DNA of 64,000 nucleotides, taken from a virus. Its lineage: Duplodnaviria > Heunggongvirae > Uroviricota > Caudoviricetes. Below are positions 1-64,000 of the stretch, in pieces. The translations under genes and the position numbers were made by a program. The DNA is taken from positions 8,153 to 72,152 of IMG/VR virus record IMGVR_UViG_3300003323_000621. The stretch is one strand, 5' to 3'. Position 1 is the stretch's first letter. The number at the start of each line of letters is the position of its first letter. Below the pieces are notes generated by a model, which did no database searches, was not told the origin of the DNA, and saw only the letters and a program-made list of their open reading frames with translations.

Positions 1-192
1 TTACCTCTTGAGTGGGTAAATTTCCTTTTTCTTTAGATACTTCTTCACAGGCTCTTAACCATAAAGTAGGATTTTTTTTATGAAGTTTTGTATCTTTACA
101 ATACATTGTTTTTAATTGTGATTTCTGACAATTAGATCCTTTACTTTTACCTGGAGTACTACTTGCTTTTGTATTTTTATTTTTCTTTGCCA
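1..192 (-). CDS. hypothetical basic protein, partial (runs off the window start)
   Basis: Minus-strand ATG at 190-192 reads MAKKNKNTKASSTPGKSKGSNCQKSQLKTMYCKD... with no stop before position 1; same strand as neighbours. Confidence 0.3.
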
Positions 193-200
193 TAAACTAT

Positions 201-614
201 TTATAAATGTTTATTAATCCAACTTGCTATTTCTTTAAATGAATATTTTCCTGAATCATTAAATTCTGCTAATTGATGTTGAATATCTCTAGCCATTCTT
301 TCCTTATCAGACATATTAAGAGAAATTTGTGGAATTAGAATACTATTTGGAAGCTTTTTATATGAAGCAAGAGAATCATAAAGAAAACTTCTACCTAAAA
401 GAGATCTTTTACCAATTCCACAAGCTGCTGCTGCAACTCCTAAACAGCAATATCCAACCTTAAAACCATTATCTTCATTTTCATTCAATAACTCACCTTC
501 TCCTTGTTGCTTATATTTGCCACTTCTTAGTGCTTGAATCCACTTAGCTTTAAATTTCTTTGGTAATTTAAATTTTGGGGAAATAGAAGGTTCTTGTATT
601 TTTAATTTTCCCAT
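201..614 (-). CDS. hypothetical protein (137 aa)
   Basis: ORF track; tightly packed co-oriented minus-strand early gene block. Confidence 0.5.
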   Translation of the reverse strand: MGKLKIQEPSISPKFKLPKKFKAKWIQALRSGKYKQQGEGELLNENEDNGFKVGYCCLGVAAAACGIGKRSLLGRSFLYDSLASYKKLPNSILIPQISLNMSDKERMARDIQHQLAEFNDSGKYSFKEIASWINKHL

Positions 615-624
615 ATTATTTTAT

Positions 625-972
625 TTATGAATCTTGAATAGTGAAAAATAAACAATATTTCTCTTCTTTATATATTATAGTATCTATATATCTAAATTTA
701 GAACTAAAGTCAAAAATAGTATAAAGAGGAACTAATATAAATTCACACTCATTAGTAGGAATCATTTGCTCAGGATTAACTAATCCAATAATGATTAGCT
801 GTTCATCTCCAAAAGCATTATATCTTTTATCATTTGCTATATATTCTGATGTTAATGGGACATCAGCAATCATATTAATACATCCATTATCCATCTTATT
901 TAATTCTCTAAGAGGAAATTCATGTATTTCTCTTTTTACAGAAGTATCTGTCAATGTTTTACCTTGTAACAT
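625..972 (-). CDS. hypothetical protein (115 aa)
   Basis: ORF track; co-oriented, 10 nt spacing to the downstream gene. Confidence 0.45.
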   Translation of the reverse strand: MLQGKTLTDTSVKREIHEFPLRELNKMDNGCINMIADVPLTSEYIANDKRYNAFGDEQLIIIGLVNPEQMIPTNECEFILVPLYTIFDFSSKFRYIDTIIYKEEKYCLFFTIQDS

Positions 973-976
973 ATAA

Positions 977-1243
977 TTATACTATTTTTATCAATCTTTC
1001 TCCAGAAACAAATGTTACATGATCTTTAGCATCATTATCATAATGTATAAGATATACTTCCATGTCCCATTTTTTATAATTACCTACTATAGTAGCTTCT
1101 TCACCATCTGTATGTAAATCTCCTTCTTCTGAATTAATTTTGATAACTCTATCTCCTATACTCATTTTACACTCTGGATTTCCAACTATGAATTCTTTAA
1201 GTAATTCTTTTGGAAATTCTACCATGTGTTCGTCTTTGTTCAT
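977..1243 (-). CDS. hypothetical protein (88 aa)
   Basis: ORF track; co-oriented early block. Confidence 0.45.
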   Translation of the reverse strand: MNKDEHMVEFPKELLKEFIVGNPECKMSIGDRVIKINSEEGDLHTDGEEATIVGNYKKWDMEVYLIHYDNDAKDHVTFVSGERLIKIV

Positions 1244-1244
1244 A

Positions 1245-1754
1245 TTATACTATTTTAAGATCATCTATATTAGATGATTTATCTATTATACCAGTATCAG
1301 ATTTATAATCTGGATACCATGGATAATGCCATACTTCATATTTACTAAAGTTTTCATTAATCCAGGATACTTTAGACTGATATGATTTATGAAAAGATTT
1401 AACCTTTGGAGTATTATTTTCATCTAAAATAACATTTCCTTCTTTATCTCTTTCATAAGATACAGAGTTGTGTTTAAGATTATAAAAATCTTTAGGATAA
1501 ATAATCATAGCAGAATCTTGATCTTTCCAATTAGCTTTACTTAATGGTTCACCATTGTCATAATAATCTGGACAATAATGAATCATTATTGGAACATCCA
1601 TATATTCTGCATATTTAATATGCATATCCTTTATACCAACTGTATTGTTTTTTCCATGTATCTTCTTTTGCACTAAATGAAAATAGCCATTTAATATCTC
1701 TTCTTCTCTAAAGAGATTAAATATAATCTCTTCCCTTTCTCCTCTACTTTCCAT
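1245..1754 (-). CDS. hypothetical protein (169 aa)
   Basis: ORF track; gene packing. Confidence 0.5.
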   Translation of the reverse strand: MESRGEREEIIFNLFREEEILNGYFHLVQKKIHGKNNTVGIKDMHIKYAEYMDVPIMIHYCPDYYDNGEPLSKANWKDQDSAMIIYPKDFYNLKHNSVSYERDKEGNVILDENNTPKVKSFHKSYQSKVSWINENFSKYEVWHYPWYPDYKSDTGIIDKSSNIDDLKIV

Positions 1755-1766
1755 TAAGTTATATTG

Positions 1767-2087
1767 TTATTTTACCATCTTATTATCATATTCTTCCAAA
1801 ATTGAATAAAATAGGATTAATATTGTAATTTGAATCACATCTCCATCTTCACCTATAGAGTATTTGCTCAATTCTTCAATAATACATGTCCTACTTTTTT
1901 CAATATCAGAAAGAAAATTAGTATTTTTAACACCTGTATATATTACATCACTAATGTAATCACATATATCAAAACTATCTACTCCTCCTTCCTGTACTTC
2001 ATTGTACAATCTATTTACACTTGCTGCACTTTTAGGAAGATTTAGATTTTCTAATTCCTTTACTAAAGTATCTTGTATTTTAGTCAT
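1767..2087 (-). CDS. hypothetical acidic protein (106 aa)
   Basis: ORF track; gene packing. Confidence 0.45.
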   Translation of the reverse strand: MTKIQDTLVKELENLNLPKSAASVNRLYNEVQEGGVDSFDICDYISDVIYTGVKNTNFLSDIEKSRTCIIEELSKYSIGEDGDVIQITILILFYSILEEYDNKMVK

Positions 2088-2089
2088 AC

Positions 2090-2395
2090 TTAAAGCTTAT
2101 TATTTTCTAAATCCTGTAACATAATAAGGTTACAAATAGCTGCTGCTAAATGTGTTCCTCCATCTTCATCAATCATATTACCTTTTCTATATTCTGCTAA
2201 ATGTCTATATACAGCATTTAACAATCTGTGTGGTTTATGACCTTCTCCTTTTCTCCAATTAGGGGATCCATCAGGATCTTCACCATATTTTTTAGCACCT
2301 AAAGTAAACTTCTCTATCACTTGTTCATGTACTTCTACAGGTAACAAATGATAGAGTAATTTACCTTCATCATCTTTTCTAGGCTGATTGTCCAT
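2090..2395 (-). CDS. phage dATP/dGTP diphosphohydrolase N-terminal-domain-like protein
   Basis: Motifs LLPVEV..LGAKKYGEDPDGSPNWRKG...HLAAAICNLIMLQ resemble the conserved GAKKYG / NWRKG / HLAAA..NLxML pattern of the phage dATP/dGTP pyrophosphohydrolase N-terminal domain. Confidence 0.5.
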   Translation of the reverse strand: MDNQPRKDDEGKLLYHLLPVEVHEQVIEKFTLGAKKYGEDPDGSPNWRKGEGHKPHRLLNAVYRHLAEYRKGNMIDEDGGTHLAAAICNLIMLQDLENNKL

Positions 2396-2843
2396 CTTCA
2401 GTAGTATTACCTCTTAATTCTCCAAGGATTTCAAATCCCTTAATAAAACAAGCTTTTTCAGCTTCCCACCTAGTATCAAATCTCTCACTGATAATTTCAT
2501 TGGTATTATCTCCTATATTAGTAATGATATAAGAATAATCCATTTTATCAGAAGATAAACTATATTCAATAGTTATAGCTAAATTCCTACTTTCAAAATA
2601 ATCATATAGAGATCTTGGTTGAAATACTAATAACATATAAGCACCCATATCTCCAAGTTGATCATGTAATTCTGGATCATTTTGAGATATGAATTTCTTA
2701 TATCCCTCTACATTTACATTCAAACTAAGTATCTCTGGTAAAATCAAAGTAGAAGATTCTCCAGTAGATTTTCTCATTTGTTCTAATTCTGTAAGTAATT
2801 GTTTTTTAGCTTGATCTATATTAACTTCACCAATATTATCCAT
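2379..2843 (-). CDS. hypothetical protein (154 aa)
   Basis: ORF track; translationally coupled overlaps with both neighbours. Confidence 0.5.
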   Translation of the reverse strand: MDNIGEVNIDQAKKQLLTELEQMRKSTGESSTLILPEILSLNVNVEGYKKFISQNDPELHDQLGDMGAYMLLVFQPRSLYDYFESRNLAITIEYSLSSDKMDYSYIITNIGDNTNEIISERFDTRWEAEKACFIKGFEILGELRGNTTEDGQSA

Positions 2844-3388
2844 TATTTATTGTTTTTATATCTATAAACTTCCTTTTCTTCATTTGGAATATCCCACCAT
2901 TCATCCATTTTTAATTCATGCTCATTATCATACCCTAATCTGGTATTCCACCAATCTTTTATCCATTTAGTTTTATTAAATATATGATAGAATAAAGTAT
3001 GCTCTTTTATAACCTTCCCATCAACTTTTGTTTCCTTAGAAAAAGGAAAATATAAATTTATATAAGTTTTACTGAACTTAGAATATTTACCTTGTTTAAA
3101 GTATTTATATTCCTTTATAAAATCTTTAGGGAATTTAAAAACAATCATTACATGATCTCCTATATTATAATCATCATGTATGACTTCTTTATATTTATCT
3201 ATAAAATCTTCAATATCACTTGAACCAGATGGTTTAAATAATAGATATAAACTATTTTTATATTCTATTTCATATCCATTATCTCCTAAATAAGCATTTA
3301 TAAATCCTGCCTTTGATAAATCATCATTAAGTATATTCAATGCAGGTAATAAAAATAAAGTTGTATTTGTAAACTTCTTATCTGCCAT
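2843..3388 (-). CDS. hypothetical protein (181 aa)
   Basis: ORF track. Confidence 0.5.
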   Translation of the reverse strand: MADKKFTNTTLFLLPALNILNDDLSKAGFINAYLGDNGYEIEYKNSLYLLFKPSGSSDIEDFIDKYKEVIHDDYNIGDHVMIVFKFPKDFIKEYKYFKQGKYSKFSKTYINLYFPFSKETKVDGKVIKEHTLFYHIFNKTKWIKDWWNTRLGYDNEHELKMDEWWDIPNEEKEVYRYKNNK

Positions 3389-3392
3389 ATAC

Positions 3393-4499
3393 CTATTTAC
3401 TTCTTGAAACTTCTACAATACCTTCACTATCAAAGTTATTTTTACTAATATTCCATATATTAGTATTTTTATGCCATTCTAACTCTTCTAAAGCCTGATT
3501 TAATCCTGGATAAAATACATTATTTTTTCCATAAAATCCACCAATTCCCTCAGCAAAATGTTCTTCAGTAGTAGTATATATTAAAGGTTTAAGATATAAA
3601 TTTGTATCACAGACTATAAACTTCATATATTCAACTCTATATCCTTTTTCAATATACCCTTGATCTTCAGCCCATCTATATAAACCAGTCCAATAGACAG
3701 CTGCTTGGATATAATATTTATATTTATAGTAGCTATCAGAGAATTCTTCAACAGAGAAACTAGTCTTTAAATCATAAGGTTGAATTACTTTTTTTTCATG
3801 ATCTATAACAACTTTATCCAACATACATTTTAATGGATAGTTATTATATGAAAATAATATAATCAATTGATTTATGACAGTAAATCTCTCATTAGTAGTT
3901 AATAACATTATTGGACCTGTATTAGAACTATTATCAAGTGTAGCTTGAATTTTAGAAGCTTTAGTAAGATCATCTTTTGTTACAACTATTTTATCCCCAG
4001 ATTCTAATAGTTGATTGAAATATGGAGAATATTTCTCAAATTTCTTTACTACACTCTCAAGACTTTCTCTTTTAAATCCTACAGCATTATATGCTACCTG
4101 AAGTGTTTTATCATATACATCTGTAGTACATTTATGATATATTTCTTTTGCTGATATAATATTTGTTGAAGAAGTTCCATTTACAATATTAGCAGCAGAT
4201 TTAAAACTTCCATAAACATGATTACAAAAACTTAGCATTTGTCCTGTAGGAATATCTGTTACTTTAGATACAATAAACTTTTCATCAAAATCATTTTTCC
4301 CATTTTCATCAGGAAGTGATAGTGTATCTACTAAACTTCCCATTTTCAAACTTTGAATTAATTCCTCATCATCATCTTTTACCTTCTGTATATACTTTCT
4401 ATAGTATTTCTTTCTATCAGTCAGAAACTGTGAAATACTACTATAGCTATCTATATCCATAGATCTATATTCTTTCTCACTAATTCTAAGTTTATTCAT
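3393..4499 (-). CDS. PD-(D/E)XK nuclease, RecB/Cas4-like family
   Basis: C-terminal PYDLKTS followed by YKYYIQAAVY matches the hhDhKT + QhxxY motifs of RecB-family PD-(D/E)XK nucleases. Confidence 0.55.
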   Translation of the reverse strand: MNKLRISEKEYRSMDIDSYSSISQFLTDRKKYYRKYIQKVKDDDEELIQSLKMGSLVDTLSLPDENGKNDFDEKFIVSKVTDIPTGQMLSFCNHVYGSFKSAANIVNGTSSTNIISAKEIYHKCTTDVYDKTLQVAYNAVGFKRESLESVVKKFEKYSPYFNQLLESGDKIVVTKDDLTKASKIQATLDNSSNTGPIMLLTTNERFTVINQLIILFSYNNYPLKCMLDKVVIDHEKKVIQPYDLKTSFSVEEFSDSYYKYKYYIQAAVYWTGLYRWAEDQGYIEKGYRVEYMKFIVCDTNLYLKPLIYTTTEEHFAEGIGGFYGKNNVFYPGLNQALEELEWHKNTNIWNISKNNFDSEGIVEVSRSK

Positions 4500-4502
4500 C
4501 TT

Positions 4503-4883
4503 TTATTCTTCTCCTTTAGCACTAGAATTATAATTCTCTTTAAATGCTTGATAAGCTTTTATATATTCAACAAATTTAGGCCAATCAGATTTAGTTAATA
4601 CCTTCATTGAAAAAAAACATGGATAACCATTTATTCCTCTTGGTCCTGCTTCTGATATATATTCATATATCATTGCCATTTCATCAATTTCTTTTCTTTT
4701 CTTTTTTACCTGTACATTATCAAGATCAATAGTACTAAGAGCACCTAATCCTAATGGCATAAATATCATTGGAGTCAATTCAGCATCCTTTTCATTTATG
4801 TGTCTATCAGTAAATACCCTATTTTCACATATATCTTCAGCAAGCCTTTTTAATTCTTCATTAGTCATGCTCATAATTTTCAA
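4503..4883 (-). CDS. hypothetical protein (126 aa)
   Basis: ORF track. Confidence 0.45.
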   Translation of the reverse strand: MKIMSMTNEELKRLAEDICENRVFTDRHINEKDAELTPMIFMPLGLGALSTIDLDNVQVKKKRKEIDEMAMIYEYISEAGPRGINGYPCFFSMKVLTKSDWPKFVEYIKAYQAFKENYNSSAKGEE

Positions 4884-5355
4884 TAGTTATTATTACATTA
4901 TTATTTACATCAATACCTACATTAACTTCTACATGATCTCCCCATTTACCAAGAGCAACTTCTTTTGGTAAATCTGATACAATAGAGTGTAAATCATCCA
5001 TACAATTTTTATATGTTTGATTAAAATTTTCATTAGTTACTAATGTGTATTTACTATCATTTTCTGTAATTTTTCTAAGAACATATGTTTCAACAAAACT
5101 ATTTCTATATATTTCAGAGAAATCAATTTCTACTCCATTTATCTTATTAATACCATTTACTTCAAATTGACATTCACTACCATCATTAAAATATGGTGTG
5201 TATTGTGTCCAGCTAAATGATTTGATAAATGAATACTTGTCAAATATTTGTTCTTTTACAAAATTAACAAACTCTTCAGAATATTTTTCAATGTAATTAT
5301 CCCTGGCTTTACAAAATTCTTGTTCGTAGTTTGCTAATTTATCTTTTGAATTCAT
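4861..5355 (-). CDS. hypothetical protein (164 aa)
   Basis: ORF track. Confidence 0.45.
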   Translation of the reverse strand: MNSKDKLANYEQEFCKARDNYIEKYSEEFVNFVKEQIFDKYSFIKSFSWTQYTPYFNDGSECQFEVNGINKINGVEIDFSEIYRNSFVETYVLRKITENDSKYTLVTNENFNQTYKNCMDDLHSIVSDLPKEVALGKWGDHVEVNVGIDVNNNVIITIENYEHD

Positions 5356-5356
5356 A

Positions 5357-5632
5357 TTATAATGAATTTAATAAATCTTCTTTAGTTTTAAATATTCTAG
5401 CATCATCTAACATAAGTTCTCTATCATAATCATCACTATCACTCTTTAGAAATCCTGTGTTAGTACTCTCCTTTCTCTCCTTCATTACTACAGTATATAC
5501 AGCTCTAGTAACTACTTTTCCTTCTTTTACTCCAGATACAGTTTCTACCCTATCAATAATTCCTTGGTGTACTAGATTATTAAACATTACAAAAACAGCA
5601 TCTTTTGGAGAGAATTTCAATTTAATATCCAT
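5357..5632 (-). CDS. hypothetical protein (91 aa)
   Basis: ORF track. Confidence 0.4.
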   Translation of the reverse strand: MDIKLKFSPKDAVFVMFNNLVHQGIIDRVETVSGVKEGKVVTRAVYTVVMKERKESTNTGFLKSDSDDYDRELMLDDARIFKTKEDLLNSL

Positions 5633-5634
5633 AA

Positions 5635-6036
5635 TTATTTAGTTTGTTTTTTATATAATTTTTTTGCAGATTCAGGTACTTCCCTTCCATTTTGCATCCA
5701 AGGTTTTAGTTCTAATTCAGATAAGAAATCTGCTACACATGGAATAAATTTCATTTGATAATCTTCTAATATATGATATTCACATATATCTTTTACAGAT
5801 ACTAATTTAATTACTGGAGAACAATCAGTAGCAGGTAATACTTCAATATTTATATAACTACCAAATATAGGTAACATAACTTCTTTAACCCAAAACATAG
5901 TGTGAGTTAAAGTTCTATGTCTATTATCAGAAAAATAGGCTTTACTACAATCCATTTTTTCATGAATTGGAAGATAATCTTCTATTTTTCCACCCCATCT
6001 TTTAACTGAATTTTGACTATGTATTATTGGATTCAT
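5635..6036 (-). CDS. hypothetical protein (133 aa)
   Basis: ORF track. Confidence 0.45.
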   Translation of the reverse strand: MNPIIHSQNSVKRWGGKIEDYLPIHEKMDCSKAYFSDNRHRTLTHTMFWVKEVMLPIFGSYINIEVLPATDCSPVIKLVSVKDICEYHILEDYQMKFIPCVADFLSELELKPWMQNGREVPESAKKLYKKQTK

Positions 6037-6466
6037 TCTTAATATAATAAGTTTCTATATATTTATCCACTAATTGCTGAGATTTTACAAGTTTTATAAA
6101 ATCTTCAGCTTTCATAATAACATGCTCTTCATCTTTAGTTCTACCTCTTTTATGAGCTATTACAATAGGATAAGTATGTTGTACATCATGTGGTGGAAAA
6201 TTCTTTTTTAAATCTTCTTCTATTTCTTTAAATATTTCAGTATATTTGATATTAGCTTTTACATTCTTACATTGAAGATTATATGGGATGAAGGCTACAT
6301 CCACATTACTATTATCTAGTAATCTGGATGCAAGCCTTGAAGTTTTAGCAAAAGAATAACCTATATCTTTAAATCTCTTTACCCACAATCTTTCATAATT
6401 TGAACCCTTCCTTTTATTATTTTTTCCTATAGAAGCTCTAGACTTCTTTATCTTTTGCTCGTTCAT
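6017..6466 (-). CDS. putative Holliday-junction resolvase-like PD-(D/E)XK nuclease (Hjc/RecU-like)
   Basis: N-terminal KGSNYERLWVKRFKDIGY resembles the KGxxxERELVxxLxxxG opening motif of archaeal/phage Hjc-type resolvases; basic N-terminus. Confidence 0.4.
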   Translation of the reverse strand: MNEQKIKKSRASIGKNNKRKGSNYERLWVKRFKDIGYSFAKTSRLASRLLDNSNVDVAFIPYNLQCKNVKANIKYTEIFKEIEEDLKKNFPPHDVQHTYPIVIAHKRGRTKDEEHVIMKAEDFIKLVKSQQLVDKYIETYYIKNESNNT

Positions 6467-6473
6467 TTAAACA

Positions 6474-8345
6474 TTATCTTCTTCTATTATTGTAGCTTTC
6501 CTGATATACTATTTTATTAACAGTAGTACCATCAAAATTGATACATTGACCATTTTGAAGGAATTTTAATCCAGCTTCACCACAATTATAGAAATAATTG
6601 AAATAGACTCCTATAGTTCCCAATAGGAACATTCTTTCATCATATTCACTTACACTACATTCACCATCAGTTAAGCAAATACCATTATGTTTTGCTTTAT
6701 TAATGATGTGTCTTGTGACACAATCAATAGAAGTACCTCCACCATCAGAAATCATTAAAATTCCTAACTCAGTAGCTTCTACCTGTCTTACACTAGTATC
6801 AAAAACATATAGATTATTAAGCATATCCATATTTAACATTGCAAGAGCAATACTCTTAGCAAACATCATATTTGATACTCCAGGAATACCTGAACCAGAA
6901 CCCATAGAACCAGATACATCTATATATAGATCAATTCTACCAAGAGGTTTTCTTTCTTCAGTAGTTAATCTATCTAACATAGAAGATTTAAATACAGGAT
7001 GTATATATTCTATACCAAATATCTCACTTATTTCATCTGCTTCAAATAAATCTATTTCTCTAGTTTGGTATCTCTTAGAGAAATAGTTTAAAGAGTTATC
7101 AAGAATATTCTTGATAGCTTCAGCTATTGCATGTTTATTAATTGCTAATTGAGCAATATCATGTCTAATATTGTTGAGATTAAGAATCTCAGTTACTCCA
7201 GCTAAATCACCTCTATCAAGATTAATACCTGCTTTTTCCAGATCTGTCATTAATTTATCTGCTTGACTAATAGCATCATCAAATCTTTGTTGAACTGATC
7301 TAGTTTTAAATAGATTATCTATTTTTTCAGCTAATTTATCATTAACAGTTTTTTCTTTAGCTTTTCTTTCTTCATTTTTCCTTTTCCATTCATCAATTTC
7401 TTCTTTCTTTAAATTTCCACTAGCATCTTGTCCTCCTGATGTATCTTTAGCTTTAGATTTACCTTCTCCATTTTCATCTCCCTGATCACAATTTCCATCA
7501 CCTTTCTGAGGATTACCAGAAGATTTTTCTCCTTTATCAGATGAAGAATTTTTCTCTGAGTCATTCTCACCTTCTTCTTTTTGTTCAGAATCAGATTTAT
7601 CTTCTCTTCCTTTTCCTTTATTTTTGTTAGAGTTTTGTGAGTTATTTCCATTTTCTTCACTATCAGAATCATCTTCATCTGATTCATTTCCATTTGATTT
7701 TTCATTTCCTTTCTTAGATTTATTATTTCCCTTAGATTTACCTTTACCTTTTGAAGAGTTGGAGTTAGAATCAGAATCTTCACTTTCATCATCACTTTCC
7801 ATACTATTCATGTCTTTCATTGCTTTCATTAATTCATTTCTTTCAGAATCAGTCATAGCATTCCACATTTCTGTAAATAAAAAATTACAGATTTCCCTGG
7901 TATACATGAAAGAAGCAATAGAATTATTATTACTAACAATTTTTAACAGACTATTATTTACCTTTTCAAGAATTTTAAACTTTACTTTATTAGAATCATT
8001 TTCAGAATCAAATCTTATATTCTCACTTTTGTTGTAGTATATAGAATATATGTCATGAATTAAATCTTCTGTAATAAAATCCTTGTAAAATTTCCTGGCA
8101 ACATTTACATCACCATTATCATTAATATCTTTAAGATTTTGATCACTTGTACCTTTACCTCTACCAACAGTATGAAAAAACTCTTTATTATTATCCCTTA
8201 TTTCTCTACAAATTTTATTCTGATCCCACCATGACATATAAGGTTTAACAATTTCAGCTCTTTTCTTACTAATAGGTGATTTCCAACTATCAAAATCAAA
8301 CCAGGAGGATGACCATCCCCCTGATTTTTTATTATTTTTGGACAT
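6474..8345 (-). CDS. von Willebrand factor A (VWA) domain protein with very long acidic Ser/Asp/Glu/Lys/Gly-rich disordered insert
   Basis: C-terminal DVSGSMGSGSG is a MIDAS DxSxS motif followed by VWA-like beta-alpha pattern; lies immediately downstream of a MoxR-type ATPase (classic pairing). Confidence 0.7.
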   Translation of the reverse strand: MSKNNKKSGGWSSSWFDFDSWKSPISKKRAEIVKPYMSWWDQNKICREIRDNNKEFFHTVGRGKGTSDQNLKDINDNGDVNVARKFYKDFITEDLIHDIYSIYYNKSENIRFDSENDSNKVKFKILEKVNNSLLKIVSNNNSIASFMYTREICNFLFTEMWNAMTDSERNELMKAMKDMNSMESDDESEDSDSNSNSSKGKGKSKGNNKSKKGNEKSNGNESDEDDSDSEENGNNSQNSNKNKGKGREDKSDSEQKEEGENDSEKNSSSDKGEKSSGNPQKGDGNCDQGDENGEGKSKAKDTSGGQDASGNLKKEEIDEWKRKNEERKAKEKTVNDKLAEKIDNLFKTRSVQQRFDDAISQADKLMTDLEKAGINLDRGDLAGVTEILNLNNIRHDIAQLAINKHAIAEAIKNILDNSLNYFSKRYQTREIDLFEADEISEIFGIEYIHPVFKSSMLDRLTTEERKPLGRIDLYIDVSGSMGSGSGIPGVSNMMFAKSIALAMLNMDMLNNLYVFDTSVRQVEATELGILMISDGGGTSIDCVTRHIINKAKHNGICLTDGECSVSEYDERMFLLGTIGVYFNYFYNCGEAGLKFLQNGQCINFDGTTVNKIVYQESYNNRRR

Positions 8346-8374
8346 ATATGTCTTTTATTAATTGTTGATCAAAA

Positions 8375-9523
8375 TTAATCTACCAATTCTACCTTAGTAA
8401 ACCTGTGCTTTACTTTCTCTTCTACTTCTTCTATAAGAGATTTAATCTCTTCTATTTGTTCTTGACCAAGTTTACCTCCTTTAGTATAAGTACTAACAAG
8501 AAGATTAATTTCATTCATAGTTCTTTCATAATGATCCTTAGATTTGATACCAGGAATTAAATCAACTTTATCAAGTACTGCTCTCATTTCAGGAGTAGTG
8601 AGCTTTTTAGAAAGAGTATTAGCTGCTGTTTCATTGATCATAATAGATGCAATTTTAACAAGTGCAGCATCTATCCTACAATTATATACAATAGATGCAG
8701 TTTTAACTAATCTTGGAACATAAGTTAATGTTCTATCACTAAGATGTTGATAAGCAACATCCAAAAATGCTTTGAGCTTATATTCAGGAATATTTACTGC
8801 TTGAATTTCTTCTTTAGTAGGAATATAAAGATCAATTGCTTTGGTATAATTCTTATCACCAGCTTTGAAATATGATTCCATTAACTGCATGTTCATTCTC
8901 TCAACTTTCATTTTAAGAATAAATCTGTCCCAGAAAGGATTTCCTTTCTCATCAGCAGGAATAACATTACATGTTCCAACAAATAAATTCCATGGGCAAG
9001 AAACTTTATCTTCTCCATTAAAGAGAATCTTCTCATTCATTATACCCAAGAAAGCATTTCTAAGTCCAGGATTAGCCTTATCAATCTCATTGATAATAAT
9101 ATAAGAAGATGTAGTAATAGGAGCTATAAGTTTCCATTCTCCATTCTGCATAAACTCCTTCATATTCATTCTACCCTTTACCTCAGAAGATCTTGTACCC
9201 TCATCAGTTTCAAGGATATATACACTCTTTTGATATGCTTTTTCACCTTCTTCTGTAGTTCTATCATGAGATGCAGCTGCATAATCTGTAACTACATTAG
9301 TTTTACCTACACCTGGAGGACCTTCCAAAAGAATTGGTAAAGAAGCAGCCTCTGCTAAAGCCAACATTTGAAATACTTCATCCTTACCTATAAGGTGAGT
9401 TACAATGTGAATATGTTTTCCTTTCTTATTATCTGATACCATAACATGTGTATTTTCTGCTTTTTTATCTACTGTATTATTCATAAAATCTTCGTTCTTA
9501 CTAATTATTAAAATAACAAACAT
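8375..9523 (-). CDS. MoxR-like AAA+ ATPase (AAA_5 / CbbQ-NorQ type)
   Basis: Walker A LLEGPPGVGKT, Walker B IIINEIDKANP, sensor-1 LFVGTCN; 382 aa, typical size. Confidence 0.75.
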   Translation of the reverse strand: MFVILIISKNEDFMNNTVDKKAENTHVMVSDNKKGKHIHIVTHLIGKDEVFQMLALAEAASLPILLEGPPGVGKTNVVTDYAAASHDRTTEEGEKAYQKSVYILETDEGTRSSEVKGRMNMKEFMQNGEWKLIAPITTSSYIIINEIDKANPGLRNAFLGIMNEKILFNGEDKVSCPWNLFVGTCNVIPADEKGNPFWDRFILKMKVERMNMQLMESYFKAGDKNYTKAIDLYIPTKEEIQAVNIPEYKLKAFLDVAYQHLSDRTLTYVPRLVKTASIVYNCRIDAALVKIASIMINETAANTLSKKLTTPEMRAVLDKVDLIPGIKSKDHYERTMNEINLLVSTYTKGGKLGQEQIEEIKSLIEEVEEKVKHRFTKVELVD

Positions 9524-10350
9524 CTATTAATCATAGATGAATGAGTGTTGTTAACATATTGTTCCTTATGTTGTTTGACTATATAAGTCTCAAAGTAATC
9601 ATCATATCTTCTGAATGTCATTACTCCATTAACATTCAACTGATAATATTTATTGTTTGGTTTTGATACAGGATATTCTTCATAGATAATTAAATTTATG
9701 TCTGTACAATTTTTTATAAATACATATTCAGAATTTATGTCTGATATATATCTACCTGACAAATGATTTAAAAATATAGGTATACCATCTCCTAATAACA
9801 TACTATTATATCCAAAAGCATCCCCCTCATATCTATTAGATTTTATTGTCAAATTTTCAATGATTGGGATACAAGTATCTAAAGTATTGACCTCTAATAA
9901 ACCATTTACAATATTAGCATATTTATTTGATAATGGTCCTGAATTAGAAAATACATCACTATATATTATTATATTATCAGATACTACTATTATTGATCCT
10001 AAATCTTCATATTTAAATTCATCTGCAATGTTAAGGAAATGTACTATCCTTTTAAAAGTATCAATATTTATCCATATAGGACCATGTGTTGTAACACTGA
10101 AATATGTATTATGTTCACTATTGATAATATCACATATATCTTGTTTTTCATATTCTAGAAAATGTACTATTTTTTCTCTAGTATAAAAAATACCACTTGT
10201 ACTAAGAATATGTTTTATAGTATTATTACTAAAATCTACATTAAATTCCTGCATATATTTCTTTTTTAGAAAAGAAAGAGAAAAAGAAATAATTCTTTTC
10301 TCTCTCTTCTTAATATTTCTCTTTAAATTTATCTTAGTCAGTAAGTTCAA
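9508..10350 (-). CDS. hypothetical protein (280 aa)
   Basis: ORF track. Confidence 0.5.
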   Translation of the reverse strand: MNLLTKINLKRNIKKREKRIISFSLSFLKKKYMQEFNVDFSNNTIKHILSTSGIFYTREKIVHFLEYEKQDICDIINSEHNTYFSVTTHGPIWINIDTFKRIVHFLNIADEFKYEDLGSIIVVSDNIIIYSDVFSNSGPLSNKYANIVNGLLEVNTLDTCIPIIENLTIKSNRYEGDAFGYNSMLLGDGIPIFLNHLSGRYISDINSEYVFIKNCTDINLIIYEEYPVSKPNNKYYQLNVNGVMTFRRYDDYFETYIVKQHKEQYVNNTHSSMINRCLLF

Positions 10351-10555
10351 AATTATTTCTAACTCTAGATTTACCCTTTGCTCTTATACCTTTTAATCTT
10401 TCATCATTAAACAATCTTTTAACTTCAGATTGAGTTAAACCATACTTTTCTTCAATTGAACCTTTACCATTATCTTTACTTTTAAGTCTGGTAAGTCCAT
10501 TCTTTAAATCTTCTTTAACAGCTGTAACAGAAATTTTTACTGTATTCATCACCAA
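10334..10555 (-). CDS. small hypothetical basic protein (73 aa)
   Basis: ORF track; coupled overlaps with neighbours. Confidence 0.4.
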   Translation of the reverse strand: MVMNTVKISVTAVKEDLKNGLTRLKSKDNGKGSIEEKYGLTQSEVKRLFNDERLKGIRAKGKSRVRNNFELTD

Positions 10556-11250
10556 TTAATTGAATTATTATTAAAATACTGAAGATGACTATTTATTTTA
10601 TTAAATACATCTTCACAATCCCACTTCCCATTATTGTATGTAGCACTTGCTGGATGTTTAGTAGTATATACTATATTACTCCAATCAAGATCACTAACAA
10701 GATCTTGAGCAACACTACCCATAGCTATAATAGGTATACTTCTTTCCTCTTTATCAATAATTTCATGAAATAAATAATGCATAAATGGTTTCCAAATACT
10801 ATGATGTTCAGGATCACCTGCTTTACCTGAAGGAGTAGTTAATGAACTATTCAACAACAATACTCCTTGATTGGCTAAATAACTAAGATCTGGATTATAT
10901 ACATTATCTGTTAAATTCATTCCATCATATACTGTCCTTTCTATTTCTCTATGTATTTCAATTAAACTTGGTTGACAAACCATTGTATTACTACAAGAAA
11001 AAGCTAATCCATCAGCAACACCTGGTTGTGGATATGGATCTTGTCCTAAAATTATACATCTTGTATCTTTAAGTGAAGTGATTTTGAAAGCCTTAAACAA
11101 ATCTTTGCTAGCTGGAAATATGGTTCTTCCAGAAGAAGATTTCTGTTTGAGATAATTGAATATGTTGTCAAAACTATCTCTCTCAATAAAAGGGGTAAAT
11201 TTTTCAATCCAATCTTCACTAAATTGTCCTCTGACATTATTTACATTCAT
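10549..11250 (-). CDS. ung: uracil-DNA glycosylase (family 1 UNG)
   Basis: Water-activating loop ILGQDPYPQPGVADGLAFS (cf. GQDPYH..GLCFS), VLLLNSSLTT (cf. LLLNAVLTV), HPASATY (cf. HPSPLSA). Confidence 0.85.
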   Translation of the reverse strand: MNVNNVRGQFSEDWIEKFTPFIERDSFDNIFNYLKQKSSSGRTIFPASKDLFKAFKITSLKDTRCIILGQDPYPQPGVADGLAFSCSNTMVCQPSLIEIHREIERTVYDGMNLTDNVYNPDLSYLANQGVLLLNSSLTTPSGKAGDPEHHSIWKPFMHYLFHEIIDKEERSIPIIAMGSVAQDLVSDLDWSNIVYTTKHPASATYNNGKWDCEDVFNKINSHLQYFNNNSINW

Positions 11251-11251
11251 T

Positions 11252-12304
11252 TTATTCTATTATACCTTTTTTTCTCAAAAGATCTTTTAATATTCCATAA
11301 CCAATTTCTTCTCCAAAATGAGCTATAATATCAGAAGGATCTTTCAAACCATGTACTGCATATTCATTAGGTATATTAATCCATCCATAACCTAGTGGAT
11401 TTAAAAGTTTATTAGCTGTTTTTCCAGGTTCATCATTATCAAAGAAACATACTTTATTATCATAATACTCATCAAAAAAAGAATCTAATTCCTCTGGTAT
11501 ACATTCTGTACCTTCCTTTTGTACTTCATATACATCAGGATATATCTTCTTGAGTACTATTTTATCTTTTTTAGACTTTATTACAATAATTGTCTTATTA
11601 ATCTTTGGTAACTTATCTAAATTCAGTACTTTTCTAACTGGAACATTACTTAGCCATTTAAAATCTTTTGAAAAAGGAGAATATATTTTTATATAATTAA
11701 CTCCTTCTTCATCTGTAAATAAATATGCAAATCTCATTTTATCATCTTCTTCAGGATGTATTAATATTCCATTTACATATAAATCTTTTACAGAGAATAT
11801 CCTTTCTTCATCTAAATCTCCTTTAGTAATACCATATTTCTTCCAATATTCCAATTCTTTTTGAGAGAATGGTTTACTAACAACATGAATAGTAGCTCTT
11901 GGTTTAAATGTTAACTCTGGTTTTCCAATATATCTTACTATATCTCTTATTTCTGGAGAATTAAGGTTCATTTCTCTATTAATATTAGATATAGTAGGTA
12001 TTAATCCAAGATTCATATCTTGATTAATTTTATTAAGAGCTTGATTAAAGTTCATTCCAAATAACTGTTCTACAAAATGAAAACAATTACCATTATATAA
12101 ACTATTACCAAAATCTCTATGTCTTAAAGAACCAGAACTTGTACATATTATACCAAAGGAACCTTTAGTTTCTTGTCTAAATGGAGAAGGATATAATTTT
12201 TTAAATTGAAAATCATGTCCTAAATATAATCTATAAATATCATATTCAGATACTAATTTCAATATGTTTCCTGCTGTTAAACTCTTATCCTCACCTAATA
12301 TCAT
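11252..12304 (-). CDS. DnaG-like DNA primase (Toprim domain) with degenerate zinc-finger-like N-terminus
   Basis: N-terminal YPSPFRQETKGSFGI resembles the CHC2 primase zinc-finger core CPFHxExTPSF with Cys/His lost; C-terminal VCFFDNDEPGKTA matches the Toprim DxD motif. Confidence 0.5.
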   Translation of the reverse strand: MILGEDKSLTAGNILKLVSEYDIYRLYLGHDFQFKKLYPSPFRQETKGSFGIICTSSGSLRHRDFGNSLYNGNCFHFVEQLFGMNFNQALNKINQDMNLGLIPTISNINREMNLNSPEIRDIVRYIGKPELTFKPRATIHVVSKPFSQKELEYWKKYGITKGDLDEERIFSVKDLYVNGILIHPEEDDKMRFAYLFTDEEGVNYIKIYSPFSKDFKWLSNVPVRKVLNLDKLPKINKTIIVIKSKKDKIVLKKIYPDVYEVQKEGTECIPEELDSFFDEYYDNKVCFFDNDEPGKTANKLLNPLGYGWINIPNEYAVHGLKDPSDIIAHFGEEIGYGILKDLLRKKGIIE

Positions 12305-12372
12305 ATTAAAATAATAAAAAAGTGGAGAGATTATCTCCCTCCACTCCTTACCTTACTATATCACCTATTATC

Positions 12373-13206
12373 TTAGTAACTAGTATCTTCTGGAATTCCT
12401 CCAGCAGTAACAATACCAGTAGTATTAGTTAAATTTTCTTTAGGATCATATACCCTAAATTTAAAACTATCACCATAATAGTTATTATAACCATACTGAC
12501 CAGTAATCTGCTTTAAGAATTGTTTTATTGCTGAAGATTGACTATCAATTATTTCAGTAGATACATTCTTATTAAATTCTTGAATTTTGCTTACTGCCCA
12601 ACCAGGTGCTACTGCTTTATTATAAACATCCTGATACTCATTACCATTAGATTGTTTAATACCAGCACATAAACCTATAGTTTGTTTAGGGTATCTTGTA
12701 GCAATATCATTAAGAACTTTTACATTACCTGTAGTAATAATATTTCTAGTTTGATCAAGATCAATTTTAGCATCTTGATCTTCAAACCAGTTAAAATTAG
12801 TTAACCAGTTTTTGATAAGGTTTAATAAATCAGCTTCTCCAACAAAAGCTTTTCTGTATTTATCTTTAATAAACCATGCTGCTTTTTCACCATCAACTAC
12901 ATAAGAAGACATAGCCTTCTCATTTACATATTGTGGTTTTTTATCTTGAGAAACTCTTTCTCTATCTTCCATAAAAATAGAGGTTTTGAAGTTTTTTCCT
13001 GTACTTATTTCTTTCAAGAAGATAGTAAGATTAATAGCATCTTTACCATCAGCTGTTTTTCTTGTATATACAGGTTCTTGTTTTACTTCATAACCACATT
13101 TTTTGGCAATTTCATCTTTGGTAAGATTAAATCCTATAATTTGGAATTCACCTACACCAATATACTTCTCATATCCTTTAACTTCTCTTTCTTTACCAGA
13201 AATCAT
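12373..13206 (-). CDS. hypothetical protein (277 aa); position next to the Sak4-like ATPase suggests an ssDNA-binding or annealing role
   Basis: ORF track; no motif recognised. Confidence 0.5.
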   Translation of the reverse strand: MISGKEREVKGYEKYIGVGEFQIIGFNLTKDEIAKKCGYEVKQEPVYTRKTADGKDAINLTIFLKEISTGKNFKTSIFMEDRERVSQDKKPQYVNEKAMSSYVVDGEKAAWFIKDKYRKAFVGEADLLNLIKNWLTNFNWFEDQDAKIDLDQTRNIITTGNVKVLNDIATRYPKQTIGLCAGIKQSNGNEYQDVYNKAVAPGWAVSKIQEFNKNVSTEIIDSQSSAIKQFLKQITGQYGYNNYYGDSFKFRVYDPKENLTNTTGIVTAGGIPEDTSY

Positions 13207-13239
13207 AACTTATTTTTAAACTTTATTAATCTTATGTTT

Positions 13240-13908
13240 TTACTTAACTGGGTCTACATAATTTATAATAGACTTATATACTTCATTCATATCAGAAGGA
13301 ATATACTTATTATCACCAAAAATAGCAGGATCACCACATTTAGCACTTAATCCTTCACCTTCAGTAATAAATCTATACTGAGTTTTCTTTCCTTCTTCAT
13401 ATTTCTTATCAGTATATAATACTATTGTAAATTCTTTTTCAATTAAACCTTCCCATTCTTTACCTTTTACTTTTACTCTTTTCTCTGAATTAGTTTCAAT
13501 ATTCAATGTTTCATAATGTCCAGTGATAATCACTTCTTTCTTTACTTTTTTAATTTCATCCAGGAATTCTCCTATCTTCTCATTATATAAATTCCATATG
13601 TCAAAACCTTTTTTAGATGCTCTTGCTTCTTTAAGTAACATATCTACAAATGCACTAAAACTATCTATTACTATTAAAGTAATAGCAGGATTAGCTGCAT
13701 AATCTCTTAAAGCTGCAAAACATCCTGCAATAGTACCAGGTCTTGCATGAAACTTATATTTGTTCTTATAAGGTAATGGCTTATTCTCTATATTAATAAA
13801 TCCAGTTGTATCAGGATCTAAATTTCTAGATGAATAAGTTTTACCTTGTCCACTCATTCCTACAATAAAAATCTTATAATATTCTCTACCATTATCAGCT
13901 GCTGACAT
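13240..13908 (-). CDS. RecA-fold ATPase, Sak4-like (AAA_24 type)
   Basis: N-terminal Walker A IVGMSGQGKT, Walker B LIVIDSFSA; about 220 aa, typical of phage Sak4-type recombination ATPases. Confidence 0.55.
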   Translation of the reverse strand: MSAADNGREYYKIFIVGMSGQGKTYSSRNLDPDTTGFINIENKPLPYKNKYKFHARPGTIAGCFAALRDYAANPAITLIVIDSFSAFVDMLLKEARASKKGFDIWNLYNEKIGEFLDEIKKVKKEVIITGHYETLNIETNSEKRVKVKGKEWEGLIEKEFTIVLYTDKKYEEGKKTQYRFITEGEGLSAKCGDPAIFGDNKYIPSDMNEVYKSIINYVDPVK

Positions 13909-13940
13909 TTGTCTAATAGTTTAATTGTCTTATACACTAG

Positions 13941-14144
13941 TTATACATTAATTTCTTTACTATTAGATTTCTTTCCAAATACTTCTTCTGTTGCATCCTC
14001 TAAGTTATCCCATCTCCACACTTGATTAACTCTACTTTTTATTATCATAGAATGATAAAGCTCTCTATTCTTAAATTCAGAATTTACTGAATTTTTTGAT
14101 TTTGATCTTTTTCTAGTTTTTTTAGCATGTGATTTCTTGGACAT
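13941..14144 (-). CDS. small basic protein (67 aa)
   Basis: ORF track; Lys/Arg-rich; overlaps the start of the helicase gene in another frame. Confidence 0.35.
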   Translation of the reverse strand: MSKKSHAKKTRKRSKSKNSVNSEFKNRELYHSMIIKSRVNQVWRWDNLEDATEEVFGKKSNSKEINV

Positions 14145-15457
14145 ATTAAGGATTTATAGTTTTCTAAATCTTTTTCTTGAATATAACTAATATACTTAGG
14201 ATCCATTCCATTAATAGCATTTGCTAAATAATCCACATCTTTTGTACCATCAGCTACTGTAACAAATAATATTGGATTAGAAGATCTAAAGGTTCTTCCT
14301 AACATTTGTACAAAACTTAATTGCCCAGAATCTAACTGAGTTATAATTCCTGCATTAATGTCAGTAAGAGTAACAGATTCTCTCAACATTTCTACTGCAT
14401 AGATAGAATCTATTTTCTTTTTATTAAAAGAATCTATAATTCTATTGTTTGTAGTAGAAGAATGTTGTGAACATACATATTGACTCATAGGTTTTCTACC
14501 TACTTTCTTATTTGTTCTACCATAAATACTTAATTCTCTAGCTTGATCTATACTTCCAGTAAAACAGATAAATCTATTGTTATTATGTTTAACAACATCT
14601 ATTATCTTTTTTACTAAAGGAGCTTTTATTTGAGCTAAGAATTTCTTTCTTTCAAGACTCTTTCTTAACCATAAAGTCTTATGCCAGCTTTCTTGAGATT
14701 TATAATAGCACTCTTTCCAGTAATCTACTTCCTGAGATAATAGTTGATAATATTCTAATTCTGTACAGCAGATTAATACTCTGTAATTATCAACTTTATT
14801 TTTCTTAAGATCTTTTAAAACATTTATATAAGTATCATAAAAAGCAGTATGAGCAGTAGCTAATGAATCTCTACCTTTCTTCTTTACAAATACTCTAGTT
14901 TTGTTAATATTATCAAGTTCAAAATATACTACATATAAATTTGGTTCTGGTAATATACCATATTGAATAGCTTCAGATACTGGTATATTATATTCATATA
15001 TAGGATGTATTAAATTTAATTTAGCTTTTATTTTATCATCTACAGTAGCAGATAGAGATACTACTTTAGTAGAATTTATTCCTTGAATGGAATTAAGTCT
15101 ATTATCTGATACATGATGACATTCATCTAAAACTAAATTAGCTTTAGTATTTATATATTTATGAAGACTAGCATAACAAAAGAATTCTATATGTGGTAAT
15201 ATATCATCATACTTATGGTAGGTAATTTCTCTTTTCCAGTTTTCAATATGAGATAATTCTTCACATATAATATACCATTTATTAATTACTGATGGATTCT
15301 TCAGATGCTCTCTAATTATTTTTAGAGCAGCAAGAGTTTTACCAACTCCTGTTGCCCAAGTTAATAACAGATGTTTATTACTTTTACTGAATAATACTGC
15401 ATTTTCTTGAACTAAATCTTTTGCTTCTTCTGGAGAATTCACTAATTTTAATCCCAT
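14084..15457 (-). CDS. SF2 DNA helicase (DEAH-box type)
   Basis: Motif I LLTWATGVGKTLAA, motif II LVLDECHHVSD; 457 aa. Confidence 0.7.
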   Translation of the reverse strand: MGLKLVNSPEEAKDLVQENAVLFSKSNKHLLLTWATGVGKTLAALKIIREHLKNPSVINKWYIICEELSHIENWKREITYHKYDDILPHIEFFCYASLHKYINTKANLVLDECHHVSDNRLNSIQGINSTKVVSLSATVDDKIKAKLNLIHPIYEYNIPVSEAIQYGILPEPNLYVVYFELDNINKTRVFVKKKGRDSLATAHTAFYDTYINVLKDLKKNKVDNYRVLICCTELEYYQLLSQEVDYWKECYYKSQESWHKTLWLRKSLERKKFLAQIKAPLVKKIIDVVKHNNNRFICFTGSIDQARELSIYGRTNKKVGRKPMSQYVCSQHSSTTNNRIIDSFNKKKIDSIYAVEMLRESVTLTDINAGIITQLDSGQLSFVQMLGRTFRSSNPILFVTVADGTKDVDYLANAINGMDPKYISYIQEKDLENYKSLICPRNHMLKKLEKDQNQKIQ

Positions 15458-15474
15458 GATATAATTTTATATTT

Positions 15475-16110
15475 TTATTTCTTTCTTTTATTCCTTATTT
15501 TATCTAAATCTATATTACTAACATCAATAGGCTTTTGAAGTTCAATAATTTTATTACTTGTTTCCTCATGTTCTGCCTCTTTTTCAGCTTCTTTTTGAGA
15601 TTTATTAAGAAGTTCTTCTAAAGATTCTTTACTCTCATCTACTCCAGTAGGAAATAAATGATCAACATTATTGATAATTCTACCTTCTCCTTTATTCTTC
15701 TTAATAAAATCTTTTATAGCTTCTGTTGATTTATTAAGATTTGGATCTAGAACTATAGCATCCTCATTTTTCTTGACAAGTCCCATTTTAATTTTCATAG
15801 CAGCCCTTATAACTACATCCATAGCTTCAGGATTGTCTATAAACATGTTAATAAACATTTCTTCTAATTGAGAAGGAGTAGCTTTTAATGCAACACCAGT
15901 GAAATCATCTACTTTTATTAAAGAAAGTAGACCTACTCCTTCCTTAGTGATAGAACTTGCTACAAAAGTATCAAATATTTCTTTTACTTCTATAGACTTT
16001 TCAGTTTCTAAAGGGTGTTGTCTAACTCCTTTACTCTCATTATTAGTCTCATTAACTTCTGCAACTTTAGTAGCTTTTTTTCTCTTCTTAAATAAGTTCC
16101 ACCATTTCAT
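15475..16110 (-). CDS. hypothetical acidic protein (211 aa)
   Basis: ORF track. Confidence 0.45.
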   Translation of the reverse strand: MKWWNLFKKRKKATKVAEVNETNNESKGVRQHPLETEKSIEVKEIFDTFVASSITKEGVGLLSLIKVDDFTGVALKATPSQLEEMFINMFIDNPEAMDVVIRAAMKIKMGLVKKNEDAIVLDPNLNKSTEAIKDFIKKNKGEGRIINNVDHLFPTGVDESKESLEELLNKSQKEAEKEAEHEETSNKIIELQKPIDVSNIDLDKIRNKRKK

Positions 16111-16125
16111 AAAATATAATTTAAA

Positions 16126-17226
16126 TTAATAAACTCCTTGTATAATATCAGATATAGCTTGCTGATCAGCATTCAATACATCTGGTTCTGGTAATTCTTT
16201 GAAATAACCAGCTTTAGGATTAAAATATAATCCACAGGCAATACCTGCTTTTCCTTTTCTATTTTTTATTATTTTAAGAACTCTAAAATGTTCTTTCATT
16301 TTTTTAATGTCATATTTCTTCCATGTATCCATATCTAATGCATATGGATTCATTATTCCACATGCTGTATCTGCATCCTGGAAAGGATTACCAGAATCTT
16401 TAAAATCATTCTGTTGTGGAGATAAATCTACTCCTGAATACTTCTTTCTTTCAACTGTATTTAATGTTTGATTAAATTGTTGTATAGCTAGTATAGTTAA
16501 GTTACACATGTTTCTTAACCAAACATAATATTCAGATAATTTATCTAAATTTTCTTTTAAAGTAAAGTTTCTTTCTGTTTTAGTTAATGCAATATGATCA
16601 TGAACTACTATATGATAAGCTAATGGATTATTAGGTACATATGAAGCAATTCTTTCTTTTTCTTCATACATCCTACCCTTATCATTATATAAGTCATTAC
16701 CATATTTATCTATCATAGGAGCTTTATACTTTTCTTTTATAAATTTCCCATGAATATCAAAGTGATCCATTAACTCCTTGTATATTCCTGTAGGATTATT
16801 AGGATCATATCTAAAATTTATTTTTTTAAATAATGATTCTATATAAGGAGTTTCTCTATCTACTATTTCCTTCTCATATTCACTTAATCTATGAGTTCCA
16901 TAACCTGCTATTTTTTCTGGAGGAATTGAAATTGCATACTTACTATATATATGATTAGATAACCACACACACTTTTTACTTTCTTCATCTATTTCATATG
17001 AATAATAAAACACATGCACTTCTATATCATTTAATTCAGCATCTTTAAGTGCATTCATCAACATAAAATCTACAAAAGTAGTCTTAGCAGTATTACTTAA
17101 TCCTCCAAATAAATAATACCATTTTCTTTGAATACCATACATATATGTATTCACTCTATTAAGACCATTTTCAAGACCTTTATAATTACCCTCTTGTCCT
17201 AGATTAATCCTTTCTTTAAAATCCAT
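16126..17226 (-). CDS. DnaB-like replicative helicase (RecA-fold C-terminal domain)
   Basis: GGLSNTAKTTFVDF (cf. DnaB PSMGKTAFAL; Gly to Ala in the P-loop), LAIQQFNQTLNTVERK (cf. SQLNR), IKNRKGKAG (cf. KxRNGxxG arginine finger). Confidence 0.55.
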   Translation of the reverse strand: MDFKERINLGQEGNYKGLENGLNRVNTYMYGIQRKWYYLFGGLSNTAKTTFVDFMLMNALKDAELNDIEVHVFYYSYEIDEESKKCVWLSNHIYSKYAISIPPEKIAGYGTHRLSEYEKEIVDRETPYIESLFKKINFRYDPNNPTGIYKELMDHFDIHGKFIKEKYKAPMIDKYGNDLYNDKGRMYEEKERIASYVPNNPLAYHIVVHDHIALTKTERNFTLKENLDKLSEYYVWLRNMCNLTILAIQQFNQTLNTVERKKYSGVDLSPQQNDFKDSGNPFQDADTACGIMNPYALDMDTWKKYDIKKMKEHFRVLKIIKNRKGKAGIACGLYFNPKAGYFKELPEPDVLNADQQAISDIIQGVY

Positions 17227-17948
17227 TATATTAATTCTGTTGATGAATTATCATCATCTATTTTATTATCAATTAAGAACTCAGGTTCTGCTTCTACTAA
17301 AGATAAGTAGGGTATCCATGCTTCTTGATTTAAATAAGCAAGACTACCTTTCATAAAAGCTAATTTATTATCAGAAGTTCTTATAGATTCTAATTTTCTA
17401 GACTTTATTTCATACTTTAAACAATCTATCAATTGTTGATGAGTTACTACACCAGAATTAATAATTTCTGAATATTTCTTTCTACATTTAACTTTATCAA
17501 CTCTTAATCCTCTCATATGAAAAAAATCCTGATTTCCATATTTCCATTTACTATGTAATGGATATAAGTTCCACCATTCATTAAATAAATCTTCTTTAGT
17601 CTTTTTAATGGTTGTGTGAGAATATTTATATTTAGACATAGAAACTAATTTCTCAAATAGTTCTTTTCCATCAACACTAATTATATATGCTTTTACAAAT
17701 TCAGGATCTTTTACAATATAACCCTTCCTTTCTAATTTCATATACATAGATATAGCTTTATCAGAAGAAAATTCTTCATCATATACACTCAATAATTCAT
17801 AATTGTTATTGTATAAACATTCTAAAATAAATATATGATCCATATTTAATCTTAGATGTTTAAGCTCTTTTACTATATCTTCATTTATCAGAGTCAAGTG
17901 ATTCTGATTTGGTGTCTGATTTTGAGTTATTGAATTTTGATTGTTCAT
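17226..17948 (-). CDS. hypothetical protein (240 aa), possible replication accessory
   Basis: ORF track; sits between the helicase and the polymerase. Confidence 0.45.
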   Translation of the reverse strand: MNNQNSITQNQTPNQNHLTLINEDIVKELKHLRLNMDHIFILECLYNNNYELLSVYDEEFSSDKAISMYMKLERKGYIVKDPEFVKAYIISVDGKELFEKLVSMSKYKYSHTTIKKTKEDLFNEWWNLYPLHSKWKYGNQDFFHMRGLRVDKVKCRKKYSEIINSGVVTHQQLIDCLKYEIKSRKLESIRTSDNKLAFMKGSLAYLNQEAWIPYLSLVEAEPEFLIDNKIDDDNSSTELI

Positions 17949-18084
17949 TATACCACTCCTCCTCTTGTTGTTGAATTAAATATCTTTCTCTTAGATATTC
18001 CCTTTCAAAATCTTCTCTAAATAACATTCCATTTTCTATAACTCTGGTATGCATATCTTTACTTTTACCCATATCCATATTCAA
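17881..18084 (-). CDS. small hypothetical protein (67 aa), doubtful
   Basis: ORF track; overlaps the start of 17226..17948 by 68 nt in another frame. Confidence 0.25.
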   Translation of the reverse strand: MNMDMGKSKDMHTRVIENGMLFREDFEREYLRERYLIQQQEEEWYNEQSKFNNSKSDTKSESLDSDK

Positions 18085-20215
18085 ACAAATTTAGTTGAGT
18101 AATTTTAGGAGATATTACATTAATTATTTTATTACACTCATTAATATAAAATTTATAGTTTACATCATTATTTCCCAGGAATTCTCTTGATCTGTCTCTG
18201 TCTTGTTCTCTATTATCCACCAATAACCTGGCAGTTTGTTTTCCTGTTCCTTCAGTTTGTAAAATTTTATCAAATTTACTATGGAGTCTATTTGTACTAC
18301 ATTTTCCTTCAGTCTTTGTGTTGGAATTTCCAGATGTTTTGTGTCTGTTATATTCAGACACCAAATATCCTTTATTGATGATGGAGATTCTACCATCATT
18401 ATAATGTTTTGTAAAAACTCCCCCAGTATTTGATACATAATACCTGGTAGTTTTTTGCTGATCAACCTTGAATGTTCTCCATACAGAGTTTTCATCACTC
18501 TCAGGTAATGAATATGTGATAATACCCTTTGAATCACTTTTGAACTTACCTCTACCTGCATAGTCAAGGATATTTGTTGATTCTTTTGTGGGAATTCCAT
18601 CTTTCCATTTGGTATACTCATTTCCAATATTTTTAATTGTTTCTTCTATAGGTTTTCCATATAAGTAATACTCTGATAAAGCAATAGGAATTATTGGAAA
18701 ACTAGGATCTTTATGGTATTCCTTAACTATTTCAAATACTCCTTTATATTTTACATCAGACATATTTTTATAGATTCCTATATAATTATTTATATCTCTA
18801 ATAACTAATTTATCATATTCTGTAAAATCTAAATCAAATTTAGTTTCATTCATCCATTGTTTACATATTTCATCATATATATGAACTTTATCTCTTGGTA
18901 CTAAGATTTCAGACCCATCAGTATTATTCATTAATACTGTAAATCCAGCATCTTGTAATCTTTCAGATAACATTGCTAACATTAATTGACCATTAACTGT
19001 TACATTAATAGTAAATTTTGGATCATAAAAGAAACTATCTATTTCATTTGATTTACCATAAGGAATATTTAATCCATACTTTAAACCTTCATTAACAGAT
19101 TTAGATTTAAAATCTAATTTGTCTAGTTTATACTTCTTTTTAGCAGCATTTCTAGCATTAAATATCTCATCATAGATTTCAACAAATTCTTCTCCCAAAT
19201 GTTCAGGATAAAACATATTGTTAATTGCTGTTCTGGGATACATAGAAGTTATATCATGTGATTTGATAACATAATCTTTATCACTCACATATACTCCTTC
19301 TTTATAACAAGAATGTAATCCTCCCAAACCAAAATCATAATTTAGTCCTTTATAGTTTATAGAAAATTCTAATGTTTTTTTAAGTTTAAGTCCTCCCTTC
19401 TCATCTTTCTCTGTTAAAATAGTATTTCTAAATCTATCTAGTGCATTATTTAATTCTTTACTTTTAAATTTGATTATAGGTAATATACAATCTTTTATAT
19501 TTATCTTACTCCTAAATGTTCTCATACTTCTAATAACATCTGGAGGAAGATCTTTCTTTTCAGAAAGAATTTTGAGAAAAATATTAGATCCTATTTTACC
19601 ATCATTTGCATTAATTAGATTTATTCCATATATCTTACTTAATTCTGTTCTTAGATCTATTTTTTCTCTACTTAATTTATAAAATTCTAAAGTAGATAAT
19701 ACATCATTCATACAATAATCTAAAATCATAGGAATTTGATCTTCATTTACATAAGAATTATGATGTATAGGCATATCCTGTACATTATGCCATCTCATAG
19801 CAATCTGTAAATCTTTTAACCTGGTTGATTTAGCTTTATTATCAAAATGCCATATTCTAAATAAATCTAATTGACTTATCTTAAAATTTCTTTCAGTATA
19901 CTTTCTCTTAATAGTTTCATTTATTATTCCATTAGAATACTCACTTAATTTTTCACATAATAAATCTGTAGATACATATTGTTTTAATATATGATAGTTC
20001 TCTATAATATAATGTATTAATTGACTATCATAATTTAAATTATTAAATCCAACTTGTTTTATTTTGGTATTTAAATAGTTATAAAGGTCATCTAATTGAT
20101 TTAAAGATTTATGTATTATAAATATATGTGTTTCAAGAGTATCTCTATCTATGTCACAATAACAAAAGAAATTTTTTATGCATTCAATATCATATACAAC
20201 TATTCTTGACTTCAT
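18065..20215 (-). CDS. family B DNA polymerase with 3'-5' exonuclease domain
   Basis: Exo I VVYDIE, Exo II FNNLNYDSQLI, Exo III YCMNDVLST; pol motif A HDITSMYPRTAI (DxxSLYPS), motif B KYGLNIPYGKSNE (KxxxNSxYG), motif C-like LMNNTDGSEI (cf. YGDTDS). Confidence 0.75.
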   Translation of the reverse strand: MKSRIVVYDIECIKNFFCYCDIDRDTLETHIFIIHKSLNQLDDLYNYLNTKIKQVGFNNLNYDSQLIHYIIENYHILKQYVSTDLLCEKLSEYSNGIINETIKRKYTERNFKISQLDLFRIWHFDNKAKSTRLKDLQIAMRWHNVQDMPIHHNSYVNEDQIPMILDYCMNDVLSTLEFYKLSREKIDLRTELSKIYGINLINANDGKIGSNIFLKILSEKKDLPPDVIRSMRTFRSKINIKDCILPIIKFKSKELNNALDRFRNTILTEKDEKGGLKLKKTLEFSINYKGLNYDFGLGGLHSCYKEGVYVSDKDYVIKSHDITSMYPRTAINNMFYPEHLGEEFVEIYDEIFNARNAAKKKYKLDKLDFKSKSVNEGLKYGLNIPYGKSNEIDSFFYDPKFTINVTVNGQLMLAMLSERLQDAGFTVLMNNTDGSEILVPRDKVHIYDEICKQWMNETKFDLDFTEYDKLVIRDINNYIGIYKNMSDVKYKGVFEIVKEYHKDPSFPIIPIALSEYYLYGKPIEETIKNIGNEYTKWKDGIPTKESTNILDYAGRGKFKSDSKGIITYSLPESDENSVWRTFKVDQQKTTRYYVSNTGGVFTKHYNDGRISIINKGYLVSEYNRHKTSGNSNTKTEGKCSTNRLHSKFDKILQTEGTGKQTARLLVDNREQDRDRSREFLGNNDVNYKFYINECNKIINVISPKITQLNLFEYGYG

Positions 20216-20236
20216 TTAACAAATATACTGAAAAAT

Positions 20237-20611
20237 TTACACCAAATGAATCCTAATTGAATTTTTTTCTAAAATATCATTGAATCTATACACTATAGCC
20301 ATATTCACACATCTCTTAAGGGTATTATCAAATGATTTAGACCTAACTATTTCTAAGTACTCTTTATTTTCATAATACCAGACTAAGTGTCTTCTTGTAT
20401 ATAAATATTGTTCTATATGTTTATTTTTATCATGATTAACTAAATCTATATTTGTTTCATAGAACCATCTATCTAGAATAAACTTCTGACTTTCTATTAT
20501 TCCTTTTTTTAAAGTAGAAAGAATTGATTCATTATCATATTTTTCCTTTCTCCATAATGTAGCTATTAGTTCCATTCTTGATGCTAGAAATTTATCATTC
20601 ATACTTATCAA
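20237..20611 (-). CDS. hypothetical protein (124 aa)
   Basis: ORF track. Confidence 0.45.
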   Translation of the reverse strand: MISMNDKFLASRMELIATLWRKEKYDNESILSTLKKGIIESQKFILDRWFYETNIDLVNHDKNKHIEQYLYTRRHLVWYYENKEYLEIVRSKSFDNTLKRCVNMAIVYRFNDILEKNSIRIHLV

Positions 20612-20912
20612 TTGTAATCTTGATATTATTGATTAAAGAGGGATCTGTGCTTTTCTTTGATTTAGAGTCTATATCTGCTATTTTTCTTAATTCTAACTGA
20701 TATACTTCATCAGAATTTTCTGCTATAAGAGAAATTGTACTTTTTAATTCTAACAGTCTAAATATTAATACCATTACAGAAGCTGCAGTACTACCAGATA
20801 ATACAATTGCTTCTTCTATTTGAACAACTTTTTCTTTAGCTTTAATATCAGCATCTAATCTTGCTGCATCTACTGCAGAGATATAATCTTCATTTGTTTC
20901 CATTTTCTTCAT
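20595..20912 (-). CDS. hypothetical protein (105 aa)
   Basis: ORF track. Confidence 0.45.
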   Translation of the reverse strand: MKKMETNEDYISAVDAARLDADIKAKEKVVQIEEAIVLSGSTAASVMVLIFRLLELKSTISLIAENSDEVYQLELRKIADIDSKSKKSTDPSLINNIKITIDKYE

Positions 20913-21135
20913 TTTTAATTTGTTCTAAATAATTTTCTAATGTCTTTTTATGTTTTTCAGCTCTTTTATATTTATTTCCACTACACATTATACAACTACA
21001 AGGTTTTCCTTGGGCTTTCCAACAATATGTAAAATCTTCTGGTTTTCCATGTTTAAAATATCCATATATTTTAATTCTTCTGTACCAGTTGTTAAGTTCT
21101 TTAAGTCTTCTCCAGAGTTTATTTCTCTTATTCAT
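20890..21135 (-). CDS. small Cys-rich basic protein (81 aa), possible zinc ribbon
   Basis: CWKAQGKPCSCIMCS cluster; Lys/Arg-rich. Confidence 0.4.
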   Translation of the reverse strand: MNKRNKLWRRLKELNNWYRRIKIYGYFKHGKPEDFTYCWKAQGKPCSCIMCSGNKYKRAEKHKKTLENYLEQIKNEENGNK

Positions 21136-21800
21136 TCTTTAATTATACTAAGTGAATAATCAGAATTAATTACTAGTTTAGAATCTTTATCAATATATTC
21201 TCCCTGTTTAAGTGTTTCAGTAACATGAGATATAATATCATTTAATACAACATCAATGTTGCTATCATCAATCCTTCCAAGTGTATAATTTATAGCTACA
21301 TCTTTTAGAGTTGCATCTTGATAAATACAATATTCAAGAGCTATATCAACTACTGATGTATCAAAAGCTACTCTAATTACTTTCATATCATGAACATTTG
21401 TTCCATTATCTATAATTATGAATAATCGTGTATGTCCATTTGAAAATGTTCTTAATACTACATCTAAGTGATTAAACTTTCTTTTGATTTTATTTATTGG
21501 AAAATAATCTGAAGATCTTTCTAATTGAGCTAAAAATGAAACATGACCTTTAGATGATTTGTATGTACCATTTTTTTCATGAGTGTATTTAACTAAACCT
21601 TTTATTTCTTCTATAGATCTAACATCTGAGCTTTTTTCAAAAAACATTTCAGGATAATGTTTCTCTAAATATGGAGAATCTTTGTATAAATATATAAAAC
21701 ATCCTGGGAATTCAATTACTGTAGACTCTTCATCATCATTAATTTCAATTATTGATTCTTTTTTTAGTTGTGCAATGTCTACATTAAGTTTATATTTCAT
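21132..21800 (-). CDS. hypothetical protein (222 aa)
   Basis: ORF track. Confidence 0.5.
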   Translation of the reverse strand: MKYKLNVDIAQLKKESIIEINDDEESTVIEFPGCFIYLYKDSPYLEKHYPEMFFEKSSDVRSIEEIKGLVKYTHEKNGTYKSSKGHVSFLAQLERSSDYFPINKIKRKFNHLDVVLRTFSNGHTRLFIIIDNGTNVHDMKVIRVAFDTSVVDIALEYCIYQDATLKDVAINYTLGRIDDSNIDVVLNDIISHVTETLKQGEYIDKDSKLVINSDYSLSIIKE

Positions 21801-21895
21801 CTTCCATTTTTTATAATAATTAAAAATTGGAGTTGGGTGGGAAATATAAATTTCTTTTTACCAACTCCAACTAAATAATATTACATATTATAAGA

Positions 21896-22474
21896 TTAAC
21901 TTACAATATATTTTACACCATTAACAATTAACCAATTAATTGTTCTTGGGTCAATAGAAATGAGTCTATTGTCATTATTCTTAGTAGAATCTTTTTCTTT
22001 TTCTACATCAATGAATAAATACCTTCCAAAAGAATCTACATGATCAGAATGTTTTCCAACAGCAGTTCTTTCAACACCTTTAAGTCCTGCAGAAACAGCT
22101 TTTTTCACTGCTCTATTAAAATCATTTTTGGAAACAATTTTACCCTTATTAGGATAAAGTTCTTGTATCTGTTTAACTACATCTGCTTCTTTTACTTTAA
22201 GATTGTAGTTAACAGTCATAAGTGTTTGAGGATTATTGTTGAATTTTTCAACAATTTCTGTCCTGGAACATTCAATGGTAGTTGTGTAACTAGAAGCTGA
22301 AGATACACAATTTAATAAATTGTTACCTTCAATAGTTACTTCATTACCATCTTCATCTTCTCCTACTACAGTAGTAGAATTATTAGTAGCTACTACTTTT
22401 ATAATACTTGACAATGTGATGAAAGTTCCTGAACTTAAAAGAGCTACTTTTGCTTTTGTCTTTGTAGTTGACAT
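21896..22474 (-). CDS. hypothetical protein (192 aa)
   Basis: ORF track; preceded by an about 100 nt intergenic leader, suggesting its own promoter. Confidence 0.5.
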   Translation of the reverse strand: MSTTKTKAKVALLSSGTFITLSSIIKVVATNNSTTVVGEDEDGNEVTIEGNNLLNCVSSASSYTTTIECSRTEIVEKFNNNPQTLMTVNYNLKVKEADVVKQIQELYPNKGKIVSKNDFNRAVKKAVSAGLKGVERTAVGKHSDHVDSFGRYLFIDVEKEKDSTKNNDNRLISIDPRTINWLIVNGVKYIVS

Positions 22475-22578
22475 ATTTTGTTATTTAGATTAAATGTAAG
22501 GTAGGATTAAAATTAATTAAAGGAGGAGAGAAATCTCCTCCCTTTATACCAAAACTCTAGTTATGAAAAAAGACTCTA

Positions 22579-23169
22579 CTATTCAGGAAGTTGAGGCTCA
22601 GCTACAACACTTCCAGATCTTGCAGCTTCTGAAGCTGCTTTCATTGCTGAAATAGAAGAACTATTATCAGCAGTAGCCAAAGTATGTTGTACATACTCAT
22701 CACTAGCATCAAGGGTGATTCCCTTGGGAGGATTATTTGCATCTACAACAATTGTTTTACCATCCATAGAAATGAATGTATTTCTGTAAATAGGTTGACC
22801 ATTTACAGTCAATACTTGTTTAGTCTGAGGATTAATCTTTGGCTGAGATTGACCTACAGAACCATCAGGATTTTTCCATGTTCTAGGAAAAAGAGATTCT
22901 TTAATTACTAATCTAAGATTAGCAAGACCTGTTTTTTCTGCCAAATTACATCCAAGTGTAATTCCAAACTTTTCAATGAATTCAGTAGATACACTTTGAT
23001 AAGCTACTCTTTGTTCTACTGTAGGACTAACATTCTGAAGTCCTTGTAAAAAGAATGCTACAGGGTTAGCTTCTGCAGATTTTGTAATCTGAACTCTGAG
23101 TTCCAATTGCTTTACATTTTCATTTTTGGTATCTTTAATTGCAGATACGAGGATTGTTTGCTTTTCCAT
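22579..23169 (-). CDS. hypothetical protein (196 aa)
   Basis: ORF track; own leader region. Confidence 0.5.
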   Translation of the reverse strand: MEKQTILVSAIKDTKNENVKQLELRVQITKSAEANPVAFFLQGLQNVSPTVEQRVAYQSVSTEFIEKFGITLGCNLAEKTGLANLRLVIKESLFPRTWKNPDGSVGQSQPKINPQTKQVLTVNGQPIYRNTFISMDGKTIVVDANNPPKGITLDASDEYVQHTLATADNSSSISAMKAASEAARSGSVVAEPQLPE

Positions 23170-23301
23170 AATTTTACTTTTTAAATTTTTGAGATAATTA
23201 AAAACACTTTTAGAGAATATATAGAATACTTCCTTTGTTTAATAATACTTAGTCATATAAGACTAACATTATAATTTCATGTATTATAAACTTAGAAGTT
23301 A

Positions 23302-23748
23302 TTAAATATCAAAATTATCTGGAGAATTGTTTACTAAATCAGTATATTCAGTTACTACATCAGGCATTTCTTCTTTTAATATTTCATATACAGCTTCTAT
23401 ATCAGAAATCATATCCATTCTGATATTTAACTGCTTATCAAGCAATTTTACTGCTTTATCCCTGTAATTATCCAGAGATTCATTTAAATAACCAAGAAGT
23501 TCATCTGTTGTTTCAATAGATGATAAATCTTTATCTTTGTGTGTAAGCTTGAGAATTATAGCAATTAAAATCTGAATATGAACAGGAATTTCTTTCATTT
23601 TTCTTCCTTTAAGGTTGCTATGTATATCCTTTCTTTTCATCTCCACAAAAAGTTCCACTTTATCTATGCTCTTATCTATTTCTGCAATTTCTCTTTTCAG
23701 ATTTAGATACATAAATATAATATGCTCATTACTTAATTTTAGACCCAT
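23302..23748 (-). CDS. hypothetical protein (148 aa)
   Basis: ORF track. Confidence 0.45.
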   Translation of the reverse strand: MGLKLSNEHIIFMYLNLKREIAEIDKSIDKVELFVEMKRKDIHSNLKGRKMKEIPVHIQILIAIILKLTHKDKDLSSIETTDELLGYLNESLDNYRDKAVKLLDKQLNIRMDMISDIEAVYEILKEEMPDVVTEYTDLVNNSPDNFDI

Positions 23749-23771
23749 AACATAAAATTTAATAAAAGCTA

Positions 23772-24083
23772 CTAAGATTTACTCTTAATAGCTTTTTTGG
23801 ACTTGCTCTTATTAATCAAAAAACTTTCGATGCTTCTTGCTAATTTATAAGAATTACTTCTTATTCTATTTTTAGCAATTACAATATTTTCTCTTTCTTG
23901 TTTTCTTTTATTAGTAATTTCTTCTTGTTTTACTATTTCTTTCTTCATTTTTACAAACTCTTTGGATGGATTATATCCTATCCTATCAAAAGTTCCTTCC
24001 TTCCTTGTTGGTATTTCATAGTCTCTCAACACTTTAACAGAAAGTGTAGAATAATCTTTACTTCTACAAATTAACTCTGCCAT
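23772..24083 (-). CDS. hypothetical basic protein (103 aa)
   Basis: ORF track; Lys/Arg-rich. Confidence 0.4.
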   Translation of the reverse strand: MAELICRSKDYSTLSVKVLRDYEIPTRKEGTFDRIGYNPSKEFVKMKKEIVKQEEITNKRKQERENIVIAKNRIRSNSYKLARSIESFLINKSKSKKAIKSKS

Positions 24084-24215
24084 AAATACCTCCTATTCTT
24101 TAATAAAGAAAAAATAGCCTGAAAGTCAAATAAGGGGTGACAATCAGGCTATAGGACTATACTAGTTTTATAGTATCAGTCTCCACCATCTAGTTTTAAT
24201 AAACTAGAAAAATAT

Positions 24216-24464
24216 TTAATCTACAATGGTAATATATTCATCTACCTTTAGAAATTTTCTAATACCTTTGAATATTTCATTATAATCATCCCTTATCTTA
24301 AGTCTAAGTGAATGTTCATCTATATATCCTATGTATATTTTAGGTAAAATATTTACAGAATTAATTTTATATATATATAATCTGTCATCCACTCTTTCAG
24401 TCCATGTATCTATACCTATCTTATGTAATCTTATATTTAACCTATTATATGATATTGTGTTCAT
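24216..24464 (-). CDS. small protein, member 1 of a tandem three-gene paralogous family
   Basis: Shares NIRLHKIGIDTWT / LYIYKINSVNIL / C-terminal EYITIVD with the two upstream paralogues. Confidence 0.45.
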   Translation of the reverse strand: MNTISYNRLNIRLHKIGIDTWTERVDDRLYIYKINSVNILPKIYIGYIDEHSLRLKIRDDYNEIFKGIRKFLKVDEYITIVD

Positions 24465-24468
24465 TTTT

Positions 24469-24768
24469 TCAGTTAGTATTTTCTACAATCTCTACATATT
24501 TTTCGTATTTAATAATCTCTCTTATATATTGAAACATCATTCTAATTGCAAATGGAGGTATATACCATGCAATACAACCAGATAAAGAAACTGTATATCC
24601 ATATAATATAGGAATTCCACCATGCTCCTCTCTGATTTTTATTCCATTTATTTTTATAATGTTTATCCAATTACTATCAAGGTTATCAAAAGTAAGTTCT
24701 ATTCTTATCTTTTTCAATCTTCTATATAACTTAGTTATAAAATCAAGATGATTAGTCTCTAAACTCAT
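24469..24768 (-). CDS. small protein, member 2 of the tandem paralogous family
   Basis: YRRLKKIRIELTF / WINIIKINGIKI / C-terminal KYEKYVEIVE match the paralogue motifs. Confidence 0.45.
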   Translation of the reverse strand: MSLETNHLDFITKLYRRLKKIRIELTFDNLDSNWINIIKINGIKIREEHGGIPILYGYTVSLSGCIAWYIPPFAIRMMFQYIREIIKYEKYVEIVENTN

Positions 24769-24772
24769 AAAT

Positions 24773-25108
24773 TTATTCTTGTACTATTGTTATATAACTT
24801 TCATATTTTATTGTATCTCTAATTTTATTAAATAAAAAAGAAATTGACTTTCCACCTTTAAATATAGAAAATGCATGACACTTCTTATTTGCAGAAAAGT
24901 ATTTTATAGCCAGTGCTATTTTATATGAATCTTCATCTTTATATACTTTTATTCCATTTACTTTATAAATATAAAGTAATCTTTCACCTAGGTTACCTAC
25001 TGAACCACAGATATAAGTAAGATTTATTCCTATTTTTTTCATTCTATTATGGAATATTGTTACTTCAGAATAATCATCTGCTGGAATCTGATCTATAGTA
25101 ATTTCCAT
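24773..25108 (-). CDS. small protein, member 3 of the tandem paralogous family
   Basis: HNRMKKIGINLTY / LLYIYKVNGIKV / C-terminal KYESYITIVQE match the paralogue motifs. Confidence 0.45.
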   Translation of the reverse strand: MEITIDQIPADDYSEVTIFHNRMKKIGINLTYICGSVGNLGERLLYIYKVNGIKVYKDEDSYKIALAIKYFSANKKCHAFSIFKGGKSISFLFNKIRDTIKYESYITIVQE

Positions 25109-25121
25109 AAATTTTAATTTG

Positions 25122-25195
25122 TGACCTTGCCAGGATTCAAACCTGGGACTTACATCTTAGAAGGATGTCACTCTATTCAGCTGAGTTACAAGGCC
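25122..25195 (-). tRNA. tRNA-Arg (anticodon TCT)
   Basis: Manual cloverleaf on the minus strand: acceptor GGCCTTG/CAAGGTC (one G.U), D-stem ACTC/GAGT, anticodon stem ACATC/GATGT with loop CTTCTAA, T-arm CCAGG-TTTGAAT-CCTGG, discriminator A. Confidence 0.7.
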
Positions 25196-25218
25196 ATCCA
25201 ATATTTAATATTGGTTAA

Positions 25219-25485
25219 TTATTCAATATTACCTTCAGGATAAGCTAAAAGAATATTATTAGCAATGTAATAATTTTCAAAGTTCATTCCTCTAGCTTCT
25301 TTTTCTGCTTTTTCAAGAGCTATTTTAACATGAAGCTTAGCAAAATCTGTCATTAATTTAATAACATCATCAACTTTAATACACCCATTATTAATAAAAT
25401 TAGGATCTTTCATTGTTTCCAGGAATATAAAGGATGATGCTGTATTCTTTTTATTTAAAGTTTCTGCTGACACTTTATTTTCCAT
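25219..25485 (-). CDS. hypothetical protein (88 aa)
   Basis: ORF track. Confidence 0.4.
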   Translation of the reverse strand: MENKVSAETLNKKNTASSFIFLETMKDPNFINNGCIKVDDVIKLMTDFAKLHVKIALEKAEKEARGMNFENYYIANNILLAYPEGNIE

Positions 25486-25490
25486 AATGA

Positions 25491-25727
25491 TTATTTTTTC
25501 TTTTTCTTTGTATAACCAACAGGAGTTGGTTCAACCCTATTACAATGAAAATCACACATCTTCTTTGTTGTGCAATTTTTATCTATAGGATAAGAACAAG
25601 TAACAATAATTGGATGAGGTTGATTTGGAATAACTTTTACATAAGTACATTTGCCAGGTACAGGAGTTTGTGCATTTACAAATATAGTTGTTAATGACAA
25701 ACAAATAAGAATAAGGAACTTTTTCAT
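25491..25727 (-). CDS. small secreted Cys-rich protein with poly-Lys C-terminal tail
   Basis: N-terminal signal peptide MKKFLILICLSLTTIFVNA-Q; six Cys in the roughly 58-aa mature part; ends TKKKKK. Confidence 0.45.
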   Translation of the reverse strand: MKKFLILICLSLTTIFVNAQTPVPGKCTYVKVIPNQPHPIIVTCSYPIDKNCTTKKMCDFHCNRVEPTPVGYTKKKKK

Positions 25728-25841
25728 GTTTTTAGTTTTTATTATTAATAAATTAAAATTATAACACCTACTGGGTATGCCAACCTTACCTACAATGGTA
25801 GGCCACAGACATTTTTTAATAGCACAGTGTTATAATTTTTG

Positions 25842-25915
25842 TGGACCCTACAGGAATTGAACCTGTAACCCCTTGATTATGAGTCAAGTGCTCTAACCAA
25901 TTGAGCTAAGGGTCC
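25842..25915 (-). tRNA. tRNA-Met (anticodon CAT; elongator type, could also be a lysidine-modified Ile2)
   Basis: Manual fold on the minus strand: acceptor GGACCCT/AGGGTCC, D-stem GCTC/GAGC, anticodon stem CTTGA/TCAAG with loop CTCATAA, T-arm ACAGG-TTCAATT-CCTGT. Confidence 0.75.
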
Positions 25916-25922
25916 TTACTAT

Positions 25923-26726
25923 CTAAGTAAAGGATAGTTTTTTTTGAAAAGATATTGTTTTAACTTCTTCTGGTTTTAGATGCCCTTTAATAAAATATTG
26001 ATGTATTAAAGTATTAACAAGTCTTGCTCCTAAAGTGTTGTATTCAAATACTTCTTCTATGTATTTTTTAATTTCTATAATTGCTTTTTCTCTACTTGAT
26101 CCCTCAAATAATTTACAGTAATTTTCTAATAAAGGAGAATTATCTACTAAATCAAATAAATCTTGTAAAGAAAAAGATGATGTGTTATAGATTAATCCTA
26201 CTCTTCCTAGAAATTCTGTTTTTACTCCAAGTTCTCTGAGTCTATCTAATGTTATATTTTCTTCTCCATTAAATGCTCCTGCAAAAATAAATAAACAATT
26301 ACTTGTATTTGCTTCTACATATTTACCATAGTCACCAAAAACAGAAGAAGTATTACTTTCTAATACTTTCAAAAACTCATTTTGTACTCCTGTAGTATAC
26401 TCATGAGCAGTAGATGAATTAGAATTTCCACTTATAAATAATTTATCAAATTCATCAACAAATACAATTGTAGGCTTGCCAGCAAATCCTAATAAAGGAC
26501 TTAAAGCTTTTGATAAACTATTTCCAGAAGTTCCTTCTTTTGTAAGCTGAGCTGCATTAATTTCTAAAAATCCTACTTTAAATTCCTTAGCTAAAGAACT
26601 AATAGTATAAGATTTTCCTGAACCAGAAGGACCTGTTAAAATAAAATGAGGTCTAATCTTCATTTCTGAAGATGTAAGAATATTAATAATTCTTCTAAGT
26701 TCTTTCTGAAGGGATTCTTGTATCAT
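25923..26726 (-). CDS. ClpX/HslU-like AAA+ ATPase domain protein (no zinc-finger N-domain, truncated C-terminal region)
   Basis: Walker A ILTGPSGSGKS, Walker B IVFVDEFDKL, then CLFIFAGAFNG (cf. ClpX ILFICGGAFxG sensor-1 region). Confidence 0.55.
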   Translation of the reverse strand: MIQESLQKELRRIINILTSSEMKIRPHFILTGPSGSGKSYTISSLAKEFKVGFLEINAAQLTKEGTSGNSLSKALSPLLGFAGKPTIVFVDEFDKLFISGNSNSSTAHEYTTGVQNEFLKVLESNTSSVFGDYGKYVEANTSNCLFIFAGAFNGEENITLDRLRELGVKTEFLGRVGLIYNTSSFSLQDLFDLVDNSPLLENYCKLFEGSSREKAIIEIKKYIEEVFEYNTLGARLVNTLIHQYFIKGHLKPEEVKTISFQKKLSFT

Positions 26727-27240
26727 AATACATTTTTTATATTTCCTTTTATTTTATTTCTAATAAAAATATAATAGCACTAATATTTGAGACATATTCT
26801 TTTATCCTTTTGCACTTAGTTGTAAGATACCTTAGTAGGGAACTTATTAGGTTTCTTAAAGAGAATTACACTCTACCTTTTAGGGTCAAAATCTTACAAC
26901 CTTGTGCATCAGGAATTGATTAATATTGAATACCTGTTACTACAGTAGCATATTAATGGTGCTTAGCCCCTTTAATATATTCAACATCTGAAACCTACAA
27001 AAATCAGTTTCATAATTAATCAATATTATTGACTGTCCATATATTACCAGTATGGAATAAGAATAGTAGACTGTAAACTTGGAATGCACTCCTTATTTAT
27101 CTCACTACTGGGTCCATTCTATCAGGATATCTTATCCTTCCATAAGAACATTAGACACTGGTATGTCTCCTTTGCTTATTCCACATTAAAGGGCCAATAA
27201 GAGTGTTCTAATTTCCAGCAGTCAATAATAGATATTAAAA

Positions 27241-27432
27241 TTAAATTTTCAATTCACACTGAGGATATTTTTCTAAAGCTTCATCTACATCATCTTCATC
27301 TTTAGCACCAGCTTTTCTTAATTCCTTATATTGTTTTATTTGTGCTATAGCTATATCTCTTTGTAAGTTCATAATAATAGTATCACTTATATTTGAAATA
27401 GCACAATCTAACAGTTGTATAACACTACCCAT
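27241..27432 (-). CDS. small hypothetical protein (63 aa)
   Basis: ORF track. Confidence 0.35.
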   Translation of the reverse strand: MGSVIQLLDCAISNISDTIIMNLQRDIAIAQIKQYKELRKAGAKDEDDVDEALEKYPQCELKI

Positions 27433-27444
27433 GATTGATTTTTA

Positions 27445-28158
27445 TTAAATCTTATCTAATTCAATAGAGTATTTTTTAACTCCTTTATCACATTTGATAC
27501 TCTTTGTTAGAATATAATACTTACTATCTTTACTCTGCCATACTTCAAAGTAATCAATAATACCAGGATCATCAATAGAAAATTCAATTCTAACTTTATT
27601 ATTACCTATTTTACTACTGGTAACTTCTGTATATTTAATAGGTAGTGTAATATTAGTAATATCTACTTGTACCCACTTAGGATTCTTTCCTTGCCAATTA
27701 CAAATAGTTAAAGCTTTAGCTTTTATTTTACCTATTTTAGGAGATCCTTTAAGTCTAAATAATTCTGTTGTATTAGCAGCTACCCAAATATGCTCAAGAT
27801 TATTCTTTTTATTAGGAGTAATAGCAGTAATACTTACCCCATCATAATGTAATTCAATGTCAGCCTGACAACTTTGTTTATTAGTAACTTCTAATAAATA
27901 TTCTCCAGTAGAATAATCATAAGTAAGAAGATTCAATTTAAGATACGGATCTTCATTTTCTGATTCATGAGGTCCTGCTGTATTAACTACAATAATATTT
28001 GTTTTTGTAGTATCAGCTCCAATAGCATATATCTGAAAGAAATTCTTTCCTTTCTTTTCAATAGTTTCTTCACTTGAAGATTTTTGACAAGATACTAACA
28101 TTCCAACTCCCATCATAAACATAATTACAGGGAGAATAATTGATTTAATTTGTTTCAT
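27445..28158 (-). CDS. lipoprotein, likely surface-exposed (Bacteroidota-type lipoprotein export signal)
   Basis: Signal peptide with lipobox MLVSC followed by QKSSSEE (Cys then Q-K and acidic residues); beta-rich C-terminal part. Confidence 0.55.
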   Translation of the reverse strand: MKQIKSIILPVIMFMMGVGMLVSCQKSSSEETIEKKGKNFFQIYAIGADTTKTNIIVVNTAGPHESENEDPYLKLNLLTYDYSTGEYLLEVTNKQSCQADIELHYDGVSITAITPNKKNNLEHIWVAANTTELFRLKGSPKIGKIKAKALTICNWQGKNPKWVQVDITNITLPIKYTEVTSSKIGNNKVRIEFSIDDPGIIDYFEVWQSKDSKYYILTKSIKCDKGVKKYSIELDKI

Positions 28159-28177
28159 TTTTAGAGTTTTTATTATT

Positions 28178-28714
28178 TTATTTTACTATTGTTATTAAAT
28201 TTTCATGATATATTTTATCATATTCAGCATATAAGTTCAAAATAATTTTAGTCCTTAATGATTTAGCATAATTAAGACATTGAAAAGTTCCACCACTTTC
28301 TTTTCCATTATATAAAGCTATTAACTCATTACAATCATCTACTATAGCTCTATTTCTAATTAACATTTTTTCTGGTGAATAACCTCCAGTAGAAATAATC
28401 TTAACTTCACTACATTTGCTTAATAGATTATTATAGAATTCCTGACTTGATTTAGGCCATCTTCTTTCCTGTCCTTTAAATGGAATATAAGCTGATACAG
28501 GTATTCCATTATCTATAGCTGCTAAAGCAGCAGCTTGATCCCATCCTAAAGCCATGCCTACAATAACTTTAGAAACTTTTTCCTTAGTATAATATTCACT
28601 AAAAAATAAATTTGCTGTTTGATATAAACTTGTAAATACTGTATTTCCATAACCACCTAAATCTTTAGGTCTATGTCCAGTAACACCTACTACAATAGGA
28701 TTTATTAAACTCAT
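28178..28714 (-). CDS. SLOG-superfamily (YpsA/DprA-like Rossmann) protein
   Basis: Start placed at the internal Met (MSLINPIVVGVTGHRP) because the upstream Met of the ORF-track call overlaps tRNA-Leu; motifs GVTGHRP and GMALGWDQAAALAAIDNGIP resemble YpsA/DprA-type SLOG domains. Confidence 0.4.
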   Translation of the reverse strand: MSLINPIVVGVTGHRPKDLGGYGNTVFTSLYQTANLFFSEYYTKEKVSKVIVGMALGWDQAAALAAIDNGIPVSAYIPFKGQERRWPKSSQEFYNNLLSKCSEVKIISTGGYSPEKMLIRNRAIVDDCNELIALYNGKESGGTFQCLNYAKSLRTKIILNLYAEYDKIYHENLITIVK

Positions 28715-28729
28715 AAAATTATATTTTTG

Positions 28730-28815
28730 TACCCCCAATGGGACTTGAACCCACACTCCCATTACTGAGAACAGGATTTTAAGTCCTGCATGTCTACCAA
28801 TTCCATCACAGGGGT
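28730..28815 (-). tRNA. tRNA-Leu (anticodon TAA), long variable arm
   Basis: Manual fold: acceptor ACCCCTG/TGGGGGT (two G.U), anticodon stem CAGGA/TCCTG with loop CTTAAAA, long variable arm, T-arm GTGGG-TTCAAGT-CCCAT; 86 nt. Confidence 0.65.
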
Positions 28816-28838
28816 ATATATCTGTCTAAAGACAGATA

Positions 28839-29087
28839 TTATGTATATTCTACAATTTGATTAGGATATATTATACTAATTGATCCATCATCATTTCTTA
28901 CCATAAATTTAGTCATTGGATGATATTCAGGTTTGTAATTACTTTGTCCATTACCAACTTCTATTCTTTCTACAACTATAATACTTTCTAATAGAGTAGC
29001 TTCAATTAATGATGTTGTTGAAAATGCAAAATTTTTGTTAACATGAGTTTCACCTTTTTTACAATATTTTATTTTCTTTTCTTTCAT
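28839..29087 (-). CDS. hypothetical protein (82 aa)
   Basis: ORF track. Confidence 0.4.
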   Translation of the reverse strand: MKEKKIKYCKKGETHVNKNFAFSTTSLIEATLLESIIVVERIEVGNGQSNYKPEYHPMTKFMVRNDDGSISIIYPNQIVEYT

Positions 29088-29544
29088 TTTCTAAGATTAT
29101 TAATCTATCAATAGTTTCTTCTATTATTTCATTATATGATAACCAAGCTATAGCAGCATTTAATCTACTATAATATTTATCATATCCACAATTAAGACCA
29201 TACTTTTTGTCTGGTATTAATGCTTTACATTCTGTAGGTCTATCATCAAAAATTTTTGAACATCCTCCAGGTTCTAAGAATATACATTGACCTCCTGAAG
29301 AAGCATCCACTATTTTATCTTTAGATCTAATAGTCTGTGGTCTTAAATAATATCCTATTTTATCAGATCCATCTACAGAACCTTCATAATAGTCAAATTG
29401 ATAACCTTCCTGATAATATTTAACTAGTACATCAACAGTTATCTCTTCTTTTATATCTTCTGGATATAATATTCCAGGCATGTTCTTACAACATTTACCT
29501 CCACAAGCAGAACAAACACTAATATTCTCATTGTTAGTTATCAT
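29059..29544 (-). CDS. YkgJ/UPF0153-like Cys-cluster (zinc or Fe-S chelating) protein
   Basis: N-terminal CSACGGKCC (CxxCGxCC) plus later GGQCIFLEPGGC and ECKA cysteine motifs. Confidence 0.45.
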   Translation of the reverse strand: MITNNENISVCSACGGKCCKNMPGILYPEDIKEEITVDVLVKYYQEGYQFDYYEGSVDGSDKIGYYLRPQTIRSKDKIVDASSGGQCIFLEPGGCSKIFDDRPTECKALIPDKKYGLNCGYDKYYSRLNAAIAWLSYNEIIEETIDRLIILENERKENKIL

Positions 29545-29658
29545 AATATAAAATTTTGATTATACTAACTACATTTACCAAATAATATACATACTACAAC
29601 TCCTATAACTACTAACATCATGACAACATCAGGACCATCTATTCTATAGTGTTTATTC

Positions 29659-30060
29659 TTATCTTTGTCTTCCATACTTCTTTTTTAATTTTAAATAGAG
29701 TTTATACTCCTCTTTTTCCTTCTCAGCTTTAGTTTTCTTTCTTTTAGGAACTTTAAGAGTAAATTCTATTGCATGATTAAATACCTCTCCTGTTATAGCT
29801 GTGTAATAACCTCCATAACCTACATATACTTGCTTAGTATCATTATTAATGAGCATAACTTTATAGTTATACATAGCTCCTTTCTCTGTATCAAATGTAC
29901 CTGATTCATGATCAGTTTCTACTTCCCATCCTTTCCATTTACCAACAGGAATTTTACCATCTATTGAATCATATGAATAGCTATAAAGCTTTTCTATTTC
30001 TTCTCCTTTTAGAGTAATTGTCTTTTTTAATTCATTTTTCATCTTCATCTTTTCTTTCAA
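29659..30060 (-). CDS. hypothetical protein (133 aa)
   Basis: ORF track. Confidence 0.45.
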   Translation of the reverse strand: MKEKMKMKNELKKTITLKGEEIEKLYSYSYDSIDGKIPVGKWKGWEVETDHESGTFDTEKGAMYNYKVMLINNDTKQVYVGYGGYYTAITGEVFNHAIEFTLKVPKRKKTKAEKEKEEYKLYLKLKKKYGRQR

Positions 30061-30343
30061 GATAATAAGTAATAGTATCTCTATTAATCATTTTAAGAGC
30101 AACACAAGTACCATCAGGTTCATGTGCTCTTTTATCTAATATAGAGTTTACTGTATCAAAACACAAGTTAAATCCTGCATCTAATCCTTTCTCATATCCT
30201 TTAAAATACGTTTTATTTTTAGGATTATGCCTAAGTCCTTGTGTTAAACCTTGCCAAAATCCTATAAATACTGCAAAGGCTATAAAAACTAATAAACCAA
30301 TTGAAGCTAAATAGGAATTTATTGTAATAGTATTATTTTTCAT
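30032..30343 (-). CDS. small membrane protein (one N-terminal transmembrane helix)
   Basis: Hydrophobic stretch SYLASIGLLVFIAFAVFIGFW. Confidence 0.4.
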   Translation of the reverse strand: MKNNTITINSYLASIGLLVFIAFAVFIGFWQGLTQGLRHNPKNKTYFKGYEKGLDAGFNLCFDTVNSILDKRAHEPDGTCVALKMINRDTITYYLERKDEDEK

Positions 30344-30352
30344 ATTTTCTAA

Positions 30353-30643
30353 TTAAGGAAAATAAAATATAAATTCTGTCAATCCAGATCTTTCTTTATT
30401 CTCTGAAGAAGTTTGATGTTTAACATCTTTCCAACCTTCTTTTTTATATAAAAATGCCACTTCATCTCTCACTTTAGTTGAGAATTCTTTATCAACAATA
30501 ACATTTATATAATTACTACTATTGTTATTTATATAAACATAATTGTTTCCTGATATTTTGAGTTCTAATCTATTAATTAGTTCTTCAATCTGAAATTCTT
30601 CTTTTCTTTGTAAGAATTGTGTAGGACTAGTTAAATTTCTCAT
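30353..30643 (-). CDS. hypothetical protein (96 aa)
   Basis: ORF track. Confidence 0.4.
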   Translation of the reverse strand: MRNLTSPTQFLQRKEEFQIEELINRLELKISGNNYVYINNNSSNYINVIVDKEFSTKVRDEVAFLYKKEGWKDVKHQTSSENKERSGLTEFIFYFP

Positions 30644-30656
30644 AATTGATTATTCT

Positions 30657-31076
30657 ATTTTATTGTGTGGAGGTGAGGGGAGTTGAACCCCTGTCCAAAC
30701 AAATACAAACAATATAAGTTACATGTTTGACTAGCTTTTTCTTCCCTGTCTTGGAATATTAGACTTCCTATATATTACTTTAGTATTACTAAAATAATAT
30801 TATCCAGTTTAATTATAGTCTAAAAACTTTCACTGCTGCCCTTTAATGTTGCAGATCATTAAAAACCTCAACTTATTATTTCTCCTAATGAGGCAATAAG
30901 GATAGGAATTAAGCCATTACAGCTTCATCTTCAAAGATGGATGCTAAAACTGCATCAACATCATTTCCTACTTCAATGCTAGAAACTTCTGCATTTATTA
31001 TTTGAATACTCTTATTTAAGTGTTTACATCCTTAACACTACATGCCTATATTTATCCATAATTTGCTGTCAAAACC
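30657..31076 (-). ncRNA. ssrA: candidate tmRNA (transfer-messenger RNA, ssrA-like), phage-encoded
   Basis: Minus-strand 5' end GGGGGTGTATTGGTTTTGACAGC (cf. B. subtilis GGGGACGTTACGGATTCGACAGGG) and 3' end GGACAGGGGTTCAACTCCCCTCACCTCCA (cf. E. coli GGACGCGGGTTCAACTCCCGCCAGCTCCACCA). 7-bp acceptor GGGGGTG/CACCTCC with G3.U70 Ala identity pair. Internal GTAAACACTTAAATA resembles the B. subtilis ssrA region upstream of the resume codon, followed by an ORF ...GCA GAA GTT ... GCT GTA ATG GCT TAA. Confidence 0.75.
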
Positions 31077-31088
31077 AATACACCCCCA

Positions 31089-31418
31089 TTATTTATAATA
31101 CTTCCTTAATGATTTATTAGGAAATCTGCTTTTTTTCTCTGCTTCTACAGCAGCTATCTTTTCTTTATCTATTTTTATCTGTTCTTCTGCATCCCAAAAA
31201 TTATTAAAGCTATATTCAATACCATTCCATTCCACATTACAGAATTCTCCTATACCACCTCTTTCTAATCTAAGAGAATCTTTTTGATGATATATAAATG
31301 GAATTGTTATATTAAATATTGAATATAATTTTAATCTGTATAGTTTATAATAGATCAATCCATTTTTAGCAACAAAAGTGTCTATGTAATATCTATACTT
31401 ATATTTTAATATTTTCAT
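31089..31418 (-). CDS. hypothetical protein (109 aa)
   Basis: ORF track. Confidence 0.4.
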   Translation of the reverse strand: MKILKYKYRYYIDTFVAKNGLIYYKLYRLKLYSIFNITIPFIYHQKDSLRLERGGIGEFCNVEWNGIEYSFNNFWDAEEQIKIDKEKIAAVEAEKKSRFPNKSLRKYYK

Positions 31419-31585
31419 ACCAATAAATTAATAAAATGAAATAGGCAGTTGAAACTTATGTTTATGAGTATATCAGGGCTACCCTAACTGCCTATTATTA
31501 TCTTTAATAAAAGAAAAATAGCCTATATAATGATATAAGCTATTTTTATCTGATGGGCTACAAATTGAATATGCAAGTTTTGTAG

Positions 31586-32410
31586 CTATTTTAATGAAAA
31601 TAGGGTAGAGCTATTATTACCTAACATATATTGAGGTAATGCTCCATTCCATTTTTCAGCTTTAATAAGTTCTATGTATTGAGGGCTTTGTCTTAAAGCT
31701 TCTTGTTTTAATAAGATAGCTCTTGCCTCAGATTGAGCATTAATTACTAATACACTACTATCCCTTTTTGCAGCAATAATATCATTTTTAGCTTGTGCTT
31801 CTAATGATTTACTCTCATTTTCTATTCTTAGTTTCTCTTGTACAGCATTAGCTTTAGCAGCTATATTAGCTTTAAGAGCATCATCAGGTGTTAATCCTGA
31901 TGTAGTATTAGTAACATGAAAATAAGGATTTAATTTAGCTTGTAATTCTTTTGCAAGCTCTATTTCATATCCAGCTCTATTATTTAATAAACTATCAGGA
32001 TCAAAAGTATTAGTAGCATCTCTGTATACTTGCTGTACAATACCTTTAAGCCATCCTTCTTCAATATCTGATAAATCTTTTCTAAATAATTGATACATAC
32101 TATCAGCTCTTTCAGCATTAACAGAGTAATTTAGAATTGGATGTACTTTAAAGATTGTTCCACCTTTAGCCCATACTTCAAACTCCTCATAATTCTTATG
32201 CTGTACAAAGGTAGGAATCTCTACTACTTCTGATGCTCCTGGCATATACCATACCCAACCAGTTACATATTTAATATTAGATACCCCTCTTTCTTCTCCT
32301 GTAAGATTAACTTTTAAGCCAATATGACCTGCATTAATTCTTTCACAAGAGGTAGCTGTTACTAATAGTAGTAAACCAGCTAAAATTGATAATAATGTAC
32401 TTCTTTTCAT
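31586..32410 (-). CDS. SPFH/band-7 (prohibitin/HflKC-like) lipoprotein
   Basis: Lipobox LVTATSC after a signal peptide; C-terminal Ala/Glu/Lys-rich coiled region (ELAKELQAKLN...IAAKANAVQEKLRIENESKSLEAQAKNDIIAAKRD...ARAILLKQEA) typical of SPFH-domain proteins. Confidence 0.5.
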   Translation of the reverse strand: MKRSTLLSILAGLLLLVTATSCERINAGHIGLKVNLTGEERGVSNIKYVTGWVWYMPGASEVVEIPTFVQHKNYEEFEVWAKGGTIFKVHPILNYSVNAERADSMYQLFRKDLSDIEEGWLKGIVQQVYRDATNTFDPDSLLNNRAGYEIELAKELQAKLNPYFHVTNTTSGLTPDDALKANIAAKANAVQEKLRIENESKSLEAQAKNDIIAAKRDSSVLVINAQSEARAILLKQEALRQSPQYIELIKAEKWNGALPQYMLGNNSSTLFSLK

Positions 32411-32438
32411 TTTTTAAAATTAAAATAGATTTTTGTTT

Positions 32439-32687
32439 TTATTTCTTCTTTGTTCCTATGTTAAATACAGAATAAAATATAGCAGATAAAAATAATACTG
32501 GAATAGTTACAAACCATAATAAACTTATAACTATTATTACAAATACTACTATAAAATAATCCATAAAATCTACATATTCATCTAATCCAAACTCATTTCT
32601 TAAATTAGAAGGTAATTCTCTTTTAGAGAAAAACCATGCTAATAATAATGAAAAAGTTATTATTGCTCCTATTAACCACGAGTTCAT
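32439..32687 (-). CDS. small membrane protein (2 transmembrane helices)
   Basis: Hydrophobic segments WLIGAIITFSLLLAWFF and FIVVFVIIVISLLWFVTIPVLFLSAIF. Confidence 0.4.
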   Translation of the reverse strand: MNSWLIGAIITFSLLLAWFFSKRELPSNLRNEFGLDEYVDFMDYFIVVFVIIVISLLWFVTIPVLFLSAIFYSVFNIGTKKK

Positions 32688-32698
32688 AATATTATATT

Positions 32699-32935
32699 TT
32701 AATATTTATCTCCACCTAATAATTTAAATAGTATCTTTCCTATGTATTTTCCTCCAATAAGTGCTACAGTTAATGCTGCTACCATATATACTATCCATAA
32801 AGAAGTTGGTTTACTTGCTTCTTCAAATAAAATAGATACAATAGTACCTGATACTAATGAAATAGTGACTAAAAGTATTAATAGGAATATTTTATTATTA
32901 GAGATTTTTCTCCATAAATTCTTTATACTTTCCAT
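32699..32935 (-). CDS. small membrane protein (2 transmembrane helices)
   Basis: Start trimmed to the internal Met (MESIKNLW) because the 5' part of the longer ORF-track call 32699..33064 overlaps 32898..33179 in another frame. Confidence 0.35.
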   Translation of the reverse strand: MESIKNLWRKISNNKIFLLILLVTISLVSGTIVSILFEEASKPTSLWIVYMVAALTVALIGGKYIGKILFKLLGGDKY

Positions 32936-33179
32936 TTTCTTTATTTTGTTCCTTTTTCTTTTCAAAAGGAGAAACAATCTCATGTCCATAATACTTATCA
33001 CCAGCATCAGCACAAATATCTTTAGCCAATGTACCATAATTAATCTCTGCATCAAAGAAAGCAAGATTAATTACTCTCATAGCATGAGATTGTTTCTTTT
33101 TAGGAGTTTTATGATTGTTTCTTTCAGCTAATGAAGGAACTACCTCTTTTGGTGAGATATGAATAATTAATTGAGTCAT
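32898..33179 (-). CDS. hypothetical protein (93 aa)
   Basis: ORF track; protein-like composition. Confidence 0.4.
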   Translation of the reverse strand: MTQLIIHISPKEVVPSLAERNNHKTPKKKQSHAMRVINLAFFDAEINYGTLAKDICADAGDKYYGHEIVSPFEKKKEQNKENGKYKEFMEKNL

Positions 33180-33414
33180 AATAAATTTCTACTGATTTTT
33201 CTAATGTTATATTTTTGTTTAATGCAATACTTGACACATTGAACTTTTTAGTCCAATTATCAAATGAGATGTCTTGTTCATTAACTGTATGAGATATACT
33301 AAGAACTTTTCTTCTTTTATTTCCTACAGATAATATATCACTAACCTTCTTATTTGTAAAAATTCTAGTGAGAGTATTTGCTAATCCTTCCAAATTAATA
33401 TTTTTAGTTAACAA
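33124..33414 (-). CDS. hypothetical protein (96 aa)
   Basis: ORF track. Confidence 0.4.
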   Translation of the reverse strand: MLTKNINLEGLANTLTRIFTNKKVSDILSVGNKRRKVLSISHTVNEQDISFDNWTKKFNVSSIALNKNITLEKSVEIYYDSINYSYLTKRGSSFIS

Positions 33415-33426
33415 TAGATTTAGAAA

Positions 33427-33534
33427 TCATTTTCTAAACCATTTACTATCATTACATTTATAACAAAAGTAATGCCCTGGAATTTGCTCATAGTGATGAG
33501 GAGTCATTTTATGACAATTTCTACAATATTTCAT
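33427..33534 (-). CDS. 35-aa zinc-ribbon micro-protein (below the ORF-track length cutoff)
   Basis: Hand translation MKYCRNCHKMTPHHYEQIPGHYFCYKCNDSKWFRK* with paired CxxC motifs; lies in an otherwise empty 310-nt gap. Confidence 0.3.
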   Translation of the reverse strand: MKYCRNCHKMTPHHYEQIPGHYFCYKCNDSKWFRK

Positions 33535-33728
33535 ACCCCTTATCCACCACCATAATCTTCTGAACATTAGTAAATTATTTGAAATTCAATATTACAAAAT
33601 CCTCCAATACATCTTTTAATATATAAGATTTTTATTTGGAAGGATCTTGTAATATTCATATAAAATTCACAAAATCTACTATATAACACATTTTTAAAGG
33701 ATATTTTTTTCATCCTCGATAATTAAAG

Positions 33729-34151
33729 TTAAAAAAACATTTGTTCAAACCAATTTCCACTCTTTAATTTCCAAAATTTCTTTGTTGCTTTAATTATTTC
33801 TATGTTATTAGATTTCATTACATCTTCAATTACCTTTCTATAGAATTTCTTACAGTTTGTATAACAATTAACCCATATAAATGATAAAAATCCTGCTAAA
33901 ATATAAGAACCTAACCAGGTTAAATCATCAAATTTAAACATAGAGTCTAAATATGATATAGGAATTAATATGGATATAATGAGACATAATCTCATTTCCC
34001 TTCTTATATAAGTTAACATTTTAACCATAACATCAGGAGTCCTTTTTTTATCCAATAATTTATGTGTTCTCCATATAGTATATATACTATATATTATCAA
34101 TGTTATGAATATAGCTGTTGAAATGGATGAAATAATTTCTAAAAATTTCAT
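33729..34151 (-). CDS. membrane protein (3 to 4 transmembrane helices)
   Basis: Multiple hydrophobic segments. Confidence 0.45.
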   Translation of the reverse strand: MKFLEIISSISTAIFITLIIYSIYTIWRTHKLLDKKRTPDVMVKMLTYIRREMRLCLIISILIPISYLDSMFKFDDLTWLGSYILAGFLSFIWVNCYTNCKKFYRKVIEDVMKSNNIEIIKATKKFWKLKSGNWFEQMFF

Positions 34152-34188
34152 AGTGAAGTTATTAAGAGTTAAAATTTAATTTCTATTT

Positions 34189-34488
34189 TTAATCTGCTTC
34201 AACAATATCTTCAAATACATGCACTAACAGTACAATTCCACAAAGAATTACTGCTAATCCACAAAACCAACTAGCACCATCAGATACTCCTGTATCATTA
34301 TATGCTAATGTGAAAAGATATATTAAAGCCATTTCTACCATAAATAATGATATACTTATTCCATATTTACTAAAGAAACCTAGAATATTTCTAAATACTT
34401 CTCTAGTTCTCTCTTTCAATATAGATTTTTTGATTACTTGATCTATATCAAAAATTTGTATTTCCTTTTTTTGTTTGTTTCTTAACAT
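34189..34488 (-). CDS. small membrane protein (2 transmembrane helices)
   Basis: Hydrophobic segments ISISLFMVEMALIYLFTLAY and WFCGLAVILCGIVLLVHVF. Confidence 0.4.
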   Translation of the reverse strand: MLRNKQKKEIQIFDIDQVIKKSILKERTREVFRNILGFFSKYGISISLFMVEMALIYLFTLAYNDTGVSDGASWFCGLAVILCGIVLLVHVFEDIVEAD

Positions 34489-34498
34489 AATTATAATT

Positions 34499-34747
34499 TT
34501 AGTTAGTATAACTTACAAAAGTTACTTCATATTCCCTGGCTATTACATTAGCATCTTCATCAATTTGTTTAATTGATAAAATATGAATAGGTCTTTCTCC
34601 TTGATAGCTTAAAAAACCAAGCCATAAAATTCTTTCTATTGAATGATTGATGCTTGTAGGCATTGGATAATCATTCAAACTCTTTTTTACAGCTTCTAAT
34701 GTAGTTACTTCAGGAATAGATAATTTGATTTTCTTTTTAATTTTCAT
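34499..34747 (-). CDS. hypothetical protein (82 aa)
   Basis: ORF track. Confidence 0.4.
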   Translation of the reverse strand: MKIKKKIKLSIPEVTTLEAVKKSLNDYPMPTSINHSIERILWLGFLSYQGERPIHILSIKQIDEDANVIAREYEVTFVSYTN

Positions 34748-34983
34748 AATTAATAATATTCATTGTTATTTCTTATTCTATGGGATAATATGACCAAGAT
34801 CCTTTATTAACAATATGATTAATTTGCATTAATGGCATATTAATAAAATATTCATATACAACTATATATCCCCAAGAATCTTCTACATTTAATCTATTAG
34901 ATATAATTATTTCAATATCTGCATAAGATGTTATTTCTTTCTTTTCCATCATAAAAAGAAAAAATAAAATATTAATATTACTA

Positions 34984-35190
34984 TTACCAATCTTTTAGTT
35001 TTTTTATTTTCCATTTAGCATTATGAGTAATTATAACTTTCCTTTGTAAAGAGAATATCATTCCTGGATTCATTATATTAATTTTTTCTTTCCAATATAC
35101 AACTTCCCATCCCTTTCTCATGTAGTCTTCTATCCTTTCTTTACTTTTTCTTAGTATTTCTACACTTTTATATTCATATTCTATTTTCAT
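34984..35190 (-). CDS. hypothetical protein (68 aa)
   Basis: ORF track. Confidence 0.35.
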   Translation of the reverse strand: MKIEYEYKSVEILRKSKERIEDYMRKGWEVVYWKEKINIMNPGMIFSLQRKVIITHNAKWKIKKLKDW

Positions 35191-35936
35191 TATAAATTAG
35201 TTTTAATTAATAGCAAAGAAAACATAAGTTACTCATCTGAATATTATACCTTTGTTGGTTAATGTTACATTTTTCACTTATATTTTCTTTGGATAAGAAC
35301 TAATTCCCTCTGCACTCAATTGTAATAGATAGTCATAGGTAATTAAAGGTTCACCCCTTGTTATATTCCCTAATTTCTCTAACTGAGATTTTATCATCAT
35401 TACAATTGCTATCCCTTGGGAAGCTAATTAACATAATTTCCCTGTTTTCAGTAAGACCACTTGTGAGTGTATCTCTACATTAATCAGGAGGATTCTAACC
35501 CTCATAGTTTGTATATCTTTAAACTCATATCACTATAGCCTACTCAATATACATTTTGGTGCATTGAAAAAGAAAGTAAGGATTTTGCTGGATACTGTTG
35601 TATTATTTTATATGATAATATATTATATATAAATTATCAAAACCCTTAATCATCCTTACTCTCTAGTACTTATACTTGCTTGTTAATAATTGTGTGATGT
35701 TATTCTCAAATCACTATAAGAGTGTTATACTACTGTTGTATAACCAAGTCTATAACAGATGGATCCTTCTCTGTATTAACTAATTTGGTTACTCTTTGCA
35801 GAGTATCTATATAAATACATTAAATAAAAGGTTCGCTTATTACTCAATGCATTTACATATTATTCTTTTTGGATAAAAAAAATAATACTTAGCTTTATCA
35901 TAGATTCAGTGGTTCTATAGTTTGCTAATATCTTTA

Positions 35937-36653
35937 TTAAAATGTTGGAGAAGTATAATTATTATAAGTTTTCTTACCTTTTGATCCTGGATACTTCTTT
36001 TCTAGCTTGTAGAATCTGTTTACTATATTCTGACAATTTAATATCCTTTTTACCAATAACTCATAATCAAATGTCATCTCTCCAATTCTAAATTCAATAC
36101 TCTTGTAATCATTATGCAATCTTATTGCTTGTTTACTAAAGCTCAATTGCATTTTGTTATATGTACCTTTGTAGCCCCAATGATGTAATGCATTTATCAT
36201 CCATCTACTATTTCTTTCTATTACAGGCTCATTACTATCTATTCTTTTGTAAGATAGTTTACTTCCATATTTCCATTCTTTATAATAATCTATATGATAA
36301 TGTATTCCAGATTTATTATTTATTAGGAAATATTTTTTTAAAAAGAGAGATAGATGATATAAACATACTAATCCTTTAATCCCAGGTGGAATTCTAAACC
36401 TACTTTCTATTGCTGTAATATCAAATGATAATATATCATATTTAGATAACTCCTCAATAGCTCTGGTTTTAATATATTCTATTGAACTAAAACCTTCTAC
36501 ATCTAATGGTCTTGGAGGAGCTTCAATTTCAATACCTACTGATCTTGGTAGTAAACTATTAGCATAATTAATCATTGTCTGATCTTTTATTGCTAATAGA
36601 GGTAAAGGACATATTTTTACTATGTCCCTTACTCTTTTATATCCTTTATGCAT
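35937..36653 (-). CDS. putative amidoligase (glutamine-synthetase-like carboxylate-amine ligase fold)
   Basis: Motifs SVGIEIEAP (G-x-E-x-E metal-binding strand), IHYHIDYY and IEFRIGEM (E-x-R) resemble the conserved strands of the phage/bacterial Amidoligase_2 family. Confidence 0.4.
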   Translation of the reverse strand: MHKGYKRVRDIVKICPLPLLAIKDQTMINYANSLLPRSVGIEIEAPPRPLDVEGFSSIEYIKTRAIEELSKYDILSFDITAIESRFRIPPGIKGLVCLYHLSLFLKKYFLINNKSGIHYHIDYYKEWKYGSKLSYKRIDSNEPVIERNSRWMINALHHWGYKGTYNKMQLSFSKQAIRLHNDYKSIEFRIGEMTFDYELLVKRILNCQNIVNRFYKLEKKYPGSKGKKTYNNYTSPTF

Positions 36654-36667
36654 AAGAATATAATTAA

Positions 36668-36826
36668 TTAATATTCACCTGAAAATTCTTCTTTTTCAGA
36701 AGCAAGTTCAGCTTTTGGAGTACTTTCTTCAATAAGCTTTGTAAGAGATTCTTCTGTTGCATTCTCATCATATTTGAGATTTCTTTGATCACAAATAGTC
36801 TTAAGCTCACTAATTGATAATTTCAT
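36668..36826 (-). CDS. 52-aa acidic micro-protein (below the ORF-track cutoff)
   Basis: Hand translation MKLSISELKTICDQRNLKYDENATEESLTKLIEESTPKAELASEKEEFSGEY*. Confidence 0.3.
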   Translation of the reverse strand: MKLSISELKTICDQRNLKYDENATEESLTKLIEESTPKAELASEKEEFSGEY

Positions 36827-36881
36827 AAAAAACGATAATTAAAATGTTAAGAAATAGAATTTGTGTACTTATTTATTCCAG

Positions 36882-36998
36882 TTATCTATGATAACCAGAC
36901 ATAGCTCTTGTTGATGGACAACCATTTCTTTGTGATACACAACTTGTCATTAAAGAAATAGTCATTAACATTGCTGAAATGATTAGTAAATTTTTCAT
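36882..36998 (-). CDS. 38-aa micro-lipoprotein (below the ORF-track cutoff)
   Basis: Hand translation MKNLLIISAMLMTISLMTSCVSQRNGCPSTRAMSGYHR*; signal peptide plus lipobox LMTSC. Confidence 0.3.
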   Translation of the reverse strand: MKNLLIISAMLMTISLMTSCVSQRNGCPSTRAMSGYHR

Positions 36999-37022
36999 TT
37001 TATCTTTTTTAGATGTTTAATA

Positions 37023-37247
37023 TTATTCTTCTTGTCTTTCATAAAGATCATTATCAAGATCTTTATCTCCTCCACATCTGTATCTATTACCTTTACAGAT
37101 GAATCCATTATTAATTATCTTTTCTCTGATTTTCTCTAAATGTCTATCAAAGAAACCAATAACAAATAATATAATTGCCAATACAATGAGCATAATTATA
37201 CAAAAATGTACAATATTAACCTCATTATCAATAACTTGTTGTTGCAT
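37023..37247 (-). CDS. small membrane protein (1 transmembrane helix) with Cys-rich tail
   Basis: Hydrophobic segment VHFCIIMLIVLAIILFVIGFF; C-terminal CKGNRYRCGGDKD. Confidence 0.4.
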   Translation of the reverse strand: MQQQVIDNEVNIVHFCIIMLIVLAIILFVIGFFDRHLEKIREKIINNGFICKGNRYRCGGDKDLDNDLYERQEE

Positions 37248-37445
37248 AATTATTATTTTTTTAATGTTTTATAAACAAGCATACCCCACATAATTCCTAT
37301 TATGAAGCATACTAAATAAAAGATATATTCTTTCATACTGTCTTTTTAGAGGTTAAAAGAAAAGGACTATTAATATATAATAGCCCTTTATCTTAATCTA
37401 CATCAAAATAACCATTAACTATGAAACTCTACTCTTATAATATTT

Positions 37446-37790
37446 TTAAGATAATAATGTTAATATGACACCAGTCAGTATTAAAATAATACATATCAAA
37501 ACTATACCTATTAAAATTCCTTTACCTTCTGAACATTCTTTTTTATTATCAATAATGATAACAGCTTTCATGGCATTTTCACATGTATCATCTGCAACAT
37601 GTGTTTCCATATTTAACCATATGGTATCTCCATTAGAATAGTCATGAAAATCCCTTGAATTGACTTTTAAATGACTAATAGTATTATTTTCTAATACTTT
37701 TACTTTGAATTTGTACCCTAAATTTGTAGTACAACTTGACAATATACTTATAATTAATATAAGTATAAATAATTTTAATATTTGTTTCAT
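37446..37790 (-). CDS. lipoprotein with C-terminal transmembrane anchor
   Basis: Signal peptide plus lipobox ILSSC; C-terminal hydrophobic segment ILIGIVLICIILILTGVILTLL. Confidence 0.45.
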   Translation of the reverse strand: MKQILKLFILILIISILSSCTTNLGYKFKVKVLENNTISHLKVNSRDFHDYSNGDTIWLNMETHVADDTCENAMKAVIIIDNKKECSEGKGILIGIVLICIILILTGVILTLLS

Positions 37791-38337
37791 ATAGTTAGTT
37801 TTAGTAGAAAATATAAAGAGAATATAATGCTTATAAATCTATTGATAAGATAGATTACCACAGGATTAACATATCCTGGTGCTAATAGGAGTTATCAGCT
37901 CTTTACATCAGCTTTATGGAATTTCCATAATAAGATTATATATTCTCTTTATTAGTGTTCGTAGATCTAGCTTTATGCTAGTTAAATTAAAGAATATAAA
38001 CATATTCTTACATGATAATAATCCTCAATTAGGTCATAAATAATAGAGAGATTAGCTTATTGGGACTTCGATCCACTTAAACCCAACCTTCAGATTATAG
38101 TGTTTTACCAATCTCTCTATATTTACTTTTCATCAGTATGGACAGTAGAATACTATAATAAACCTACTTAATAGTTAATCCTGACTGGAATATTTACTAT
38201 AGTATTCTATAGAATATCAATTAACCATATAATACATTTATCTTCAATGTATTCCATAATTAGGATAAATTATATAACTAATTGATATTCAAGTCCATAA
38301 AGTATTTATTTACTTTTCTTTATTTTATTGTTATTGG

Positions 38338-38667
38338 TTAATTTTTAACCAAGATAAACTCTTCATTCAAATTATGTTCATTCCTCTTCCAATAACCTTC
38401 TTCAGTCTCTACTTTATTTACTAGATCAACAATAAATTGTTGACATTCTTTAGCAGTTCCAGTAAATAATAATTCAGATTTACTACCTCTATAGTAATTT
38501 TTGTATACTTTATGTTCTACACTAATTTCATTAGTTTCAACAGATTGTTTAAAATATGTATAATGATAGTATGAATCCTTACATATTCCTACTGGATAAG
38601 CAACTTGCTTAACATCTAATGATGTTATATCACTAAAATTATACAAAGTAATACCATTTTTATTCAT
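38338..38667 (-). CDS. hypothetical protein (109 aa)
   Basis: ORF track. Confidence 0.45.
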   Translation of the reverse strand: MNKNGITLYNFSDITSLDVKQVAYPVGICKDSYYHYTYFKQSVETNEISVEHKVYKNYYRGSKSELLFTGTAKECQQFIVDLVNKVETEEGYWKRNEHNLNEEFILVKN

Positions 38668-38676
38668 GGTTATTAG

Positions 38677-38883
38677 TTAATTTTGATAAAATTGTTTGTA
38701 TACACCATTAGCTAATACACAATGATCTACCTTTGATTTATTAACTAATTCTTCATTTATTTGTATAGAATTAGCTATTTCTTCTTTTCTGATGTATTTA
38801 AATGCTAATTTTTCATCATTGATCTTAGTTTGAACAATAAACTGTTCATTGTTTTTATATGTTATTAGCCAAAAGTAATTCAT
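38677..38883 (-). CDS. hypothetical protein (68 aa)
   Basis: ORF track. Confidence 0.4.
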   Translation of the reverse strand: MNYFWLITYKNNEQFIVQTKINDEKLAFKYIRKEEIANSIQINEELVNKSKVDHCVLANGVYKQFYQN

Positions 38884-38991
38884 AGTTAGTTGTTTTATAG
38901 TTAATGCTATTTAATATAGCTAGTTTTTGATGTAGTTATATAATAAAACTTAACTACTCCCTAATGTTCTACTAAAGAATAGTTAAGTTAA

Positions 38992-39177
38992 TTAAAGATT
39001 TTCCAGGTTTACATATTCCCACCTAGTTTCTCCATTCCTTGTTAATTGAAAGAAAAACTCTGTATTATTAGTATCAGCTTCATCAAACCTGATTCCAGTT
39101 AATGTATCAAATAATGAATTATATAAACCATGTAATTCAATATAAGTTAATGCTTGAATTAATGCTAGAGTTTTCAT
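38992..39177 (-). CDS. hypothetical protein (61 aa)
   Basis: ORF track. Confidence 0.35.
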   Translation of the reverse strand: MKTLALIQALTYIELHGLYNSLFDTLTGIRFDEADTNNTEFFFQLTRNGETRWEYVNLENL

Positions 39178-39630
39178 GTTAATGCTATTTTATGATGTAT
39201 AGTTGATGAAATTTAATGAAAGGTAATATGTGGAATAATAGAAAAGTAGGTTATAGCTTCTCTATTATTCACACATAAAACCTTTTGATTTACAATTAGT
39301 TCTACTCATAACCTGATTTTAATTTTTAAACTAATTACCCATACAAAGTTTACTAAGAATAGAATGTTCCACATGGAACAATGAGTATAATTTAGTTTAA
39401 TGTACTTTAGTAAAAGAGAATAGTGGATGTCATACATCAGTATTTATTGTAATCCTGCAGTATTACTACCTTCAATCTCATTTAAGATGGGGTTTTCACC
39501 CAAGTACTCCATTATTATTCTACTAAAGAAACTCTTAATATCAGCTAGAAATCAAAGAACTATGTAATTTGATCAATAGATCAAAGAATATAAAAATACT
39601 TAAAATTAATTTGATCAATCTTTTATGACA

Positions 39631-39658
39631 GCAAAAAAGCAAGGGCCATTGCTGGCCC
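39631..39658 (-). terminator. rho-independent terminator for minus-strand gene 39664..39939
   Basis: GC-rich hairpin GGGCCA-TTGC-TGGCCC (39643-39658) followed on the minus strand by a U-run (plus-strand AAAAAA at 39633-39638), directly after the stop codon. Confidence 0.6.
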
Positions 39659-39663
39659 ATTAC

Positions 39664-39939
39664 TTACAGGGTAACTTCCACATCTTTCTGTTCAACAATC
39701 ATGTGGTTAATATAAGGTTTACCAGAAGTCTTGCTATTTTTCTCACTAGAGACCAGCCTTAATTGCAAGTCCTTCTTAGTATTCAATGCTTTTATCATAT
39801 CCTCATGGATAACAACCATGAATCTTGGTAAATTATTCCAGAAAGTCAACCATTTTGTTGGTTGTCCTTTTTCATCTTTACCTCTTGTTAATGGTAAATC
39901 ATTTACGCCAAGTTTAAGTTTAATTTCAGAAAGTAACAT
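39664..39939 (-). CDS. hypothetical protein (91 aa); first gene of the minus-strand module
   Basis: ORF track; followed by a terminator. Confidence 0.45.
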   Translation of the reverse strand: MLLSEIKLKLGVNDLPLTRGKDEKGQPTKWLTFWNNLPRFMVVIHEDMIKALNTKKDLQLRLVSSEKNSKTSGKPYINHMIVEQKDVEVTL

Positions 39940-40244
39940 AAATAAAAGATTTGATTAATTAATAAAAGTACAGGGGATAACCCCCAAGTCCAAATATAAG
40001 GTGGGGAGTTGATGTGACTACCTTTTTAAAAACATCTTTATATTATATTTTGGGAGGGGGGATAATATTAAAGGTTTTCAAAAACACAGTTATAAAGTAC
40101 TTGTAAATTTTGGTGGGGTAAAATTTTTTTGGTATTTTTGAGTATGATAAATAATAGACAAGAGATATTAGATAATATGGTATATATACCAAGTTTCATA
40201 AATGAGAATGAGTATAATTTTATCTCTATTAAAAAGATATTAAA

Positions 40245-40640
40245 ATGGAAGAAAAGACTAAGGTCTGTAAAAAGTGTGGATGTTGTAAACCAGAGAGGGA
40301 ATTCAAAAAGATGGCTGTGTGCATATCTTGTGAAAATAGTACCAGGAATAAGTCTAAAAAGAAAACACAAAAGAATATTCAAAGATCTAAGGAAACTACC
40401 TTAAAATCAAGATATGGTATATCTACATTTGAATATAATGAGATGTTATTACAACAAGAAGGTAGATGTAAAATATGTGGAAAAACAAGTGATAAAACAT
40501 TACATATAGATCATAATCATAGTACAGGAAAAGTAAGAGCTTTATTATGTAATAATTGTAATATACTTATAGGACATGCTAAAGAAGATCCTTTAATATT
40601 ACAACAAGCAATGAATTATTTAATGATATATAATGGATAA
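40245..40640 (+). CDS. HNH endonuclease, T4 endonuclease VII-like
   Basis: VCKKCGCCK zinc motif; LHIDHNHSTGKVRALLCNNCN matches the EndoVII HxDH..G.VRGLLC..CN signature; first gene of the plus-strand packaging module. Confidence 0.7.
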   Translation: MEEKTKVCKKCGCCKPEREFKKMAVCISCENSTRNKSKKKTQKNIQRSKETTLKSRYGISTFEYNEMLLQQEGRCKICGKTSDKTLHIDHNHSTGKVRALLCNNCNILIGHAKEDPLILQQAMNYLMIYNG

Positions 40641-41160
40641 CAAAATGGATAACAAAAAAGACAAATGGATATTTGATGATAAAAATATTAGGTGGGAACC
40701 ATATGAACAATATCTTAAAAGAAAAAGGAGGAATATGAATACAAGAAGAATAAGTAGTAAATCAGAGGAGGTCAAATTATTAAGTGCTGAAAATCACCTT
40801 ATTACACTAAGTAGTATAGATTTATATTATTGTTTGGAGAAAGAATATAAATTAGAAGAATATATTGATACAAAGGAAATGGGATTTGAGCATCAAGTAA
40901 ATAGTATATCTGATGCTAGAATGATAAAAGATGAAAATAATAATCCTTTAGATATAATTATAATAGAAGATGAAAAAGAGAGTTATTGGATAAATTATAT
41001 AGATTATATATTTTTGAGAAAATCATTAGATATACTCTTATTATTAAAATTTGAATATGAAGTAGGAGATATAAATCCTTTAGATCCTAGTACAGCAAAT
41101 AAAGAAGTATTAGATTTTGGATATAAAATTACTATAATAGGAAAAAGAAAGCTATATTAA
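40633..41160 (+). CDS. hypothetical protein (175 aa)
   Basis: ORF track; followed by a terminator. Confidence 0.5.
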   Translation: MDNKMDNKKDKWIFDDKNIRWEPYEQYLKRKRRNMNTRRISSKSEEVKLLSAENHLITLSSIDLYYCLEKEYKLEEYIDTKEMGFEHQVNSISDARMIKDENNNPLDIIIIEDEKESYWINYIDYIFLRKSLDILLLLKFEYEVGDINPLDPSTANKEVLDFGYKITIIGKRKLY

Positions 41161-41179
41161 TGTAAATTATTTTTAATAA

Positions 41180-41210
41180 TACCAGTAAATATTTTGCTGG
41201 TATTTTTTTT
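41180..41210 (+). terminator. rho-independent terminator
   Basis: Hairpin TACCAG-TAAATATTTTG-CTGGTA followed by TTTTTTTT. Confidence 0.65.
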
Positions 41211-41526
41211 ATATCTATATTTGTATATCAATTCCTTAATCACAAGGTACTCTTCTCATAAGAACAGGGCAGAACTTCAGGTAAACACTCCTGTTGGATC
41301 TTGTAAATTGATTCATGTAAAAGGTTACCTCTGAATCAGGACTGATATTTAAAATACAATGCTTCTTTGGTTCTTTTTTGGGGGGTTTTTTCTTTCTTTC
41401 TTCTGGTATTTTAAATATCTTTAAACAATATTTTTTACATAATATAGCATTAAGTTTAAAATAATATCTAAATAAATTTGTTAGATATAAGATATTGTGT
41501 TTACTTTGTAATAATAACAAAAGGAC

Positions 41527-41904
41527 ATGGATAAGGAATTAGTATATGTACAAAAACTAAAAAAGAGATACCAGGAAAAGTTAGTAAGGGCTTATACTTA
41601 TTATAGTATAATTAATTCTTTGAATAATTTAAAATTAACAAAGAAGCAGATAGAGTTATTATCATTTACTGCTATCAGAGGTACTATATCATCACCTACA
41701 GCAAAGACTGAGTTTATAAGGTTATATGGATCTTCTGTAGATAGTATAAACAACATGATTTCTCAGCTTTATAAGAGGAAATTATTAATAAAGGAAAATT
41801 CCAAGATAAAGGTAAATTCTGTAATATTGCCAGATTTTGTAAATTCAGAAATAATTCTTAATATTGTATTAGAACTAAATGAGTTAAATACAAATGAAAA
41901 ATAA
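41527..41904 (+). CDS. hypothetical protein (125 aa)
   Basis: ORF track; starts a run of tightly overlapping plus-strand genes. Confidence 0.5.
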   Translation: MDKELVYVQKLKKRYQEKLVRAYTYYSIINSLNNLKLTKKQIELLSFTAIRGTISSPTAKTEFIRLYGSSVDSINNMISQLYKRKLLIKENSKIKVNSVILPDFVNSEIILNIVLELNELNTNEK

Positions 41905-42247
41905 AGATTATTTTATACAGAAGACAGCAGAAGATTTAAATGTAGAAGTATCTTTAGTAGATAAAATAATTACTACTTCTTATAAAGATTTAATAAGAGT
42001 AATATCTCATACAGATGTTTCTAAAGTAGAAATAGGAGGATTAGGTAAATTAAATTTTAATATCTCAAAAGCAGAAAAGAAATTAGATAAGTTATATGCA
42101 AGGAGAGATTATTTGGAACAAAAGATTAACTCATATAAAATTGTTCCAGTATCCCAGGAAGAAGAGAAAAGAACATCAAAGATTTATAGTGGAGTATTAA
42201 GGGATATAAAGAATATTGAGAATAAACTAAGAAAAGATAATGAGTAG
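41894..42247 (+). CDS. hypothetical protein (117 aa)
   Basis: ORF track. Confidence 0.5.
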   Translation: MKNKDYFIQKTAEDLNVEVSLVDKIITTSYKDLIRVISHTDVSKVEIGGLGKLNFNISKAEKKLDKLYARRDYLEQKINSYKIVPVSQEEEKRTSKIYSGVLRDIKNIENKLRKDNE

Positions 42248-42593
42248 TTTAATAAAAAATATCTGGAAAAATAAAAAGTTGATTTTAGAGGGATTAGTAA
42301 ATAAAGTCTTAGCCAAAGAAGAGGTAACTAAAGTAGCAAATGAAAGGAAATTAATTTGTTTAAAGTGTCCATTACATTCTCATAATGCTAAAAAATTAAT
42401 AGGTTATTCATCTGATAGGATAGATGATCATTGTATATTATGTGGATGTAATATAGAATTAAAGACTTATTCACTTCATTCTTCATGTCCAGATACTCCT
42501 CCTAAATGGAGTGCAGTAGTGGATAATGAGGAGGAAAATTTACTCATCCAACAATATATTAAAGATGAATCCAAAGAAGAAAGCAGTAGCTAA
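42240..42593 (+). CDS. Cys/His zinc-finger-like protein (117 aa)
   Basis: CLKCPLHSH ... HCILCGC ... SSC cysteine/histidine clusters. Confidence 0.45.
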   Translation: MSSLIKNIWKNKKLILEGLVNKVLAKEEVTKVANERKLICLKCPLHSHNAKKLIGYSSDRIDDHCILCGCNIELKTYSLHSSCPDTPPKWSAVVDNEEENLLIQQYIKDESKEESSS

Positions 42594-42846
42594 GAATGTA
42601 AAACTTCAAGATTTGATTAGGGCATTACAAGCATTAAAGGTAAAGTATATTGATGTAGAGATACAACAATTTCTGGATTCTCAAAACAAGTTAATAATTA
42701 AACCAGTTTATGAAAATGATATTCCTGAAGATAATGGTAAAGTTAACAAATCCTCTATTCCAGAGGAAGTTGATGATTCTGTCAAGAATACTGACAGTGA
42801 CATAAATGATGATAGAGAAATAAAAGATTTGTTGGATTTAATATAA
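42565..42846 (+). CDS. hypothetical acidic protein
   Basis: Start moved from the ORF-track 42526 to the internal Met (MNPKKKAV) to reduce overlap with the upstream gene. Confidence 0.4.
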   Translation: MNPKKKAVAKNVKLQDLIRALQALKVKYIDVEIQQFLDSQNKLIIKPVYENDIPEDNGKVNKSSIPEEVDDSVKNTDSDINDDREIKDLLDLI

Positions 42847-42863
42847 AGTATTATCTTTGTTAA

Positions 42864-43196
42864 ATGAAAATAAAATCACTTATTCCAAAGAATGGAACTC
42901 AGGTTTTTGGAAGAGATATAAAAATTACTTTTGTAAATAAAGAAGATACCTCAGAAAATAAGATTTGGTATGGTGCAGTAAATTTAAGAACTTCAGAAAT
43001 ATATTTAAGAAAAGAGAACAAGGGCAATCATATTAATAAGGATGAAATAGAAATTACTTACATACATGAATTAATGCATTACATTCTAACAAAGGCAGGT
43101 TATTCTCAGAAATTGGAGAATGCAGGAATAGATGAAGAAGAGTTAGTAGAAATGATAGCAGTAGGATTATATGATGCAATTAAAAATTCAAGATAA
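42864..43196 (+). CDS. HExxH-motif putative zinc metallopeptidase-like protein
   Basis: ITYIHELMHYILTKAGY contains HELMH; small single-domain protein. Confidence 0.4.
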   Translation: MKIKSLIPKNGTQVFGRDIKITFVNKEDTSENKIWYGAVNLRTSEIYLRKENKGNHINKDEIEITYIHELMHYILTKAGYSQKLENAGIDEEELVEMIAVGLYDAIKNSR

Positions 43197-43432
43197 TGAA
43201 TTGTCTAGCATATGCTTTAAGATTTTGGGAAAATAATCCTCATTATAAGCTTTATTATAATTCTGATCATGTAATAAATTTACCAAATAATACAGATGAT
43301 ACTATACTAAGTATAGCTACAAATTATTTGCCAGCAGAAGGATTTGGATATGGTTATTTTAGTAGTTCTTTTGCTGGATTATTAGATAGTTATGAAGAGG
43401 AATTATTGAAAAAATACTTTAATAAAAACTAA
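43196..43432 (+). CDS. hypothetical protein (78 aa)
   Basis: ORF track; start overlaps the preceding stop. Confidence 0.45.
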   Translation: MNCLAYALRFWENNPHYKLYYNSDHVINLPNNTDDTILSIATNYLPAEGFGYGYFSSSFAGLLDSYEEELLKKYFNKN

Positions 43433-43434
43433 AT

Positions 43435-43650
43435 ATGACAACTGAAGAATTAGTAAAACTGGTAGAAGCTAAGGAAGCTGCCATGGAAAGTGTAAGAGAG
43501 AATATAAACAAAAGATTTTTAAATCTTAAGAATCTTGTAGGATGTATTAATCCATCAGAAAGTAAAGAATTTAATGCAGAAAAAGATTCTATTTTAATAG
43601 AAATAGATAATATAAATAACAGAGTAGTTAAACTTTTACAATATAAATAA
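43435..43650 (+). CDS. hypothetical protein (71 aa)
   Basis: ORF track. Confidence 0.45.
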   Translation: MTTEELVKLVEAKEAAMESVRENINKRFLNLKNLVGCINPSESKEFNAEKDSILIEIDNINNRVVKLLQYK

Positions 43651-43862
43651 TGGCAAATAGAAAACAAACCAAAATATTTACTATAAATGGAGTAGTAAAA
43701 ATGGAAGTATCTATTGATATAGAAGCTGAAGATTATACACAAGCTTTTGAAAGAGCAAAGTCATTTACAGAATTAGACTTTGTAAAACCATTAGGGGATT
43801 ATATAGATGGTGAATATATGGGAGTAAGTAGTATATGGTCAAGAGAACCAAGTAAAATATAG
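43650..43862 (+). CDS. hypothetical protein (70 aa)
   Basis: ORF track. Confidence 0.45.
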   Translation: MANRKQTKIFTINGVVKMEVSIDIEAEDYTQAFERAKSFTELDFVKPLGDYIDGEYMGVSSIWSREPSKI

Positions 43863-43864
43863 TT

Positions 43865-44176
43865 ATGATTTATAGTGAAGTTATAGATGGAATTATATAT
43901 ATACAAAAGAATAATCTTCCTGAAGTTAAGAGAGGAGATGTAATATGCAGAGGTTTAAATAAAGAAAAGTATACCATTGATGAAGCAATAGTTAAGGATG
44001 TAGTAGAAGGGAAAATAATAGTAGATTATGATGGATTAATTTTCCACTGTAATTCTAAAATAAATAGGGGTGAAAGACATTCTGAAAAAGTTAAGCAATT
44101 GTTTAAAGAGGGTGATATATACAAGAAAGTTTGGGAAGGGGATTATTATGTAATAAAGGCATTAAGTATTTTCTAA
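43865..44176 (+). CDS. hypothetical protein (103 aa)
   Basis: ORF track. Confidence 0.45.
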   Translation: MIYSEVIDGIIYIQKNNLPEVKRGDVICRGLNKEKYTIDEAIVKDVVEGKIIVDYDGLIFHCNSKINRGERHSEKVKQLFKEGDIYKKVWEGDYYVIKALSIF

Positions 44177-44196
44177 ATATAGCTAAATCATAAAAT

Positions 44197-44682
44197 ATGA
44201 TTTTACAATTAAATCCAATGATCCCTATATTAAGAGTATCAGATAGTTTAGAAGGTTATGCTTTTTTAGTTATAGATTATTCTCAGGAGCATGATTTACT
44301 ATTTACTTGTGCTATGGATAATGGAGAAATATGGACTTTAAACAATAAAGAAATAAGATTTTGTAAAAATATAAGTATGGATAGAAGTATAATAACTAAG
44401 ACCAATAATATTGAAGAACAAAGAGGAGTTTGGAGAAAAGTAAATTCTAAGAAAAATAAGGAAGAAAGAGAAATTGTAGTTAGATTACTTCCTGATGGAA
44501 CTTCAGATATTTTAATGGAGGGAATGGAAATAGAATTTACTGAAGATGGTGGGATGTTTAAAAAAGGGGAAAAGGGAAAAATTTTGGAGTTTAGTGAAGA
44601 TGGTAAGTTTTTCTATTATAATGGAAGTCTTGCAATTTCTACTTCAGATAAAAGATTTAAAATATTAAAACCAAATATATAA
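44197..44682 (+). CDS. hypothetical protein (161 aa)
   Basis: ORF track. Confidence 0.5.
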   Translation: MILQLNPMIPILRVSDSLEGYAFLVIDYSQEHDLLFTCAMDNGEIWTLNNKEIRFCKNISMDRSIITKTNNIEEQRGVWRKVNSKKNKEEREIVVRLLPDGTSDILMEGMEIEFTEDGGMFKKGEKGKILEFSEDGKFFYYNGSLAISTSDKRFKILKPNI

Positions 44683-44683
44683 T

Positions 44684-44896
44684 ATGGAATTAGTCATACA
44701 AACATCTTTTAGAGGATTTAAACCAGGATCACCTGGAAGAGTTGGAATGGTTACTTTAAAAGTAATGGATGAAAATGGTAATCAGTTAGGGTTAATTACA
44801 GGGGATCAATTAAAGCAGCAATTAAATGCTTATAGTTTTGATGTAATTGATCTAAAGAGTAAATTAGCTAAAGAAAAAATGAGTGAAGAAGAGTAA
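44684..44896 (+). CDS. hypothetical protein (70 aa)
   Basis: ORF track; followed by hairpin CTACTAAG-CAGAAC-CTTAGTAG. Confidence 0.45.
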   Translation: MELVIQTSFRGFKPGSPGRVGMVTLKVMDENGNQLGLITGDQLKQQLNAYSFDVIDLKSKLAKEKMSEEE

Positions 44897-44933
44897 GTAC
44901 ACTCTCTACTAAGCAGAACCTTAGTAGCCTCAC

Positions 44934-45005
44934 TGACTAATAGCTCAATGGTAGAGCAAAGTGCTGTTAACACTTGGGTTCTAGGTTCAAGTCCTAGTTA
45001 GTCAG
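44934..45005 (+). tRNA. tRNA-Asn (anticodon GTT)
   Basis: Manual fold: acceptor TGACTAA/TTAGTCA, D-stem GCTC/GAGC, anticodon stem AAGTG/CACTT with loop CTGTTAA, T-arm CTAGG-TTCAAGT-CCTAG. Confidence 0.7.
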
Positions 45006-45010
45006 CAAAT

Positions 45011-45081
45011 ATCTGGGTCATCTAATGGTAAGATGCTGGTCTCCAAAACCAGACATGGTGGTTCAAATCCATCCCTGGGTG
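45011..45081 (+). tRNA. tRNA-Trp (anticodon CCA)
   Basis: Manual fold: D-stem ATCT/AGAT, anticodon stem CTGGT/ACCAG with loop CTCCAAA, T-arm GGTGG-TTCAAAT-CCATC; acceptor ATCTGGG/CCTGGGT pairs only with three G.U wobbles. Confidence 0.55.
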
Positions 45082-45095
45082 CTAAAAAACTAAAT

Positions 45096-45338
45096 ATGAA
45101 TAGATTAGGATTTGGTATTGTATCACCATTTAGTGGATCTTTTGAGGAAGATGTACTTTCTCTAAGTATGGAAAATTATATTCCTAAAATTGAAGATTTT
45201 TTATTTACTATTGGAGAACATCCAGATATAGTTGAAATAGATACACATCCTACAGTAATAAAGGAATGTTTTACTGGAACTGAATTAAAACAAGTACTTG
45301 AAAAGAATGGATTCAAGATTACCATTGAAAAATTATAA
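45096..45338 (+). CDS. hypothetical protein
   Basis: Start moved to the internal Met (MNRLGFGIV) because the 5' part of the ORF-track call (45033) overlaps tRNA-Trp. Confidence 0.45.
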   Translation: MNRLGFGIVSPFSGSFEEDVLSLSMENYIPKIEDFLFTIGEHPDIVEIDTHPTVIKECFTGTELKQVLEKNGFKITIEKL

Positions 45339-45581
45339 TTGACAAAGATGAGTAAAATAAACCATGGAGAGGAGTTAATAAAAGTGCTTACAAGGCTTAA
45401 TAAGCAATACCCTAATCAACCAATAGGACAGCATTTAGCAATTGCATTAGCAGATTATCCTGCTATAGATATTTCTAATAAAGAAATGTTATATGCATTA
45501 TCTAAATATGAGCAAGAATTAGAACTTGGAGAAAGTTTTAATAATAGATATGATGAAGATTTTGGAGAACAATATGATTAA
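45339..45581 (+). CDS. hypothetical protein (80 aa)
   Basis: ORF track. Confidence 0.45.
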   Translation: MTKMSKINHGEELIKVLTRLNKQYPNQPIGQHLAIALADYPAIDISNKEMLYALSKYEQELELGESFNNRYDEDFGEQYD

Positions 45582-45583
45582 TT

Positions 45584-45790
45584 ATGGAAAATGATAAATA
45601 CTTAGAATCTTTACATAATAAATGTAAGGAAATAGAAGATAGAGTAAGTAATGGGGAAGTGATTTCTTTTGTAGAAAGAATGAAACCTTGGTCAGATCTT
45701 TATCATTATTTGATGACAGAAAGTGGAACTTACATTGATGAGAATGGTAATATACAATATTTAGAATATGGCAGTAAGAAAAAAGGATAA
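45584..45790 (+). CDS. hypothetical protein (68 aa)
   Basis: ORF track. Confidence 0.45.
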   Translation: MENDKYLESLHNKCKEIEDRVSNGEVISFVERMKPWSDLYHYLMTESGTYIDENGNIQYLEYGSKKKG

Positions 45791-46049
45791 TCCAATAGCA
45801 CTTCCATTACAAGAATATGAATCTAAAATATTAGAGTTACAGGAATATCTTAAAAAAACTCCTGTTAAAACTATACAAGATCCTCATGAAAGACATGATG
45901 AAATTAAAGTTCAAGTACTTATTATGAAGGAACTTCCTTCTATGTTAAAAGAATTAAAAACTCTTTTAATAATGGAAGAAGAACAAAAGGATAAAGATAA
46001 TGTAAGAGGGGATGTAGAATTATCTCCTTTAGAAAGAGGACTAATATAA
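45768..46049 (+). CDS. hypothetical protein (93 aa); position is compatible with a small terminase subunit or packaging accessory
   Basis: Immediately upstream of the large terminase; no motif recognised. Confidence 0.4.
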   Translation: MAVRKKDNPIALPLQEYESKILELQEYLKKTPVKTIQDPHERHDEIKVQVLIMKELPSMLKELKTLLIMEEEQKDKDNVRGDVELSPLERGLI

Positions 46050-46055
46050 TTACAT

Positions 46056-48158
46056 ATGGCTACTAAACAGACTAGAGAAACATATCAAAGAAATACAAAG
46101 AATATTTGGTTTCCTTATCAAAAAGAACCTAATGCAATTCTAGAGCATGATTTGTTTGTAGCTTATTGGCAGCAAGAAAAGGATAGATGTTTAAATGGGT
46201 TTTATCTAGCTAATGGACAAGTATATATTTCTGGTTGGTTATATTGGCATACAGTATATTGGTCTATTGAATTATCCACTACTATAAATGGAAAGGATTA
46301 TAAGACAGTAGGAACACCAACTTTTAGAGATACTGATTGGGAAATGAGTATTAATAAAGAAGAGGCAGAAAAACAAAAAAGAATTATAGAATTAGTAGGT
46401 GCTCGTGGATTTGGTAAAACTGTATGGGATGCTAGTATAGCTGGGTATTATTATACATTTTTTGATGATCTTGAAATATGTATATCTGGAGCCTATGCTA
46501 ATGATATTAAGATAGTTACTGATAAAATAGAAACAGGATTAACCAATTTACATCCAGTCTTTAGAAAGCAAAGACTCCAATCTAATTGGAAGATGGAAGT
46601 TAGAGCTGGGTTTAAAGATAAGAAAACTGGATCACCTTCAGATGAATCTTCTAATTCAAGAATAGTAATTAGAAATTTTGAAGAGGGAAATAATACTATG
46701 GCTTGTAATGGTTTAAGACCTAAATTTCATGTTATAGATGAGATAGGTAAGATTAGAAATCTTAAACCTTGTGTACTTGATACAGTTCCTTGTTGGATAA
46801 ATGAAAAGACAGGGGATTATATGGCTGTAGTGATATTATCAGGTACAGGTGGTGATATGGAAGTTGGACAAGATGCTGGAGAAATATTTTTTAATCCTGG
46901 TGAATGGAATATACTTGAGTTTGATGATGTATGGGAAAATAGAGGAAAGATAGGTTGGTTTATGCCAGCTACTAAAGCTTTATCTAAGTTTAAAGATCCT
47001 AAGAAGTTATCTGAGTTTCTTGGTATAAAACATGCAGATTTAGATAATATAGATATATTAGTTTCTAATGAAGAAAAAGTAATTGAAGAATTTATTAAAC
47101 CAAGAAGAAAAAAAGCTGAAAAAGCAGGTCAAGCAGCTTTAACTAAAGAAAAAGCATATTATCCTTTAACTCCATCAGAATCTTTTTTAGTAATATCACA
47201 AAATCCATTTAATACAGATAATGCTAAACATCAGCAAATCAGATTAAAAGAAAATGGAATAAAAGGTATTCCAGTAAAGATAATTCATGATGGAACTAAG
47301 CTTATACATGAAGTATCTCACAAACAAATAATAGAAAAGTTTCCATCTAGATCAGGAGATATGTTAGATGCTCCTATTATGATGTATGAACCTCCAATAA
47401 CTAATCCCCCATGGGGGTTATATGTAGCAGGGATTGACCCTTATAACCAAGAAGATGCAGTAGCTTCAGATTCTTTAGGAGCATGTTATATATTTAAAAG
47501 GATACATAGTATATCATCTGAATTATACCAGGATATGATAGTTGCTTCTTATGTAGCAAGACCTGATAGTATATTTGATTGGTATGAGAATGTAAGAAAC
47601 ATGTTAAAATATTATAATGCTATTGCTCTATGTGAAAATGAGAATGTAGGGTTCATTCAGTATATGAAGTTAAAAAATGATGATTATCTTTTAGCTAATC
47701 AACCAGACTGGTTAAAAGAAATTCATCCTAATTCAGATGTTGATAGAAAGAAAGGATTACATGTTACTCCCAAAATAAGACAATATTTAAATACTAATTT
47801 AAAGGCTTATTTAGATGAAGTAATTAATGAAGTAAAAGATCCAAAAACAGGGAGTATAATAAGTTCTCAATTAGGTATTCATAAAGTTATTGATCCCATT
47901 TTACTAGAGGAAATTATAAAATATAATTCCACAGGTAACTTTGATAGAATTGTAGCAGCATCACTTGCTATAACTTATGCCAGATCATTAGATCCTATGA
48001 TTAAAACTTCTAGAGGAGATGAAATAGACTCTAGATATAAATCTTATTTTAACAAAGAAAGAAAAATAGGTGGATCTTCTATGTTTGATAGAGACTTTAA
48101 GATGAGAAATTTTGGAAGTACTAAGAATAGTAAGTTAAAAAATAAAATATTTCTATAA
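46056..48158 (+). CDS. terL: terminase large subunit
   Basis: ATPase Walker A VGARGFGKT and Walker B HVIDEIG; C-terminal RNase-H-like nuclease region with GIDPYNQEDAVASD acidic residues; 700 aa, directly upstream of a portal-sized gene. Confidence 0.8.
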   Translation: MATKQTRETYQRNTKNIWFPYQKEPNAILEHDLFVAYWQQEKDRCLNGFYLANGQVYISGWLYWHTVYWSIELSTTINGKDYKTVGTPTFRDTDWEMSINKEEAEKQKRIIELVGARGFGKTVWDASIAGYYYTFFDDLEICISGAYANDIKIVTDKIETGLTNLHPVFRKQRLQSNWKMEVRAGFKDKKTGSPSDESSNSRIVIRNFEEGNNTMACNGLRPKFHVIDEIGKIRNLKPCVLDTVPCWINEKTGDYMAVVILSGTGGDMEVGQDAGEIFFNPGEWNILEFDDVWENRGKIGWFMPATKALSKFKDPKKLSEFLGIKHADLDNIDILVSNEEKVIEEFIKPRRKKAEKAGQAALTKEKAYYPLTPSESFLVISQNPFNTDNAKHQQIRLKENGIKGIPVKIIHDGTKLIHEVSHKQIIEKFPSRSGDMLDAPIMMYEPPITNPPWGLYVAGIDPYNQEDAVASDSLGACYIFKRIHSISSELYQDMIVASYVARPDSIFDWYENVRNMLKYYNAIALCENENVGFIQYMKLKNDDYLLANQPDWLKEIHPNSDVDRKKGLHVTPKIRQYLNTNLKAYLDEVINEVKDPKTGSIISSQLGIHKVIDPILLEEIIKYNSTGNFDRIVAASLAITYARSLDPMIKTSRGDEIDSRYKSYFNKERKIGGSSMFDRDFKMRNFGSTKNSKLKNKIFL

Positions 48159-50776
48159 TGGCCATTATATCAAATGCCAAAGGTTACACTAATGATGTTT
48201 ATTTAAATTTATTTCCTGATCAATATGTTTCTGAAAAAGAGAAACAAACTGAATTATGGATTAAAACAAATATGGATTATTTTAGTAATGTTGCCTATCA
48301 ACAATATTATAATAATTCTACTACATTTGTTGGAAACTATAATTTACTTAAGGGAATAATAAATAGATCTGATTTCTATGAAATGCCAGAAGTTCAATCT
48401 TTTATGGATACCCTTGAAAAGGATATGAAACTTCCAGAATATGTAAAACATTATTCTATACTTAATTCTCCAATTAATACTTTAGTAGGAGAATCTTCAA
48501 GAAGACCAGATAATGTAAGAGTAAGGGCAATGGATGATGATTCAAAAGCTGAACAACTACAGTATAATACACAGATGTTACAGCAATATTTACAACAAAT
48601 TATCCTAACTAAAATTAAATCACAATTAGCCCAACAAGGTATAGACATTGAAGATGAAGAATTTAGTGATCAAATACAACAAATAACTCTTGAACAACTT
48701 CAGGAGAATATGAAAAATTATACTTCCATGGCAGAGTCATGGGGTAATCATATACTTGAAGCATTAAAAGTTGGGTTTAATATAAAGGAAAAGTCAGAAG
48801 AAGCTTTTAGGGATTTATTAGTTTGTGCAAGGGAGCATTTTCATATTTATGAAGATAATTCTCCAATGGGTTTTGGTTGTGAAGTACTTAATCCAAAGAA
48901 TGTATGGTCTTTAACTACACCAGATAAAAAGTATACCAGAGATGCATTTGCATCAGGATATATAATGTTAATGGAATTATCTGAAGTGTTAGATAAGTTT
49001 AATTTAACACAGGAGGAAGTAGATCATTTAAGAAAAGGGTTAAGAGGGTATTATCAGTATGGTATTGCAAGAGAATCTAATCTTGTAAATGGAAATGCTC
49101 CTACAGGATCTAAATCTGTAACATATGATACTTATGATCCTTTAGTAGAACAACAAAGACAATTCATTGAATCTCAATTACAATCTAATAATATTCAGTT
49201 AGAAAACTATCTTGGTATTGGACAGAATAATATTATGAATTCTTTTGGTACTAAAGTAGTAGTTACTCAAGCTTATTGGAAATCAAAAAGAAAAGTGGGT
49301 AAACTTACTTATTTAGATCCAGAAACTAATTCTGAACAAACAGTTTTAGTTTCAGAAGATTATAAGAAAATACCTGGAGAAATTGATATTGAATGGGGAT
49401 ATATTAATCAATGGTGGAAAGGTACTAAAATAGGACAGGATGTATATATTAATGTAGAACCATTTAATTTATTTAACTATAATCCAATTATAGGAGTAAC
49501 TCATGAAATTAAGAATACTGAAGCAAGATCTTTAGTAGATCTTATGAAACCTTTTCAGGTTATTTATAATGTTTGTATGAATAAACTTTATAGATTACTT
49601 GAAAAAGATTTTGGTAAAGTGATACTTACATCAATAAGACATTTACCTAAATTAAAAGATCAGGATGAAAGTGATGCTATTGAACAATGGGAATTAATGG
49701 CAAAGGAAAAAGGTATCATTTTTATAGATGATTCTCCTGAAAACTTAGAAGCACCATCTTCTTTTAATCAGCATGCTGCAGTAGACTTATCAAGAACAGC
49801 TGAAATTCAAGGATATTATAATTTAGCTGCTCAAATTAAACAAGAATGTTGGGAATTGGTAGGTATTACAAGACAAAGAACAGGACAAATTGCAGCATCA
49901 GAAACAGCTACTGCTACTAATACTGCATTATCTCAATCATATACTCAAACAGAACCATATTTTGTTCAGCATGAGTATGTAATGAATCAATTTTATCAAG
50001 CATTATTAGATGCTGCTCAATATATTGAAGTTCAAAAACCTCAATCTACTGTATCTTATATAAATAATATAGGTGAACAAGCTTTTATTCAAGTAAATCA
50101 AGCAGATATAAAGCTTAAAGACTTACAGGTATTTGCTACTTCAAGAGTAGAAGATCAAAGGATCTTTAATGAATTAAGACAGTTAGCTCAACCTATGTTA
50201 CAAAATGGAGCTAGTATATATGATGTTTCTATGTTATATGCTACTAACTCTATTAGACAAATGCAACAAACATTTAAGATTCTTAAAGATAAACAAGATC
50301 AATTCCAGGCTCAACAACAACAAATAGAGCAACAACAATTACAACAACAACAAGAACAATTTGAAGCTGCACAAGCTCAGGCTTATCAAGATAAACTTGA
50401 AGATAGAGCTAATGAAAACTATAATAAAGAGCTTGATAGAATAAATGAGAAAGAAGTAGCAATAATTAAATCTCTTGGATTTGGTAAAGTACAAGGGGAA
50501 GATTTAAATGCAAATGGTACTCCTGATATAATGGAAAGTGCCAGATTAACTCTTGATACTACTACAGCTCAAAGAAACCATGATATTGAAATTCAAAGGT
50601 TACAGCTTGAAAGACAAAAGGCTTTAGATGCTAGAAATAAAGATATTATGGATGCAAAAAGTCAGGAAGAAGATAGAAAAGTAGCTAGAGAAAATATGAA
50701 AAATGATCTCCAAATAGCTAAAGAAAATGCTAAAGGAAGAGCAAAAAAAGCAGCAGCAACTAAAAAGAAAAAATAA
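48158..50776 (+). CDS. portal protein (candidate) with Gln-rich coiled C-terminal tail
   Basis: 872-aa gene whose start overlaps the terL stop (ATGA), the canonical portal position; C-terminal QQQQIEQQQLQQQQEQFEAAQAQ low-complexity segment. Confidence 0.55.
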   Translation: MAIISNAKGYTNDVYLNLFPDQYVSEKEKQTELWIKTNMDYFSNVAYQQYYNNSTTFVGNYNLLKGIINRSDFYEMPEVQSFMDTLEKDMKLPEYVKHYSILNSPINTLVGESSRRPDNVRVRAMDDDSKAEQLQYNTQMLQQYLQQIILTKIKSQLAQQGIDIEDEEFSDQIQQITLEQLQENMKNYTSMAESWGNHILEALKVGFNIKEKSEEAFRDLLVCAREHFHIYEDNSPMGFGCEVLNPKNVWSLTTPDKKYTRDAFASGYIMLMELSEVLDKFNLTQEEVDHLRKGLRGYYQYGIARESNLVNGNAPTGSKSVTYDTYDPLVEQQRQFIESQLQSNNIQLENYLGIGQNNIMNSFGTKVVVTQAYWKSKRKVGKLTYLDPETNSEQTVLVSEDYKKIPGEIDIEWGYINQWWKGTKIGQDVYINVEPFNLFNYNPIIGVTHEIKNTEARSLVDLMKPFQVIYNVCMNKLYRLLEKDFGKVILTSIRHLPKLKDQDESDAIEQWELMAKEKGIIFIDDSPENLEAPSSFNQHAAVDLSRTAEIQGYYNLAAQIKQECWELVGITRQRTGQIAASETATATNTALSQSYTQTEPYFVQHEYVMNQFYQALLDAAQYIEVQKPQSTVSYINNIGEQAFIQVNQADIKLKDLQVFATSRVEDQRIFNELRQLAQPMLQNGASIYDVSMLYATNSIRQMQQTFKILKDKQDQFQAQQQQIEQQQLQQQQEQFEAAQAQAYQDKLEDRANENYNKELDRINEKEVAIIKSLGFGKVQGEDLNANGTPDIMESARLTLDTTTAQRNHDIEIQRLQLERQKALDARNKDIMDAKSQEEDRKVARENMKNDLQIAKENAKGRAKKAAATKKKK

Positions 50777-50794
50777 CATCAAAAACCATAAGAT

Positions 50795-51130
50795 ATGTTA
50801 CTTACATTTAAAGCAAGAGTTAAGTTGATTTCTGAAGATGAGATGGAAATTGATAATGAAGGGATGAATATAAAATTTGAGGGAAAATGGGTATGGAGAA
50901 TGGTTTCCATACCCTATTCTGATATTTTTAGAATTGTACAGTATTCTAAAGATAAAACCCTTATATATCTTTATGGATTTGAAGAATCTCCAGAATTTCT
51001 TTTAGTATGGGAAGATTTTCAATCTGTAAATATGAAATGGAAAGCTTGTAAAACAGCAGAGTTATGTGAGGATAGTTCAACAGACAAAACATTAGATGAA
51101 GATATTAGTGAAGAAAATGATGAGGAATAA
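50795..51130 (+). CDS. hypothetical protein (111 aa)
   Basis: ORF track. Confidence 0.45.
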   Translation: MLLTFKARVKLISEDEMEIDNEGMNIKFEGKWVWRMVSIPYSDIFRIVQYSKDKTLIYLYGFEESPEFLLVWEDFQSVNMKWKACKTAELCEDSSTDKTLDEDISEENDEE

Positions 51131-51265
51131 AAAGTTAATGCTATATTAATACAAAAAATCTTACTAAAAGTATAAAATTTATTTTGTTTGTATTGATAAT
51201 CAATTTAATTTTACATTAATATATCAAAAAAGGGACATAGATAAAAACCAGAAAATAATTACATC

Positions 51266-52597
51266 ATGGCAGATAATAAATTTGAAAGACAATTTGAGGG
51301 TGATTCTCAAGAGATCTCATTATCAGAAAGAGATTTTGCTGATGATCTTGGTATGTTTGGAGTAGAAGATGCTAAAACTCTTGGAAAGAGTAAATTAGAT
51401 GAGTTTTTAAATTCTAATCCTTCATCAAACATTGATACTACTAAGATAACTAAGGTAGATGAAAATGATAATGAACCTTCTAATTCTAATGACAAATCAA
51501 AAAAGACTGATACTACAGTAGATAAGAATAGAAATAGAGAGTTAGATGAAGAAGAAAAGGAAAGAAAAGAAAGAGAGAAAACTAAAGCTCTCAATTCCTG
51601 GTTAAATGATGATGAAGAAGATCTTGATGAGAGTAATAATGATAGTGATGAAAATGAATCTAAAAAGTCTGCTACTAAACAAGTAGATAAAGACAAAGAT
51701 AAAGATACAAAACCTACTGATTCAGAAGATGAGACTTTTTCTATCTTATCTAAGGATTTATTTAGATTAGGTGTATTTAGTGCTGATGATGAAGATGAAC
51801 CAGAGATCAAAACTGGTGAAGAGTTCTTAGAAAGATTTCAGTTTGAGGCTGAAAAAAGAGCCAATGACATATTGGAAAACTTTATAAATAGATATGGTGA
51901 AGAGCATAGAAATATGTTTGAAAGTGTGTTTATTAAAGGAGTAGATCCAAAGACTTACCTAAGTTCTTTCAATAAAATTGATAATTTTAAGGATTTGGAT
52001 ATATCCAAACCAGATATACAAGAAAAAATATTCTTTGAATATTACAGAGATCAAGGACTTTCAGAGGAAAGAATTGCTAAAAAGTTTGAAAGATCAAAAG
52101 ATCTTGGTGAATTAACAGAGGATGTTAAAGATATGCATGAGTTACTTCTTGCTAAAGAAGAAAAGAATCTTGTTAAATTAGAACAGGAAAAGCAAGAGGA
52201 ACTTAATAGAAAGACACAAAGGGAAAAACTTTATCAGCAAAATATAGGTTCTATTTTACAGAACAAATTAAAAGCTGGTGATTTTGATGGAATTCCTGTA
52301 ACACAGAAAGAGGCTCAAGATACATATAGCTATATGACACAAAAACCATATAGACTTCCAAATGGAGAGCTTATTACTGAAATGCACAAAGATTGGCTGG
52401 AATTAGATAGACCAGAAAATCATGAATTAAAAGTAAAAGTTGCATTGTTACTAAAAAATAAAATGGATCTGTCAAAAGTAGTTAAAAAAGCAATTAGTAA
52501 AAACACTAATGGTTTGTGGTCAGACTTAACAGGAAAAAATAATAAAAATAGATCTGAGGATAAATCTCCAACAAAAAGATCAACATTTTTTGAATAA
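51266..52597 (+). CDS. highly charged protein, candidate scaffolding protein
   Basis: Asp/Glu/Lys-rich, predicted helical and disordered (EEEKERKEREKTKAL..., DEDEPEIKTGEEF...); lies between portal and major capsid genes. Confidence 0.4.
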   Translation: MADNKFERQFEGDSQEISLSERDFADDLGMFGVEDAKTLGKSKLDEFLNSNPSSNIDTTKITKVDENDNEPSNSNDKSKKTDTTVDKNRNRELDEEEKERKEREKTKALNSWLNDDEEDLDESNNDSDENESKKSATKQVDKDKDKDTKPTDSEDETFSILSKDLFRLGVFSADDEDEPEIKTGEEFLERFQFEAEKRANDILENFINRYGEEHRNMFESVFIKGVDPKTYLSSFNKIDNFKDLDISKPDIQEKIFFEYYRDQGLSEERIAKKFERSKDLGELTEDVKDMHELLLAKEEKNLVKLEQEKQEELNRKTQREKLYQQNIGSILQNKLKAGDFDGIPVTQKEAQDTYSYMTQKPYRLPNGELITEMHKDWLELDRPENHELKVKVALLLKNKMDLSKVVKKAISKNTNGLWSDLTGKNNKNRSEDKSPTKRSTFFE

Positions 52598-52635
52598 AAA
52601 ACAAATTCAATCTCTAATTTAAACTTATAGAAAAA

Positions 52636-54186
52636 ATGGCTTTACAAACAATACAAGGTTTTACTGGGTTTGCTGCCACAAGAGTATCTTCTTTGGATAG
52701 AAGAGCAATTGGTAAACTTACAGATTCAAACCACTTGGAGTCCTTGCACATGACTGAACCTTCAGACTATGATAAGAAAATTATCAGTTTGTATAGTCAG
52801 ACTTCACTTTATTCCAATGATTTCTTGCAAATGTTGGACAAGAGTACTCCATATTACATTACTGGAAACTCTGATTTCTTCAAATGGGATATTCAGGTTC
52901 CTTATCAATTCCCTAAAGTTATTGAAGTACCAACAGCAACAGCTAACTTAACTAAGCCTGGTATTGATGGTCAAGAATTTACTTTAGTATTTGATAGAGA
53001 TGAGTTTGTTAAAGGTGATGTTATTTCTTCTCAAAAATATGAATTGTCTACACCTTTAGTAGTTGTTAAAGATCCAGTTCCTTATAATTCTGGTTTCTTA
53101 TATACTGTTACTATAGTATCTAATAATCCTAAAGTAGACTTTGTACAATCTAAGTTCTTCCAACCAGGAGTTGAATTTGAATTAATCCACAACCATGTTG
53201 GTGAGTTCACTCAAGATCTTTCTGGTTTACCATATATGGGAGATAAGATTACCCTCTATGAAGCATTAGGTGCTGGCTTTGGTGTAGAACATACTATTAC
53301 TAAATGGGCTGATGCTAGAATGTTAAGAGATGGTAATGGTAATCCTCTTGATGTAATGGTATATGGTAAAGTTGGTAGAAATCAACTTCCTGAAAAAATG
53401 AACATGGATGTAAGGTGGGAACCTTATGTAGAGTTCTTGATGAGGAAGAAGATGATGGATATGAAAACTAATTACATGATTTTTGGTAGACCTGGTTCTG
53501 CAAAAGACAATGGTTCTAAGCAAAATATTCATAAAATTAGTTCTGGTATTTATCACAAAATGTTAAATAATGGTCAGGCTGCTTTCTACAATAGAGGTCA
53601 GTTCTCCATTTCTTTCTTAAGAGATATTTTTGGTGATATTTTCTACAGAAGAGTAGATATTAAAGATAGAAAGGTTAAGATATATACTAATGAGGCTGGT
53701 TTTGAAGTATTCAAAACTGCTGCTAAAAATGATCTTTTAAATTCTGGTTTAACAGTTATTGCTGATAATAGATTTATTCAGGGATCTGGTCAAAACATGA
53801 CTGTTAGTTATGCATTTGAAAGTATAATTACTTCTGATACTGGTAGAATTGATTTAGTACACTTAAGACAATTAGACCTTCCAAATACTAACTTAGAGTT
53901 TGGTCAGAATAAAAAATCTACTCCTATATTCTTTGTGTTTGATGTATCACCTCAAGGTGATGGTACACTTCAAAATAATATCAGAGAAGTAAGAATGAAA
54001 TCTCAACCTTCTATGACTTGGGGTTATGTAGATGGTAGAGCACATCACTTAGGTTTTGCTAAATCTCAAGGTATGAGTTCTGCTAATAAATTCCCTGGTT
54101 ATTTAGTATGGATGGAAGATAGATGTGATGTATTTATTGAGGATCTTTCAAGATGTTTTGTAATTAAGGAAAATCCTTCATTCTAA
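52636..54186 (+). CDS. major capsid protein (candidate)
   Basis: 516 aa, immediately after the scaffold-like gene in the head module; followed by a GC-containing intergenic stem. Confidence 0.5.
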   Translation: MALQTIQGFTGFAATRVSSLDRRAIGKLTDSNHLESLHMTEPSDYDKKIISLYSQTSLYSNDFLQMLDKSTPYYITGNSDFFKWDIQVPYQFPKVIEVPTATANLTKPGIDGQEFTLVFDRDEFVKGDVISSQKYELSTPLVVVKDPVPYNSGFLYTVTIVSNNPKVDFVQSKFFQPGVEFELIHNHVGEFTQDLSGLPYMGDKITLYEALGAGFGVEHTITKWADARMLRDGNGNPLDVMVYGKVGRNQLPEKMNMDVRWEPYVEFLMRKKMMDMKTNYMIFGRPGSAKDNGSKQNIHKISSGIYHKMLNNGQAAFYNRGQFSISFLRDIFGDIFYRRVDIKDRKVKIYTNEAGFEVFKTAAKNDLLNSGLTVIADNRFIQGSGQNMTVSYAFESIITSDTGRIDLVHLRQLDLPNTNLEFGQNKKSTPIFFVFDVSPQGDGTLQNNIREVRMKSQPSMTWGYVDGRAHHLGFAKSQGMSSANKFPGYLVWMEDRCDVFIEDLSRCFVIKENPSF

Positions 54187-54320
54187 TAAATTCCTTTCTG
54201 TTTAGTTATACACAAACTAAACAACTGTAATACAAACAGTTTAACATAACTTGGACAATTGTCTAAATCTTTTGTCCAAGTTTCGTTTATTATAAAAAAC
54301 CAAAAAATAAAAATTACATT

Positions 54321-55277
54321 ATGGGTAAAGCAGGTAAAATTTCTATTATCAAGAAAGAGTATAATAAAAATTCAGGCTCTTTAGAAGCTACTTTAGCAGC
54401 TAATGGTTATCAAAGATTTCCTAGAACAGGTTTATGGCTGGAAGTATATTGTGAACCTAATGGTTCTTATAGAACTGGATTAGATGAAAATGCTGCTTAT
54501 ATTGCAAAACTTCCTACTGAAGAACAAAGGGTAGCAGAAAGAGCAAGAGTAAAAGAGCTTAGAGAAACTTTAGAAGCTGAGGCTGGTGGAGTAGACTTAG
54601 GTCCAAGATCAGATTACTATGTTAAAAGAAATGATGATAGATTACAATTTAGGGCAAGACCAGTAAAATTAGTAGAGGGAGATAATATGTTTCCTCTTGA
54701 TAATATTGAAGCTGCAATTACTTTTGCATGGTTGAGAGTACATCCTATGGTAGCTTCTAGTTATCAGGCATATGAAAGAGGAGAATATCCTTCTAGTACT
54801 CAATTTTATGTTAATGATGAAAATATTGAAGAAGATATAGTATTCAAGAAAAAGTCAACAAAGAATAAAGCAATTAATATTCTTGAGACTATGAGTCTTG
54901 AAAAAAGAAAAAAAGTAGCAAGACTTTTAGGTTTACCAGTTTCTGATGACTCTAAAGAAAGTTTTGTATACAATCTTTTAGATAGTTGGTTAAATACTAA
55001 TGAAGTAAAAGATGGTGATTTTAAAGGTGGTTATCCTGTGGATGTTTTTCTACAAATAGCTAGTTATGATGAAAAATTACTCCATATTAAAGATCTTATT
55101 GATTTAGGAATAAAGCATTCTGTACTTAGACAAAAATCAGGAAGATTATATGATGGAGCTAATGAAGTTGCAAGGGATAAAGAGGAATATGTAAACTTCT
55201 TAATTTTAGATAAGAATCAGGAAGATCTTATTGCCCTTGAAACTAAAATTAGAGCAAAGAAGGCACTAATAGTATAA
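54321..55277 (+). CDS. hypothetical structural protein (318 aa)
   Basis: ORF track; head/tail module. Confidence 0.5.
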   Translation: MGKAGKISIIKKEYNKNSGSLEATLAANGYQRFPRTGLWLEVYCEPNGSYRTGLDENAAYIAKLPTEEQRVAERARVKELRETLEAEAGGVDLGPRSDYYVKRNDDRLQFRARPVKLVEGDNMFPLDNIEAAITFAWLRVHPMVASSYQAYERGEYPSSTQFYVNDENIEEDIVFKKKSTKNKAINILETMSLEKRKKVARLLGLPVSDDSKESFVYNLLDSWLNTNEVKDGDFKGGYPVDVFLQIASYDEKLLHIKDLIDLGIKHSVLRQKSGRLYDGANEVARDKEEYVNFLILDKNQEDLIALETKIRAKKALIV

Positions 55278-55281
55278 TAAT

Positions 55282-55995
55282 ATGATTCCTGTAATAGACT
55301 TGTTGTATGAAATTGATTTAAAACTCAATAAAGTAGCAACAAATGAGCATCAAATGATTCCTTTAGAGGATAAAATTATAGCACTCAATGAAGCTCAAAT
55401 ACAGTTAATCAAACAGAAGATAAGTGAAAATAATATTTATAAATTAGGATTAGATTCATTCAAAAAAAGATATGATGATCTGCAATTCTTAATAACTAAA
55501 GATACTATTCCACTATCTTCTACAAGTGAAGTAAAGAATCAATTTTCTGGTGATATTTCAAAGATGAACCCTAAATACATGTTTTATGTTGATGGGTTCA
55601 TTTTTGCTGATAGGGATAAGTGTAAAAATAGACTATTACATACTATCTTAATTCATCATGCAGATGTCTGGATATATTTAAATAATTCTTTGACAAAACC
55701 CAGTTTTGAATATCAAGAAACATTATGTACTATATCTAATGATAAATTTGAGGTATATTCAGATAGTACTTTTACTCCAGTTTCTGCAGAATTATTATAT
55801 ATAAGATACCCTGTTAGAATAGATGAAATAGGATATGAGAATTTTGATGGTTCTCTTTCTGTTCATAGAGATTGTGAATTACCTCTTCACTTAAAAGATG
55901 AATTAGTTGATTTAGCTGTACAAGAGTTAGCTATGAGTACTGAAAATAATATTGCTGCCCAATATTCTCAACAAAGAATAAGCAATAATGAATAA
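55282..55995 (+). CDS. hypothetical structural protein (237 aa)
   Basis: ORF track. Confidence 0.5.
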   Translation: MIPVIDLLYEIDLKLNKVATNEHQMIPLEDKIIALNEAQIQLIKQKISENNIYKLGLDSFKKRYDDLQFLITKDTIPLSSTSEVKNQFSGDISKMNPKYMFYVDGFIFADRDKCKNRLLHTILIHHADVWIYLNNSLTKPSFEYQETLCTISNDKFEVYSDSTFTPVSAELLYIRYPVRIDEIGYENFDGSLSVHRDCELPLHLKDELVDLAVQELAMSTENNIAAQYSQQRISNNE

Positions 55996-56029
55996 TAAAA
56001 TAGATTTCAAAAATTAAAATTTAGGAATA

Positions 56030-57088
56030 ATGAGTTCTCCTTTAACAACTTTATTTGTTCTTCCTGCTGGTAATACTTTACCTACTACTGGATCTACAGA
56101 TGCTTTAACTCCAGGTAAATTTGGAGTATACAGGAATGATTATAGTGTAGCTACTACTGGTAATATAGCAGCAGCTCCATATATCTATCTTGCTCAAGGT
56201 AGGATTGAAAATGTACCTGGCCTTGGTAGTAAAAGAAGTGAAAAGCTTTATAAAGCTAATGTAATAGAATGGTATAAAGTACCAGCTATCACAACTTCTC
56301 AAGTACAAATAAGTGCTATAGGTAATAGTGGTGGTGCATCTACAGATGATATTGTAGGTCCTAAGTGTGATGAGCAATGGAGTTTGACTTTGAGACTTTT
56401 CTCAAGTTATATTGATTTGGCATACTTTAATGGTCTTACCAGATCCTTTACTTATGTAACTGAGTGTTGTGATGATTGTGGTACTGGTGATTGTGGTACT
56501 GCTAATATACCCAATTTAGTAGCATTTTTTGTAAATGCAATTAATACTGATCCTGTAATTTCTCAATATGTTACAGCAGCTGCAGTATCTAATGGTGGAT
56601 TAAATGGTATTACTATTACTGGTAAAGCTCTTAATAAATATGCACAGCCTTGTGATATTACTGCATTCCCTTATGAATATGATAAACTGAGATTCCAAAC
56701 TTGGTTCTATCAAGGTGCAGCTACTTCTCAAGATTATCTTATATATGATATTTGTGAACAAATTCCTGTAACAGTAGTTCAAACTTCTACTTATCCTACA
56801 GGTAGTGGATCTGAAATTCAATTACTTGAATTAAGAACATACAGCTATCAAACTACATACAAACATGTGTTTAAATATGCAGTATATAATGGTGCTTATA
56901 CATCTTATGTAAATACTGCTCTTAACTATGATACTTACTATATCAAAGTTAAGGATCCAGATAAACAAACCTGGGGTGATTACATCCTTGAGGATGAAAC
57001 AGTAATAATTGCTGTACCTACAGGTGAAACAGCAACCTTAGAAACATTGTTAGTAACATTCTTTGGTCCTGTAACTGTAATTAACTAA
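56030..57088 (+). CDS. hypothetical structural protein (352 aa)
   Basis: ORF track; Thr/Ser/Gly-rich with a CCDDCGTGDCGT motif. Confidence 0.5.
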   Translation: MSSPLTTLFVLPAGNTLPTTGSTDALTPGKFGVYRNDYSVATTGNIAAAPYIYLAQGRIENVPGLGSKRSEKLYKANVIEWYKVPAITTSQVQISAIGNSGGASTDDIVGPKCDEQWSLTLRLFSSYIDLAYFNGLTRSFTYVTECCDDCGTGDCGTANIPNLVAFFVNAINTDPVISQYVTAAAVSNGGLNGITITGKALNKYAQPCDITAFPYEYDKLRFQTWFYQGAATSQDYLIYDICEQIPVTVVQTSTYPTGSGSEIQLLELRTYSYQTTYKHVFKYAVYNGAYTSYVNTALNYDTYYIKVKDPDKQTWGDYILEDETVIIAVPTGETATLETLLVTFFGPVTVIN

Positions 57089-57175
57089 TTTTTTTTGGTT
57101 TGATTATACTACTCCCTAAAGTGGAAGGAAAGAAATAAACTTTCTTTCCACTTTTTTAATTTAAAACCATATATA

Positions 57176-57655
57176 ATGAATACTTTAAATAAAGATGCAC
57201 TTAATATTATTAAATCTTATGAAGGATTAGTATTAACAGCATATCCAGATCCAGCAACAAAAGATGATCCTATAAAAAAGGGAGAACCTTGGACTATAGG
57301 ATATGGAACTACTATATATCCTAATGGAGTAAAAGTAAAAAAGGGAGATAAGATTACAGAAGCTCAAGCTATAGAATATTTACAACATGATATTAACACT
57401 AAAAGAGTTCCTGTTGTAAAATCTTTAGTAAAAAAAGAGATAAATGATAATCAGTTTGGAGCTTTAATATCATTTGTATATAATTTAGGAGAAGGTAATT
57501 TTAAATCTTCTACACTACTTAAAAAAATAAATGCTAATCCCAATGATCCATCTATAGCAGATGAGTTTGCCAAATGGAATAAAGCTAATGGTAAAGTATT
57601 AAGTGGATTAACAAAAAGAAGAAAGGCAGAGGCTGATCTTTATTTTAAAAAATAA
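57176..57655 (+). CDS. endolysin, GH24 phage lysozyme (T4 e / lambda R-like)
   Basis: IIKSYEGLVLTAYPDPA ... PWTIGYGTT (catalytic Glu ... Asp ... Thr-Ile-Gly-Tyr-Gly hallmark), ALISFVYNLG. Confidence 0.85.
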   Translation: MNTLNKDALNIIKSYEGLVLTAYPDPATKDDPIKKGEPWTIGYGTTIYPNGVKVKKGDKITEAQAIEYLQHDINTKRVPVVKSLVKKEINDNQFGALISFVYNLGEGNFKSSTLLKKINANPNDPSIADEFAKWNKANGKVLSGLTKRRKAEADLYFKK

Positions 57656-57657
57656 TT

Positions 57658-58194
57658 ATGGCAAATCCAGTTTTAGATATTACATTAATACCAACTTACT
57701 CAACAAAAACTATAGGGTTTGCTGACATAACTCCATTTCCTATAGGTTATAATGTATCTAATTCTAATATTGAAATAACTGCTCCAGGATTTAGAAAAGT
57801 ATCTGCTAACTTTGTAGCAAAGTCTGTAAATGTTTATAATGCTAATAATATAAATATTTGCGCAGCAGGTGAACCTTTATCACCTTTACCAGATGGTATA
57901 TGGACAGTTAAATACTCTATTGCTCCTAATAATCTATTATTTGTAGAAAAGAGTTTTATAAGGACAGAAGTAATAGAATGTAAATATGCAAAGGCATTTC
58001 TTAAATTAGATTTATCTGAATGTGATAATGAAATTAAGAAATCAAGAAAGCAAATACTAAAGAAAATAAGATTATTTATAGATGGAGCAGTTGCTTCAGC
58101 TAATGATTGTGATCTTGAAGGAGCAATGAAATTGTATAATAAAGCTAATGAAATGTTAGATAGGTTTATAGATGGAGAGTGTGATTGTAAATAA
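57658..58194 (+). CDS. hypothetical protein (178 aa), C-terminal Cys motif
   Basis: ORF track; ends DGECDCK. Confidence 0.45.
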   Translation: MANPVLDITLIPTYSTKTIGFADITPFPIGYNVSNSNIEITAPGFRKVSANFVAKSVNVYNANNINICAAGEPLSPLPDGIWTVKYSIAPNNLLFVEKSFIRTEVIECKYAKAFLKLDLSECDNEIKKSRKQILKKIRLFIDGAVASANDCDLEGAMKLYNKANEMLDRFIDGECDCK

Positions 58195-58205
58195 AAACTA
58201 ATTAT

Positions 58206-58418
58206 ATGGCAGTTTGTAAAGGATGTGGACAATCTTTTGGATGTGGGTGTCAATTAACAAATGGATTATGTGCTTCATGTTATATGAAACTCAGTGAAAA
58301 AAATAATACTTCATCAACATCAATTCAAAAGTCTTATGGAGAATTAACTAAGGAAAAAAGAGTTGATAAAATCAATGAGACTATAAATAGTATAATTAAT
58401 AAGAACAAAGTAAATTAA
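58206..58418 (+). CDS. small Cys-rich protein (70 aa)
   Basis: CKGCGQSFGCGCQ ... CASC zinc-ribbon-like. Confidence 0.45.
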   Translation: MAVCKGCGQSFGCGCQLTNGLCASCYMKLSEKNNTSSTSIQKSYGELTKEKRVDKINETINSIINKNKVN

Positions 58419-58419
58419 T

Positions 58420-58713
58420 ATGGTAGCTTTAAAACTTGTTGAATGTGCTTCTGGTAATTGTAGTTCATCATTATCAAATTATAATGATTTACTAAGCCAG
58501 ATAGATAGTAAGCTACATAAGATTAGTATGTTAGAATATAACAATAATATTTTATTTTTAAAAAAGAAATCTAATTGTATATATTGTGATATATTTGAAG
58601 ATTTGAAATATTATCAGATTATCTTGCATAGAAAGTTATCTAATGATGAATGTTTAAGACATATAGATATAAAAGAGATAATATCTAAAATCAAGAGATT
58701 AATAAATACCTAA
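58420..58713 (+). CDS. hypothetical protein (97 aa)
   Basis: ORF track. Confidence 0.45.
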   Translation: MVALKLVECASGNCSSSLSNYNDLLSQIDSKLHKISMLEYNNNILFLKKKSNCIYCDIFEDLKYYQIILHRKLSNDECLRHIDIKEIISKIKRLINT

Positions 58714-58731
58714 TAAATTAATATAATTATT

Positions 58732-59838
58732 ATGGGTTCAGGATGCAATCCTACAAAAATAAATGGTTGTGCTGGTAAAAGAATATCTTCAGATTGTGTA
58801 CTTTATCAGGGAGAGCCAAATACTAAACTTGGTATTTGTACAGGAGATACTGTAACAGAAGTAGAATCTGCACTTATCAATGCAATATCTAATCTTGATA
58901 CTACAGTAACAGGAGATGAGATTTCTTTGAATACACTTACTATAACTTGTCAGGGAGTAATAAGTCTTTTAGGATCAAATACTAAAAATATAACTAATGT
59001 ATTATCAGCAATAATACAGTATACTTGTCAGTTACAAACACAAATAAATAATATAAATACTACTATAGGTGGTAATGGAGGATCAGGAACTCTTGATAAG
59101 AAATGTCTTAATCCAACAACTAATAATTTATATGGAATAGTTCAAGCTTTAATAGATACTGTTTGTACTCTTAAAACTCAAGTAGATAATTTAGGTGGAG
59201 ATGTAACTGTTGTTATAGAAGAAGGAACTGGAAATTTCTTAAATGCAGCTGTAAAATCTTGTGGTAATTATGGTGTAACAAAATCAGGTTCTGGACAGAA
59301 TTTTACTATGAGTTTTTATGGTTTTGTTCCTCCTTATTGTCCAATAGCTTATTATGGACCTTTATCTAATTTTGATGCAACAGGTAAAGGAATTGATACT
59401 TCTGCTTATTGTGGATGGTATTTATGTAATGGAGCTAATGGTACTCCAGATTTAAGAGGAAGAGTACTTGTAGGATCAGTAAATGATATACAAGGTGGTG
59501 GTACTTTAGATGCTGCAGTTAATCCTACAAATCCAATTAATGCTACAGGAAATGTAGCTTATACAATGGGAACCAAATTTGGAGAGAATTTTCATGCATT
59601 AAGTGTAAATGAATTACCTTCTCATAATCACACTGTTAATGATCCAGGTCACTCACATGTCTACCCAAGAGTTACAGCTGATGGTAGAGGTGGTGATAGT
59701 AGTAAAGAAGCAACAGCTACTAGTGGAACTACAGATGCAGCATTTACCAATATTACAATAAATAATACAGGTGGAAATTTGTCTCATGAAAATAGACAAC
59801 CTTCTTTTGCTGTAGCTTATATAATGAGAATAAACTAA
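58732..59838 (+). CDS. tail fibre protein with C-terminal phage tail-collar domain
   Basis: YCGWYLCNGANGTPDLRGRVLVG ... GENFHALSVNELPSHNHT matches the collar-domain pattern C.G..GT.DLRGR..G...G....L....P.H.H. Confidence 0.75.
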   Translation: MGSGCNPTKINGCAGKRISSDCVLYQGEPNTKLGICTGDTVTEVESALINAISNLDTTVTGDEISLNTLTITCQGVISLLGSNTKNITNVLSAIIQYTCQLQTQINNINTTIGGNGGSGTLDKKCLNPTTNNLYGIVQALIDTVCTLKTQVDNLGGDVTVVIEEGTGNFLNAAVKSCGNYGVTKSGSGQNFTMSFYGFVPPYCPIAYYGPLSNFDATGKGIDTSAYCGWYLCNGANGTPDLRGRVLVGSVNDIQGGGTLDAAVNPTNPINATGNVAYTMGTKFGENFHALSVNELPSHNHTVNDPGHSHVYPRVTADGRGGDSSKEATATSGTTDAAFTNITINNTGGNLSHENRQPSFAVAYIMRIN

Positions 59839-59843
59839 TAAAC

Positions 59844-61202
59844 ATGCCTTGTCAAAATTGTAATAGTAGTAGTGGATCTTTTTCATTACCAACAAACTTA
59901 AATGTTAATACATGTGATGATGTCTATTATGACAGTCAATGTATTGTATATAGTGGGCCAAATTTAACATGTATGGGTGTTAGTACAAATACATGTTTAC
60001 AAGATATATTACAAAATATAGATACTAAAATTTGTCAAAATGTAGGTGATTACTCTCAATATAATTTTAATTGTTTAGCTTCTCAATATGTAATAAATAC
60101 AGAAGCAGATTTTGTAGATGCTATTACAGATTATACTTGTACTATAAATACTAATTTACAGACAGTAATAAATACTACAATTCCAAATCTTCAAACTAAT
60201 TTACAGAATCAGATAAATGCTATTAAGAATCCCAATTTAAGTTCTCCTTGTTCTTCTATAGTATATGGAACATCTAGCACACTTAATCAGGTTATAACAG
60301 CAATATCCAATTCTGTATGTACATTATATACAAATATATCTGATATTAGTACAGCAAACTGGAATACATGTTATTCTGTACCAGTTCCTCCTACTACTTT
60401 AGTAGGAGCATTTAATATTTTAATTTCACAAATATGTGATATTAAAAATACTTCAACTGCTCTTCCTGTATTTAATAATACAACTTCTTGTTTACCTTCT
60501 CCAGGTGCTACAGATACTTTAGTAGACACTATAAATAAGATAAAAACAAGACTTTGTCAAACTCCTACATATAATCCAGGAGTATATACTTCTTCTTGTG
60601 TACAAATATCAGGAGCTACTACATTAGATCAATTAAATCAAGCTATTTTAGCTAGGATAGATGCTTTATCTCAAAATATTGTAAATATATTTGATTCAGG
60701 TGATTTTACTGTTACTAATGTAGATAATACAGACTTATGTCTTGGTAAAAAAGTAGCTTTATCTTCTCCATCTTCACAAGATAGATTTGTAGCCTCTACT
60801 ACTTCAGACTCTTCCCCAGGTACTTTACAAGATAAATTAGTTCAAGGTTCAAATGTAACTTTAGATTATGTAACTACTCCAGGTAAGGTAATAATTAATT
60901 CTACAGCCACAGGTACAGTAGATGATCATAAAGTAATGACTTTATCTTCTGACCCTACTCCAGATTATCTTGGTAACAAGGTTGAGGGAGCAGTTGTAGG
61001 ACCACTTGCAATTACTACTACTATAGTAGCTAATAAAGTTAGAATTAGTCCAGTAGTAGATTTAGAAGCTTTATGGTATGCTTTAATTGATGAAGCAAAT
61101 GGTAATCCTATACTTAAACAAGCTATTTGTACATTTGTTAATTCTTGTCCTATTGCTTGTGTTGCTCCAACAAATGTTTCAGCAACATATTCAGTAACAT
61201 AA
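59844..61202 (+). CDS. tail fibre-like protein (paralogous N-terminal repeat modules)
   Basis: Ser/Thr-rich; repeated [VI]xxAIxxxxCTLxTxI modules shared with the preceding gene. Confidence 0.5.
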   Translation: MPCQNCNSSSGSFSLPTNLNVNTCDDVYYDSQCIVYSGPNLTCMGVSTNTCLQDILQNIDTKICQNVGDYSQYNFNCLASQYVINTEADFVDAITDYTCTINTNLQTVINTTIPNLQTNLQNQINAIKNPNLSSPCSSIVYGTSSTLNQVITAISNSVCTLYTNISDISTANWNTCYSVPVPPTTLVGAFNILISQICDIKNTSTALPVFNNTTSCLPSPGATDTLVDTINKIKTRLCQTPTYNPGVYTSSCVQISGATTLDQLNQAILARIDALSQNIVNIFDSGDFTVTNVDNTDLCLGKKVALSSPSSQDRFVASTTSDSSPGTLQDKLVQGSNVTLDYVTTPGKVIINSTATGTVDDHKVMTLSSDPTPDYLGNKVEGAVVGPLAITTTIVANKVRISPVVDLEALWYALIDEANGNPILKQAICTFVNSCPIACVAPTNVSATYSVT

Positions 61203-61212
61203 TTTATATAAA

Positions 61213-62601
61213 ATGGTAAATGTAACATTAAACTGGACAGGACAAGCAGGTACAAATTTCTATCTTGTTCAGTTCAAAAAAGATGGAGATACAGCTTGGT
61301 CAACACCACCTGCAGGTAATCCAACTACATTATTAACATATGTAATAAATAATTTATTACCTGATACTGTTTATACATTTAGAATAAGTTCTTATTGTGA
61401 TAATACAATAAGAAATTCTGTTACTATACAAAAGAAATCACCTCCTGCAAGTACTCCAGAATGGATTATAAATACTTTTACTTGTGAACAAGAAACAGTT
61501 TTTGATCTAGATTCTCAAATAACAGGACTATCTTCTCCTGCAAAATTAATGTATGACTCTACAACTGGTAGAGTATATGGTACTGATATGGATAATGTAA
61601 ATGGTTGTTTTTTTTGGTATTTACCAACAGCAACTACACCAGGAGGGTTTACTTATATTCAGCCAATATTATCAGGAAGTGTACCTCCAGCTCAGAGATT
61701 TTATTATGCATCTGAGGTAGATCCTTTATATAGAAGATTATATACAGTAGGTAAAGATACAGATGGATTACAAATATATGATATAGCAAGTAACACTGTT
61801 AGTGTTATTCCTTATGGTTATAATGTAAATGTTCCTCCTAATCCTGTATCAGGAAATGGATTTAATAGATATTTGATAAAGTTACTTGAAGATGAAATTA
61901 TATGTAATGATACATATTCAGCAACTCTTACAAGAATAAATAGAACATCATTAACTCTTACAGCCAGTACTCCTTTATCTAGTATAGCAGATTCAGAAAA
62001 ATGCTTGATAGGAAGTCCTGCTATTCATAGAGTTGGAAATGAATATTGGGTATTACAAAGTCAAGCTAACTTAACTATAGCTCCAGATCAGGAACCTCAT
62101 GTGTTTAAGTACAATCTTACCTTTAGTAATACACCAACAATTATAGATTTATCAAGTGTATCTAATGTATGGACAGGTGGAGGAAATTCTTATTGGAGAG
62201 CTTCTTACCAAGTTGGTAATTTTATCTATGTTTTAGATATTGGTAGTAATAATTTAATAAAGATAGATACAACTACAGATGCAGTTACTGTTGTAAAAAA
62301 CTTTGATAATAGATCTGATAAAACTAATACTATAGTTAGTTTTATTAGAGACCCAATAACTAATGAGTTATTTTTGAGTGGTTCTTATTTAAATGATCCA
62401 GCAGATTTATCTCCAGTTCAATTTAGTTATAAATGGGATGAAGCAACAGATACTCCTATATATATTTATCCTACTGTGCAATTTAGTAATCTAACACAAA
62501 TTGGAACAACTAATGAATTACATGGAGCTACTCCTAATGCTGTAGCTTGGGTTGGTGGTCCATGGAATACAGATGGTATAATAAATAAATTCTTAAGATA
62601 A
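61213..62601 (+). CDS. tail protein with N-terminal fibronectin-III-like domain (receptor-binding candidate)
   Basis: N-terminal VTLNWTGQAGTNFYLVQFKKDGDTAWSTP...PDTVYTFRISSYC Fn3-like pattern. Confidence 0.45.
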   Translation: MVNVTLNWTGQAGTNFYLVQFKKDGDTAWSTPPAGNPTTLLTYVINNLLPDTVYTFRISSYCDNTIRNSVTIQKKSPPASTPEWIINTFTCEQETVFDLDSQITGLSSPAKLMYDSTTGRVYGTDMDNVNGCFFWYLPTATTPGGFTYIQPILSGSVPPAQRFYYASEVDPLYRRLYTVGKDTDGLQIYDIASNTVSVIPYGYNVNVPPNPVSGNGFNRYLIKLLEDEIICNDTYSATLTRINRTSLTLTASTPLSSIADSEKCLIGSPAIHRVGNEYWVLQSQANLTIAPDQEPHVFKYNLTFSNTPTIIDLSSVSNVWTGGGNSYWRASYQVGNFIYVLDIGSNNLIKIDTTTDAVTVVKNFDNRSDKTNTIVSFIRDPITNELFLSGSYLNDPADLSPVQFSYKWDEATDTPIYIYPTVQFSNLTQIGTTNELHGATPNAVAWVGGPWNTDGIINKFLR

Positions 62602-63065
62602 TGGCAAATACAGGTGTAGTTATTCCTCTTACTTTAAAAGAGGTATTACCTCCAATTCCACCAGGAACACCAACAGGTAATACCAAACCAAATAGTCCTT
62701 CTGATCCTGATTATATAGCTCCTTATATAGATACTGTACAATGTCCTGTAGTATACAATTTAAATTGTCCTACTGGAATAATCTTTACAGGTATCACTGG
62801 ACAGTTTACATTTGAATTTTCATTACCTAATTCAGTGGTAATGAATCCTGTAGTAAAAAAAGTAAAATATATTGTATATAACAGTGGATCAGTTGAAGTA
62901 GCAAATTTTGTAGTAGTATTACCAAACACTAGTCCAAATTACTTTACACATACTTTTACAGGACTTAGTACTGACACTTATTCAATGAATGTTGAATATC
63001 TTAATGCTTCTGATGTTGTACAAGCTACATGCACAAATGTAATTCCAGCAGTAGATGTACTCTAG
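62601..63065 (+). CDS. hypothetical tail-associated protein (154 aa)
   Basis: ORF track; start overlaps the preceding stop. Confidence 0.45.
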   Translation: MANTGVVIPLTLKEVLPPIPPGTPTGNTKPNSPSDPDYIAPYIDTVQCPVVYNLNCPTGIIFTGITGQFTFEFSLPNSVVMNPVVKKVKYIVYNSGSVEVANFVVVLPNTSPNYFTHTFTGLSTDTYSMNVEYLNASDVVQATCTNVIPAVDVL

Positions 63066-63080
63066 TAAAAAAGAATAAAT

Positions 63081-63317
63081 ATGGCTAAATTAACAGTAAA
63101 TTATACAATACCTTCTTTAACATCAATAAGAATTGGTTACAGAATATCTGGTTCTAGTACACCATTTACTTATGTAGCACCAAATCCAACTTACTTGGAT
63201 TCACCTTATTTAATAGATGGTATTCCAGCAGGAGATTATGAGTTAGAACTTACTACTATTTGTAGTAATTGTAGTACACCATCTGATCCAGTAGTAATTC
63301 AAGCAGAAAGTCTATAA
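63081..63317 (+). CDS. small Ig/Fn3-like protein (78 aa)
   Basis: LTVNYTIP...IRIGYRISGS...GDYELELTTIC beta-sandwich-like pattern. Confidence 0.4.
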   Translation: MAKLTVNYTIPSLTSIRIGYRISGSSTPFTYVAPNPTYLDSPYLIDGIPAGDYELELTTICSNCSTPSDPVVIQAESL

Positions 63318-63374
63318 AATATTAAAACTTTTGTCAATGTCCATAAAAGCTGGTTTTTTGGTTTTCCAGTTTTG

Positions 63375-63406
63375 GCTCCAACCTTTCTAGGTTATGGAGC
63401 TTTTTT
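63375..63406 (+). terminator. rho-independent terminator at the end of the tail-fibre block
   Basis: Hairpin GCTCCA-ACCTTTCTAGGTTA-TGGAGC followed by TTTTTT. Confidence 0.55.
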
Positions 63407-63498
63407 ATTTCTAATATTCTCTATTAGAAATTCTATAAAAATATTTGGTCAGGTAGTAAAATGATCTTATCTTTGAGCTTATAACCAAAAATTACATA

Positions 63499-64000
63499 AT
63501 GTCTAAGGAAACATTAATAGCTGATTTACTTAAATATGGTAAACAAAAAGGTAAAACTTGGTCAGATTATGCTATAACTCATAATATCAGTCAAGGAAAA
63601 TCTAATGTTCAAAGGGGTAAAGCAGCAAATGATATTTGGAGATCCCACCTTAAAAATACTTCAGAAGAAGATTTATTGTTACATGGTATAACAGATACAG
63701 AAGAAAAAAATCTTTCTTCTACCAGAAATAAAGAAAGAGAAGCAAAAGCAAAAATAATGTTTGATTCTCTAAATATTGAAAGTGAAGAAGCAAAATGGAG
63801 AGACAATTTATATGTATCTCAAAAAGAAGAAGACATTAAAAATTTACCTGAATTTAAACTCACATCTACAAATTTAGATAAATCCTGGCATGAAACTAAA
63901 GATTCAGCTAAAGTTGAAATAACTTCTCCTAATGAAGTTAAAAATGTAGAAGAGTTAATTAAGATTTGTAATATAAATACTAATATTTGGGAAGCAGATT
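63499..64000 (+). CDS. hypothetical protein, partial (runs off the window end)
   Basis: ATG at 63499 after the terminator; open frame MSKETLIADLLKYGKQKGKTWSDYAITHNISQGK... continues to position 64000 without a stop. Confidence 0.45.
   Translation, partial: MSKETLIADLLKYGKQKGKTWSDYAITHNISQGKSNVQRGKAANDIWRSHLKNTSEEDLLLHGITDTEEKNLSSTRNKEREAKAKIMFDSLNIESEEAKWRDNLYVSQKEEDIKNLPEFKLTSTNLDKSWHETKDSAKVEITSPNEVKNVEELIKICNINTNIWEAD

Follow-up and report, generated by a model that had tools for sequence, protein, structure and literature searches.

A RavA-like MoxR ATPase and its VWA/MIDAS partner with a flexible linker in the replication arm of an uncultured phage

MoxR/VWA chaperones are widespread, their mechanism is understood in few cases, and the view of what they do in viruses rests on a single archaeal example. 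What, then, does such a pair do in a phage, and what is the purpose of the long low-complexity segment in its VWA component? The window analysed here, a stretch of 64,000 nucleotides from an IMG/VR virus record, carries two neighbouring genes that an earlier note, made from the sequence alone, had read as a MoxR-type ATPase and a VWA/MIDAS protein located in a phage replication module. Pfam and PDB profiles, together with an invariant MIDAS, bear out the first part of this claim, and the surrounding helicase, primase and UDG genes the second. The pair is confirmed as a RavA-like MoxR AAA+ ATPase with a VWA/MIDAS adaptor that contains a long flexible linker, and it represents an uncharacterised addition to the viral MoxR-VWA pairs that have already been described (ATV p618/p892, 0305phi8-36, jumbo phages). 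The features of the ATPase gene are the following.

8375..9523, minus strand: RavA-like MoxR AAA+ ATPase gene (Pfam, PDB and AF2 model)
9299..9322, minus strand: Walker A / P-loop GPPGVGKT, aa 68-75 (G68, P70, G71, K74 and T75 invariant in 48 homologues)
9194..9214, minus strand: LETDEGT in the helix-2-insert region, aa 104-110 (L104 to G109 invariant)
9077..9103, minus strand: Walker B variant YIIINEIDK, aa 141-149 (Asn145 for the canonical Asp; catalytic Glu146 kept)
8999..9028, minus strand: pre-sensor-1 beta-hairpin, aa 166-175 (DSSP strands 166-168 and 173-175, between alpha3 and beta4 of the AF2 model)
8966..8974, minus strand: sensor 1, T184-C185-N186 (invariant in 48 homologues)
8921..8935, minus strand: FWDRF with putative arginine finger R200 (189/189; aligned with RavA YDRM)

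The open reading frame of the ATPase spans 382 aa; translation probably starts at Met14 (9484), near which the homologues begin, and would yield a protein of 369 aa. Its best Pfam model is bpMoxR (PF20030; 1.1e-21, 77 bits against a cutoff of 27), and AAA_5 is matched as well (4e-12, 47 bits against a cutoff of 22). When the family profile was compared with the PDB, RavA was the best match (4.8e-11) and the Cytophaga MoxR 2r44 was also found (2.5e-5), with neither McrB nor dynein among the matches; RavA is also the best NCBIfam match, in a scan whose matches are weak and at the level of the P-loop. The ATPase thus groups with RavA/MoxR and not with the McrB- or dynein-like families that the earlier note had named as the competing assignment. 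P-loop, catalytic Glu, sensor-1 Asn and arginine motifs are all present and intact, R200 and sensor 2 R264 being invariant in the 48 homologues. In the AF2 model (pLDDT 88, pTM 0.83), secondary structure alone places both the helix-2 insert region (106-140) and the hairpin 166-175. The LETDEGT segment lies in this model between beta2 and the Walker B strand and is a candidate pore or partner-contact loop; contact with the partner is suggested by NorQ, whose H2-insert contacts the NorD finger (PMC13036017).

The partner gene lies immediately downstream, with the following organisation.

6474..8345, minus strand: VWA/MIDAS partner gene, 623 aa (ORF)
7806..8258, minus strand: helical N-terminal domain, aa 30-180 (pLDDT 72-89)
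7407..7802, minus strand: low-complexity linker, predicted disordered, rich in S, K, N, G, E and D, aa 182-313 (pLDDT ~30)
7098..7406, minus strand: helical middle region, aa 314-416 (AF2 helices; family occupancy 0.9-1.0 from about aa 341)
6936..7097, minus strand: pre-VWA segment, aa 417-470 (occupancy 1.0; pLDDT 33-42)
6513..6935, minus strand: VWA domain, aa 471-611 (models as a Rossmann-like alpha/beta VWA fold)
6900..6920, minus strand: MIDAS D-x-S-x-S in DVSGSMG (D476, S478, S480; invariant in 120 relatives)
6732..6743, minus strand: MIDAS threonine in GGGT (T538; invariant in 120 relatives)
6660..6674, minus strand: MIDAS aspartate in LTDGE (D560; invariant in 120 relatives)

The VWA fold expected at the C-terminus by the earlier note is thus recovered by modelling, and the full MIDAS (DxSxS...T...D) was reproduced in a set of 82 sequences. 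Current annotation misses this protein entirely: the window protein matches no Pfam VWA model, the NCBIfam scan returned nothing meaningful, and among 82 family members scanned with Pfam, DUF2201 is touched by six and VWA_CoxE by one, all below cutoff. The missing Pfam match is a matter of model coverage and is no evidence against the fold. The N-terminal domain is a constant part of the family, with an alignment occupancy of ~1.0 over 120 members and presence in 135 of 139 full-length representatives; no relative of it was detectable outside the family, the fold search of the protein matching VWA only, and inspection by eye for an HExxH signature, as in a degenerate metallopeptidase of the DUF2201_N type, found no such motif. 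The pre-VWA segment, with its conserved residues F422, L448, H449, P450 and G469, also aligns with gp63 of Bacillus phage 0305phi8-36, and we infer that it is a candidate ATPase-docking element or 'finger'. Both this segment and residues 482-490 are conserved and have pLDDT below 50 in the monomer AF2 model. As a separate observation, the length of the N-terminal extension of the ATPase and the pre-MIDAS length of the partner are weakly anticorrelated (rho -0.27, p 0.04), a value uncorrected for kinship and obtained with one regex position that is wrong for the window protein.

The two genes are tightly bound to each other, as the ATPase gene lies directly upstream of the VWA gene in all 73 untruncated viral loci. 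In the window, the pair sits in a minus-strand replication arm with helicase, primase and UDG genes around it, and the terminase, portal and major capsid genes occupy the opposite arm (46-54 kb). In the 63 loci compared, the genes upstream of the pair code for helicase, UDG and primase, and none of them is structural. No neighbour is universal; no third gene is conserved beside the pair among 83 loci, and no conserved metalloenzyme gene was found in the loci compared. The earlier note had also pointed to a defence or counter-defence context, which finds no echo here: a PADLOC scan gave no meaningful match, and neither a conserved third component nor, in the long family members, effector domains were detected. 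Promoter and terminator scans of the region performed no better than shuffled sequences.

The family is large. The VWA partner is present on at least 198 IMG/VR contigs and forms 202 clusters at 50% identity in an exhaustive search, with ten close homologues of the window protein, and the ATPase family comprises more than 570 clusters at 90% identity. It is found almost exclusively on viral contigs, cellular genomes being essentially devoid of it. Searches by blastn and tblastn of 50,697 deposited phage genomes, with the region, the protein of 623 aa and two further typical members of the family as queries, gave no match, which indicates that no cultured or annotated phage carries the family. 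A single-protein terminase scan of the viral contigs, aimed at tying the pair to one lineage, found nothing. A name for the family would make it easier to annotate many uncultured phages, which form a large group.

The segment that first drew attention to this locus is less exceptional than it seemed. The earlier note described an extraordinary acidic insert of roughly 190 aa resembling a polyanionic DNA mimic. Disorder is indeed predicted (pLDDT ~30), and its low complexity and negative net charge (-12 to -13) also stand, but the linker measures about 130-165 aa and its 41 D/E are accompanied by 28 K/R, so that with -0.09 net charge per residue it is a polyampholyte. Across the family it proves to be a variable linker at a fixed position, with lengths between 0 and 290 aa (median 31), and is almost missing in half of the members; its sequence is unconserved even between close relatives, and its composition follows genomic GC. 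It is net negative in 96 of 114 members, and strongly polyanionic versions occur in a few relatives (P0019, -73; P0058, -62; P0064, -77). An origin by recent repeat expansion was rejected, because the linker DNA contains no large tandem repeat, only tiny arrays. Comparable elements are known, as NorD carries a disordered linker (PMC9976466, PMC13036017) and midasin a D/E-rich tether (PMC6286127). Since it is unconserved, variable in length, GC-tracking and placed like these two elements, the low-complexity segment is best read as a flexible tether and not as a DNA mimic.

The model that we favour, and consider probable, is that the two proteins work together as a MoxR/VWA chaperone of the RavA-ViaA or NorQ-NorD type that remodels other proteins, and that they are expressed along with the replication genes of the phage. 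NorQD, CbbQO, RavA-ViaA and midasin suggest by analogy a hexameric ring of the ATPase, on which the VWA domain would dock, possibly with the pre-VWA segment as a pore-inserted element. The Mg2+ bound at the MIDAS would grip a carboxylate of the target protein, and a shift of the VWA domain against the N-domain, powered by ATP, would pull on this target by way of the flexible linker, which would behave as a hydrophilic, mostly net-negative entropic tether free to drift in length and composition. The most likely client would be a protein of replication or DNA metabolism, or one of the host that is dealt with early in infection, because the pair invariably lies beside helicase, primase and UDG genes. 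Position in the genome bears only indirectly on the time of expression and on function, and a motor function is not assured, since Asn replaces the Walker B Asp throughout the family, a change that usually weakens hydrolysis in other P-loop ATPases. The identity of this client would show why a phage needs an ATP-driven, MIDAS-targeted remodeller during replication. A bolder version, which we regard as unlikely, takes the pair as a virus-exclusive NE-Walker-B branch that targets the replisome or some host factor during genome replication in an extensive lineage of uncultured phages (95-140 kb, distant relatives of the crAss-like phages), with the acidic tether serving as a MIDAS pseudo-ligand in cis or as a nucleic-acid-like decoy; if true, it would reveal a type of replication-associated AAA+ remodeller not described in phage biology.

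Several other explanations have to be weighed against the chaperone model. ATV p618 (MoxR) and p892 (VWA), which alone among viral MoxR-VWA pairs have been studied by experiment, would suggest a virion or tail assembly chaperone, since p618 has both p892 and tail proteins as interaction partners (PMC4124505); SMV1 has an equivalent adjacent gene pair, and Iyer et al. propose a virion/tail assembly role for the pairs of group 2.2 jumbo phages (PMC7824862). However, the likeness to the SMV1 protein is confined to the generic VWA core (hhalign 83%), and the location of the pair in the replication arm, away from the structural genes and with no structural gene upstream in the 63 loci, makes an assembly function distinctly improbable. 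We give similarly little credence to a metal-cofactor insertase acting on a phage or host metalloenzyme, in the manner of NorQD (Fe into NO reductase), CoxDE or CobST. Several well-studied MoxR/VWA pairs do have this activity (PMC9976466, PMC13036017), and gp66/gp63 of 0305phi8-36 are annotated as 'metalloprotein chaperonin', but the loci hold no conserved metalloenzyme gene, and RavA and ViaA, the closest by sequence, are not established metal insertases. This is in any case a special case of the chaperone model and not a truly separate mechanism.

The two remaining readings both appear very unlikely. In one of them, the acidic segment would mimic nucleic acid or form condensates and so sequester host DNA-binding defence proteins as a counter-defence decoy, with the ATPase and VWA protein as accessories. 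The prevailing negative charge of the linkers, extreme in P0019, P0058 and P0064, and the place of the genes in an early/replication module agree with this, but the 28 basic residues that accompany the 41 acidic ones, the drift of sequence and composition and the silence of PADLOC do not; moreover, MIDAS and ATPase are invariant even though the median linker is short and is absent from many members. Ocr and ArdA, which are established DNA mimics, are folded proteins with highly charged surfaces. The other reading starts from the Walker B motif and sees in the ATPase a switch or scaffold that depends on nucleotide but hydrolyses it slowly or not at all. Unexpectedly, each of the 189 family ATPases in which the motif could be read carries NE[VI]DK; N145-E146 align in profile alignments with the DE of RavA, the 2r44 MoxR and ClpC1, with the Walker B strand of the AF2 model ending at residue 145, and gp66 of 0305phi8-36 retains a canonical DE (LDEIFK). 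Against the switch stands the invariance of Glu146, sensor-1 Asn186, R200 and the P-loop Lys and Thr, as expected where hydrolysis remains under selection, and the Asn may still position the Mg-bound water.

Several known systems can be compared with the pair. The match to bpMoxR recalls the MoxR-vWA ternary conflict systems, reportedly described by Kaur et al. (2020, eLife), from which Pfam PF20030 is said to derive. The match was rejected as a sign of such a system, as RavA itself scores 187-191 bits on that model; the third component of these systems (VMAP, iSTAND, FtsH or a beta-propeller) does not accompany the phage pair. In Rea1/midasin, a eukaryotic protein, six AAA modules are joined in one chain of ~5000 aa that acts on ribosome assembly factors. 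Among viruses, the archaeal bicaudaviruses (ATV p618/p892; SMV1) likewise encode adjacent MoxR and VWA proteins, their ATPases match bpMoxR, and the Pfam VWA models miss their VWA partner too; similarity is limited to core domains (AAA core, 23% identity; VWA core only), and the ATV proteins are tied to virions and tail development whereas the phage pair belongs to a replication module. Bacillus phage 0305phi8-36 also encodes a MoxR (gp66) and a VWA protein (gp63), in its non-structural arm and next to the gene for a RecQ helicase. The top full-length structural match in BFVD, A7KV72, is by its length of 553 aa probably this gp63. The relationship is distant, hhalign giving 80% for the VWA protein and 98% for the AAA core, and two small ORFs separate the gp66 and gp63 genes.

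By sequence, the closest relatives are RavA and ViaA. In addition to the RavA matches of the ATPase, with bpMoxR matched by both proteins, ViaA scores highest of the characterised VWA partners (hhalign 95%, E 3e-8), and the gene order, ATPase then VWA and tightly packed, is the same. RavA, however, has a LARA_dom and an ATPase_RavA_C domain that the phage ATPase does not possess, as well as DE in place of NE in Walker B. The ViaA alignment covers ~89 columns of the VWA core, with unrelated N-domain and linker, and ViaA passes the Pfam models VWA_CoxE and VWA_2. The lack of LARA and RavA C-terminal domains and of a ViaA-type N-domain in the phage pair speaks against orthology with RavA-ViaA. 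In its layout, the phage protein matches the NorD/CbbO type, with an N-domain (30-180), a disordered linker (182-313) and a C-terminal VWA domain (471-611), when its AF2 model is set against the description of NorD. The branch of the phage ATPase is the RavA-like one, distinct from that of CbbQ/NorQ/GvpN, there is no nor or cbb client gene near the pair, and the pore-inserting finger of NorD has as counterparts only candidate segments of low model confidence. The phage linkers are also far more variable than that of NorD, and since half of the family has almost none, the NorD stretching mechanism may not transfer as such. Linkers of 0-290 aa together with an invariant Walker B Asn provide a set of natural variants in which the linker-stretching model of NorQD can be tested.

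The window is AT-rich (27% GC), and its genes form two blocks, on the minus strand up to roughly 40 kb and on the plus strand from there on. Genes for DNA polymerase, a DnaB-like helicase, an SF2 helicase, a primase, UDG and recombination nucleases lie on the minus-strand arm, those for terminase, portal and major capsid protein on the plus-strand arm. The nearest match of the terminase is that of Leptolyngbya phage Lbo-JY46 (38%); crAss-like, Cellulophaga and Flavobacterium phages come next, with about 29%. Because of this ranking the phage, of about 121 kb, is classed as a distant relative of crAss-like phages, and together the terminase, portal and capsid genes make it a distant relative of Cellulophaga and Flavobacterium phages as well. 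It also encodes a tmRNA (30665-31087, minus strand; Rfam RF00023, 78.7 bits, E 7e-29), whose tag peptide, as predicted by ARAGORN, is unusually long (AEVSSIEVGNDVDAVLASIFEDEAVMA*).

The MoxR-type ATPase gene (8375..9523, minus strand) and that of its VWA partner (6474..8345, minus strand; 623 aa) lie 29 nt apart, tightly packed among co-directional genes. Both ORFs are as the earlier note had described them, with every motif it quoted present and the coordinates verified.

Features of the window discussed in the text
9077-9103, minus strand: Walker B variant with Asn for Asp (family profile alignment)
9508-10350, minus strand: 280-aa ORF immediately preceding the ATPase gene
10334-10555, minus strand: small ORF of cluster 10, recurring in 23 loci
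10549-11250, minus strand: UDG-superfamily gene (Pfam UDG 2.2e-9; phrog_12143)
25121-25195, 25841-25915, 28729-28815, minus strand, and 44934-45006, 45011-45082, plus strand: five tRNA genes (Arg-tct, Met, Leu-taa, Asn, Trp)
46056-54186, plus strand: terminase, portal and major capsid genes (structural arm)

The 280-aa ORF has no match in Pfam, PHROG, NCBIfam or PADLOC and is not kept across loci, an unrelated 335-aa ORF occupying the same place in a relative (L001). In many relatives, a small ORF (73-120 aa) without family assignment lies between the UDG and MoxR genes. The 13 leading codons of the annotated ATPase ORF (9484-9523, minus strand) overlap the upstream ORF and are missing from homologues; since these start at the position of Met14 (9484), the ORF (382 aa) probably starts there.

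The identification of the pair as a MoxR-type ATPase with a VWA partner held. The ATPase scores above the Pfam cutoffs for bpMoxR (PF20030, 77 bits) and AAA_5, RavA, followed by midasin, is its closest relative of solved structure, and its best NCBIfam match is again RavA, while a 48-sequence family profile best matches RavA (4.8e-11) and Cytophaga MoxR 2r44. These searches returned no McrB or dynein heavy-chain match, and thus no sign of the grouping that the earlier note had set against a MoxR identity. Since RavA itself, taken as a control, reaches 187-191 bits on PF20030, this model marks the RavA-like branch of MoxR generally and not conflict systems. With RavA as comparison, Pfam found neither its LARA nor its C-terminal domain in the window ATPase. 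The AF2 model is confident (pLDDT 88, pTM 0.83). In it, residues 166-175 form a beta-hairpin at the position expected for the pre-sensor-1 hairpin, and beta2 is separated from the Walker B strand by an insert region with the motif LETDEGT, invariant in homologues. Also invariant are G68, P70, G71, K74 and T75 of the P-loop, E146, N186 (sensor 1), R200 and R264.

In the family profile, N145-E146 are aligned to the Walker B Asp-Glu of RavA (FLDEIWKA), 2r44 (LADEVNRS) and ClpC1 (LFDEIEKA), and the AF2 model puts N145 at the end of the beta3 strand. NE[VI]DK occurs in 189/189 family ATPases with a readable motif, whereas RavA and the MoxR of phage 0305phi8-36 (gp66) keep DE. As read from these alignments, family-wide loss of the Mg-coordinating Asp with all other catalytic residues kept is unusual.

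The earlier note had singled out an acidic insert of about 190 aa in the VWA partner as a special feature, likening it to polyanionic DNA mimics or phase-separating linkers, a description that has to be revised in length, charge and significance. Residues 182-313 are modelled at a pLDDT of about 30, and a composition window delimits 164 aa of low complexity. The stretch from the conserved N-domain to the helical middle (aa 178-330) contains 41 acidic and 28 basic residues (net charge -13; charged fraction 0.45; 4% hydrophobic), which makes the linker a polyampholyte, not a polyanion. Homologues 46-65% identical have only composition in common at this place, no sequence, and alignment occupancy is 0.08-0.5 as against about 1.0 in the flanking domains. 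Among 120 family members, length varies between 0 and 290 aa (median 31), with D/S-, Q/G/P- or N-rich compositions depending on the member; net charge is negative in 96/114, a few reaching -60 to -77. Residues from AT-rich or GC-rich codons follow locus GC (rho -0.70 and +0.52; n=26, kinship ignored), and repeat analysis of the linker DNA found no sizeable tandem repeat. Such features are to be expected of a hydrophilic tether under little constraint. In NorD, the N-domain, a disordered linker and the VWA domain follow in the same order as in the window partner; residues 242-393 have never been resolved, function is lost on deletion, and the ATPase, in rotating the VWA domain, is proposed to stretch the linker (PMC9976466, PMC13036017). 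Midasin, too, carries a flexible D/E-rich region immediately in front of its MIDAS domain (PMC6286127). Because of this variability and the NorD/midasin layout, the insert is the linker to be expected here, one of the longer ones in the family, and no anomaly.

Relatives of the VWA partner are encoded by 198 IMG/VR contigs. Linkage was assessed in 80 fetched loci plus L001 and L002, of which 73 have upstream sequence and 9 end at a contig edge. In 73/73, the immediate upstream neighbour is a MoxR-family ATPase gene of the same orientation (median gap 72 nt). Within five genes upstream (loci with at least 3 kb), UDG is the most frequent companion (47/63), followed by SF2 helicase (40/63) and primase (19/63). 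In 41/69 loci the gene that follows downstream has the opposite orientation, and the pair thus often forms the end of the replication block. The ATPase search yielded 577 clusters at 90% identity, with PF20030 in all members listed. When 185,579 species-representative genomes were scanned with a profile, three loci only emerged (L085-L087), all on MAG contigs with the partner adjacent; these contigs, labelled Micavibrio, Mollicutes and Clostridium (9-100 kb, GC 30-42%), may be binned phage contigs. By blastn and tblastn, the pair family is absent from 50,697 deposited phage genomes, and Lbo-JY46, the nearest deposited genome (TerL 38%), is not among the tblastn matches of the window ATPase. 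Group I intron and homing-endonuclease elements typically home into conserved, important genes. In two relatives, L067 and L068, the ATPase gene is interrupted at its P-loop codons by such an intron with an endonuclease ORF:

L067, 3697-4805, likewise in L068: split region, with the group I intron at 4437-4704 (RF00028, 64.8 bits)
L067, 3753-4673: GIY-YIG homing-endonuclease ORF (Pfam GIY-YIG 2.6e-7)

Domain identities, intact nucleotide-binding and MIDAS residues, strict gene linkage and the replication-module context were all computed directly. By analogy with NorQD, CbbQO, RavA-ViaA and midasin, the ATPase would form a hexameric ring on which the VWA domain docks, possibly via the pre-VWA segment 417-470, which is conserved, poorly modelled and alignable with 0305phi8-36 gp63. 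The MIDAS-Mg2+ would then capture a carboxylate of the target, and the tether would transmit ATP-driven remodelling between VWA domain and N-domain. Given the constant neighbourhood, a replication/DNA-metabolism protein or an early-infection host protein is a more likely client than a virion protein. A chaperone of virion or tail assembly has a precedent in ATV (PMC4124505) and has been proposed for jumbo phages (PMC7824862), but the position of the genes speaks against it and makes it unlikely here. Insertion of a metal cofactor, a special case of the remodelling model, is about as improbable, as no candidate enzyme is encoded nearby.

Lower still stands the idea that the linker acts as a DNA mimic or condensate decoy, against which its low net charge, its dispensability across the family and its lack of conservation all count. 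The Asn in Walker B would suit an ATPase working as a non-motor switch, a reading to which we give similarly little credence beside ATP-driven remodelling. As for the setting given in the earlier note, the replication-module context stood; the defence or counter-defence context did not, and a ternary conflict system was rejected because a third component and an effector are missing.

Nor is the pair orthologous to RavA-ViaA, as it has neither the LARA domain nor the ViaA N-domain. Viral MoxR-VWA pairs have already been described in ATV (PMC4124505) and group 2.2 jumbo phages (PMC7824862), as well as in SMV1 and in 0305phi8-36, where gp66/gp63 lie beside RecQ. Literature searches found no paper in which crAss-like phages are combined with MoxR, vWA or AAA terms. 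To a specialist, the pair and its linker would be unsurprising; what makes it a reasonable subject for experiments is the scale of the family, its restriction to viruses, its setting among replication genes and the Walker B variant. The window pair is thus an uncharacterised, abundant addition to the known MoxR-VWA pairs, set apart by its virus-only range, its fixed place in the replication module, a VWA domain unseen by current profile libraries, a private N-domain, a hypervariable linker and an Asn-substituted Walker B.

Follow-up and report, generated by a model that had tools for sequence, protein, structure and literature searches.

Why does a phage carry a tmRNA, and what does the peptide tag that it encodes do when this tag ends differently from the tags of bacteria? 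We addressed this question for a tmRNA gene in a 64-kb stretch of phage DNA (hereafter, the window), for which an initial annotation had proposed a phage-encoded tmRNA with a tag that does not end in the near-universal ...YALAA. Phage tmRNAs are a class already known: a survey recorded them in 402 of 18,146 phage genomes, with a function only speculated on, and about 2.3% of isolate phage genomes have one (PMC9004378); a supporting role in translation is assumed (PMC9004378, PMC7162821, PMC4131195). Entries in the tmRNA Website include those of Bxz1-type mycobacteriophages and of Bacillus phage G, as well as a DS6A form restricted to the tRNA-like domain (PMC4131195), and huge phages can encode both a tmRNA and SmpB (PMC7162821). 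In the literature searched, we found a tested function for none of the phage tmRNAs.

ARAGORN and Rfam, the two checks that the initial annotation had proposed for its minus-strand tmRNA, both returned a full-length gene on that strand. ARAGORN called a one-piece tmRNA at 30667..31087 (−) with the tag AEVSSIEVGNDVDAVLASIFEDEAVMA followed by a stop, i.e., the same tag as in the initial annotation. The Rfam RF00023 match (30665..31087, −) covered model positions 1–374 of 374 with a score of 78.7 bits (E = 7e-29), the criterion being a score ≥47 bits, the gathering score of RF00023, over the full model. This score is modest for a tmRNA, given that 125–153 bits were reached by other viral members with an identical 3′ T-arm/acceptor sequence. 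Measured from G1 to its discriminator A, the gene spans 420 nt at 30668..31087 (−): the length first proposed was correct, while its position (30657..31076) was shifted by 11 nt. Both ends described at the outset are present, with the 5′ end GGGGGTGTATTGGTTTTGACAGC starting at 31087 and the 3′ end GGACAGGGGTTCAACTCCCCTCACCTCCA reaching the discriminator A30668, and the gene does sit between two minus-strand genes, since ORFs at 30353..30643 and 31089..31418 flank a gap of 445 nt. CCA is absent from the gene, the bases after A30668 being CAC.

We next consider the structural elements expected of a working tmRNA. The 5′ strand of the acceptor stem, GGGGGUG (31081..31087, −), pairs at 7 of 7 positions with the 3′ strand CACCUCC (30669..30675, −), and these pairs include the G3.U70 alanine identity pair that had been recognized in the initial annotation. 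Across 17 viral tmRNAs G3.U70 was invariant, and acceptor positions 4–5 displayed compensatory changes in Bxz1 and in two metagenomic relatives (L040 and L041). The discriminator A (30668, −) was assigned from the sequence, and a T-arm with a TPsiC-type loop, AGGGG / UUCAACU / CCCCU (30676..30692, −), was recovered both in the Rfam alignment and by per-sequence parsing. Helix 2 is present as well; for this helix, covariation counts on the MAFFT alignment were dropped because the alignment was structurally inconsistent there, and pairing was instead checked sequence by sequence. Pseudoknot PK1 (31004..31039, −; tmRNA nt 49–84) consists of two interleaved 6-bp stems: stem 1 (AGUGUU/AACACU, nt 49–54 with 64–69) was read from sequence only, and stem 2 (GGAUGU/GUAUUC, nt 57–62 with 79–84) corresponds to a hairpin also modelled in the Rfam alignment. 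Equivalent stems with altered base pairs were seen in three relatives (L035, L121, and L038), by inspection only. The PK2–PK4 region aligned poorly to the Rfam model, with many non-canonical pairs and low posterior probabilities, and is the region in which sister tmRNAs are ~70 nt shorter than the window tmRNA. Pseudoknots PK2–PK4 are dispensable or replaceable. The identity elements are present; the RNA is predicted to be alanylated, to bind SmpB, and to be active in tagging, and we consider it very likely that this is a genuine and functional phage tmRNA gene.

The gene is indeed phage-encoded, as had been proposed: the window is that of a tailed phage, with genes for a terminase large subunit, portal, major head protein, tail protein, and DNA polymerase, along with helicases, primase, endolysin, and endonuclease VII. 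In total, 25 Pfam families were matched by the 94 window ORFs scanned, and among these matches, which cover 64 kb of the 121-kb genome, there was no SmpB, Clp protease, Lon, or integrase. The source contig is 121,257 bp long, and the tmRNA has phage ORFs on both sides, away from any prophage boundary. The window has a G+C content of 27% and a divergent transcription switch near 40 kb. Its terminase is nearest to that of Leptolyngbya phage Lbo-JY46 (37.7% TerL identity), a phage with no tmRNA, and has ~29–30% identity to its counterparts in crAss-like, Cellulophaga, and Flavobacterium phages. Overall, the carrier is a virulent-looking phage of ~121 kb, distantly related to crAss-like phages, from a root/soil metagenome. 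Neither the window nor its tmRNA had a nucleotide match in the isolate-phage collection; the lineage is one without a cultured close relative. The tRNA-like domain was also considered as a guide to the bacterial host and set aside for this purpose, as the 29-nt 3′ T-arm/acceptor sequence is found in many bacterial phyla and is thus not diagnostic.

The immediate surroundings of the tmRNA suggest how it is expressed. The stop codon of the upstream ORF (31089..31418, −; 109 aa, no family match) lies 1 nt from where the tmRNA begins, and there is no convincing promoter between the two, so that the tmRNA is probably processed from a long transcript; a promoter and terminator scan was itself uninformative, with fewer promoter-like sites than in shuffled sequences. 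The downstream ORF, identified by ORF scan (30353..30643, −; 96 aa), likewise has no family match. No smpB lies adjacent to the tmRNA. ARAGORN detected five tRNA genes in the window, and three of these, tRNA-Leu(UAA) (28729..28815, −), tRNA-Met (25841..25915, −), and tRNA-Arg(UCU) (25121..25195, −), all called by both ARAGORN and Rfam, lie downstream of the tmRNA on the same strand and form a translation-support gene cluster with it. Two other neighbors were weighed as possible functional partners. An SPFH/Band-7 protein gene two genes upstream (31586..32410) is HflK/C-like and a possible FtsH regulator; however, a tmRNA lay within 5 kb in only 2 of 80 IMG/VR loci with the same SPFH family, which reflects lineage synteny rather than a functional link. 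A ClpX-like AAA+ protein gene (25923..26726) belongs to phrog_5534, a very widespread phage family, and its product is without the pore-1 GYVG motif, the RKH loop, and the IGF-loop segment. A link between this ATPase and the tmRNA was rejected, as no homolog of it was seen in the other tmRNA loci examined and its family is so widespread.

Next, we examined the tag itself. The tag reading frame, 27 codons plus TAA (84 nt; 30909..30992, −), was placed identically by ARAGORN, the Rfam alignment, and an alignment with relatives, with the resume codon GCA at 30990..30992 (tmRNA nt 96) and the stop codon TAA at 30909..30911. The frame starts without an AUG or a Shine-Dalgarno sequence, at the conserved resume position, and is separated from PK1 by an A-rich spacer of 11 nt. 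It encodes a peptide of 27 aa with a net charge of −7 and no Lys or Arg. The C-terminus is Val-Met-Ala, the Leu-Ala-Ala-COOH or Ala-Ala-COOH of the canonical E. coli-type ClpXP/SspB signal being absent, and the N-terminus AEVSSIEVGN has no AANDENY-like SspB-binding segment. SspB is restricted to some Proteobacteria. The tag end ...AVMA thus differs from the bacterial ...LAA as initially claimed, although the accompanying notion of a "near-universal YALAA" was overstated, since the tags of 101 cellular tmRNAs with this 3′ T-arm/acceptor sequence, among the matches listed, nearly all end in AA but do so as LAA, MAA, FAA, VAA, or IAA. The last four residues of the window tag (A-V-M-A) are all non-polar, and tmRNA tags generally, including nearly all known ones, end in hydrophobic residues (PMC4131195). 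Tags of other phage tmRNAs often have single-Ala or other non-AA endings (VA, LA, FA, LV); the tag of Lactococcus phage PMBT69 is ANTQLAVA. Given a non-polar AVMA and the frequency of non-AA endings among phages, a new function is only weakly indicated by the ending as such, and it is the length and acidity of the tag that are more distinctive.

To place this tag in an evolutionary context, we compared syntenic loci, using the neighboring SPFH gene as an anchor. SPFH homologs of 45–66% identity were identified, several of them on contigs of 105–126 kb, and four distinct relatives with 54–57% SPFH identity carry a tmRNA at the same position, downstream of this SPFH gene (five loci: L035/L036, L037, L038, and L121), directly followed by 3–8 tRNAs in the two longest loci. 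Four further relatives (L119, L120, L122, and L123) have no tmRNA at the syntenic position. Rfam scores were 66.6 bits for L035, 74.8 for L038, and 39.1 for L037, the latter below the 47-bit threshold, so that some copies in this lineage may be decaying. The corresponding tags are AEVELSDMTFDSLMEMINQEEAVLA (L035/L036), AEVQLSDMTFDSLMSEINQEEAVLA (L121), AEELSDMTFDSLMEEINQEEAVLA (L037, read by eye), and DKVELSTMTFDSLMSEINKEEAVLA (L038, corrected from a wrong ARAGORN frame); they are homologous, 24–25 aa long, and end in (D/E)EAV(L/M)A, with EEAVLA in five relatives. A metagenome scan with the tag-end pattern added L261 and L267, of the EEAVLA type, as well as L273 (DVELSTMTYDSLMAEIGADEAVMA, Rfam 59.2 bits) and L259, both with the exact DEAVMA end. 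The tags of this clade thus have a conserved end, ...(D/E)EAV(L/M)A, which is not a chance feature of a single genome. For the tag frame, pN/pS was 0.18–0.46 in all six pairs of four EEAVLA sequences, and relatives switch between codons for Ser (TCT/TCA/AGC) and Leu (CTT/CTA/TTA) and between the stops TAA and TAG. Taken together, the low pN/pS and the synonymous codon switching indicate that the tag frame is read as protein and evolves under purifying selection.

Beyond these syntenic relatives, 30 IMG/VR contigs share the 29-nt 3′ end of the window tmRNA without a mismatch. The full-length one-piece tmRNAs with this exact 29-mer encode tags of 27–34 aa, apart from L008, whose tag was not reliably read, and L024, the only clear short tag (...NNDYSLAVAA), which belongs to a high-GC gene at a contig end, most likely that of a host flanking a prophage. 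When bacterial genomes were scanned with the same 29-mer, degenerate at two T-loop positions, at least 120 loci from many phyla were returned, and ARAGORN called 101 tmRNAs in the loci listed. Among the matches listed, 94% of these 101 cellular tags are 9–13 aa long and ~95 of the 101 end in AA (by inspection), and the median tag length is 31 aa for the viral exact-29-mer set against 10 aa for the cellular one (Mann-Whitney p = 1.2e-8). Long tags are, however, not a property of all viral tmRNAs: sampling with a generic 5′ pattern gave 77 unique tags with a median of 12 aa, of which only 9 had ≥20 aa and 63 ended in AA. Streptomyces phages encode the short tag ANSNFALAA.

For L038, L040, L041, L010, L007, L002, and L037, where ARAGORN gave a wrong tag or none, the tag was derived from alignment and translation. 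Once the resume codon was set by the alignment, L040 and L041 yielded the tags VEVSNITVGAEGNIDSLLASLSYSVESELALA and VEKSNITVGENGNIDSLLNSLSYEAEEVGAELCFA, respectively; that of L018 is VKSQSERVAEGEAILASIFATEYALAA. In composition-controlled shuffling, the similarity of the window tag to other long tags reached z = 6.0 for L040, 5.4 for both L018 and L273, 4.4 for L041, and 3.1 for L035. Through the tag of L010 (ANSNEFAPSVAEADAILASFGYQDAEVLLAA), this group is also tied to two other types, L001/L022 and, less strongly (z = 3.3), L013/L026. Net charge in the long-tag family ranges from −2 to −11, and several sister groups with homologous tag bodies end canonically in ...YALAA, ...LLAA, or ...LALAA. 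By tag similarity, then, the window tag is a member of a recurring family of predicted long acidic tags that has so far been seen on viral or phage-like contigs. No published description of such a family was found in the literature searched, in which coverage of subscription journals is thin; the family appears to be undescribed there and experimentally tractable.

The relationship of the window tmRNA to known systems can be examined on the same grounds. With bacterial one-piece SsrA (E. coli, B. subtilis), it shares the 7-bp acceptor with G3.U70, the T-arm, a long helix 2, PK1, the A-rich spacer, the GCA resume codon, an in-frame stop, a putative pseudoknot region downstream, and a hydrophobic tag end. 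It differs from bacterial SsrA in being phage-encoded, with CCA not encoded and no adjacent smpB, and in a tag of 27 aa (cellular median of 10 among the matches listed) with net charge −7, no basic residue, and ...AVMA in place of ...LAA. The tmRNA of Bxz1-type phages (mycobacteriophage cluster C1; listed in PMC4131195) is similarly phage-borne, one-piece, and located in a tRNA cluster, with the same T-arm and an acceptor stem of the same type, and its tag ATDTDATVTDAEIEAFFAEEAAALV is also long (25 aa), strongly acidic (net −7), and hydrophobic at a non-AA end. The two tags nevertheless have no significant similarity (z = 1.2) and end in ...ALV versus ...VMA, and Bxz1 represents an unrelated lineage with an Actinobacteria host. 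Further counterparts are the long-tag tmRNAs from IMG/VR, Logan, and JGI contigs (L001–L030, L035–L041, L121, L261, L267, and L273), most of which share the 3′ T-arm/acceptor sequence of the window and whose acidic tags of 24–35 aa, e.g., VEVSNITVGAEGNIDSLLASLSYSVESELALA, VKSQSERVAEGEAILASIFATEYALAA, AEVELSDMTFDSLMEMINQEEAVLA, and DVELSTMTYDSLMAEIGADEAVMA, are significantly similar to the window tag. Compared to these, the window tmRNA is rich in A and T and, except in its tRNA-like domain, diverged, and its tag body is a distinct variant.

Parallels also exist in two other phage groups. The Crassvirales cr7_1, cr124_1, and cr52_1 (human gut; RefSeq-annotated) are crAss-like phages, to which the terminase of the window is distantly related, and carry a tmRNA with single-Ala tag ends (...TNVA, ...RLVA), but their tmRNAs are permuted (two-piece) and their tags only 13–14 aa long. 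In marine myophages (Melnitz, pelagiphages, cyanophages), the tmRNA is also presumed to support translation with no phage SmpB required, yet these tmRNAs are permuted, with host-like alphaproteobacterial or cyanobacterial tags, and some are riboswitch-controlled (PMC9004378); the window tmRNA has none of these features. Since the window tmRNA belongs to a recurring family of long-tag viral tmRNAs, we claim no new mechanism for it.

Given these observations, we propose that the host runs most of the pathway. Host RNase P and 3′ trimming enzymes would cut the tmRNA from a polycistronic minus-strand transcript, the host CCA-adding enzyme would supply CCA, and host AlaRS would charge the RNA with alanine. 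The tmRNA would then enter stalled ribosomes via EF-Tu and SmpB of the host, the use of host SmpB being suggested because no SmpB gene was found in the 64-kb window, and the 27 residues of the tag frame would be appended to truncated proteins after the charged alanine. Beside the phage tRNAs, such a tmRNA would raise the capacity for ribosome rescue during infection. The end ...AVMA-COOH may still act as a degradation signal for AAA+ or C-terminal-specific proteases of the host: the hydrophobic-end rule and the sister tags with homologous bodies ending in ...YALAA or ...LLAA lead us to think so, and we lean slightly towards a degron for the tag C-terminus. E. coli ClpX reads Ala-Ala, and the penultimate residue of the window tag is Met. 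The long acidic body, conserved within the viral tmRNA family, probably has an added phage-specific role, which may lie in the choice of adaptor or protease or in keeping tagged fragments soluble and exposed. For the explanation as a whole, i.e., a functional one-piece phage tmRNA that is processed, charged, and used for rescue by the host, with a tag end that is still a degron and an acidic body that does something more, our confidence is modest, and we favor it on balance.

A different fate of the tagged products, put forward in the initial annotation, has to be weighed most seriously, namely that the tmRNA rescues ribosomes with a tag that is no signal for proteolysis, so that products stay stable or are marked for another purpose. 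Such a purpose might be, e.g., binding of a phage or host factor via the long acidic segment. The tag has one terminal Ala instead of two and does not end in ...LAA, and this deviation is conserved rather than accidental. Moreover, conservation and purifying selection extend over the whole 24–35 aa, which a simple degron would not require, cellular tmRNAs with the same 3′ T-arm/acceptor sequence make do with 9–13 aa (among the matches listed), and the long acidic tag of Bxz1 ends in ...AALV. Yet the final four residues of the window tag are non-polar, as they are in nearly all known tags (PMC4131195), and homologous bodies in sister groups coexist with the standard endings ...YALAA, ...LLAA, and ...LALAA, from which the window end seems to have drifted. 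Nor was any phage-encoded reader of the tag identified, the ClpX-like ATPase and SPFH genes being widespread in phages that show no tmRNA. On this evidence, we regard a tag that is not a degron as a real but rather unlikely possibility.

Two readings remain, a decoy and a passenger gene, and the selection acting on the tag frame makes both of them unlikely. The tmRNA could act mainly as a decoy, sequestering SmpB, AlaRS, or EF-Tu of the host and so shutting down host trans-translation, as proposed for the mycobacteriophage DS6A RNA. Forms with only a tRNA-like domain do occur in phages and inhibit tmRNA (PMC4131195, PMC11915505), contig L009 carries an 82-nt example, and PK2–PK4 are weakly conserved in the window; but a decoy needs neither a tag frame under protein-level purifying selection nor an intact resume-codon context and PK1, all of which the window tmRNA has, and we consider this reading very improbable. 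Alternatively, the gene could be a passenger, i.e., a copy of host ssrA acquired through imprecise excision or recombination that is now neutral or decaying and whose tag has drifted. ssrA is a common integration site, tmRNA fragments lie at the ends of four viral contigs (L011, L016, L019, and L028), L024 resembles a host-type gene beside a prophage, and L037 falls below the Rfam threshold. The window gene, however, is full-length and surrounded by phage genes, in a window without an integrase, and it is syntenic and conserved across phages whose SPFH proteins are only 54–57% identical. Its tag is under purifying selection, and the tag family sits on viral or phage-like contigs and is unlike the 101 cellular tags among the matches listed, which leaves a passenger origin extremely improbable. 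The reading we retain is thus that of a functional tmRNA run by the host machinery.

For this functional tmRNA, the broader pattern is that a single type of tRNA-like domain goes, in viral tmRNAs, with homologous acidic tags that are ~3× the length of the tags of bacteria sharing the 3′ T-arm/acceptor sequence and are under purifying selection. The vague question of why a phage should carry a tmRNA hence becomes testable, namely as the question of the binding partner of the long tag and of whether this tag is a degron. Should it all come down to additional ribosome rescue and a degron that differs slightly, the finding would be ordinary. A more far-reaching and, in our judgment, doubtful interpretation is that long acidic tags define a tmRNA lineage, so far seen only on viral or phage-like contigs, that moves between unrelated phages, with a tag body doing what bacterial tags do not. 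The body might then recruit or saturate a particular host protease or adaptor, or the tag might instead mark host nascent chains freed when the phage destroys host mRNA. If this holds, phage tmRNAs would manipulate host proteostasis beyond topping up ribosome rescue, and ...EAVMA would be one tuning among others.

Two smaller observations concern the tag and its source. An amphipathic-helix model of the long acidic tags was tried and rejected, as the hydrophobic moment was not above that of shuffled sequences for most tags (window, z = 1.07, p = 0.15; Bxz1, z = −1.75). Finally, the same phage was recovered on a second, 5.5-kb contig from a "root metagenome", on which the tmRNA and its tag are identical to those of the window.

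For long-tag viral tmRNAs, automated tag prediction was unreliable, with the ARAGORN tags being wrong, truncated or absent at loci L038, L040, L041, L010, L007 and L002. Specifically, the wrong frame was picked for the sister-phage locus L038, a downstream GCA was taken for L040 and L041 instead of the aligned resume codon (GTA or GAC), and no tag at all was called for L007 and L002. Long tags would be under-counted by automated surveys of phage tags. We also examined the 101 “cellular” tmRNAs called by ARAGORN among the bacterial-genome matches listed for the degenerate 29-mer: long predicted tags were found in two of these, both on contigs from bacterial metagenome-assembled genomes (MAGs), i.e., a 30-aa tag in L241 (ANTEKGCALGASFALQFAEMCNLASAPALV) and a 23-aa tag in L196. 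These two tags may come from ARAGORN mis-calls or from phage contigs binned into MAGs.

In the sister-phage tmRNA of L037 (7624..7960, plus strand), the tag frame is intact (AEELSDMTFDSLMEEINQEEAVLA), the 5′ D-loop region is divergent (GGGGGTGCTGGATAATTGATTTCAG), and the gene was missed by ARAGORN and scored 39.1 bits, i.e., under the Rfam gathering score of 47. Either this copy is decaying or the detectors reach their limit here.

The 29-nt 3′ T-arm/acceptor sequence of the window tmRNA is also common to tmRNAs of a different architecture: those on IMG/VR contigs L014, L015, L023 and L027 are permuted (two-piece), and their tags (...AANNIVAFSR...) resemble cyanobacterial ones. For L014, L023 and L027, the ARAGORN tmRNA coordinates overlap flanking tRNA-Thr genes and, in 2 of the 3, tRNA-Ala genes too. 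All four are probably cyanophage tmRNAs, tightly packed in tRNA clusters. A more reduced form was found in L009 (IMGVR_UViG_3300042199_000105), where 82 nt (2991..3072, plus strand) match the tmRNA model at 61.7 bits, with the model start joined to the model end. This mini-tmRNA is like the inhibitory mini-tmRNA of mycobacteriophage DS6A in comprising the tRNA-like domain only. A Pistol ribozyme match lies 2 kb from it (5224..5296, plus strand; 42 bits for a gathering score of 34.5).

Next, we considered other genes of the window. A 267-aa AAA+ protein (25923..26726, minus strand) found its best solved-structure matches exclusively in ClpX (E down to 1.5e-16), with HslU next. It retains Walker motifs A (GPSGSGKS) and B (VDEFDK) as well as GVQ..LK.LE, and displays GTSG at the pore-1 site where ClpX has GYVG; it lacks the RKH loop and the segment bearing the ClpP-docking IGF loop. 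The protein belongs to phrog_5534 (annotated “unknown function”) and has >2,000 homologs, with 62–73% identity among phages of Tenacibaculum, Chryseobacterium, Shewanella, Vibrio and Escherichia. Conservation across such different hosts is unusually strong for a phage protein annotated as of unknown function. A link between this ClpX-like family and tmRNA was looked for and not found.

Two genes upstream of the tmRNA lies an SPFH/Band-7 (HflK/C-like) protein (31586..32410, minus strand), assigned to phrog_200 (“lipoprotein”). It has 236 IMG/VR relatives, among which contigs of 100–310 kb are common. Since a tmRNA was near an SPFH-family gene in only 2 of the 80 IMG/VR loci examined, the role of SPFH proteins in large phages is a separate question.

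At about 39500..40300, the window switches from a long minus-strand block, holding the replication, tRNA and tmRNA genes, to a plus-strand block with the packaging and structural genes, and GC skew changes sign sharply there (−0.13 to +0.30); this is likely a divergent promoter or origin region. Finally, a MoxR/RavA-like AAA+ ATPase (8375..9523, minus strand; PF20030 bpMoxR, E = 1.1e-21) has directly downstream of it a minus-strand gene (6474..8345) whose 623-aa product matched no family, and the two may form a MoxR-partner pair in a phage.
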